A stretch of DNA of 44,850 nucleotides from Pelomyxa schiedti (taxonomy: Eukaryota > Protista > Evosea), in assembly GCA_020536535.1 (NCBI GenBank), contig JAHLWZ010000408.1:1-44850 (forward strand). Direction: 5' to 3'. Positions 1 through 44,850 of this stretch are shown in pieces (positions within the stretch are counted from its first letter, which is position 1; every line of letters begins with the position of its first letter). Made by a program: the position numbers and the translations under genes. The notes beneath the pieces are model-generated. The model did no database searches and had not been told where the DNA came from. It was given only the letters and a program-made list of their open reading frames with translations.

Positions 1-36
1 CCATTAGTATTAATTTTGGTTGCCAGTTGTTCTCTC

Positions 37-2330
37 CTATGGAAATTGGACCGTCCATTCCATGTATTCAGAGAGAACACTGTGGATGAGCTCTTTACTT
101 AGGCCGTATCTCTCTGCTGTATAACTGCACAGAATTGAGTGGTTTTGTGTGGGTAACAAAAAAGAAAGAATACCCGGCTCTTCCATGTTTTCCTTGTTTG
201 TTATTGTTGAGGTAGTTCATAGATGCAGCCCTTGCCTCTTCACTGTGAAAGGGTGAGTGAGGAGAAGTGCTTAGGGAATGTGAAAGGGGAAAAAACTCAC
301 TCCATGGGGATGCCGAAGTGGTTGTATATCTTCTCAACTTCGCCAACGGGGTCCTTAATCAGCTGTATCATTGTTAATGCGGGCTAAAAGGGAATATAGT
401 AAGGGGAGTCTCACAGTGGTGTACTGTATGTTGTAGTACATTGCCGGGTCAGTCTTTCTCTGCCAGGCCATCACCCGGTCCCATGACAACTTGCACATCC
501 ACAAATTCAATCTTGCGAAAATTGGGAGGCAAAAGGATAGAGATCTAGATGCTCACCTGCCCAATTGGCCAAGGTCGAAGAACTGATCTTTGAAGAAGAT
601 ACTAGTCCACGTCTCCATTAGCCGGCAAAATGATGGCACTCCATCTACTGGATCGCGATGGATAAAAACAATTCCAAACCCTGGAGAGAACTCCTCGGTA
701 ATACTAGTGAGCGTGAGTGAATTCCACTGCGAAAAAGAGGATACCTATCCAGATAGAGCATGTGAAGTGCAGTTTTAAGAACCCAGTGTGTGACAGGCCA
801 CGTTGTTCCCTGCGGGAAGGCAGTTAGTTTCATTAGCGCGGTGTGTCTACTGACCTGATTGAGCATTTGCATGAACATACGAAGGAACCGGTAAATGAAA
901 TCTTTGTTCGGGTCCACAATCCAATCAGTGTATTGGTGACCGCTGACACCAAACGAGATGATGTTAATAGAAGTGTACATGAATATAACCATTTCTTCAT
1001 CTGCGAGACTGAGTGAGCTATACATATATCTACTATAAGCGAACCGGGCTCAGACGGGTCTGTAAGATGTGATTCAGCTATTCTTTTCCAGAAGCCCGGG
1101 TAAAGCTGCTCGAATTGGGCAAACTTGGCTCTGCACTACAGATTGCCGTAAATATACCAAGTTAGCTTATGTCTTCTAGGCGATACCTGGGCAATGCGTG
1201 GATCAGTGATGATTTGTTCCCGGTTAGTGACATAGTGTGTGGGATCAGCAAAATCTTTGTATAATTATTGGTGAAGTGAGAGGGTCAATTGTACCTATCA
1301 TCTCAAACACGTGCAAAGACCGCGTTGCAGGTTGTGCGGCCATCACTCTGTGCATTTTGAATGGAGGATATTGTGAAGGGAAAAAAAAAAAGAAAAAAAC
1401 CTGTGCATTAGAGTAGTTCCGCTCCTAAAATAACCAGCTATCATAATAACTTTTTTGATATGCGATGACGGTTGGTATACATCCGGATTGTCTAAGATAT
1501 ACCTCACAATCTTTTTTTTTGATTACGAGTTTACTTTGTTAGTACTTGGCGGGATACCTTCCTTCTTCCTTCAAGGACTCCACTTTGCCAGGTATTGAAC
1601 CAAAAAATACCTGTGAGTAAAAGGTGGATACTCAGGCTCGTTTCATTTATGATATTTTGTTTTGGTTACCTGTGGGTGTCATTTCTAACGGGAAGAGGTT
1701 GCAGTAGAAAGCATCAACACCACGAATGTACTCGTCAGGTGGGCCAAAAACATCCTCGTAGCCTGGCATCTCGCAAGTCTCCCTAGCTGTTCGCCTGAGC
1801 TGGTCCACTTGCAACGCTGTCCAAGAAAAGTTTGTCCACGGCAACCATGCACCAACTTTATCCATGCCCCATGAAACCCTGACATAAGTTAAACGTAACG
1901 TACACAACAAAAACTAACGCCCTTAGTTCAACACACATACTTTTTACCCCTCATAGAGATGTACATAACATTATCATTAACATGATATTGCTGTATTTTA
2001 GTTTGAGTTGATGTAATTTAGTATTTAATACCAAGAGAGGGGACTGGCAGGACAGCCGATGTGTGGACCCAAATGAGCCAGCTGTGATGCACGGGTAGCC
2101 CCCTTGATGGCCTCTGACAGCTCCCTTATATCCTCCACATCATCACCACTCCCACTGTTATCAATTGTACTTGTACATGTTGTTGTAGTTGAGGGGGCTG
2201 CTGTTACGGCCGCAGTTGCTGTTTCGTTTTCGGGTGACGGAATAGCAGTGGCGCAGTGGGAGGATGTTGGCGTTTCTTCTGGCGTGCCAGATGTGAATTG
2301 TGGGTGCTCTGCGTTGGACATCGCGGCCAT
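37..2330 (-). CDS. Sulfotransferase (Sulfotransfer_3-like, PAPS-dependent), multi-exon; paralog 1
   Basis: Spliced frame contains the 5'-PSB motif IMIAGYFRSGTTLMHR (~1400-1450), WVLKTALH, FIHRDPVDGVPSFCRL (3'-PB-like) and C-terminal NNNKQGKHGR...RYGLSKELIHSVLSEYMEWTVQFP*. First exon ends AHLGPHIGCPASPLSW|gtatt. Confidence 0.85.
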
Positions 2331-2720
2331 CGTCTCGTGTGATGTGATGCTCTTTCGGAGGCGAAGTGACACTTTTGGAGGATTTTCCTCATTGATCGAA
2401 CATCAGATTTTTGCAAAATCAAAGAGTTCTCTTGCACTTCTGTTGTTTCTGCAGGTTTCGTGACTTTTTGACTCGGGAACGTGACGAAATTCATCCAAGG
2501 GAATCACCGAACTTTGAACTCATCTCCATTAGGAAAGTCTATTTGTTTGTGCACTTCTCTGGAGCGACTTCGTCGTTACTTCAGGAGAGAATACATCGAC
2601 AGGTGCAGCGTGTTTTGTTGTCACTCTCGTTAAATGGCTGGGCAATGCGTTGATTTTGTGTGTTTGAAGCTCTTCATCACCCTTACGAGAAATAAGTGTT
2701 CCAGCGAAATTTTAGAGCGA

Positions 2721-3929
2721 ATGAACATCACAACAGCAAGGTCGCAAGTGATGGCGGTGTGCTGTGCCTCCCTCGGCGCTGTCCATACTCCCATAACTCT
2801 GCCCGCAGCCACAACATCGGCAGTTGGTCGCGCCGCCGCGCCGGCAAGGGCGATGACGGAGTGGGCGCGGTCGCCGGCGTTGGTGAGGCAGTGGGCCGAC
2901 GACTGGGTCCTCCCCCCATTGTGGGACGCCGTGTTGAGGCTCCCGTTCAGGGGCCTAGCCATGGAGACAATGGGCCAGCACCACTTTTTTTGTGTGAGTG
3001 TGTCGATGACACTTGGCGTTGTTGGCCACTCCTGGTGCAAGTGTGATCCCAACGAAACGATGCACGGGTGCGTTGGTGACAACAGGGTGCTGGTGGGCGT
3101 GACAAAGAGGATTCCTGGCAGAGTTGATGTTGAGCTTACTGTGGAGCACATCATCAGGGACACAACAGAGCCGTGGAGCGAAGATAGTTGCTCGCCGGAG
3201 CCCTCTATGGCACAGTGGGCGGCAATCAGGTTCACAACCTGCAACAGAAAGTGGATTGTTGGCTGCAATGACGAGGACTCGGTGCTGTACATTCGCCAGG
3301 TGGTGCGTGGTTCACCTGTTGGGACCGACGTTCTGGTCAAGTGCAGGAACCGCACTCCTGGTTTTGTTCCACAGTTCACACCACTGGGTGATGACAAAGT
3401 GATGTTCTTTGAATCGGATGATAACCGAAATGCTGCCGTGGTGTTTGTTGACTTGAGGGAAAGCTTCAACAAGAAGGAGCTGGTCGTGACATCAAAGATT
3501 GAGTGTGGCTCAAGTTCACAGTTCCCAACGGGAGTCACATGGCTTCCTGATGGTTCTCCTTGCATTTTGCAGCATGACAGGTTGGTGAATGCCAACCTGT
3601 CTATGAACTACAGCCTTGTGGACTCGAAAAGAAATAATATTGCGATACAGAAGCTAACTTGCAAAAAAGTGATCACACTCAGCAAGAATCACCTGTTTGT
3701 GAACAGCAGTCAAGTTTTCTGCACTCGTGACCTGGAACACCCTTCACTTTGCCTAACATGCACTTGGGCATGCCCTGACAAGCCTTCAGGCCTCATTCTT
3801 TCAACATCACACAACACCAACAGGGGAGGCACCGGAATTGAGTTCTCACTACATGATGGTGCCAGTGGATTTCACATTGGTGTGTTCACTGTTGCACTGC
3901 CAACTAATATCAGATTCCAACCCTGGTAA
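2721..3929 (+). CDS. Uncharacterised lineage-expanded intronless family member (ARSQ..ALVRxWAxDWVL / CNRKWIVG / HDGASGF)
   Basis: Long ORF 2634-3929, likely ATG at 2721; motifs shared with the genes at 4017, 7261 and 42580. Confidence 0.8.
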   Translation: MNITTARSQVMAVCCASLGAVHTPITLPAATTSAVGRAAAPARAMTEWARSPALVRQWADDWVLPPLWDAVLRLPFRGLAMETMGQHHFFCVSVSMTLGVVGHSWCKCDPNETMHGCVGDNRVLVGVTKRIPGRVDVELTVEHIIRDTTEPWSEDSCSPEPSMAQWAAIRFTTCNRKWIVGCNDEDSVLYIRQVVRGSPVGTDVLVKCRNRTPGFVPQFTPLGDDKVMFFESDDNRNAAVVFVDLRESFNKKELVVTSKIECGSSSQFPTGVTWLPDGSPCILQHDRLVNANLSMNYSLVDSKRNNIAIQKLTCKKVITLSKNHLFVNSSQVFCTRDLEHPSLCLTCTWACPDKPSGLILSTSHNTNRGGTGIEFSLHDGASGFHIGVFTVALPTNIRFQPW

Positions 3930-4016
3930 TTGGAGAAGAAGGAAACGAAACAAAACAAAGGAAAACACAATACTGTTTTCAAAGGATCCCACAGTGTTGT
4001 GTTGATTGATCGTACG

Positions 4017-5381
4017 TTAAAACACTGAGCCAATGACAAAAGGATCAATGGATGAAAAGGTGAAATCACCAACACAAAATCCTGTGGCTCCATCGTGCAC
4101 TGTGAAGTGAATTTCAGATGTGTTCTTACCACGCTCTGTGCCATCTGAAGTGGATGCAATGAGACCTGATGGGACGTGGGCAGAGGCCCATGTGCATTGA
4201 ACACACAGAGAGGGCGTTTTGAGGTTGTTGGTGGAATAGACATGNNNNNNNNNNNNNNNNNNNNNNNNNNNNNNNNNNNNNNNNNNNNNNNNNNNNNNNN
4301 NNNNNNNNNNNNNNNNNNNNNNNNNNNNNNNNNNNNNNNNNNNNATGTTGGGTGGAAATATATTCGCCTCATTGCCAGTTGTGCTTTCAAGAGCAATCCC
4401 CAATCCAGGACTACCGTGCAAAGTGGATGCGGACCCATCAGGCATCCATAGAATACCCTTTGGGGAAGTATACTGTGAGGTGAAAAACTTTGGTCTGCTC
4501 TTGGAGCCAACGCTTTTGGGCCTATGGTAACTGCACTCAACCCTTGATGTGACAACCAGAGTTTTCCCACTGAAGCTGGATTCCAGGTCAATGAATTCCA
4601 CGAAGCCCCTTTGCTGCGCATTTTCGCTGAATGACAACACAACATCAACACTCACAGGTGAGAACTGTAGAGTCACTATCACGTCATCAACCTGGAAACT
4701 CTGCTCCTCCGAGACCTTCAATCCACAGCCAGATACCTTCCAAACGACCATTTCCAGCGAATTGGCCAGTCCCACAATCCACTTCCTGTTGCACAACACA
4801 TCGAAGTGCGGGTCCCCGCCTGCAGTTGTCAGCGTCCTTTCCTCTGCTCGTCTCGATTCCTGGCCGCTCAGCAGCGGTTGATCCCGAGTCTCGGCCAATC
4901 GACCGCCCGCCACCGCGTAGTCCGCGGCACCCACAATTCCGTGGTAGTAGCTCCAGCCGCTGCAGGGCGACCTGTGGCTCACCAGCACGCCGGCGCCGTC
5001 GTCGCCAACCAGCCCGCGCACCTCGGTCCACGCGTTGTCCATCACGAGCCACCGCGACGACACGAGCCCCAGCGTGGCAGACACACTCACGCACAGGTAG
5101 TGGCACCTCAGCGCGCTGAACGGAAGCCTGAACGCGGCGTGGTGGGCGGGCCTGAGGACCCAGTCATTGGCCCACGCCCGGACAAGGGCCGTCGACTGCG
5201 CCCATCGAACAAGTGATGGTGATGTTGGTGTTGTTGTTGTTGAATGCGATGGTGGTGGTGGCGATGGCCTTTTGGAGACGACGGGGGCACATAGCAGGGC
5301 CGTGGCCTGTGACTTGGCAGTGGTACGAACGATGGGCGGTCGTCGTTTGTGTTGTTTCGGTTGTGACTGGCTGTGTCCCAT
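4017..5381 (-). CDS. CNRKWIVG family member (spans N gap 4245-4344)
   Basis: AKSQATALLCAP, ALVRAWANDWVL, CNRKWIVG, QFSP, FIDLESSF, GILWMPDGS, HDGATGFCVG. Confidence 0.8.
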   Translation of the reverse strand: MGHSQSQPKQHKRRPPIVRTTAKSQATALLCAPVVSKRPSPPPPSHSTTTTPTSPSLVRWAQSTALVRAWANDWVLRPAHHAAFRLPFSALRCHYLCVSVSATLGLVSSRWLVMDNAWTEVRGLVGDDGAGVLVSHRSPCSGWSYYHGIVGAADYAVAGGRLAETRDQPLLSGQESRRAEERTLTTAGGDPHFDVLCNRKWIVGLANSLEMVVWKVSGCGLKVSEEQSFQVDDVIVTLQFSPVSVDVVLSFSENAQQRGFVEFIDLESSFSGKTLVVTSRVECSYHRPKSVGSKSRPKFFTSQYTSPKGILWMPDGSASTLHGSPGLGIALESTTGNEANIFPPNXXXXXXXXXXXXXXXXXXXXXXXXXXXXXXXXXXHVYSTNNLKTPSLCVQCTWASAHVPSGLIASTSDGTERGKNTSEIHFTVHDGATGFCVGDFTFSSIDPFVIGSVF

Positions 5382-5443
5382 GAAACTCTGAGGATCAAAC
5401 CGTTGTGGGAACTTGTCAATGAAAAAGAATTTGATGAGTCGGT

Positions 5444-5564
5444 GTCAGGAGTGTTGTGGAGAGTAATACGTAAAAGTAGCAGAGTTAACAACAAAAGGGT
5501 CCCTCTGAGGATGTCAACGTGAATCACCAACGCAGAAATCAGTGGCTCCATCATGCACTCTGAA
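5444..5564 (-). pseudogene. Orphan 3' fragment of a CNRKWIVG family gene (copy of the end of the 7261-8813 gene)
   Basis: Nucleotide similarity to 7261-7380 (tcaggagtgttgtggagagtaa...ggctccatcatgcactctgaa); encodes FRVHDGATDFCVGD with no upstream ORF. Confidence 0.65.
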
Positions 5565-5865
5565 CTGGCTGACTCAAGACCGGAACGCTATCATTTTCGT
5601 CGCTCAGGATCGGCGGTCTGGTGTTTTTTCCTCGTTGTATTGGTGAATGGCTGTTGTACATATATATATGTACAACCCTGCAAGTCGAAAGTGAGTGGGG
5701 TGTGTTGTAGAACATTATGCACATAATGATTCCTTTTTCGGGAGGTTCAGTAGATTCTGAATGTCTTGTGTGGGAACAAAAAATGGGGCACCCCACAGCA
5801 CATCATAATCAGCAGTAAATTTTGTGTTTTGTCGTTCGTTGTTCTTGGAAGAGACCCGAAAAAAG

Positions 5866-7095
5866 ATGTTGAAGTCACCACCACCGTGCACTGTCGTGGC
5901 CAGTCACCCAACAACGTCGGTGGGCCAGTTCCTTGCTCTTTTGTCGTCGTCCCACCCTCGTTGTGGTGCCCGCAGCCCTGCCCGCATGATCTGCTGCGTC
6001 GGTCCCATAATGTCCGCCATGTGGCGCGACGTCGTACTGCCCACGGCGCTGCTGTTCGAAGTCGTGCTCGAGCGCCCCAGCACGTCGCCGATGTCGTGCT
6101 GCTCTGTTCCCATAACCGTGTCTCCCCTGCTCGGCAGCGTGCTCAACCGTGCCGTCACCCCCGCGGTCACAGGGACCCTCAAGTGGCTCACGCGCCGCTC
6201 CGTCATGCACACCCAGGTCCAGTTCGCCAAGGACTCCTCAGCTGTCACCGCGTCGATTCGCGACGGTCTTCTAATCATTTGGTTCCAAACGGGCGGCCGC
6301 GGCCTCTGCGAGTGCGCCAATTCGAAGTGGCTGATTGCGTGCGAGAGCCTCCCTGGGGACGCAGGACGCGTGCTGGCCATCAGGAGCCTCCCAACAAACC
6401 CGGCGGCGATTCGCAATTGTGGGAGCCACCAAGCCGCTGCAGCTGTTGTTGTCGACCCCGCTGTGGTGCTTGTTCCCGAGAGCGACGCTGTGTCCAGCTT
6501 CTCGCCTGTTCTATTTTTCAACAAGGTTGTTCCTGACGAGGCACTGATGTGCACTGCCAACTTTGACCAGGCTGTGTTCACTCTGTTTGATGTGGAGCTC
6601 ACATTTCAGTCAAAGAAGCTGGCTGTGGTGGCTTGTGCGCGGGCGGACTGGACGTTGGATGATCCGTGCATGTATGACACGGCTCTGGTGATGAGGAGAG
6701 CGAGTGGTGGTGTCGTCTTCGTGACGAAACCTGTTGGGGATGACAACTTTGTGAGGGCAGTGGACGGCAGGACGGGAAATGCCAGGCGTCTGGGAGATAG
6801 GGGCGCTGTTATCATGCAGGTGGATTCCTCTGTGTTCTGCATCTGCACCAACGGAAAGTCATCGTATGAGCTGTGGGACTGCAACAACCTGGAGCAACCA
6901 CTGAGGACCGTGGAAACCGGACTTGTGGCACTTGGCCAGGTTGTTGGTGGAAGGGGCTTTCTGTTCTCTGTGATTGATGGTGGTAAGATTGTGGTGATAA
7001 ATGCGGTGTCAGGCGTTGCTGTCACCTCTCTTGCTGTTTCCTTCACCCCCCACTCTCCGTTCTTCATCAACCAGCTTTACTCTCTTTTGGACTGA
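5866..7095 (+). CDS. Related expanded-family member (HPRCGARSP / CANSKWL subtype)
   Basis: Intronless ORF; QFLALLSSSHPRCGARSPA N-terminal motif, CANSKWLI, FDVELTFQSKKL, YELWDCN. Confidence 0.75.
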   Translation: MLKSPPPCTVVASHPTTSVGQFLALLSSSHPRCGARSPARMICCVGPIMSAMWRDVVLPTALLFEVVLERPSTSPMSCCSVPITVSPLLGSVLNRAVTPAVTGTLKWLTRRSVMHTQVQFAKDSSAVTASIRDGLLIIWFQTGGRGLCECANSKWLIACESLPGDAGRVLAIRSLPTNPAAIRNCGSHQAAAAVVVDPAVVLVPESDAVSSFSPVLFFNKVVPDEALMCTANFDQAVFTLFDVELTFQSKKLAVVACARADWTLDDPCMYDTALVMRRASGGVVFVTKPVGDDNFVRAVDGRTGNARRLGDRGAVIMQVDSSVFCICTNGKSSYELWDCNNLEQPLRTVETGLVALGQVVGGRGFLFSVIDGGKIVVINAVSGVAVTSLAVSFTPHSPFFINQLYSLLD

Positions 7096-7260
7096 CAGTT
7101 TTGAGTGCAAAAATCCAACACCTCTCCTATTCCACATCCATTTGACTAAAATTGGAGACGGCGGAAGCAGAACGATGGGCGGTCGTCTAATGGAAACGTA
7201 ACTCTGAATACAAAACGGTCGGGCAGTTTGTTCTTCAAAAAGGGATTTGACAAGTCTGTG

Positions 7261-8813
7261 TCAGGAGTGTTGTGGAGAGTAATGGTACGTAAAAGTAGCG
7301 GGGTGAACAACAAAAGGATCTGTGGATGTAAACGTGAAATCACCAACACAGAAATCGGTGGCTCCATCATGCACTCTGAAATGAAGTTCAGAGGTCTTCT
7401 TACCGCACTCATCTGAAGTGTATGCAATGAGGCCTGACTGCCCGTGTGCAGAGGCCCATGTGCAGGGAACGCACACAGAGGGTGTCCCGAGGTTGTTGGT
7501 GGAATAAACCTGGAAGGAAGTACCAATGAGCACAAAGAGGTGCCGTGCGCCAATGGGTTCCACATCTTTGCTCTCTGGAGAGACAGTCACTACATTTCCT
7601 GTTGTGCTTTCTCTCATAACAACCTCAGATGAAGAGCCAGAGTGCAAGGTGGACGTGGATCCATCGGGCATCCACAGGATACCCCTGGGAAGGAAGGAAC
7701 CACACTCAACCCTTGAATTGACAACCAGATTCTCCCCGATGAAGCTGGATTCCAAGTCAATGAACTCCACAATCCCAATGCTTTCGCGAAGTGCAGCATT
7801 GAATCTGCATGCGATGGCAACATCATCACACACAGGCGAGAACTGCATTTCCATCAACTCCATCGAATCATCAACTTTGATCACCCTCTCCTCTGAAACC
7901 TCCACACCACGGTCACTCCCTCTTCCACAACAGCAACAACTGGAAACCCTCCAAACCGCCATTTGCACCGAACTCGGTTGTCCCAGGATCCACTTCCTGT
8001 TGCACGACACAGTAAAGGGCGTGACATTGCCCAGATACGTCAGAGCTCGTTGCTTGATCCCACAACTGAGACTGGAAGACACGGAATCCAAATCCACAAT
8101 GCAGTGGCAGTGGGTGCAGGTGCTGGGGCCTGTCCAACTCAGTGCCTCAACAAGGACCCACCCGCCATCGTCGCCAAGCAGCCCACGCAGCTCAAGCCAC
8201 ATCTTCTGCATCAGGAAGCAGTGTGACGACACGAGCCCCAGCGTGGGAGACACACAAACGGCCACGCACGGCTGGCTTCGCCCGTCGATGGGGGCGGGAT
8301 TTATTGGGAGCCCGAACACGGCGTGGCGGGCCGGCCTGAGGATCCAGTCAGTGGCCCACGCCCGAACAAGTGCCGTCGACTGTGCCCACTGAACAAGCGA
8401 CGGCGGTGGCGAACACGTAGTTATGGGTTGTCTTGGTGGTGTTGCTGTTGGTTGTGGTCTTTTTGCAACAACAGGGGCGCAGAGCAGGGCCATGGCTTGT
8501 GACTTGGCCGTCGTTGTGGTGGCCACACAAGGTGCNNNNNNNNNNNNNNNNNNNNNNNNNNNNNNNNNNNNNNNNNNNNNNNNNNNNNNNNNNNNNNNNN
8601 NNNNNNNNNNNNNNNNNNNNNNNNNNNNNNNNNNNACGTAGTTATGGGTTGTCTTGGTGGTGTTGCTGTTGGTTGTGGTCTTTTTGCAACAACAGGGGCG
8701 CAGAGCAGGGCCATGGCTTGTGACTTGGCCGTCGTTGTGGTGGCCACACAAGGTGCGATGTGGGTACTTGGTTGTGGTTGTGGTGCCACTGATTGCGACG
8801 GCACCTTCTTCAT
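7261..8813 (-). CDS. CNRKWIVG family member; 5' end duplicated around gap 8536-8635 (assembly artefact)
   Basis: Collapsing the identical copies 8416-8535 and 8636-8755 gives MKKVPSQ...AKSQAMALLCAP...ALVRAWATDWIL...CNRKWILG...HDGATDFCVG. Confidence 0.8.
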
Positions 8814-8892
8814 CTGGCAAACAAAAAAAACACCAGATCGCCGAGACTGGGCGATGCCTACGAAAATGCGCGTTCCGAGGAAAATTCAATTA

Positions 8893-9321
8893 CACCCGTG
8901 TTCATCAAAATGAGAAAAACATGGATCTGGACGGCGGAGAGGGCAGATCTAGAGGTTGGGTGTTTGGTTGATTTGTTGGTTGATGTGCGTGAACACTTGC
9001 GGCGGTGGGATCCAAAGTCCTTTTGTAGTCACCTGTAGGTATTAGTAAATGGTTAGCGGAGCGGGGGTTAGCGGAGCAAGACACAACCACAAAAATCAGG
9101 GTCGACTCCCACAACCCCTCGTTACGGGGGCAGTACTCATTCAAAAGAAAGCAGCCGTTGTTGCGTCTATTACCTCAAGGGTTACCGAAAGCGATAAGTA
9201 CTCTACTACAACAACAAACGTTATGCATCGCTAAGTATGCGGCGGCGTAGCGGTTCGTGGCTGATGCAACACTGCCGTGTCGTCCAGATCCATGTTTTTC
9301 TCATTTTGATGAACACGGGTG
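8893..9321. mobile_element. Putative non-autonomous Tc1/mariner-type MITE
   Basis: Perfect 41-bp terminal inverted repeats (cacccgtgttcatcaaaatgagaaaaacatggatctggacg at 8893-8933; reverse complement at 9281-9321), TA on both sides (8891-8892, 9322-9323), no internal transposase ORF. Confidence 0.75.
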
Positions 9322-9349
9322 TAACCAAGACACAAAGCAGACAAACGAA

Positions 9350-11032
9350 ATGGGGCAAAATTTGTGGAGTCAAACGGGTGGTGGTGGCCACAGAGACGCT
9401 TTCCCTCCGCCAAACGGGAGATCAGATCACCAATTAAATGCGTCGACAGTCTCACAACGCAGTGTCGTCGAGGGGGGCGGAAAGGGGTTCGTGGCCACGT
9501 ACACCAAATTCGCGCGACCGAGGTATCACCTCATCTACGTTTGTTGCCCTGGCGTGTTGGCCCTCATCGCGGGCACACACCCACGGTGCGGGGCGAGGAG
9601 CCCAGTGGCGATTATGGGAACCCACGGCGAGGCACTCGTCAGGATCCTCGTGGATTTCGTTGCCCTCGTTTTGACTGAACAGAGGCTTTGTTTTGACGTC
9701 TGGGGGTTGCTTCCCTGCCGTGAAAAATGGATGGCCAGGTTCTGTTTGACAGTGTCACCACTGTTTGGAATCACAAGTGATGTTATTGAGCTGGAGTATT
9801 CGAGTGATCCTACAAAGCCACTGAGCGAGGAGGACTGGTGGCAGGCAGAAAACACACTGTGGGAAGTTGTCTGCTATCCAAAGGTGTGCTGTAGGTGTGA
9901 CCCACTGAAGAACATGAGACTGATTTCGAAGGCAGGCGGGAGGGAGGATGTGCTGGTTCCGTTCGATGGCGTCATGGGCCATGTTGTGGTGTGGTTTGTT
10001 GGTTTGGATCGTGTGACCCCAAACGAGCTTCTCTTGATTGTCTCTCAGGAGGGGAAATTGGCCACAGTCATCCACATGGTGATTGACTTGGAGAGTTCAT
10101 TCACCAGCAAGTCCTTGGTTGTTCTGGACAAGGCAGCTTTCAAATGGCCTTTCCGCATGGACCCCCGCAAAGCTCAATGTGAAGTTATTTCTGCCTTTGC
10201 CATGAGGAAGCCCACTGGACAACGGGCATTTCTGTCCCACATCAACTGGTATCAAACCAGCAAGAGTGAGGTCATCGAATTTGTGGAAGTGTGTACTTCC
10301 ACAAAGTACACGAACTCGGCCTTGCTCGCAAGGCTCTGAAGTCTGGCGGACTTTAGTGGGATTGGAGAGACTGAGCCGAATCTGGACTATTACCAGAATG
10401 AGACAGCGAAGGTAATGATCAGCGCACAGCGCAGCTGGGCGCACAAATACAGCAACAACAACGTGGCAGGCGGTTTTGATTACGTGCACACTTGTCCGAG
10501 AATCCATTTGAACATCGCAGCCTTTTAACCCAATCGCACAACCGCTCTGCGAGATTTTACACACTCCCTTTTTATCCCCTTTACACAACAACGACGAGAA
10601 CAAACAAGAGAACCCTTTATTCTCTTCACTCTCACTCGTTTTCTTCCTCTGTGGGACTTATTCTCGAGCCCACAGAAGCTAACAGAAGGCAGCGGCACAA
10701 CCAGGGTTCTTGCTTCATTCGAGTTGCAGTGCCACATTTCCAAGTTCAGTGAGTCCCTGTTCTTCCTATTTTCGTGGAACCCCCCTGCTGGCTGGTCATA
10801 CACACTCTGGGACTGCTCTGGGTCAACTTCAGCACCAATTCAATGTTTCCAGCTTGTTGAGTGCACAGACGACGACCTGGAGCTCGACTCCAAAACCACA
10901 GGAACGGGAGTTGCAGTGTATTGTGTGCCACCAAATGGAATCAGAGTCGTTGAGTTGTTGTCTTGTGTGACCGTTCTCAACATTGAGTTGATTGGAGCTC
11001 CTGCACCCGCTTACCGAATCCAATTCGAATAA
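9350..11032 (+). CDS. Expanded-family member (HPRCGARSP subtype) interrupted by a ~400-bp insertion/intron
   Basis: HPRCGARSP, IDLESSFTSKSLVV, MRKPTG in the 5' ORF; homology to the 5866 gene resumes at ~10688 (GSGTTRVL...YTLWDC...VVELLSCVTVLNIE). Confidence 0.65.
10289..10688. mobile_element. Hairpin-rich inserted element (copy A), possibly spliced as an intron
   Basis: Interrupts the CDS between GAAG direct repeats (10286-10289 and 10685-10688); several hairpins; ends ctaac-ag; four collinear motifs shared with 25569-25894. Confidence 0.5.
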
Positions 11033-11135
11033 TTGTATGGTTGTTGTTGTGTTTTAGCACAAAAATCTGAAAAAATTAAAAAAACAAACTGAAAGAACGC
11101 ACTTTGATCGAAATACAACAGCAGCTGTTGGTGAC

Positions 11136-14100
11136 ATGTCGTGGTGTCCTACTACGACCACACCAGTGTACAGGACAGTGAGCGAGGCCGGGGCTTCGAT
11201 GAACAACGCGCACAACGTCAGGATCGTCGCTCTCCTGGAGCAGCCCCCCTGCACCGTCACGGCAGCCGCCACCGCCTGCAACACCACCAGCAGCACAAGC
11301 ACAAGGGGGGGAGGGGGCGACGAGCGGGAGCGGGACCGGGAGGGTGAAGGAGAGGGAGAGGGAGAGGGAGAGGGAGAGGGAGAGGGAGAGGGAGAGGGGC
11401 GTGAGCGTGAGGGACAGGATGTGGGGGGGCCCGCATGCGGTCGTGGTTGGCCCGGATGAGCGCGTCTTGTGCTACACGCTAACGGAGGTTGATGCCAAGC
11501 CAGACCCAACTCGCATCGTGAAGGTGTGCTATTGTTATTAATTTATACAAATTGATTCTCATTTTCTCTTTTTATTGTATTAATATTTAATTATCAGATA
11601 TTTTATTTTGTGAACAAATAGGTTCGGCTTAATAAATAATACCACAGTCAATAATTAATCCACAGCCGCCGATGGGACTGCTGCAATACTCCGCACCAAG
11701 CGATATTCCTCTACCTCCTGATGCAAATGTATGTGCAGTGGGTCGTTTTTAATTCATTTTCGTATTTATAATTTTCTTTCCTATTTGGTCACCATTTTCC
11801 CCCACCACAGAGCCGGGATTTTTGGATCAACCTATTGGACTCCAGGCCAAACCACATTCACCTCGCAGCTGATTCAGCATCATCTCTCCGAATTTCGGAT
11901 GGTGTCATTGTTGTTGTGGACTGCCTTGAGTGCATTCCTTTCCAAACTGAGTCACTCATTTGGAAGGCACTTGCCGAGCGTGTCAAGCCGGTTTTGGTGC
12001 TGAACAACGTTGACAGGCTCATTGAACTCAAGAAGGAGGAGGATCCAGAGGAAGTGTTCCGGACACTCTCCCGTTCAATTGATGGTCTCAACTGCATCAT
12101 TTCAACCTTTGTTGACAGCCCTTCCACGATTGGTGGTGATGGTGAGTCATGGGCCCTTTCACCAGAGAAAGGAAATGCGGTGTTTGCAAGTTCGCGAGAA
12201 GGATGGGCATTCACAATTGGTCACTTTGCCCGGCTTTACGCATCCAGGTTTGGGTTGAATCCTGAACAAACGACGCACAGACTCTGGGGTGAGAACTATT
12301 ATGATCCCGTTGCGCGGAAGTGGAAGACAGACCCAAACGGTGAAGGGGGAAAGCGATTTCCACGGTTCTTCTGCCAATTTATCATTGAGCCCATGTGCAG
12401 ACTTCGTGCAACCTTGATTGAGGGTGATCTGACCAAGCGTGACTCAATGCTTTGCAAGATTGGTGTTGTTCTCAGGGATACCGAAAGGGTGGGTCTTCTA
12501 TTTTAACACACCTTTGCACTGAACTACAACAGAGTTTGACCCACCAGGCACTTGTGAATTGTGTGATGGGAAAGTGGCTTCCATTCAGCAGCACAATCCT
12601 GGAAGTCATTGCCGTGCACCTACCGTCGCCTGTTGTTGCACAGCAGTACCGAATTGAGAGCCTTTACACTGGGCCAATGAACGACGCTGTTGCCGAGTCA
12701 ATGAGAGCCTGTGATCCCAATGGACCACTCTTGGGTTTCGTGAGCAGCATGGTCCCTCTTTCACATGGAGGGAGGTTCCTTGCGTTGTGCCGTGTGTTCA
12801 GTGGCACCATCAACAGTGGAACGCAAGTGAGAATCATGGGACCTCAGTTTGTTCCCGGAATGAAGGTGCTGTCTTCCTGAACAAGTATTCAACTAACTTC
12901 TTGTTTAACAGTATGACCTGTTCATAAAGACAGTGCAAAAGATAGTTCTGTTAACGGGGCGATACTTCGAAAGTATCCCATCATGCCCCTGTGGAAACGT
13001 GATTGGGCTCATTGGTATCGATTCCTTCCTCGTCAAGTCCGGCACAATCTCCGATTTTGAGGAGGCACACAAGATCAAAGACATGAAGTTCAGTGACACA
13101 CCAGTTGTGAAAGTCACCGTTGAGCCAAAGATTCCAGCAGACCTTCCAAGATTCGTTGAGGGTCTCAAGAGGCTTTCAAGATCAGACCCACTGTGCCAGT
13201 GCAACATCGAGGAAAGTGGTGATCACACAATCTCGTGTGCAAGTGAGCTCCACCTTGAGATGTGCCTCCATGACTTGTCAGAGCTGTTTTGCTCGGCTCC
13301 CCTCAGAGTGGGTACACCAATTACATCGATTCGCGAGACCATTCTGGCTGACTCCAAAGTTCTGTTGACTAAATCACCCAACAAATTCAACAGGCTTTAC
13401 ATGAATGCCCAACCGCTTCGAGACGACCTCACTGACGCCATTGATAACAGAACCACCATCAACTCCAAAATGGAACCCAGGATTCTTGCCCGCACACTCG
13501 TTGAACAGTTCAACTGGGAACAAGCTGATGCCCGAAAAGTGTGGTGCTTTGGGCCTGAACAAACTGGGCCCAATTTGCTTGTTGATGGGACAAAGGCTGT
13601 GCAGTATCTCAACGAGATCAAGGACTCGGTGACAAGTGCATTCCAATGGGCAATGAAGGAAGGCCCACTGTGTGATGAGCCAGTCCGGGGAGTCAGAATC
13701 AACCTCCACGATGTTACTATGACCTGTGATATCAACCGCCGAGGTGGGGGACAAATCATTCCCACAGCCAGGAGGTGTTTCTATGGATGCATTCTCAGTG
13801 CAACCCCGGCTATTGCTGAACCAGTTTACCTCGTGGAACTCCAGGTATCTGGTTTCCCTATTTTCATGATTCCTCACGATTGTTTCAGTGCCGGACCGCA
13901 ACACTCGGGGCAGTTTACTCGATTATCATGCGGCGGCGAGGACAAGTCATCTGGGAGGACCAGAGACCCGGATGGGAAACAATCACCACAGTCCGGGCAC
14001 ACATTCCTGTGATGGAATCGTTTGGGTTCCCCTCTGAACTCCGGAGTTGCAGCTGCAGAACGGAAACTACTGCACATGATGATGACGGAGAGGGAGGAGG

Positions 14101-14287
14101 AGGAATGGCCATTGTGGAAGGAAGCTCATGCGAGATTGTGACGATGGTGTTTGATCACTGGGCGGTGATGACAGGCGACCCTCACGACACAATGACGCGG
14201 TGTGGGGCCGTGGTGTCACGTGTCAGGTCCCACAAGTGCCTCCCTCCTTCAATCCCCAACGTGGACACTTTCGTTGACAAACTTTAA
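11136..14287 (+). CDS. Divergent eukaryotic elongation factor 2 paralog (pseudo-GTPase; diphthamide His->Arg); apparent frameshift in exon 1
   Basis: Exons ~11136-11523, 11666-11728, 11811-12488, 12533-12865, 12912-13844, 13889-14287. EF-2 motifs [76 protein letters not shown], VFDHW. Confidence 0.9.
11349..11397 (+). repeat. (GAGGGA)n microsatellite in EF-2 paralog exon 1
   Basis: About eight tandem GAGGGA units read directly from the sequence. Confidence 0.9.
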
Positions 14288-14478
14288 AGTCACACTAGAA
14301 AAAGATGTACAATTAAATTGTCTACTGTATGTTGGGAAACCTTCGTTCTAAAGAAAACTGAAAACCCTTGTTGCCAACAACATTCGTCCGCAAAAAAGTT
14401 CGTTGCAGCACCAAACAAACAACGACACGTTCGGGTGCGGGTACGAAAAATTTGGGAAAGAAAAGTTTGTTGGAAAAT

Positions 14479-16659
14479 TCATGCGTCCTGTGTTTCCCAC
14501 CCTGTGGGAGTCTCGACTGTCTGTGTGATGAACACCCATAAGTCTGTTTCTCTGCTCAGCTGACTCTCACGGCACAGAGCCTGATGGAGATCTGCAGCCT
14601 GGTGCTCTGACATTCCCAGCCTGGAAACAGAGAGCTTAATGTGGCGTGGCGATGCAACTGCAACGCTCGTCAAGCTGTGATTTTCTGTGACAGTTGCAGC
14701 TGTAAGATCTGGGAACTGTCGGAGAAGCATCCTCCAGGTTCTGACGTCAACATAACCCCATTCAAAAACGGTTCTCTTTGTCCCCTCCTGGAGAGTGATG
14801 TGGAACTTTCTGATGAGCCACTCAGCACAACTTGCCTTGGACATTCTGATCAACTCAAACAACAGATCGTTTCTGTTGTGTGTGACCTGGTCTCTTGTCA
14901 GGTTGAAACTCTCAATCAACCACTTCACAACTTTGCTGGAAGTGCACTCCTCCGGCAAGGATTCTGCCACTTCTGAATGTGAGAACTGACCAAGTGCTGC
15001 CATCCTCTGTGCAGAAGCCAAGTCTGCCTTTGGGAGGCATTTCAGCACTTTTTTCCACATTTTTGCAGTTGTTTGGTCACGTGGAATGTGAAATGTCTCC
15101 AACAGATACAGTGCTCCTCTGATGTTGCCAATCCTAACACACTTCCGTACAGCCTCCACGACTTCATCCTGCCCAATGAGTTGATGTGGAACGTGGTGAA
15201 GGAACCATTTCAGAGCTTCTGGGCCCTCATAGTATTGAGTTGCAGTTGCACATGAAAGAGTGAGAACTTTCGTTCTTTCACCACCAGGTGCTCCTCTTGC
15301 TTGGGTGAAGTGAAAAGTATCATCCAACCAGTCAGCAACTGCAAAATTTCCAACAGACAGTGCCTTTGTGATTGAATCTTCAGTTACCTTTGGTGGAAGG
15401 TTTTTGGCTCTCTCCACCATGACTTTCACCACTGCAACACTATCTTTGTAGTTTTGGAAAACTTGGTCAAAACATTCAGGAAGAGGCACATTGAAGGTGT
15501 CAATGAGCCACTCAATGAGATTTGCATCACAGATGTGCTTGTAGGCACAATACAAACAGAAGCTTTCAGGGAAGCATTGGGAGTTTGTTTCTTTGGGACT
15601 CAGCAAGCCACGATTAATGAGCCACCTCAAGGTCTCTTGATGGAAGACAAAGGTAAACTCTGCACGTAGTTTCAGTGCTGGGAACTCTTCAGCAAGCAAC
15701 TCGCACCCTTTAATTTGTTCCTCTGCTGTTCCATTACCTTCCACCAAGCCAGAGAGCACAAGGTCAGCATCCCCTTGTGCCATAGTGATCATTTCATCAT
15801 CATACCACTTCATCACCTCGAGGTTCCCACTCTGTCCTATCCACTTGTCTAACCCTCCCATCGCAGCTAATACCTTATTCATTTCGAAGTGGCATGCCAG
15901 CCACTTAGCCACAGCAAGGTGTCCACGCCCAAGTGCCACACAAAACGGGAAGGCCAGCTCCCACTCCTTCACACCAAACCTCGCAACGATCCACTTGGCA
16001 ACATCCAGGTGGCCCTCCCTGCACACCCTCATCAACAGCGTTGTTCTGTCTTCGCCCTTGCACGCACACCTGTAATCCCTGACCACCATGTTCCATCCGT
16101 CCCTATCATCACCCTCGCACCACCTCACCCCACAATCCCCCCACCACCTTCTACTGGCATTTGCCGTTGTATCTTCCGCAGGATGGCCATCACCAATAAC
16201 ACCACAACCACTACCCACAAACAACTTAGCCGTGGCCAGGTGGCCACCCACGCACAGCCCCCACAGCACAGCCAGCCCCTCCTTCTCCTCCCTGCCGCTC
16301 CCGCGCCCGCTCCCCCGCCGGCGGTGCCCAACGATCCACGCGGCGCACCTGCCCCGCTCCCCGGGGTCCCCCGCGGCGTCCGCGGCGCACTCGAGGGCAA
16401 AGTAGGACGAGGAGCCGCGGTGCCTCCGCCACAGCGGGCCGCCGGCCCCGAGGACCGCCGCGCAGGCCCGCGGGACCAGAGGGAACATGGCCTCGGCCAC
16501 CCGCATCACCGCCACGCAGTCACGGCGGGCTGCCCCGGGGGCCGGCTCGGCACTGCGATCGGAGGAGGGCCTCTCCACCCACGTTGGCACCACCACGTGG
16601 TCCCACACAACCCGCGACAGCAGTAGCAACCGGTCCAATTGCTGCTGCGCCCTGGTCAT
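14479..16659 (-). CDS. Degenerate ankyrin-repeat-like protein, tandem paralog 1 (intronless)
   Basis: LCVGGHLATAKLF, VCREGHLDVAKWIV, ALGRGHLAVAKWL, ALSVGNFAVADWL; likely ATG at 16659 (MTRAQQQLDR). Confidence 0.75.
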   Translation of the reverse strand: MTRAQQQLDRLLLLSRVVWDHVVVPTWVERPSSDRSAEPAPGAARRDCVAVMRVAEAMFPLVPRACAAVLGAGGPLWRRHRGSSSYFALECAADAAGDPGERGRCAAWIVGHRRRGSGRGSGREEKEGLAVLWGLCVGGHLATAKLFVGSGCGVIGDGHPAEDTTANASRRWWGDCGVRWCEGDDRDGWNMVVRDYRCACKGEDRTTLLMRVCREGHLDVAKWIVARFGVKEWELAFPFCVALGRGHLAVAKWLACHFEMNKVLAAMGGLDKWIGQSGNLEVMKWYDDEMITMAQGDADLVLSGLVEGNGTAEEQIKGCELLAEEFPALKLRAEFTFVFHQETLRWLINRGLLSPKETNSQCFPESFCLYCAYKHICDANLIEWLIDTFNVPLPECFDQVFQNYKDSVAVVKVMVERAKNLPPKVTEDSITKALSVGNFAVADWLDDTFHFTQARGAPGGERTKVLTLSCATATQYYEGPEALKWFLHHVPHQLIGQDEVVEAVRKCVRIGNIRGALYLLETFHIPRDQTTAKMWKKVLKCLPKADLASAQRMAALGQFSHSEVAESLPEECTSSKVVKWLIESFNLTRDQVTHNRNDLLFELIRMSKASCAEWLIRKFHITLQEGTKRTVFEWGYVDVRTWRMLLRQFPDLTAATVTENHSLTSVAVASPRHIKLSVSRLGMSEHQAADLHQALCRESQLSRETDLWVFITQTVETPTGWETQDA

Positions 16660-16718
16660 TTTGATGTTGCGGCTTTCCAGGAAAGAAAACAAAAATTGTT
16701 CTGGGGTGTGTGGGGAAC

Positions 16719-19019
16719 TCACGATTTTTTCTTCCTCGATTGTGCGCACCCTGTAGGAACCTCATCTCTCTGTGTGATGGCAACCCACAAGTCTGTTTCT
16801 CTACTCAGATCGGTCTCGCTGGCGCTCTCGTGGCACAGAGCCTGATGGAGATCCACAGCCACGTCCAGTGCGAGTCCCAGCCTGGAAACAGAGAGCTCGA
16901 TGTTGCGGGGTGACGCCACCGCAACGGTCATTAAGTTGTCATTGCCTGTCACAATGGCAGCTGTCAGGCCTGGGAACTGTCGCAGAAGCATCCTCCAGGT
17001 TCGCACGTCGACATTACTCCATTCAAAAATGGTGAATCCCTCGTAATCTGAAAGCAGGCGCCTCTTTGCCATGAATAATACCTTTGGGTGTTATCTTTGT
17101 TTGTAAAGAAAAAGGGAGGGAACAAGGAAAACCTCCTGAAGTGTGATGTGGAACTTTCTGATGAGCCACTCAGCGCAGTTTGCCTTGGAGTTGCTGATCA
17201 ATTCAAACAACAGCTCGTTTCTGTTGTGTGTGACTTGGTCTCTTGTCAGGTTGAAACTCTCAATCAACCACTTCACAGCTTTGCTGGAAGTGCACATTGG
17301 CAATTTCTTCGGCAAGAATTCTGCAGCTTCTGAATGTGAGAACTGGCCAAGTGCTGCAATCTTCTGTGCTGAGGCCAGGTCTGCGTTTGGGAGGCATTTT
17401 AACACTTTTTTCCACATTCTTGCAGTGGCTTTTTCACGTGGAATGTGAAATGTCTCCAACAGATACAGTGCTCCTCTGATGTTGTTTCTGGGAACCCTAA
17501 CACACTCCTGTACAGCCTCGACTACTTCATTCTGCCCAATGAGTTGATGTGGAACGCGGTGAAGGAACCATTTCAGAGCTTCTGCGCTCTCAGAGTATTG
17601 AGCTACGCATGAAAGAGTGAGGGATTTCGTTCCTCCACCACCAGGTGCTCCTCTTGCTTGGGTGAAGTGATAAGTATCATCCAACCAGTCTGCAACTGCA
17701 AAATTTCCAACAGACAGTGCCTTCGTGATTGAATCTTCAGTTACCTTTGCTGGCAAACTCTTGGCTCTCTGAATCATGACTTTCACCACTGCAACGCTAT
17801 CTTTGGAGTTTTGGAAAACTTTGTCAAAACATTCAGGAAGAGGCACATTGAAGGTGTCAATGAGCCACTCAATTAGATTTGCATCACAGATGTGGTTGTA
17901 TGCACAATACAAGCAGAACCTTTCAGGGGAACACTGGGGGCTGGTTTCTTTGGGACTCAGCAAGCCATGATTAATGAGCCACCTCAAGGTCTCTTGGCGG
18001 CAGACTTGGGTATACTTTGTATCCAGTGTCAGTCCTGAGAACTGTTCAGCAAGCAACTTGCATCCTTCAATTTGCTCCTCTGCAGTTCCATTACCTTCCA
18101 CCAAGCCAGAGAGCACATGTACAGCATCCTCTTCTGTCATAATGATCTCATCATCATACCACTTGATCACCGCAAGGTTACCACTATACCCTATCGACTC
18201 TTTGAACCCTCCCAGAACATCTATAGCAATCTCCACATCGAAGTGGCATGCCAACCACTGAGCCACAGCAAGGTGGCCATGCCAAAGTGCCACACAAAAC
18301 GGGAAGAACAGCTCCCACTCCTTCACACCAAACCTCGCCACGATCCACTTGGCAACACCCAGGTGGCCCTCCCTGCACACCCTCATCAACAGCGTGGTGC
18401 TGAATTCGCCCCTACACATACACCTGTAATCCCTCACCACCAGGTTCCACCCATCCCTATCATCACCCATTCCACCACCACCCTCACACCACCTCACCCC
18501 ACAATCCTCCCACCACCACCGCCTTCCAGCAGTTGCAGGATTGTCACCAACGACACCATCCACAAACAACTTGGCCGTGGCCAGGTGGCCGCCCACGCAC
18601 AGCCCCCACAGCACAGCCAGCCCCTCCTTCTCCCCCTGGTCCCTGCGGCTCCCCCTCCCTCTCCCCCTGGTCCTCCCCCTGTGCCCCGTGATGATCCACG
18701 CGGCGCACCTGCCCCGCTCCCCGGGGTCTCCCGCGGCGTCCGCGGCGCACTCGAGGGCAAAGTAGGACGAGGAGCCGCGGTGCCTCAGCCACAGCGGGCC
18801 GCCGGCGCCGAGGACCGCCGCGCAGGCCCGCGGGACCAGAGGGAACATGGCCTCGGCCACCCGCATCACCGCCACGCAGTCACGGCGGGCCGCCCCGGGG
18901 GCCGGCTCGGCACTGCGGTCGGAGGAGGGCCTCTCCACCCACGTTGGCACCACCACGTGGTCCCACACAACCCGCGACAGCAACATGAGCCGGTCCAGTC
19001 GCTGTTGTTCGCTAGTCAT
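16719..19019 (-). CDS. Degenerate ankyrin-repeat-like protein, tandem paralog 2 (one 51-nt intron, 17082-17132)
   Basis: Collinear with paralog 1; a GT-AG intron containing the in-frame stop joins LQE to VLFMAKRR...FEWSNVDVRTWRMLLRQFP. Confidence 0.75.
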
Positions 19020-19125
19020 CAATTGGATCGTTCTGCGTCTAGTAAACGTTGGAGACACACCGGGGAATTAAAAAATTAAAAAAGTATTTTTTTTTTTACA
19101 TTTTTTATTGTGTTAGTGGAGGAGG

Positions 19126-22100
19126 CTAGACCTTGCTTATGTTGGTATTGGTATAGTCGTTATCCTCCTCGGCTGGTACAGCAGGGGTGTCAATCACAAA
19201 GAGGGTGTGCCCCAGTGCATTCATCAGGGTCCATGAGGACAGGGCACCGGCGGCCACGACGCTGATGACTAGCGTGATGCACAGCCATATTTGGGCTGAT
19301 ACCTCGTCCACGTGCTCGATTGTGATTCCATCGGCTGCGCTTACTGATGAGGAAGCCGATGCGGATATTGCGGAATCATTGGCTTGCATTACATAGAGAG
19401 CCCAGTCACCTTTTTTGGGTGTTCCGGTTAGGCGTTATTTGGGATCGGGATTGTTATTTGTCTGTGGTTTGTTTTATGTTTCTTTTGCGTTTGCGCGCGA
19501 GGGATTTACTTCGGTTCTTTTCTGTTTTTTTTTTGTGGTTTGTGTGGAGAGAAAGAAAACCGGCGGCAATTGCAACAGTCTGAACGGAAAACACAAGTGT
19601 CCACCAATTGGGCGTGAACGGTGCCTACGTGTGGTTAACGGAGCGAAAGGAAAGGTAGTTCTTACTCTTATCCAGAGGAGGGTCAGTCTTCCCAGAAGCA
19701 GAAGCATGAAGAACGAGAAAAATACACAAAATTTGAAGAAGGCCTCAGGACCTTCAATCGAGTTATATGCAACACCACCAAGAGCGGCAGGAGCCATCAA
19801 CAAGAAAATGACAGGGATCAGTGCTCGTGACCCTAACCTTGATTGAAGAAGGTTCACCTGCAAAGAGATTTTAAAAACTAGAGAAGCAGATTTGGAATCA
19901 TACAAAGAAAATAGTACTCAAAACTAGCCAGAAAAATACTCCAGCAGAATAAAATAACCATGTTATATGCAGAATATCCACACTACCTCCAGCATAAGCT
20001 AACATAAAATTTCCAACTAGAAGAAGGTGTTAATAACGTTATTAATCTGGAAATTTAATTATTTAATCTTTAACGGGATTTACCAACAGGGAGAAAGCAG
20101 GTTGGGCTACAGTCTGTTAGTTTGGTTCGCGGTGCGGTGAACCATCTCCCAACAAGGAAAATCGTCAGAGGGAGATGAACGGCGGCTGATATGGTCTAAT
20201 GAGAAGTAAGTACTTCCAGGAACAGGAGTGTCCCGTCATTACCCAAAGAACGATGGCGAGATTCCGTAGGTCCGCATTGGAAGAAGCAACTGACAATAAG
20301 AGAAGTGTTATGCCAGGAGTAGTGTAGTAGTTTCCTTTCATATGATGGAAAAGTTCTCCCCAAACAATTCTGGGAAAAAGTTAAATCATTTGATCAAGTC
20401 CAAAGAATTGCACTACCTGGGAAATAGAAACACACGCAGTGCGAACGTTATCAAAGTTATTAGCAGCACAACAGCTGATGCAATGGCTATGGCATGCGCT
20501 ATTGCTGCTGGGATATTAGACCACACTTCATGCATCTTGAACCAGACAATAGACAAAGCCGCAAATGACATTGGTATACAAAACAGACTTGCAAAGAAGT
20601 AGCGAAGCCATCCTCCCAGAGGTACGTTCATGGGCTGAATCGGCTGGAAGCCAAAACCGGTACCTTTTGAGTATTTTGGAGGCTTGTATCCAGACGGTTT
20701 CAGGGCCCACTGCTCCGATTCCACTTGCTCCTATGCTGAGTCAAGAATAGATTTGTAGTAGAAAGGAAAATACTTTGGTGTCGGTTGTTGCTTCCTCCTG
20801 TTTTGTGGTGGGTTCATTCACTGGGGTTTTTTCAGGAGTTCCACTTATGCGTTTTACGTAGGCAGCAAACTTCTCCCTGCTTGGAGTTCTGCTTATTTCT
20901 CTGCGGCGTCCATCATAATCCCAACTTGCGCTTCTCCAGCTTCTACTTCTGCTCCTTCCATCCCAAGTCCTACTATAAAAGCTAGCCCCATATCTGCTGT
21001 CCCAACTACCTCCATATCTACTCCCCCAGGGGCTAGCCCCATATCTACTGTCCCAACTTACAAAGCTGCCCCGCCTCTGGGGGCTGATACTTTGGAAGCT
21101 CCTCCCGCGACTTCTATCTCTCCAAGATCTACTTCCACTTCCACTTCCACTAACCCAGCTCCTGCTTGGGCTCTTGCTCATAGGGCTTCTACTTCTACTC
21201 CCAAGACTCCTGCTTCTGAAACTCCTGCTTCTGACACTCCTACTCTGGACGCTTCTCCCTCTGCTTCCGCTTCTCCAACTCCTTAAACTTGGGCTTCTGC
21301 TTACATTACTTCTGCTTCGACCTCGACTTCGACTTCGAAAGCCAATGCTTCCACTCCCGCCTTTTTTCTGCTGAAATCTTTGTAGGAATCTTGAGTCAGT
21401 ACTAGTACTTCTTCCCCTGCTTCTACTCCTGCTCATTTTTATGTTCCTGCGCCCACTCTTACTTCTACTCCTACTCCTACTCCTACTACTCCTGCTCCTG
21501 CTCCTACTGGCACTTCTGCTAATATTTCCTCTGCCCCTCCTGAGTTTCGTTTTCAGTTTCGAATTGCTGCCTGCATGAACAACCACAGAGGATGTTGAAG
21601 AGTCTCTATCATTGGCCCCAGCAGAAGCAGTTGCGGTAGCGGCCAGAGGAGTAGGTGCCGGAGGAGCATTTCTCTTGGGAAGTGGTAGTGGAATTCCCAC
21701 AGGTGTTGGCGGTGGCATTTGTTGCCTGGGGGGTACCCGCGGAGCCGGTAGTGGTGGTAAATCCAGACCAATAAGGGTAGGTGGTGCCATTTGTTGCCTA
21801 GGAGGTATTGGGGGAGCGGGGGTTGAAGGAGGCCTTACAACTCCAGGTGAGGGTGCTTTAGGGGAAGCAGCGGGGCTGTTTCTGGCAATGGATGGTACTT
21901 TAGGGGAGGCAGCAGGAGAGTTTCTAGGAAAGGAAGGAGCCTTGCCTTGTAGTGCAATTTTCTGCAGTGACGGGGATCGTGACCTAGAACTGGATGGAGA
22001 ATTTCGGGAACGCCGGCCGGCAACGGGGGATCGAGAACGAGACATTGAGCGTGAGTATCTGGACCGGGAGCGGGAATTCGACCCAGATTTGGAACGTGAG

Positions 22101-22963
22101 GTGGACCTGGGTTGTGGTCTTTCTCTGCCATTGGGAAACCGCCTAACTGGAGGGCCGGAAAATGACCTTGACCTGGATGATTTTGATCTGGATACAGAGC
22201 GGGAGAATCGTCGTTCCGATGGTGACCTTGAGTTGCGAGGAGATGGAGAGAATCGTCTAGGTGAGCCTCGTGAAGACCGGGTTCTTGATCGGGAACGAGA
22301 AAATGGTGACCCTGAACCAGAGTGTGGTAAGTTCCTTGCAGGGGAATTTCGTCTCTGTAGGAACTGTTACTCCTTGTTTTGGTGTATTGTATTGTATTAT
22401 TAAATTTATTATTATTAATAACTAGCAGTATATATGCGTTAGATATAAGAATATATACCCTGATGGGCGACCGAGAGAAAGAACGCTGGGATTGTGATCT
22501 GGACCTCGATATCGATCTAGACCTTGAATTTCGAGGTCTCTGCTTACCAGAGAAAGAACCAGATGAATATCCACGAGAAGCCGGTGACCGAGAAGTGTAG
22601 ACAGGCCGTGCTAATGAATTTGATCGCGAATATGATCGGGAACGAGACTGAGAGCGTGATTGTGACCCCCTCGGGCGCGGGGGGTGTGAGGCTCTAGAAA
22701 TAGGCCTGGATCTGGAACCTGAGCCCGATGTCGAACCTGAGCCTGAGAAAGAGCGCGACGGTGGTGATCGAGAGAGTGACCTCGAACTGGAACGAGGTCT
22801 ATGTGGTTGTGTGGCTACAAATTTAACTGGTGGTTGCTTTTTCTGCAAGCAACATATAATTAACGAAAGTAAGCGAAATAAGGTGCGAGGGAACCCATAG
22901 AAAAAAAGGGAGGAAAAAAGGAAAAAAACGGTTGAGGTTTTTTTTAAAAAAAAAACGCACCAT
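19126..22963 (-). CDS. SLAC1/TehA (TDT family) anion channel with very long Arg/Ser-rich N-terminal extension
   Basis: Exons: ATG 22961-22963, 22459-22842, 20774-22354, 20417-20730, then several short TM exons down to 19126. Motifs LRYFFASLFCIPMSFAALSIVW, GELFHHMKGNYY, GRWF..DCSPTCFLPVVGNF, LIPVIFLLMAPAALGGVAY, FTPNWWTLVFSV and TLMNALGHTLF parallel SLAC1 (EYFHPVRVNF, NPSSHLSVVGNF, LHPV...IAAPS, WWSYTFP, TLLHAFVWQTLF). Confidence 0.85.
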
Positions 22964-23692
22964 GTATGGAACAAACAAATAGCCAGTACAAACAAAAATG
23001 AAGGAATGCCTCACAGCACTACCTCTAGGAAAGTTTTTGATTATTACGTTTCGGTCAAATTTCCCTGTGTCAGTTTTTTGGGTACTTCGTCTTAGAAGAA
23101 ATCTGGTACTTGATTTTTTAGGAAAGGAAATTCCCTTGCGATCTGATCTGGTGGGCCTTAGCCAGAGTACAAACCACTCATCTGAACTACACGCACAGGT
23201 CACTCAGTAACGTGCAAGTTAGTTCTTTTTGGTGTTACTAGACATAAGTGGTTGAATAAAACAAAAACCCGAGACAGCATTCCAGGAAAAAAAGAGGGAG
23301 ATGATTTTGAGCTGCGCAGCCCCGGGCAAGGACCATGTCACTCATAAATTATGCTGGTTGGACATCAAGCGCCGGTGCCCAAAGCAACCGGGTGACACTT
23401 TGGAGTAGTCCTGCCGGGGAAATAGTGCCCAAAGTCTCAGATGTACCACCTGAGACACTAGGCAAAATTCGATGAAAGAAGTCTTCTCTTGAAAGCAAAT
23501 GTTGTGTTCCCAACTTCCTCTTCTGTCAGTTTGCATTTGCAATTACCGTTGGTTTTCGAAGTAGCACATCTCTTTCGCATCTCCCTCGAAGGTTGACCCT
23601 CGCACTGTTCTAATACTTGCCAACGCCCCTCCTGAAACTTAATTGTGGGAGTCCCTAATTCCCAGAACAAGTTGTTTTGTTACCCCTGGGGT

Positions 23693-26690
23693 TCAGGCGA
23701 AACCAGCCCAATGTCTGTAGTCGCTGAGTGTGTCTTCTATTATTGCGTTCGTGAGGCCGTACATCTCTGGTGTGTATCTAATAGCAACATGTAAGGCTTG
23801 TGTGTTTGCATTGTGGGTGACGTTACTTTGCCCGCCCGTGTTTTCCTTGGGGGTTGTCGTCCAAGTATTGTGCTGTTGCTTCTCTTGCGTCATCACTGTT
23901 GGTGTTGTTTTAATATGATGGAATTTGTGGCTTAGCATACTTGAATGGAATATTGAAGTGCTCATAAACCTTTTCAAGCTCACCCACAGGGTCCTTTATG
24001 AACTGTAAAATGGCGTTAATTTCTAAATAATTATTTACATTATATTTTATACAACTAACCACTTACAGTTGTGTACTTGAGATTGTAGTATTTGGATGAA
24101 TCCGTTTTAGCTTGCCATTGCATGGCTCTCTCCCAGGACAGCTTACACATCCATAGATTTATCCTACGAGAGGGTAAGGAGTTAATATCGTTGTTTTTAA
24201 ATGGCTATGACAATTCTCACCTCCCCAACATCCCCAGATCAAAGCACTGTTCTCTGAACATTGTTCTTGTCCAGGTCTCCAGTAGCCGGCACCACGAGGG
24301 AACACATTCGACAGGATCCCTGTGAAGAAATACAACTCCAAATGAAGGTTGGAATTCTTCCGCAAAACTTGATATAAACAGTGAGAGGGGAACAACTCTG
24401 ATCTCAAAGTACGCACCTATCCAAAAAGAGCATGTGGATGGGTGACTTCAGAACCCAATGTGTGACAGGCCATGTCGTTCCCTTAAAAAAAGTGAGTTCA
24501 TAGTACCAGTTAATTCAAAAGGCGAACCTGATTAAGCATTTGCAGAAACATTCGGATGAATTTATAGACATATTGTTTGTTGGTGGGATTGACGACCCAA
24601 TCTGTGTATTCTGGCCCACTTGCTCCAAAATACAAAACATGAAGACAAAGGTAAAATAATAGTACAACTTCCTCCTCTATGTACATTGAGATGGCACGAA
24701 TTGAACAAACTACATACCTGCTTCACCAGGTTCAATCAAGTGTGATTCGGCAACGTTCCTCCAAAAACCTGGGAAAAGTAGTTCCATCAAGTCGAACTTT
24801 GCCTGAACCTGATTTATTTCAGTAGGAGAAACCAGTGAGAATTACACGGACATCTGCTATTCTGCTATCGGTAGAAAGCTCTTCCTTTCTCTTAACGTAG
24901 GCCGTTGGATCAGCAAAATCTGTGAAGGACATGAGACTTCACTTCCCTCCAAATCAAGTGAACCTATAATCTCAAATAGGCGTAAAGAACGAGTCTTTGG
25001 CTGTGCTGCCATCATTCTACGTGGCATAACATGAAAAAACGGGGAAAAAAGTATCGTGTACCTGTGCATCAATGTTGTGCCACTTCGGAAATAGCCGGCA
25101 ATAAGAATGACTTTATTGACTCGGGATTCCGGCTGCGAAATGATTGGATGCTCCATAATGTGCTTAACTATCTGCCGAGTGATTAGCAATTGAAAATTGG
25201 AACTTAATAATACCTTTCTCCTTCCTTCGAGTATTCCTGTCTGCCACATATTGAACCAAAATTTCCCTGCGAATTTTGTTAGACTGTACCTCAAGTTTTA
25301 GTATCTCACTTCTACTTTATTCACTACCGATAAAATACCTGCAGGATTCATGGCGGCAGGGTTCATGTGACTGTAATATGTCTCTACACCGGTGAGGAAA
25401 TCCTCCTTTGGGCCAAATATATCTTCAAAGCCCGCGAAGTTGCAGGAGTCCCTTGCGAGCCTCCGCAGCCTGTCCAGGTGCAATGTTGTCCATGAAAAAT
25501 TTGTCCAGGTGATCCAATCCCCTACACAGTTCATTCCCCATGACAACCTTGTACAAATTACTAAATCATGTGTGATTCTGTAGAATACACAAGCAAACTC
25601 TCTGCGAGCACGAGCGCGAATGCCAAGACTGGGAGACTGACCTGCTGAGTCAGCACTCGGACCTGACATCTTAGGAAATCAAGTTCGCGGAAATCTACCT
25701 GATCGTTCACCTCGATTTCAAGTCGTTTTCGAGTCTTTATAAGCCCGACACTCCGACCTTAGAATCACGACCCAAACCTCATAAATCAAAACAAACAGCA
25801 AACAGAACAAATAATAGAATCTCTTCCATGATCTTGTGCTTGTTCTCTGCTTTCTCATCACACACTGAACTACACATCCCCACAGAAGCACACATTTTGG
25901 TGGAGGCTTTGCGGTGTTGATTCTCGAGCACTACAACAACAGCAACCACGAATACATGCACTACAACGACGAGATTCATGCACAACAAGCACTAGTACCT
26001 CACTGAGGATCCAGACCCTCGAGCTGAACTCTGAGCTCCACAGCACGTCATTCAAGCACAACACACTCTTGTNNNNNNNNNNNNNNNNNNNNNNNNNNNN
26101 NNNNNNNNNNNNNNNNNNNNNNNNNNNNNNNNNNNNNNNNNNNNNNNNNNNNNNNNNNNNNNNNNNNNNNNNAATCAAGTTCGCGGAAATCTACCTGATC
26201 GTTCACCTCGATTTCAAGTCGTTTTCGAGTCTTTATAAGCCCGACACTCCGACCTTAGAATCACGACCCAAACCTCATAAATCAAAACAAACAACAAACA
26301 GAACAAATAATAGAATCTCTTCCATGATCTTGTGCTTGTTCTCTGCTTTCTCATCACACACTGAACTACACATCCCCACAGAAGCACACAATCAACAATA
26401 GATGCAGATACTATCAAACAAAAACGCAGCAAATAATACCAAGATGTAGGAATTGGGTCGGCGCCAATCATTGGACCCAAATGAGCAACGTGAGTTGCTG
26501 ATGTTGCGTTCCTGACAGCTACAGACACCTTGTTATTGTACTCCGCATCGCTATCACTCTCAAAACTCCCTGTTTGCGTTGCTGATATATTTACAGGCTC
26601 TGATAGTGATGTTGTTGACTTGAAATCAGAAACGGCACATGACATGCACACTCCCACTGAAGCAGTACTCTGGTAATTTACAGTATGCAT
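23693..26690 (-). CDS. Sulfotransferase paralog 2, multi-exon (intron 1 enlarged and gapped)
   Basis: AHLGPMIGADPIPTSW|gt, SWGMNCVGDWITWTNFSWT, LIAGYFRSGTTLMHR, DDNPQGKHGR, YTPEMYGL...HWAGFA*. Confidence 0.85.
25569..25894. mobile_element. Hairpin-capped dispersed element (copy B) in intron 1 of sulfotransferase 2; 3' part repeated at 26173-26390
   Basis: Terminal hairpin tgtgtgattct-gt-agaatacaca; motifs gactgggagactga, agaacaaataatagaatc and cccacagaagc collinear with the element at 10289-10688. Confidence 0.45.
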
Positions 26691-26944
26691 CGCTTACTGT
26701 TGTTTTGTGCTTTGTGTTTGTTTGGTGTTGTTTTCTTTATGATAGTAGTCTTACAAAAAACCAACGGGGTTTTTCGTCTTGTACCTATCGGCGAAATTGA
26801 AAACATGCAACGAAATGTGACAGAAAACAAAATGTAAGATTTGTACTTGACTTCGCAAAAAAGTTGGGCTTACCAGCCCAGATAATTAAATGTTACACCA
26901 CACATGTGTGTAGTGAAGCTGTCTGTTTTATGGTAACGGGACGC

Positions 26945-29156
26945 CTATGGAAATTGGGCCGACCATTCCATGTAGTCAGAGAGAACACTGTGGATGAGCT
27001 CTTTAGTTAGGCCGTATCTCTCTGGTGAGTAACTGAGTGGTAATTTAGTGATTCTGTGTGTGGTAGGAAATAGAAAGAATTACTTGGCTCTTCCGTGTTT
27101 TCCTTGTTGGTTATTGTTGAGGTAGTCGATAGCTGCGGCTCTCGCTTCTCCACTGTGAAAGAAGAGAAGTGAGAGAACATATTAGTAAAAAGTACTCACT
27201 CCATGGGGATGTGGAAGTGGTTGTATATTTTCTCAAGTTCTCCCACTGGGTCTTTGGTAAACTGGAAAATGTTAATAGTCAAAGGAAACGTAGTAAGGGG
27301 AGTCTCACAGTACGGTACTGAAGGTTGTAGTACATTGATGGGTCAGTCTTTCTCTGCCAGGCCATCACTCGGTCCCATGACAACTTGCACATCCATAAAT
27401 TCAATCTTTGTAGTAAGTTTGTATTAGAAGGAGAGGCAATAGATAACTACCTGCCCAATAGGCCAAGGTCAAAGAACTTATCTTGGAAGAAGACACTAGT
27501 CCAAGTCTCCATTAGCCGGCAAAATGATGGAACTCCATCTACTGGATCGCGGTGGAGAAAAACAACTCCGAACGATGGAGAGAACTCCTCAGTAAAACTA
27601 GTGAAGGCGTTACTTAATGCTGCCACGAAAAGGATACCTATCCAGATAGAGCATGTGAAGAGGAGATTTAATAACCCAATGCGTGACTGGCCATGTTGTT
27701 CCCTGTGGGAAGTTAGTCTGTGGATTAGAAGTGTTTTATCTCCTGACCTGATTGAGCATTTGCATGAACATGCGAAGGAACCGATAAATGAAGTTCTTGT
27801 TTGGGTTTGCAATCCAATCCGAGTATGGATGTCCACTCACACCAAATGAAAGGACGTGAACAGAAGTGTACATAAATAGAACGACTTCTTCATCTACGAG
27901 AGGCAATTAACTATTTTTGAGACCCAACAAGTGAACCTGGCTCAGATGGGTCTGTGAGATGCGATTCAGCTACTCTTTTCCAGAACCCTGGATAAAGCTT
28001 CTCGAATTGGTCAAACTGAGCTCTACACTAGGTTTCCGTAAGTATAAGTTAGCTTTTTGTCTTGTAGGTGGTACCTGGGCAATGCGTGTATCAGTGGTGA
28101 GTTGTTCCCGGTTAGTGACATAGTGTGTAGGATCAGCAAAATCTTTACAGGGTCAGTGGCGAAGGCAAAGCAGAGGTAATTGTACCTATCATCTCAAATA
28201 CATGCAAAGACCGCGTTGCAGGTTGCGCAGCCATCATTCTGTGGAGTTTTTGAATAGAGTATAAAACTGTAAGAAAAAAACCTGTGCATTAGAGTAGTTC
28301 CGCTCCTAAAATAACCAGCTATCATAATAACTTTGTTGACACGTGATGATGGTTGGTATACATCCGGATTGTCCAGGATATACCTCACAATCTTTTTTTG
28401 GTTAGAATCCCGGGTCGGACTTGGTGGGGGTACCTTCTTTCTTCCTTCAAGGACTCCACTTTGCCAGGTATTGAACCAAAAAATACCTGGGATTCACGTG
28501 AGGTTCAAAACCGAGTAAGATAGGCTCGTTTTACAGATTATTTATTTCGTTTCGGTTACCTGTAGGTGTCATTTTTTCTGGGGACAGGTTACAGTAGTAC
28601 GCATCAACGCCACGAAGGTACTCGTCGGGTGTGCCAAAGACATCCTCGTAGCCTGGCATCTCGCAAGTCTCCCTAGCTGTTCGCCTGAGCTGTTCCACTT
28701 GCAACGCTGTCCAAGAAAAGTTTGTCCACGGCAGCAATGCACCAACTTTATCCATGCCCCATGCAATCCTAATATATATTAACCATCGTTTTCATGGGCT
28801 ATATAAACACAATGATAAATTTTTTGTTTTGTGGGATTAACGGGAGGTTGAGAATTTAATGCAATTTAATACCAAGAGAGGGGACTGGCAGGAGCACCCA
28901 AGTGTGGACCCAAATGAGCCAGGTCTGCTGCACAAGTGGCACCCCTGATGGCCTCACTCAACCACCCTATGTCCTCCCCATTATCACTACTCCCACTATT
29001 ACTGTTGGCTCTTGGAACATTGGTACAAGTTGTAGTTGTTGCTGATGGAATTGCTGCAGCGGTTGCAGTTGCAGTTTCAAGTGACGCAATCGCATTGGGG
29101 GCTGGTGATTGAGCCACTGCCGATGTGGCGGAAGTAAGTTGTGGGTCGGTAGCCAT
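26945..29156 (-). CDS. Sulfotransferase paralog 3, multi-exon (closest to paralog 1)
   Basis: AHLGPHLGAPASPLSW|gt, MDKVGALLPWTNFSWTALQV, IMIAGYFRSGTTLMHR, FLHRDPVDGVPSFCRL; exon sequence highly similar to 37-2330. Confidence 0.85.
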
Positions 29157-29497
29157 TGTGCTTCTTGGTCTTTTTAGTCCGATTCGAGGCGAACGAAAAC
29201 CTGAAACATCAAACACAGATCAGATCGCGATACATCTCGCTCCTGAATGAGAAGAAAACTCGGAGTCCCGCGGTACAGCCGAGACACGCATTGTTCCCCA
29301 AGTGACTTCTCTCTCCCTGAGTGATGGAAAAAGTCAGCAGAATCTGATGCGTTGAAAAAAGTTTTAATTTCGGCATAGGTGGCGGCGTGCGATACCTGCG
29401 GTGTTTATATTTTGAAGCAAAAACCGGAAAAGCTTTGGGTGTTTTGTTGTTGGCTATTCTGTGGATTTGCATTTGAAACCGAAATTGCAATTGCGCG

Positions 29498-31045
29498 ATG
29501 GCGAACCGCACGGACCCGTCGGCCAAGACAATCAAGGGAACAAACCCCCAGAATTTGATTGAGAAAATCCTCAGGCTTAGAATATACTCCAACAGTTACT
29601 GGAAAGAACATTGCTTTGGGTTGACTGGTGAAGTCCCCCCTCCTACTGTTGTTGTTTGGGTTTTTTTTTTTTTTTCGCCCCTTATCCCAACAAAAAAATG
29701 ATTGTACACTTTCGTTGTGAAGTAACGCGGAATAATAGCATCAACAATTGTTGACAAGGCTATGGAACTCACGGAAATTGGTGGCACCTATGGAGGGACA
29801 AAGAAGCCAACCAAATTCATGTGCCTGGTTTTGAAACTGCTTCAGATTCAGCCCGAGAAGGAAATTATTGTCGAATTCATAAAGAATGAGGACTACCGGT
29901 AGTCACCCAACTTTTAGTTTTTATACACCAAACAAATCAACAGGTATGTGAGACTTCTTGGTGCTTTTTACATGCGGCTTGTTGGGAAACCTGTTGATGT
30001 TTATCAGTACCTAGAACCCCTTTACAACGACTATAGGACTATACGCTACAAATTAGACCATGGTATCCCAGAACCATATAAAAATGATCACCAAGTTAAA
30101 TAAGGCCACAAGAAAAGCCACGTCGATGAATTTGTTCAATCACTCCTTACACAAGACTATTCCTGTGACATCGTTCTCCCAAGGCTTCCAAAGAGGTTCC
30201 CTCACCTTTTCTTTCCTTCTGAGCTGACTCCTTGGTAGGTGTATGTTGGAAAGTGTGGGCTTGCTCGAGAGGCGAATAAGCGCTCTGGAAGATGACCTTG
30301 AGGATCCTGACCAACCCCAAGTTCGTCCCAATCAAACTAAACAGTCCCATTAACCGAGTTAGGTTGAAATACCAGCACCTACATCAACTACTAAACCAGT
30401 AGAGCCCACATCAGAAAAACCAAAAGAGACCCATGCTGGAGACACCAGGGAGAAAAGTCGAGGTTCTGACAAAACAACAGATAGAGAGACCAGAGATGGA
30501 GACAGAGCAAGGGGGGAAAGGCACCACGAACATGAAGGGGAACGAGAGAGAGGACATGAAAGAGAAAAGGATAAAGGAAGAGATAGAGACCGAGATAGGG
30601 AAAGGGAAAGGGACAGAGATCGAGAAAGGGATAGGGATAGGGATAGGGAAAGGGACCGGGACAGGGGAAGAGATAGAGAAAGGGACAGAGAAAGAGATCA
30701 TAGTCATGACAGAACCTCAGAGCGGGATAGAGACCGGCAGCGGCAGAGAGAAAGTAGCAGAGAAAGGGACCACCGGCACAGAGAAAGCAGCAGAGAGCGG
30801 CACAGCGGAAGGGGAGAGGGCCGAGAACGAGAACGAGAACGGGAACGAGGCAAAAGAAAGGACAGTAGCCGGGAAAGAATCAAAGAAAGCAGAGGCAGTT
30901 CCACAACGAAATCCACAGACGGCAGCAGTCACCCCGGCATTACCAAAGCTGAAGAAGAACCCGTACCAAGGTACTTTCCCTATTCTGCCCAAACGGTGTT
31001 CTCATGTGGCACAGGAAAAGGGAACACAGCCGAGACAAAGATTAA
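29498..31045 (+). CDS. PRP38: Pre-mRNA splicing factor PRP38 (PRP38A type) with RE/RD-rich tail, multi-exon
   Basis: MANRTDP..TIKGTNPQNLIEKILRLRIYSNSYWKEHCFGLT, GGTYGG.KKPTKFMCLVLKLLQIQPEKEIIVEFIKNEDY, YVRLLGAFYMRL, YLEPLYNDYR. Confidence 0.95.
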
Positions 31046-31143
31046 GAACTGAGAGCAAACAATGTGTATTGCACAAAGGAAAGAAGCAATTCAACAAAAA
31101 AGGGGTGTATTTTTCCAAAAATGAATATAAACACAACAAACAC

Positions 31144-31907
31144 TCAGTCTGAGGACAGTCCCCACGCAGTTCTGTGTATGCAAGTAGATGCTGCAGCAGT
31201 CACACCCTTGGTTGTAGTGTACACTCTTTGGTGATGTTCTGCAACAGCTGCAACATGGTCTGCTGGGTGGGACCCTTTTGCCAATAGGTCATAGAGGTTA
31301 TCAGGAGTGAGAGCAGCCCCATCATCAAGTCCATGATGGCCACGTGGTGTTGATACTTGTCTAACCAAGTCAGGCCGAGTATAACACTGATAAGGCTCTT
31401 TGGACGATTTGGTGCAATCTGCCTTTGCATGTGCCCGTTTCCTGTACTTAGTTTGGAAACACGCAACCGCAACTAGTTTATAGCATACTTAAGCTCCTCA
31501 ATTATCTTATTTTGCGCATCAACGGTTTGTTGCCACTGCTTCTTCTCATCTATTGATTTCCACATCAGCTCTGTTAAATACTGAAAAAATTGAGGCTTTT
31601 TATTGGGATGTAGGGGGAGGAACCTCTGGGGAGACCCGACGAACGTCATGTGCAAATTTCAACCTCAAGTACCCCAAATTATCATAGAATTCCCAGCGTC
31701 TTTGATGGTCTTTTGTGTTGGCCAGCACGTCCTAGAGTGGAGTCACAAAAGGCGAAAAAAACTAAAAAGAAAATATATACGGACTTTAATGATAGACTCA
31801 AACAGATCGTCGTCATCTTCAGATGGCGACACTGGTGCAGTTGTGTCGCCGATAAGTGCCGCACTAGCGCCAGTTGACTGACTCGCACTCGCAGTAGATC
31901 CGAACAT
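31144..31907 (-). CDS. Small multi-exon hypothetical protein (short coiled-coil segment)
   Basis: MFGSTASASQ...SEDDDDLFESIIK, then YLTELMWKSIDEKKQWQQTVDAQNKIIEELK and a terminal exon ending WGLSSD*, linked by plausible GT-AG introns; no recognised motif. Confidence 0.5.
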
Positions 31908-32031
31908 TTTGCGTGTTCGTTGGGTTTTTGATTTTGTTATCTGCGGTAGTCACCATCACCTCATCGCTTCACCATTCTAAATTAGACTTATTGTTTGAAA
32001 ATTCGAAAACGAAAATATTCTTGTTGCCGTG

Positions 32032-35000
32032 TTAGAATCTTTTCGCCGAGAGCTTCTTTGTGAACTTGTCGAGGCCTATTGGCCTGCCCACAGCATCAAA
32101 AGTGATTCCCCTGCCTCTGGATCTGGGTGGGCTTGGTGACAAATCCGCCCTGCTGACTGCTATCCCTATTCCTCCTTTATAGGGACTTCTGGCTTTGGTT
32201 GGTGAGGGGCTTGTTGTTGCTGCCGTTTTGGACGGTGTTGATTTAGTTGGTGATGTGATTTTGGATGGTGTGGTGGTTGTGGTTGAGCTTGCGGTTGCTT
32301 TTGTTTTGGTGGGGCTGGGTGAAGTCGTGGCAGTTGCAGTTGCTTTTGCGGGTCTTCTGGCGGACTTTGGTGTTGATTTTGAGGGTGATTCCACAGTGGT
32401 GACTGATGATTCGGTTGTGGTGGTTGGTGCTGCCGGTGTTTGTGCTGTTGGTGTTGATGGTATTGTTGGAGTTACTGTTGTTTGTGGTGCTATAGGTGTT
32501 GCCGGAGTTGCTGGTGATGTTGTGGGTATAGCTTTAATGGGGGTTGATGTAGATGATTGCGGTGTAGGTTGTGTGGTTGTTGATGCTGGTGTTGCAGGAT
32601 TCTGGTTTTGAAGCGAGGCCTGATACTCCTGAGCTTCCGCCTCCATTTGCTTCTGTCGGTTTTCTTGGTCTATTGTGTAGGCCTGTGCTGGAAGTTCTCG
32701 GCTCATGCAGCTTCCGTTCCACCACTCCAAGCCGGTAATGCATTTGAGAACTTCAGCTCGCATATCAAGTGCCTCCTGAGGCAGTACAGGCATAGGTTGC
32801 TTTTTCTTTGGGTAATGTATTAGTTTTTCTGTCTGCCGGGAAAGACACCATACCTGCACACGTCTCATGCATATTTGGTATATTCTTTGCCAGAGGTGTC
32901 CATTGACGAGAAGGTGAGGTGCCGGCATGGGCACAACGAGCGGCGCCCAGCACAACTGTACAGACTCGCAAACTAAATCCAACAGCACTTGGATAATGTT
33001 GTTGATTTGTATTGCACGAGCTGACAGAACATGGGAAAGGGACTCGCAAAGCATCTCATGGAGTTCATAATCGTCGATAGGTGCGTCTGCCGGATTAAGC
33101 ACAGATTCTACTGCTGCTGGAAGAGTTGATAGCGCACTTGAGGCAGAGTGCGTTGCAGGGCTTTCGGGCGTGCTTGGTGTTTTCCTGATTCGTATAGCAA
33201 TTTTGCCTTTAGGTTTGCATGGGCTAGAAGACTCCACTGCAGAAGAACTTGGACTTGTGACCTGTGTCTGTTCAGTTGCTGTTGATGTTGTTGCGGCTGC
33301 TGCTGTTGTTGTTGCTACTGCTGCTGTTGCAGTTGCGGTTTCGGTTGCGGTTGCGGCTGTAAGCTTGGAAGGCGTTTCTGGAAGTGCATCCTTAGAGAGT
33401 GTTTGTACCTTTTCTTGGGGTTCTATAGCGGTAGGAACGGCCTGAGGGACTATTGGGCTTACAGGACCTGAAGCCGGAGATTGCGGAGGTACTTGAATGT
33501 CTGAAGACGGTATTGGGGTTGAAATGGAAACTGCGGCAGTTACTTCAGGAACGCTAGTTGTAGTGCCCTTGGCATCTGGGGTCATGGTACTCGGTTCACT
33601 CGTGTTTTCTTTTGATTCTGAATTTCCTTTGTTTGTTGTATTATGTAAATGCCACTCTAAAGGTAGCACGGAATTCGTGGGTAAACTGAACTCTTCTCCG
33701 CGATCCCCAGTGAATGTTTCTGAGGTAGTCTCCTCCAAAATAGCCTCAGATTTGTTGAGAGCTGCCGATACTACATCGATGCCTTCTTCATTTCCAGGTA
33801 GTTTTTCACCCTTAGAGCCCACAGCCTCTTGAGAACCCTTTTCCGCCTCTTTCTCTCGTGGTTCTGGCTCTCCTTCATCTTCCCCTTCCGAACTCTGGTC
33901 ATCTTCCTCCTCTTCCTCTCCTGATTTATCTTCATCTTCCTGTTCTTCTTCACTATCCTCACTGTCATCGTCTTCATCTTCATCAGTATCATCAGCCACG
34001 TGGATACTGGCAGTAACATCATTTCCATCACTGTCCTCATGATGATCTTCTTCCTCCTCCTCCTCCTCTTCCTCCTCTTCAGCTTTCACGTCGAATTTCC
34101 TCTCTTCATATGTATCTCCTTCAATATCTTTGAGATACGATGTTGGTTCCCCTTTTGGCTTCTCTTGGCTCGGACTATTTTGCGCTTCAGAGGAATTTGC
34201 TGGGCCATTGTTGGAGTCAGCTGCCTGGCTGTCACAGGGCTGTGCTACCGCCTCCCATCCATCACCCCAAGCCCAACGCCATGCAGAAGAAGGACCTCGC
34301 GTGTTCTCCCACTCCCAGTCCCCGCTGGGGGTGAAGTAGCCCACTGCGGGAGGTGTTCTGATTGCTCCAACAAACAGGGCGCCAGGTCTTGTAGATCCTG
34401 TTGCTAAACGGTGTGGTCTGCCTCTCCTTCCAGAACCTGCAGCTTCAGTCCCAGGAGCAGGGGCCTCGGGCTGGATTCTTGGTCTTCTTCGCTGAAAGGT
34501 TGATGATGATTTCTCGGTTCCAGCACCAAGTAGTAGGTCCACTCTCCTTTGAAGCTCCCCTGAGTCCAGTGGCTGTGATGGAGTCCTTGGGGTGGTTTCT
34601 GCTACTGGAGGTGAGCGTGCTGCCGGAGGGGGTGCAGGGATGCGGCGGGGTGTACTGGAATTGCTGGAGGGTCTTGTTATGATCTGCACCCATCCAGGAA
34701 CTTGGGCTTCCCTTTGTTGCCTAGTGGGTAGGGGTCCTGTTTGATGAGCGGATTGGGCCTCTGTTCGCCTAAAGGGATCAGCTTCCTTTTGAGGGAAAGG
34801 CGGAATTGCTGTTGGGATTGCCACTTCCGACTCTGCCTTATTAGGCGCACCTCTGCCAAAATCAACACTGCAGTCCTGCGTCTCGTTAAGGAAATTCAAC
34901 ACTGATGACAACGCACATAAGTTTCCTTCTGGGGATGTTCGAGATCGGGATAACGGCGAACATAAAAAAGCATCACTAAGAGTGTATCAAATTCCCATTC

Positions 35001-37385
35001 AGCCAGCAGTGGGGGATACATATTAGCAACAAACCACAGAATGCTGTACAACGGTTGAAACTTCAGTTGAATCTTTTTTCTTGTCTACATACCACCAAGC
35101 AATCAATTTCCATGCTCTGTCCGGAGAATTTGGACAAGGTGGGGCTGTGGTAGGGAAGTCTTCAGCACGTAACCCTAATATGTGCCAAAGAGCTTTTGCA
35201 CGAAGGATGTCATTTTCAGGAAGTTTTACAAGATCCTCAACTTTTAAACCCATGAAAGGAGGGATTGGCTTTGCCAAGAACAATCGGTATTCTGAGAATC
35301 GTTGCATGTACTCCTTTACGGCTATAGACTCTAGATAACAATTAAAACGTAGGCAAAAGAAAGCCTCCATACCATCTTTCAATAGCAACCCATAGAGCCT
35401 TCTTCGGAGTGGTTGGGTTACATCCCAAGGTGATTGCAAAATAGTATCATGCATTAAAACGCGAGTGAAAACTCGTTGGAAGCAGGCCACTTCTGAAGTG
35501 CGACGGAAAAACATACAACGGGGTGTCATGTCGAATAGAGCTGCCTGTTGTTAACTGAGAAGGTATTTACAATTTACCTTTGGGCAAGTTCATTTGATAC
35601 GGAATGGTGTGATCTTTTATGTGGTATGGATTAACTTCCAATTCTGGCAGGGGAACAGCTTCATCAAACAGTTCCTCCTCCCATACTAAGTCTCGACCTT
35701 CTAAGTGGAGTATTCTCTGTGACACCTCTTTAGAGGCTGGTGGGGGCGTGGCAGTGTCAGTGAGCTTCTCATTTTGTTGAGGGCGAGTTGCCACCTCAGA
35801 GCCACTTGGTGGGGTACATTGTGATTCCTTTGATTTGACTTGTGTTGCCTCATAGTAACTTAAAATTGGTATGCCCTTATGGTGGTTTGGAAGTTTGTAC
35901 TGGGATATTGAGGCAAAAAGTAGGTACATATATGTTTCTGTTTTGTTTTAGGTAGAAACGCGGGGTAAACTACGTACCATGGTGTTCTGGAAGGCCTAAC
36001 GCTGCAGCCTCAGAAACAATACGATGTATTTCTGCAGCAGTCATAGGAATTGAATTGTCAAGTGGGGTGGGACTGTGTTGCGCAAGCCACCGGGTAACCA
36101 GTGACACCATCTGTATACCATCGCCGCGAAGGCTATGTGTGTCAGTGCCGCAAAAAAGAACAGAAAAGGGCTTACTTGCCAGAACCCAATCCTTGTTGAA
36201 GTTGGTGAACAAAGCTTCTCGTGTAATCGTTCCCCAAGAAACAGGCAAATAGTGGAAGAAGCTACAAAGGAGGGTAAATTGAGAACTAATGGCTGGGAAT
36301 ATACATCGACATGAAAGCCATATTTCCTGGCAATCATTTTTGGGGCAAACACCTGAGCTTCTATTCCATCTTCAACCCATTTCTTGGAGAAGTCAGAGGA
36401 AGGAACGAATCTTCTGCTACGTACCAAGGAATTCAAGGGGATATAGCGCGAAATGCGAAATATCAGAAAATCAGAATCCTTATTTTATTAATACATCTGG
36501 AAGTGAGATTTATGATACCTGTGAGACAGCAGCATAAATATTGGGTCTAAGGGAATTTGAGAGACAGGAACAAGAATATGGAAGAAGATGTACATGGTGC
36601 GAGCATAGTACGCTAAGTCTCTGTCAGCTTCACTAATTGCAACGAAAGTGGGTACCCCCAATTCTTTAAGAGTGCAATACATTTCAATCTTCAAAGAAGT
36701 AAGGGAGGGAAAAAAAGAAAAAGATCGGAACCTTTGCGAGGTAGGGAGTTGCTGGCATCTCAACTTTATTGGAATTTTGATGCAAGTGGTCCCAGACACG
36801 AGCGACGTTCCCAACTTCCCTTGATCGTCGAGATATATTCTCGTTCTCCTGAATGTTGTTTTAGCCCGGAGAGAGAGATGAAGGCAAGAACCTTCTCAAA
36901 GGAGGTGACAGGGCCATCAAAAACAACGTGGATGTCAACTTTTGCCTCTCTGAAGTTGTCTACTAATTTTCTAGTGACATAGTTCATCCTAGATGGATTA
37001 CTACATAAAAAAAAAGCCCTCAGAGGCGGGTCTCTTACATATTGTATTGTCCACCAGACATCCAAAAAGAAGACCCAAAAAAAACCTGCCCAAGGTGCAG
37101 CAAGTAATATCTAAGAGAATACTAAACACATAAAAAAGCAAACGAACAAAAGGCATACAACAATGCATCACCGTCAAGTACAAGGCCAAGTCTGCCACCT
37201 CTTTTTGCCGCTTCAAGAGTTAAATTCACGATTTGGTGGCAGTCCGCTGATACAGTCTACAGTGGCATATAAAAACAACAAAATGAAAAAAAAAAAAAAA
37301 AAAATCGGGGCGATTGAAACGCTCGCTATACGCGTACTATGTGTTTGTAGACGAAAAAACACACCGTTAGTAGGAATACACCCAT
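32032..37385 (-). CDS. FAM120/asteroid-like XPG/FEN1-superfamily PIN-domain protein with long acidic and Thr/Pro-rich C-terminal region
   Basis: MGVFLLT start; LVLDGDALLY, VVFDG, SEADRDLA, DSDFLIF..YIPL and LFACFLGNDY (H3TH-like); terminal exon ~32032-34950. Confidence 0.8.
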
Positions 37386-37648
37386 TTATTGGCGATGCGA
37401 TGGGACTCAGATCCGCACTATCGGGAGCGATTTTTTAGGAAATGAGGGTAATTCGGCTACAGTTGCCCTTCGGCATCTAATGGGTTTCTCCCGTTCCCTC
37501 CGGTGCTGGAATGTCACAGTGTCGCTCCTCAGTGACACCAAGGCTTTGGGACTGAGAACAGTTTCGGCGTCCAGTCTCACTAGTGGGACTGAGGCCCAAG
37601 ACCGTTTTCGGGAATCACAGAAACAAAAGCAATTTCGTGTTAAAGTGA

Positions 37649-38671
37649 ATGGCGACGAGCACGGCAACGAAAGCCCTGGCGCAGGGAATTAAGATCATTT
37701 TAGGTGCCAAATCTCGTCGTTTATCCTTTTTAAAAACAAACAATGTATTAACTAACGTGAAACTGCAGTCGGTGATTCGGCTGTAGGCAAGAGCAAGTAT
37801 GTTAGATCTGTATTTCACAGTTTTCTTCCCCGTTTTGATTGTAAGGCAGAATGACCGAGAGATTCCTCAATAATACATAGTAAGACGAAGATAGTAAAAA
37901 CGGCATCTTACAAGCACTAGTAACGCTGTCACTACGTCAACACAAGGCGTTGTTATCCATCAAAAGTCCGTTACCTTGCCAAATTCACCGAAACCAGTCC
38001 TTATAGGTGTGCCTTCCTTATTTCTAAAACTATTTTAGTACAACCTGCGTACTTACTTTTTCTGTGGCAGATTTCTGGGTACTCTTGCGCAACAATCTCA
38101 GTAAATTAACCAACAAAAGGACACCGCCGGACAAGCAACATGGCAGGAAATGCACCCTTCTTTCTTTGACGGTGCATACGCTGCTATCCTTGTAATTTAG
38201 TCTATTGTTTGCTTTCTCCTAACCTGCTGTAGGTATTTGACATAGAACGCCGAGACACATATACTCACCTCACCAATTGGTACGAAGAAATTCAAAAAGT
38301 TAGAAAGGGTGTACCCTTTGTTCTTGTAGCTAACAAACTCGACGGTAAGAAATGTTTCTTATATCACCTACCTAATCCCTAATGCTTTAACAGTGGACCC
38401 TTCTGTTAAAGCTAGAGTTTTCAAGTTTGCAACTGTGAAGAAAATGCCTCTGTTTTATGTGTCAGCAAAAAGCGGTGAAGGCGTGCAAGAGGTAATCCAG
38501 ACTCCTAATTGTACTATTGGTTGTATTATTTGTAGTCCAAGACTGTCCTAGTACTGTACTATAATTAGTACTAACCTTATGCAGGCTTTCCGGGAAGCAA
38601 TTAATTTGGCTGTCCAGTGCAAAGCCAACCCTCCAGAGGAGTGGTTAGATGATGTACTTGACCTATTGTAA
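37649..38671 (+). CDS. RABL2: RABL2 (RTW) flagellar Rab-like GTPase, ~9 exons including an 8-nt micro-exon
   Basis: Spliced product KIILVGDSAVGKSKMTERFL...DFWDTAGQ..MHPSFF..ILVFD...LVANKLD...PLFYVSAKSG...AINLAV..DDVLDLL*; no C-terminal prenylation Cys. Absent from the ORF track. Confidence 0.88.
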
Positions 38672-39043
38672 ATGGTAAAAAACAAATAAAAAAAAATGAA
38701 TGTACCACACGTATACAATTAAGAAATCTACTCTAACGATTCTAACCCCGTAGTGTGATATGCTTTTCCAATACTGTTCGTGCCCAAGGTAATTTTCACT
38801 GGGATTTGAGGGGGTGAGGGCAGGTGCCAAACACCACAGCTCAGTGCAACACCCCAGCCCCATCTGTCAACCCCCTTCCCTTTCCCTCAGACACAACAAA
38901 CCCAAAACACCACAGACCACATCCCATCACTGCTCACCCCCCAACACCCATCATGGGACAAAAAAAAAAAAACCTCTCACAACAACCACCCCCGAAATTC
39001 CAGGGCCAACAACAGCCGCTACCGTTCCTCACCATCGCGGGTC

Positions 39044-40037
39044 ATGTCGTCCACCACAACCACAACAGCACCAGCAGCAACAGTCGCAGCCACAGTCACA
39101 GGCACGACGGGGACGGCCAAGAGGAGGCGGGTGGTTGCGGTGGGGACAGGGAGCCCCCTTAAGATAGCGGCAGTGGGGTCAGTGTGGGGCGTGGGCGTGG
39201 GCGACGCTGCCGCTGCCGCCGTGGACGGTGGTGGTGATGGTGGCGGTGGCGGTGGCGGTGTGGATGTTGGCGTCGTACAAGTGGAGGGATGTGGGGATGT
39301 GAGGAGCGGGGTGCCCGACCAACCTGTGGGTGTGTAGTGTGAGTAGTAAGTAGTAAGTAGTAGTGTGTCTTGCATTTCCTGTATTTGTTTATTAATGGCG
39401 ATGTGACAATGAACAGGTGCGGGGGAGACGCTGGCCGGGGCTTTGAACAGGGCTAGGGGCGCTTTGCGTGCACACAGCGATGCTGAGGTTGCTATTGGGA
39501 TTGAGGTACTAATTGTCATTCCCTTCTTCGCTTATTGTAATGCATTATATACATGTACATCGCGTATGTTTCTTAATCACCTGTCGGTACCGATCATAGA
39601 GCGGGATGCTTCTCGCAGTGGCACCCAATTCCACGCGGAGCATTATGCGTGAAGTGGACCTGATTGGAACAACAATAAATGGAGACAGAGTGGGGCAAGT
39701 CATCGGTACAGTTGGACTTCTTGGAGGTAGCTACAGCCTGACCGAAGACAACATTGCGGAAACGTGGGTTGACACCGCATGCATTGTAATTCTCACAGAT
39801 AGAGGCAAAGAAATGGCAGTGCTATGGTCAGATGCATTAGGTACAATAATAACACAAGATCTCTACGTACATTTCTCACCTCTGCTTTTAGTTATCCCAA
39901 GTGAATGCTTGCTTGTATCTTCACCTCAAAAGCTTTGGTCACCATACAAGGACCCTCACAAACTACTCACTGAAGACAAAATGCCCCGTGGTGATTTTAT
40001 TGCCAAAACCATAAAGGAATGGAAGAAAGAACACTAA
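39044..40037 (+). CDS. yjjX: YjjX/DUF84-type non-canonical purine NTP (ITP/XTP) phosphatase
   Basis: VAVGTGSPLKIAAV, SGVPDQPV|GAGETLAGALNRARGA, AEVAIGIE, and C-terminal LLT...R, matching the NTPase_I-T pattern; spliceosomal introns present. Confidence 0.75.
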
Positions 40038-40102
40038 GCACTTACAAGTAACCACAAAAACGGAAATACTTATTCTCCATTTGGTTTCACAGTTCACAGA
40101 GT

Positions 40103-41103
40103 TTAGAATTTGCCTTTCTTGTTCTTCTTCTGTGGTTGTTGTGCAGCTTTCTTGGTGGGGGCATTTTTTGGTGGGTGTTCTTTTCTCCATTTGCGGGATG
40201 CAGCCATATTGGCACATATTTTGCGAAGAAGGGCATTCTCTAAAACGTCGACAGTGAGGTGAATGTGATGAAGTGTGTGGAGTTGAATGCGAATGATTTA
40301 CAGGAAGTTTGTGTGGCGTGTAACGCAACATGGGGTGAAAACTACTCACTGTTGGGTATGTCCGGGTTCAATGGTCTGCCATCAGCACCTTTTATGCACA
40401 CTCTCACTCTTCCCCTCAAAAAGAAGTCCCGGGAGTAGCATTTGCCTTGCTGCCCAATTGTTTTAGGAGTAATTGTGTGGTTAGCTTAAAAAAGTAAATT
40501 GTTTTAGTTTTTATATTCACACTTTCCATGGCTATGCACAACACAAAATGTGATACAATCTATTCTCTAAAAATATATACAAATAATATATCACCGAGAC
40601 AACACAGATGGTAGATACACAGAGATAATTTCGAGATATATATATACATATATAGGCACACAAAACACCAACACACACGCACACACGCGCACGGGGGCAC
40701 GGGCACACACACACACCTCTACTACGCATCTCAGGCCCAGCACGCGTGCGCACACGTCCGCGATGTCCTCGCACGTCGGGTGCTCGACGCCGTCGGCACG
40801 GGACACCCTGCGGCCCTCGGCCTCGGTCTTGTGCCCGTCCACGTACACGGGGTACACCCCAGCCCACTTCTTGTACTCGGTGGCCGCCGGCGGCTGCCCA
40901 GGCCCCCCGCCCCCGACGGCCGGCTGCTGCCCAACGTCCCCGCCAGAGCCAGAGCCAGGGCCCCCGGGTGATGCCCGCGTCGTTGGCAGGCTGCTGGGCG
41001 GGGGCACCGTCGACGATGAGGATTGAGGGGATGAGGTGTCGTTGGTGTTGGTGGTGGAGGCAGGGGCGTTGGCCGCCTGCGTGGTTGACTGCGGGTCAGT
41101 CAT
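40103..41103 (-). CDS. SRP19: Signal recognition particle 19 kDa protein (3 exons), copy 1
   Basis: WAGVYPVYVDGHKTEAEGRRV...EHPTCEDI, QGKCYSRDFFLRGRVRV, NKNALLRKIC, Lys-rich C terminus. Confidence 0.92.
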
Positions 41104-41392
41104 CAAACAGTATCGAGAATAATTAAACTCTTCCTATCATCACATCTCCAGAAGGATCTGGTGGTCCGTGGANNNNNNNNNNNNNNNNNNNNNNNNNNNN
41201 NNNNNNNNNNNNNNNNNNNNNNNNNNNNNNNNNNNNNNNNNNNNNNNNNNNNNNNNNNNNNNNNNNNNNNNNTGGTGGAGGCAGGGGCGTTGGCCGCCTG
41301 CGTGGTTGACTGCGGGTCAGTCATCAAACAGTATCGAGAATAATTAAACTCTTCCTATCATCACATCTCCAGAAGGATCTGGTGGTCCGTGG
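41052..41392. repeat. Gap-flanking duplication (41052-41172 = 41273-41393); assembly overlap
   Basis: Identical ~120-nt sequence on both sides of a 100-N gap, the same pattern as 8416-8755. Confidence 0.8.
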
Positions 41393-41607
41393 AAGGCGAA
41401 GTGCGGGCAGAGACACTTGGGGTTGCTCGAGGGTGGATTCCTCTCCAATCAAATGATTCCCCGTTCGGAGAGCATGGCTCTTCCCAGAATTCCGCTGTAA
41501 GGCGAAAACCGAGAAAAACAAAAGAAAAAAACCACGAAAGTGTCAGTGACACAGCAACTACAGCAGCACAAGTCATCGAACAATAAAAACCGTAATAATC
41601 GACGTAA

Positions 41608-42333
41608 ATGTCACAGAGCGGTGCGGCGGCTGCGCCACAAAAAGAACAACTATTCACGCTCAAAGTAATAAGGGCGGCCAAGTTGGAGGCCAAGGACAGT
41701 AATGGCCTCAGTGACCCGTGTGTTTTTTTTTTCCTGGAAATATTGAATTATGGGTTTTTCTTTTTATTTGCGTGTTAGTATTTTGAGAATAAAAAAAATA
41801 TGGACCAGTGGGTACCAGTGTTCACAATGATTTAAGGTTCGTGGAAGTGCCTACCCATAAGGGAAAAAGTAAGTGTACTAAAGTAGTTCCAAAGAACCTC
41901 AATCCGGTTTGGAATGGTGAGTTCCGTCACATTATTCTTCACTTGTAATACCTTGCAGAGTACTTCCTGGTCAAGGGTCCATTATTGCGTGTTGGCGTTT
42001 TTGATCAAGATTTGGTTCGTACCTCTTATTTACAATTAAGTCCCGGCATTAATAATAAATATTAATGAATAAGCTTATTCTTCCTCCCAGCTTTCTGCCA
42101 ATGACTTGATTGGTTATGGCGATTTGGACTTACTCTCTCTTGCCGATGGCAAAGAACATGACATCCGGCTCACTGGAGAAAATGGAAGCAGAAAGAACAA
42201 TGGAAAGCTGATAGGGCACTTATTTGTATCTGTATTACCTGGTGACACCCGGCCTGCTGATGCTAAAGTCAAGCGATCCTTGGTCCCTGGACCCCTTCCA
42301 TCAGGCTCTCTTGGGACAGCCAAAAGAACATGA
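41608..42333 (+). CDS. Small single C2-domain protein (Ca2+-ligand Asp residues retained), 4 exons
   Basis: LKVIRAAKLEAKDSNGLSDPFV, TKVVPKNLNPVWNE, LRVGVFDQDLLSANDLIG. Confidence 0.85.
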
Positions 42334-42579
42334 GAAGCAAACCCCCAATACCCTCATGTAAATATTCCATCCAATGAAGAGTGTAAAAAAACCAAACATC
42401 TTTATTTCTGCTTCTGATACCAGAAGCAAAAACATTGGTTGAAAATTGTGGTGAGGGCTACTTCATAAGATTTTTTGTTTGGTTTTTCATGAGAGAATGC
42501 CTGAACCCACAGTTTCAACCCTAATTGTCACACCGATGCCTTTCCCCAAAGAGCCACTTTTTTCCAAGAGAAACAAATA

Positions 42580-43828
42580 ATGGGACAATGTAGAGTGTCG
42601 ACACGCACGCAACCACAACACGGTGTGAGTGCCAAAGTTGATGACCAACGTTGCCCAAGGGAGAAAAATACCCCGCCGCGCTCTGTGCAACTACCCCAAT
42701 TCCCCGGCGTTGTTTTATCAACCACGACTACCACAGCCAAGTCGCAAGTGCTGGCCCTGCGCTGTGCTCCCATAATAATCGCGAAACGGTGCCCCAGCGC
42801 CACAAAACGTCCGCCGCCGTCGATGATACAGTGGGCGCTGTCACCACAGTTCCGGGCTTGGGCCGAGGACTGGGTCCTCACACCGTGCTATGATGCCGTG
42901 TTCGGGGTTCCGATGGAGAGGCTCATCGTGGAGCTGGGATTCGTGAGGGTGTTCCTGTGTGTCAGTGTGTCATCGACACTTGGGCTAGTCAGCGTGGACT
43001 TGTTCACATTCTTTGGCAGCCGCGTGTGTGGGTGTGTTGGTGATGGGAAGGTTCTGCTGAAGTGTTACCAGGGTGGTGAGGAGCACTACCAGTTCAAAAT
43101 CTTTGACTCGCGCCAACGCGGGACTCCATACATCGGGGTGGGGCCGATTTTTCATAACCAGGAACCAGAGATTCGTGTGAGGTGCAACAGGAAGTGGATT
43201 GTTGGGTTTCCGCGTGGTGAGTCACTTTGGGTTGTGAAGGTTGTTGGTGGGGCTCCACTCCAGCAACAACCGGAGCACTTCTTCAATGGAATTACTCCTG
43301 GAACTTTGCAATTCTCCCCATTCAGTGATGACACTGTCATTGTGATGCCTCAGGCAACCGAGAAAACAAACGGCGTCAGTTGTATCACATTCGTCGATTT
43401 GGATGCAAGCTTCCAAGCACAGGAGCTGGTGATAACATCGAAGATAGAGCTCAACAAGATGTGGCCAGCAGGGCTGCTGTGGATGCCTGGTGGTTCGTTG
43501 TGTGTCTTGAACCAAACAACGGAATCACATCATCCAATCTGTGCCTGCTCGATCTTCCTTATTGACTGCGCAACCCAAGCACACCATTTCCCAAAGTTCC
43601 CAATAGTGACACCAATCGGCAAGAATCATGTGTATTTTGGATACTGTTATCACATGCTCCCTGAGGCAAATGAAGCGCAAGACTACCGCGTGTATAACAC
43701 CATTGACAACCTTGCTGCGGCATCACTTTGTGTTCCATGCACGTGGTCACTACCCAGCCAGTCAGGCCTCATCATTTCAACAACACACAGCTTTTGTTAT
43801 GCTGACCGTCACACCCCAAGTTCCAATG
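42580..43828 (+). CDS. CNRKWIVG family member, 3' end lost in gap
   Basis: AKSQVLALRCAP, RAWAEDWVL, LCVSVSSTLGLV, CNRKWIVG, LQFSP, GLLWMPGGS, SLCVPCTW. Confidence 0.8.
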
Positions 43829-43928
43829 NNNNNNNNNNNNNNNNNNNNNNNNNNNNNNNNNNNNNNNNNNNNNNNNNNNNNNNNNNNNNNNNNNNNNNNN
43901 NNNNNNNNNNNNNNNNNNNNNNNNNNNN

Positions 43929-44781
43929 GTGCAGCTTTCTTGGTGGGGGCATTTTTTGGTGGGTGTTCTTTTCTCCATTTGCGGGATGCAGCCATATTGG
44001 CACATATTTTGCGAAGAAGGGCATTCTCTAAAACGTCGACAGTGAGGTGCATGTGATGAAGTGTGTGGAGTTGAATGCGAATGATTTACAGGAAGTTTGT
44101 GTGGTGTGTAACGCAACATGGGGTGAAAACTACTTACTGTTGGGTATCTCCGGGTTCAATGGTCTGCCATCAGCACCTTTTATACACACTCTCACTCTTC
44201 CCCTCAAAAAGAAGTCCCGGGAGTAGCATTTGCCTTGCTGCCCAATTGTTTTAGGAGTAATTGTGTGGTTAGCTTAATCAAGTAAATTGTCTTAGTTTTT
44301 ATCACCGAGACAACACAGATGGTAGATACACAGAGATAATTTCTATATATATTTCCATATATATATATAGGCACACAATACTACACCAACACGCACGCGC
44401 ACGCGCACGGGCACACACACACACCTCTACGACGCATCTCAGGCCCAGCACGCGTGCGCACACGTCCGCGATGTCCTCGCACGTCGGGTGCTCGACGCCG
44501 TCGGCGCGGGACACCCTGCGGCCCTCGGCCTCGGTCTTGTGCCCGTCCACGTACACGGGGTACACCCCAGCCCACTTCTTGTACTCGGTGGCCGCCGGCG
44601 GCTGCCCGGGCCCCCCGCCCCCGACGGCCGGCTGCTGCCCAACGTCCCCGCCAGAGCCAGGGCCCCCGGGTGATGCCCGCGTCGTTGGCAGGCTGCTGGG
44701 CGGGGGCACTGTCGATGATGAGGTGTCATTGGTGGAGGCAGGGGCGTTGGCCGCCTGCGTGGTTGACTGCGGGTCAGTCAT
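43929..44781 (-). CDS. SRP19: SRP19 copy 2 (3' end in gap); near-identical to copy 1
   Basis: 43929-44850 matches ~40140-41172 apart from SNPs, in-frame indels in the N-terminal low-complexity region and a ~100-nt intron indel. Confidence 0.85.
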
Positions 44782-44850
44782 CAAACAGTATCGAGAATAA
44801 TTAAACTCTTCCTATCATCACATCTCCAGAAGGATCTGGTGGTCCGTGGA

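Follow-up and report, generated by a model that had tools for sequence, protein, structure and literature searches.

A TDT/SLAC1-family channel gene of Pelomyxa schiedti with a probable RS-domain tail fused to its N-terminus

The locus analysed here raises the question of whether a membrane channel of the SLAC1/TehA type can be made as one polypeptide with several hundred residues resembling the RS domains of splicing factors, and what such a tail would do at the pore. The window, i.e., the whole 44,850-nt stretch of contig JAHLWZ010000408.1 of the anaerobic amoeba Pelomyxa schiedti that was analysed, contains a gene of ten exons on the minus strand (22963-19126) that encodes 1057 aa, and the coordinates given in the first-pass annotation of this DNA were all located in the sequence on that strand. 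The translated exons agree without mismatch with a public GenBank protein of 1057 aa (KAH3763146.1, here P0001), on which the full-length analyses were run. Its label in GenBank, "C4-dicarboxylate ABC transporter," is a misnomer. The GenBank gene model was produced by Augustus, PASA and EVM, and at the junction between tail and channel it may be of ab initio origin. Frames on the plus strand across the tail, rich in DR/ER and no longer than 263 aa, were rejected as shadows cast by the RS frame on the opposite strand.

The C-terminal 400 residues are predicted to form a ten-helix anion channel or transporter domain of the TDT/SLAC1 family. The Pfam SLAC1 profile (PF03595) matched residues 701-964 with a score of 104.4 bits (gathering cut-off 27.9; E = 9e-30) over positions 2-297 of the 331 in the profile, and this HMM check, which had been suggested together with the initial assignment of a TDT domain, places that assignment far above the cut-off. 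The NCBIfam TehA and tdt models also matched (E = 6e-24 and 2e-21, respectively), at scores below their equivalog/subfamily cut-offs. Exon-by-exon Pfam searches recovered only two weak colinear SLAC1 matches (E = 0.0029 and 0.048), and a six-frame search of the genome with PF03595 gave no match because the exons are short. The best sequence matches in PDB were SLAH3 (E = 6.6e-16), SLAH1 and SLAC1, followed by TehA. An AF2 model of the channel, based on an alignment of 5 sequences, is of moderate confidence (mean pLDDT 62, pTM 0.67), with low confidence at TM10 and the C-terminus. The model has the ten helices in five hairpins that characterize the TehA/SLAC1 fold, and its comparison with TehA (3m7c) gave TM-scores of 0.66/0.79. 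In a structure search, 24 TehA, SLAC1 and SLAH chains ranked ahead of other folds (E from 2e-7 to 3e-5), with TM-scores of 0.60-0.66 by query and 0.64-0.79 by target.

The pore Phe, F954 (19591-19589), is found on TM9 in the motif WWTLVFS, where it corresponds to the Phe in WWAYTFP of SLAH3 and is shared without exception by four aligned bacterial relatives; we take it to be the equivalent of the pore-occluding AtSLAC1 F450 and TehA F262. F954 is followed by Ser955 in this protein and the Phe of the paralogue described below by Ala, whereas SLAH3, SLAH1 and the relatives P0002-P0005 have Pro. It had been proposed at first reading that the gating Phe was kept and the following Pro replaced by Ser, and the alignment to SLAH3 and the four bacterial relatives bears this out. 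The lack of Pro at this position is to be regarded as a departure inside the TDT/SLAC1 family and no ground for exclusion from it.

The bacterial TehA/TDT proteins (Haemophilus influenzae TehA, PDB 3m71, and the metagenomic P0002-P0005) have the same fold as the Pelomyxa channel, but they keep the Phe-Pro pair and have 15-40 residues ahead of TM1 without a tail. Among them, P0002-P0005 are the nearest relatives of normal length (327-345 aa, 27-30% identity). One normal-length relative is encoded in a bacterial genome, where it adjoins a TehB-like methyltransferase. A long-tailed relative similar to the Pelomyxa protein was not found in searches of limited sensitivity, in which the length-unrestricted query was the 104-aa junction exon, and a literature search for SLAC1 with an RS domain or in Amoebozoa returned nothing relevant.

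The exons of the channel half are short, and much of their structure is confirmed by RNA. Exon 4 (20417-20730, P0001 657-761) encodes the conserved pre-membrane segment SEQWALKPSGYKPPKYSKGTGFGFQP, TM1 and TM2, and an RNA contig covers it over 20417-20676. The TDT domain continues through exons 5 (20243-20369), 6 (20084-20195), 7 (19904-20016) and 8 (19666-19857), of which exon 8 by itself gives the PF03595 match at E = 0.0029, and the motif CFLPVVGN crosses the junction of exons 6 and 7. Exon 9 (19561-19624) carries TM9, and exon 10 (19126-19409) encodes a Ser/Ala-rich loop insertion with GITIEHVDEV, TM10 and an acidic C-terminus ending at the stop TAG (19128-19126). The RNA consisted of three small single-cell Smart-seq2 runs, probably 3'-biased and seen as contigs only. 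One spliced contig lacks six introns of the channel half and so confirms them. Around exon 5, the introns at 20370-20416 and 20196-20242 (47 nt each) are found in contigs X1 and X2; those around exon 7 (67 and 46 nt) are likewise RNA-confirmed, and the last intron (19410-19560, 151 nt, GT..AG) is skipped in contig X1, in agreement with the GenBank model.

Upstream of this half, on the same strand, exon 1 (22961-22963) consists of the start codon alone, the ATG for residue 1 being followed directly by GTGCGT. Intron 1 (22843-22960; 118 nt, GT..AG) is T-rich and ends in TTGCAG. Exon 2 (22459-22842; 384 nt, P0001 2-129) encodes RS block 1a (S 34%, R 20%), with Ser codons nearly all TCN, and is separated by the AT-rich intron 2 (22355-22458; 104 nt, GT..AG) from exon 3 (20774-22354; 1581 nt, P0001 130-656). 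In minus-strand order, exon 3 contains RS block 1b, a Pro/Ala-rich block, the island TSSVVVH, RS block 2 with Ser encoded by AGY, the island KFAAY and a linker. Intron 3 (20731-20773; 43 nt, GTATTT..CATAG) creates the fusion; its length is within the 41-151 nt spanned by the introns that RNA confirms, and its retention would stop the frame at the TGA of 20743-20741. The tail-exon junctions are in phase 0 throughout. Exon 1 and introns 1-3 lie outside the RNA contigs.

Residues 1-656 have a net charge of +132, a pI of 12, 173 Ser, 137 RS/SR dipeptides and 22 SP sites, and consist of S 26%, R 19% and P 11%, with 26-30% P in the Pro block; the RS dipeptides, SP sites and Pro-rich block noted at first reading are thus all present. 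RS block 1 (residues 1-270) has S 33% and R 23% with 70 RS/SR, and RS block 2 (residues 401-620) has S 31% and R 25% with 66. In the nomenclature of Manley and Krainer, an RS domain is reportedly 50 aa or longer, exceeds 40% in R+S and has RS/SR dipeptides in succession, and the tail has all of these features. It contains no hydrophobic segment and gave no match in Pfam, NCBIfam or PDB, where residues 1-700 found nothing. The RS blocks of splicing factors and SR-related proteins are similar (>50 aa, >40% R+S, RS/SR runs), but an SR protein in the strict sense has one or two N-terminal RRMs plus the RS domain, whereas here an RRM or other RNA-binding domain is absent and the RS blocks are placed on a membrane domain. 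SLAC1 was the only Pfam family found on the whole protein, and none was found on the tail exons. Therefore, the term "SR-protein-like" used in the first-pass annotation is correct for the RS composition and fails in its strict sense because there is no RRM. The Pelomyxa protein carries RS domains but does not qualify as an SR protein.

The layout is repeated in a paralogue at about 20.8-24.0 kb of contig C87: an ATG-only exon, an exon beginning with KKQ, an RS block, a Pro block, TSSVVVH, a second RS block, KFAAY, a short intron and the TDT domain. Its ATG is followed by GTATGA and lies 95 nt before the exon that begins with KKQ, and at the place of intron 2 the open frame is continuous, without an intron. 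The fusion intron (43 nt here, a 44-nt GT..AG intron in the paralogue) joins the two parts in frame in both copies. A third TDT match (C87:31439-31555) was found to be a near-identical partial copy beyond an assembly gap and not a third gene. The two islands are kept between the paralogues with synonymous-only change. The tail is 656 aa long here and about 449 aa in the paralogue, and by scripted global alignment the two are alignable in the islands only; BLASTP between the first tail halves gave no alignment, owing to composition filtering.

We propose that one gene gives rise to one 1057-residue membrane protein with both ends cytosolic, like those of TehA and SLAC1. The N-terminal 656 residues would be a disordered, extremely basic cytosolic tail, in which two RS blocks with the Pro-rich block between them are followed by the short conserved pre-membrane segment and TM1. 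Positioned at the pore's cytosolic mouth, this tail would serve as a regulatory domain whose charge can be switched. In the unphosphorylated state, it would be a polycation able to occlude the mouth or to bind acidic lipids or RNA, and its charge would be neutralised when SRPK/CLK-type or other kinases phosphorylate it at many Ser sites, with altered gating, partners or location. Such regulation of the pore by the tail is a tentative suggestion, which we hold to be somewhat doubtful; the statement as a whole, a single fused protein of 1057 residues together with charge-switch regulation by its tail, falls just short of an even chance.

In plant SLAC1-type channels, activating kinases act on the N-terminal extension, and activation by phosphorylation is established. 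Plant SLAC1 and SLAH3 (PDB 7wnq, 8gw6, 9m7r) belong to the same PF03595 family as the Pelomyxa channel, are its best matches among solved structures, and share with it the pore Phe on TM9 and a putatively cytosolic N-terminal extension before TM1. The differences are considerable: identity is only 22-24%, the Pelomyxa channel has an insertion of about 27 residues between TM9 and TM10, Ser stands in place of the Pro that follows the pore Phe, and the tail, made of RS repeats, is about 3 times as long as theirs, as estimated from chain lengths and match positions. The PDB matches begin only with the membrane domain (query positions 55-67 of P0001:640-1057), outside the plant regulatory region, and the likeness of the Pelomyxa tail to the kinase-activated plant N-terminus is positional only.

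It was reported that the own N- and C-termini of SLAC/SLAH channels form a plug under the pore, at its cytosolic mouth, and that in the AtSLAH1-tRNA complex (PDB 9m7u, 9m7w) tRNA on the positive cytosolic face blocks the pore (PMC12808693). The blocking of the SLAH1 pore by bound RNA shows that contacts between polyanion and polycation at the mouth can gate members of this family. AtSLAH1 is an S-type channel without long termini and has its positive charge on the channel body, whereas the Pelomyxa protein has it on the 656-aa tail. By analogy, the terminal plug and the tRNA plug of the plant channels lend some plausibility to gating by RS phosphorylation or by RNA/condensate binding, as had been suggested at first reading. 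In its furthest form, which we consider a long shot, the tail would act as a polycation, tethered in cis and switched by phosphorylation, that gates the pore directly or via RNA recruited to the mouth. It would then be an amoebal, independently arisen counterpart of both the SLAH1 tRNA plug and the phospho-released plug of SLAC1/SLAH3, and would couple anion efflux to an SRPK/CLK-type kinase or to free RNA.

The tail may also be fused to the channel and play no part in gating, being a tolerated low-complexity expansion typical of the genome, a sorting or retention signal, or a scaffold acting through its Pro-rich block; this we regard as unlikely, though worth serious consideration. The lamin B receptor (LBR) would provide a model, with an RS-bearing N-terminus at the inner nuclear membrane: LBR is polytopic, and its hydrophilic N-terminal domain contains an RS domain that is phosphorylated by SRPK1 and serves tethering and localisation (PMC4841541, PMC5617974). 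Homology between LBR and the Pelomyxa protein is absent, and what they have in common is an RS domain at the N-terminus of a protein with several membrane passes. The RS stretch of LBR is short and stands beside a Tudor domain, and what LBR has in the membrane is a sterol reductase instead of a channel. A non-gating tail would agree with the lack of Pfam, NCBIfam and PDB matches and with the poor conservation of length and sequence between the paralogues outside the small islands, which fits loose constraint. One further RS-dense locus was present within the 160 kb of genome sampled, and the RS tail may be a habit of the lineage and not a device specific to the channel. Across the genome, a degenerate (RS)6 DNA pattern gave 517+603 matches compared with 1478+1400 for the reversed control, mostly in simple repeats and thus uninformative, and block 2 of the tail as a protein query found only itself. 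What speaks against mere expansion is that more than 440 codons stay open in both paralogues, with a common block order. In addition, Ser is encoded by TCN 86 times and AGY 2 times in one RS block and by TCN 4 times and AGY 69 times in the other, and both paralogues are alike in this; the same RS composition reached through disjoint codon sets argues for selection on amino-acid composition and against the drifting of a single DNA repeat. Tandem repeats at the DNA level are few and short in the tail.

A further explanation, which we judge improbable, is that the main product is the channel only. The transcript would begin near 20680-20730 or skip the tail exons, with translation from the ATG at 20631 or from the ATG-only exon, and the RS frame would be a separate product ending at the TGA of 20741 or a rare cassette. 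The codon of M690 (20629-20631) is the sole in-frame ATG between the junction and TM1, 11 residues before TM1, and a start there would give a complete TDT protein of 368 aa; skipping of the tail exons, which are in phase 0 at both ends, would preserve the frame. In run X1, the contig (depth 16.7) breaks off at 20676, leaving 54 nt to the fusion junction, as a separate channel transcript would, and this end of the sole transcript contig falls in the zone (20640-20730) named in the first-pass annotation for a separate start. None of the three runs yielded a contig on 20781-22963, the 2.2-kb tail. The RNA contigs thus confirm the six channel-half introns and do not reach the three tail junctions, including 20774/20730. 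The lack of tail contigs is weak evidence because the runs are small, probably 3'-biased and seen as contigs only; in all three, coverage is restricted to the 3' 1.2-1.6 kb, as expected from such a bias.

Against a channel-only product, the X1 contig extends 45 nt upstream of the ATG of M690, into the conserved coding segment, and the paralogue, in which Leu stands in place of M690, has no in-frame ATG before TM1. A comparison of the copies over the 29 codons that precede M690 gave 21 nt differences, 17 of them at third positions, with 15 codons changed synonymously only and 4 amino-acid changes; this bias is a clear sign of purifying selection, and the stretch is therefore translated. The channel frame is closed by a TAG directly at the acceptor of intron 3, so an upstream coding exon is required, and the tail is the adjacent coding sequence, in frame with the channel in both copies. 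The residues read past the putative donor (VFSFLLQIYS here, VCVLSYFFSS in the paralogue) are encoded by pyrimidine-rich sequence and unconserved between the copies, and no AATAAA or similar polyadenylation signal was seen by eye past the stop of the tail frame, between the tail and channel parts, in either copy. The initial claim of a tail of about 650 aa, rich in RS and Pro, joined to a complete TDT domain is accordingly supported by the public model, the layout of the paralogue, and the purifying selection on the segment before TM1 together with the absence of a start codon there in the paralogue. We consider it probable that the locus is one gene with a fused tail-channel architecture.

S-type anion channels have been studied almost solely in plants, where the central question is how the phosphorylated termini of the channel itself and tRNA, the latter according to a report of late 2025, control the cytosolic pore mouth. 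A fused Pelomyxa protein would be a rare RS domain outside RNA processing; to our knowledge, the known RS domain on a membrane protein is that of LBR. If the tail is neutral low-complexity sequence, the finding shrinks to a correctly predicted but misnamed gene. A distant eukaryotic member of the family with about 170 potential phosphoserines and a net charge of +132 tethered at the mouth would otherwise be a natural extreme case, on which one could ask whether the SLAC1 fold is generally gated by switching of charge or by the binding of polyanions.

The start codon of the gene (ATG, 22963-22961, minus strand) is followed immediately by a GT donor and is separated by a 118-nt intron from a 384-nt exon (22842-22459), which is joined across a 104-nt intron to an exon of 1581 nt (22354-20774); both exons encode the tail and are open in phase 0. 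A candidate intron of 43 nt (GTATTT..CATAG, 20773-20731) then leads in phase 0 into seven more exons, which encode the channel half and are closed by a TAG at 19128-19126. The exon translations align in succession and with zero mismatches to P0001, a public protein of 1057 residues, and the exon/intron layout proposed in the first-pass annotation is thus that of the public gene model. The gene models of P. schiedti were produced with Augustus and refined by PASA and EVM with transcriptomes of single cells (Smart-seq2; PMC8887013). The spliced model was searched exon by exon, and every full-length analysis is based on P0001. When the 104-aa exon at the fusion junction, aligned with its paralogue, was used as query against 1.84 billion representative proteins, the single match was P0001 (residues 656-761), which is the sole member of its cluster. 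The GenBank entry of this protein is KAH3763146.1, "C4-dicarboxylate ABC transporter [Pelomyxa schiedti]"; the name is wrong, since no Pfam family other than SLAC1 was detected on the protein. Elsewhere in the window, 13 RS/SR dipeptides in leucine-rich surroundings occur in a 74-codon frame (30707-30928, minus strand), in which a repeat is probably read out of frame.

The C-terminal part had been assigned to the SLAC1/TDT family, and this was borne out by a profile search, in which PF03595 (SLAC1) matched residues 701-964 with 104 bits (E 9e-30; profile positions 2-297 of 331) against a Pfam cut-off of 27.9 bits. The NCBIfam TehA/tdt models also match P0001, with scores under their narrow cut-offs. 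Among solved structures, the top sequence matches were Arabidopsis SLAH3 (6.6e-16), SLAH1 and SLAC1, followed by Haemophilus TehA (1e-4), and the nearest clusters in a language-model atlas were plant SLAH. An AlphaFold2 model of residues 690-1057 was of moderate confidence (pLDDT 62, pTM 0.67), and a structure search with it placed 24 TehA/SLAC1/SLAH chains ahead of every other fold (query TM 0.60-0.66; target TM at most 0.79). The pore Phe is retained (F954 within WWTLVFS). Alignment with SLAH3, SLAH1 and four bacterial relatives, all of which have Pro after this Phe, upheld the reported substitution by Ser in P0001; the paralogue has Ala. A Ser/Ala-rich insertion of about 27 residues between TM9 and TM10 (within 19129-19409, minus strand) is followed by GITIEHVDEV, a loop motif that is identical in both paralogues and not present in the relatives from bacteria and plants.

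A second intact gene copy, with channel exons 71-77% identical, was found on contig C87 (locus L006, G000:C87:17000-26500, about 3778-6957, plus strand), and it has the same tail-plus-TDT layout. Its 5' end consists of an ATG directly followed by GTATGA, a 95-nt intron and an exon starting KKQ as in the window copy, and the order of its tail is also the same: RS block, Pro-rich block, TSSVVVH, second RS block and KFAAY. The tail contains an N gap (L006:4525-4625) with about 120 nt of duplicated flanks, and the frame is continuous once this gap is collapsed. At the junction, a 44-nt GT..AG interval restores the channel frame, and the TDT exons come next. No protein for this paralogue was found in the public collections searched (proteins of 581-1850 aa and 220-700 aa). 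A near-identical partial copy of its last exons and the following gene (L007, G000:C87:26501-36000, about 4900-5460 and downstream) begins immediately downstream of a further N gap and probably reflects a duplication of assembly or haplotype origin, not a third gene.

Comparison of the two copies argues for a fusion. In the 29 codons from the acceptor to M690, the only internal in-frame ATG before TM1, 21 nt differ, 17 of them at third positions, and 15 codons carry synonymous-only differences vs 4 with amino-acid changes; this stretch is therefore translated in the channel frame. The paralogue has Leu at the M690 position and zero in-frame ATG elsewhere before TM1, and in the window copy the TAG of the acceptor itself closes the channel frame upstream, so translation in this frame must come in from an exon further upstream. 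Immediately upstream lies the tail frame, which joins the channel frame in both copies; it has no stop over 656 codons in the window copy and, with the gap collapsed, over about 449 in the paralogue. In the conserved tail islands, the changes between copies are synonymous-only, and the residues beyond the putative donor are pyrimidine-rich and unconserved. No AATAAA was seen by eye after the stop of the tail frame in either copy. A single fused tail-plus-channel protein is thus the likely product.

RNA evidence came from three single-cell runs of one study (X1, X2 and X3), each with parts of the stretch. A spliced X1 contig of 1166 nt spans 19112-20676 and confirms six channel-half introns (47, 47, 67, 46, 41 and 151 nt), three of which are confirmed by an X2 contig; the last intron is 19410-19560, in agreement with the GenBank model. 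At its other end the X1 contig stops 54 nt before it would reach the acceptor at 20730, and 45 nt upstream of the M690 ATG (20631-20629), and no RNA contig lies on 20781-22963 in the three runs. The predicted fusion junction 20774/20730 is accordingly neither confirmed nor refuted by the RNA contigs. The end of the X1 contig and the bare tail form the pattern that the first-pass annotation had named as refuting the fusion; it is weak evidence, because the three runs are of small size (53-98 million letters), were available at contig level only, and in each case cover only the 3'-most 1.2-1.6 kb. An X3 contig of depth 2 (19548-19698) retains intron 19625-19665 and extends unspliced into intron 19410-19560; it stems either from pre-mRNA or from DNA that contaminated the RNA library. 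Three single-base differences of the X1 contig from the genome (plus strand; 19258 G>T, 19714 C>A and 19970 C>T) may reflect alleles, differences between cells, or error.

A word-indexed search returned only P0001 itself among proteins of 581-1850 aa, and four TDT proteins of 327-345 aa with 27-30% identity among those of 220-700 aa. One of these four normal-length relatives, at 27% identity, is encoded in a bacterial genome (L028, GCA_943370215.1, 4001-4984), near genes for a TehB-like methyltransferase and TauE. In the language-model atlas, long proteins that combine RS and TDT parts form no large cluster, and the papers that mention SLAC1 together with "RS domain" or with "Amoebozoa" describe no such fusion. 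The lack of such fusions outside P. schiedti is provisional, since the searches were limited in sensitivity and poor in protist coverage.

The RS- and SP-rich tail of about 650 residues reported ahead of the channel was recovered as residues 1-656, with 173 Ser, 137 RS/SR dipeptides and 22 SP sites. It contains 151 R+K vs 19 D+E (net charge +132, pI 12), its Kyte-Doolittle hydropathy is at most 0.56 in every 19-residue window, and it has no matches in Pfam, NCBIfam or PDB. Tandem arrays in its DNA are few and short, and the tail is not a fresh microsatellite. In the window copy (20774-22842, minus strand), Ser codons are 86 TCN and 2 AGY in block 1 and 4 TCN and 69 AGY in block 2; the same split is found in the paralogue (L006:3876-5440, plus strand), with 66/4 and 8/45, respectively. 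The TCN and AGY families are not interconverted by single synonymous steps. The disjoint codon families in both copies indicate that the RS composition originated twice independently, before the gene duplication in either case, and such convergence of two blocks on one composition argues for selection at the protein level.

Two serious rivals have to be weighed for the role of the tail, namely a neutral low-complexity sequence and a sorting or scaffold element. A channel-specific role is counted against by the tails of the two copies, alignable in islands only and differing in length by about 200 residues, and by L011 (G000:C4:1-2854, plus strand), an RS-dense open frame in two segments, of 254 and of 331 codons, in which 60 residues contain as many as 32 RS/SR; it is the only locus of this kind in 160 kb arbitrarily sampled from 20 contigs. 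In both TehA and SLAC1, the two termini are cytosolic. The tail would be placed at the cytosolic mouth of the pore, because a charge of +132 cannot cross the membrane. In plant channels this mouth is shut by a plug of their own termini, and in SLAH1, without such termini, by tRNA on a positively charged face, the channel being opened by RNase or K/R-to-Ala mutations (PMC12808693). SRPK-type kinases act on RS domains, among them that of the lamin B receptor, which is a membrane protein (PMC4841541, PMC5617974). With these as points of reference, the most probable role of the tail would be that of a charge-switchable regulatory domain.
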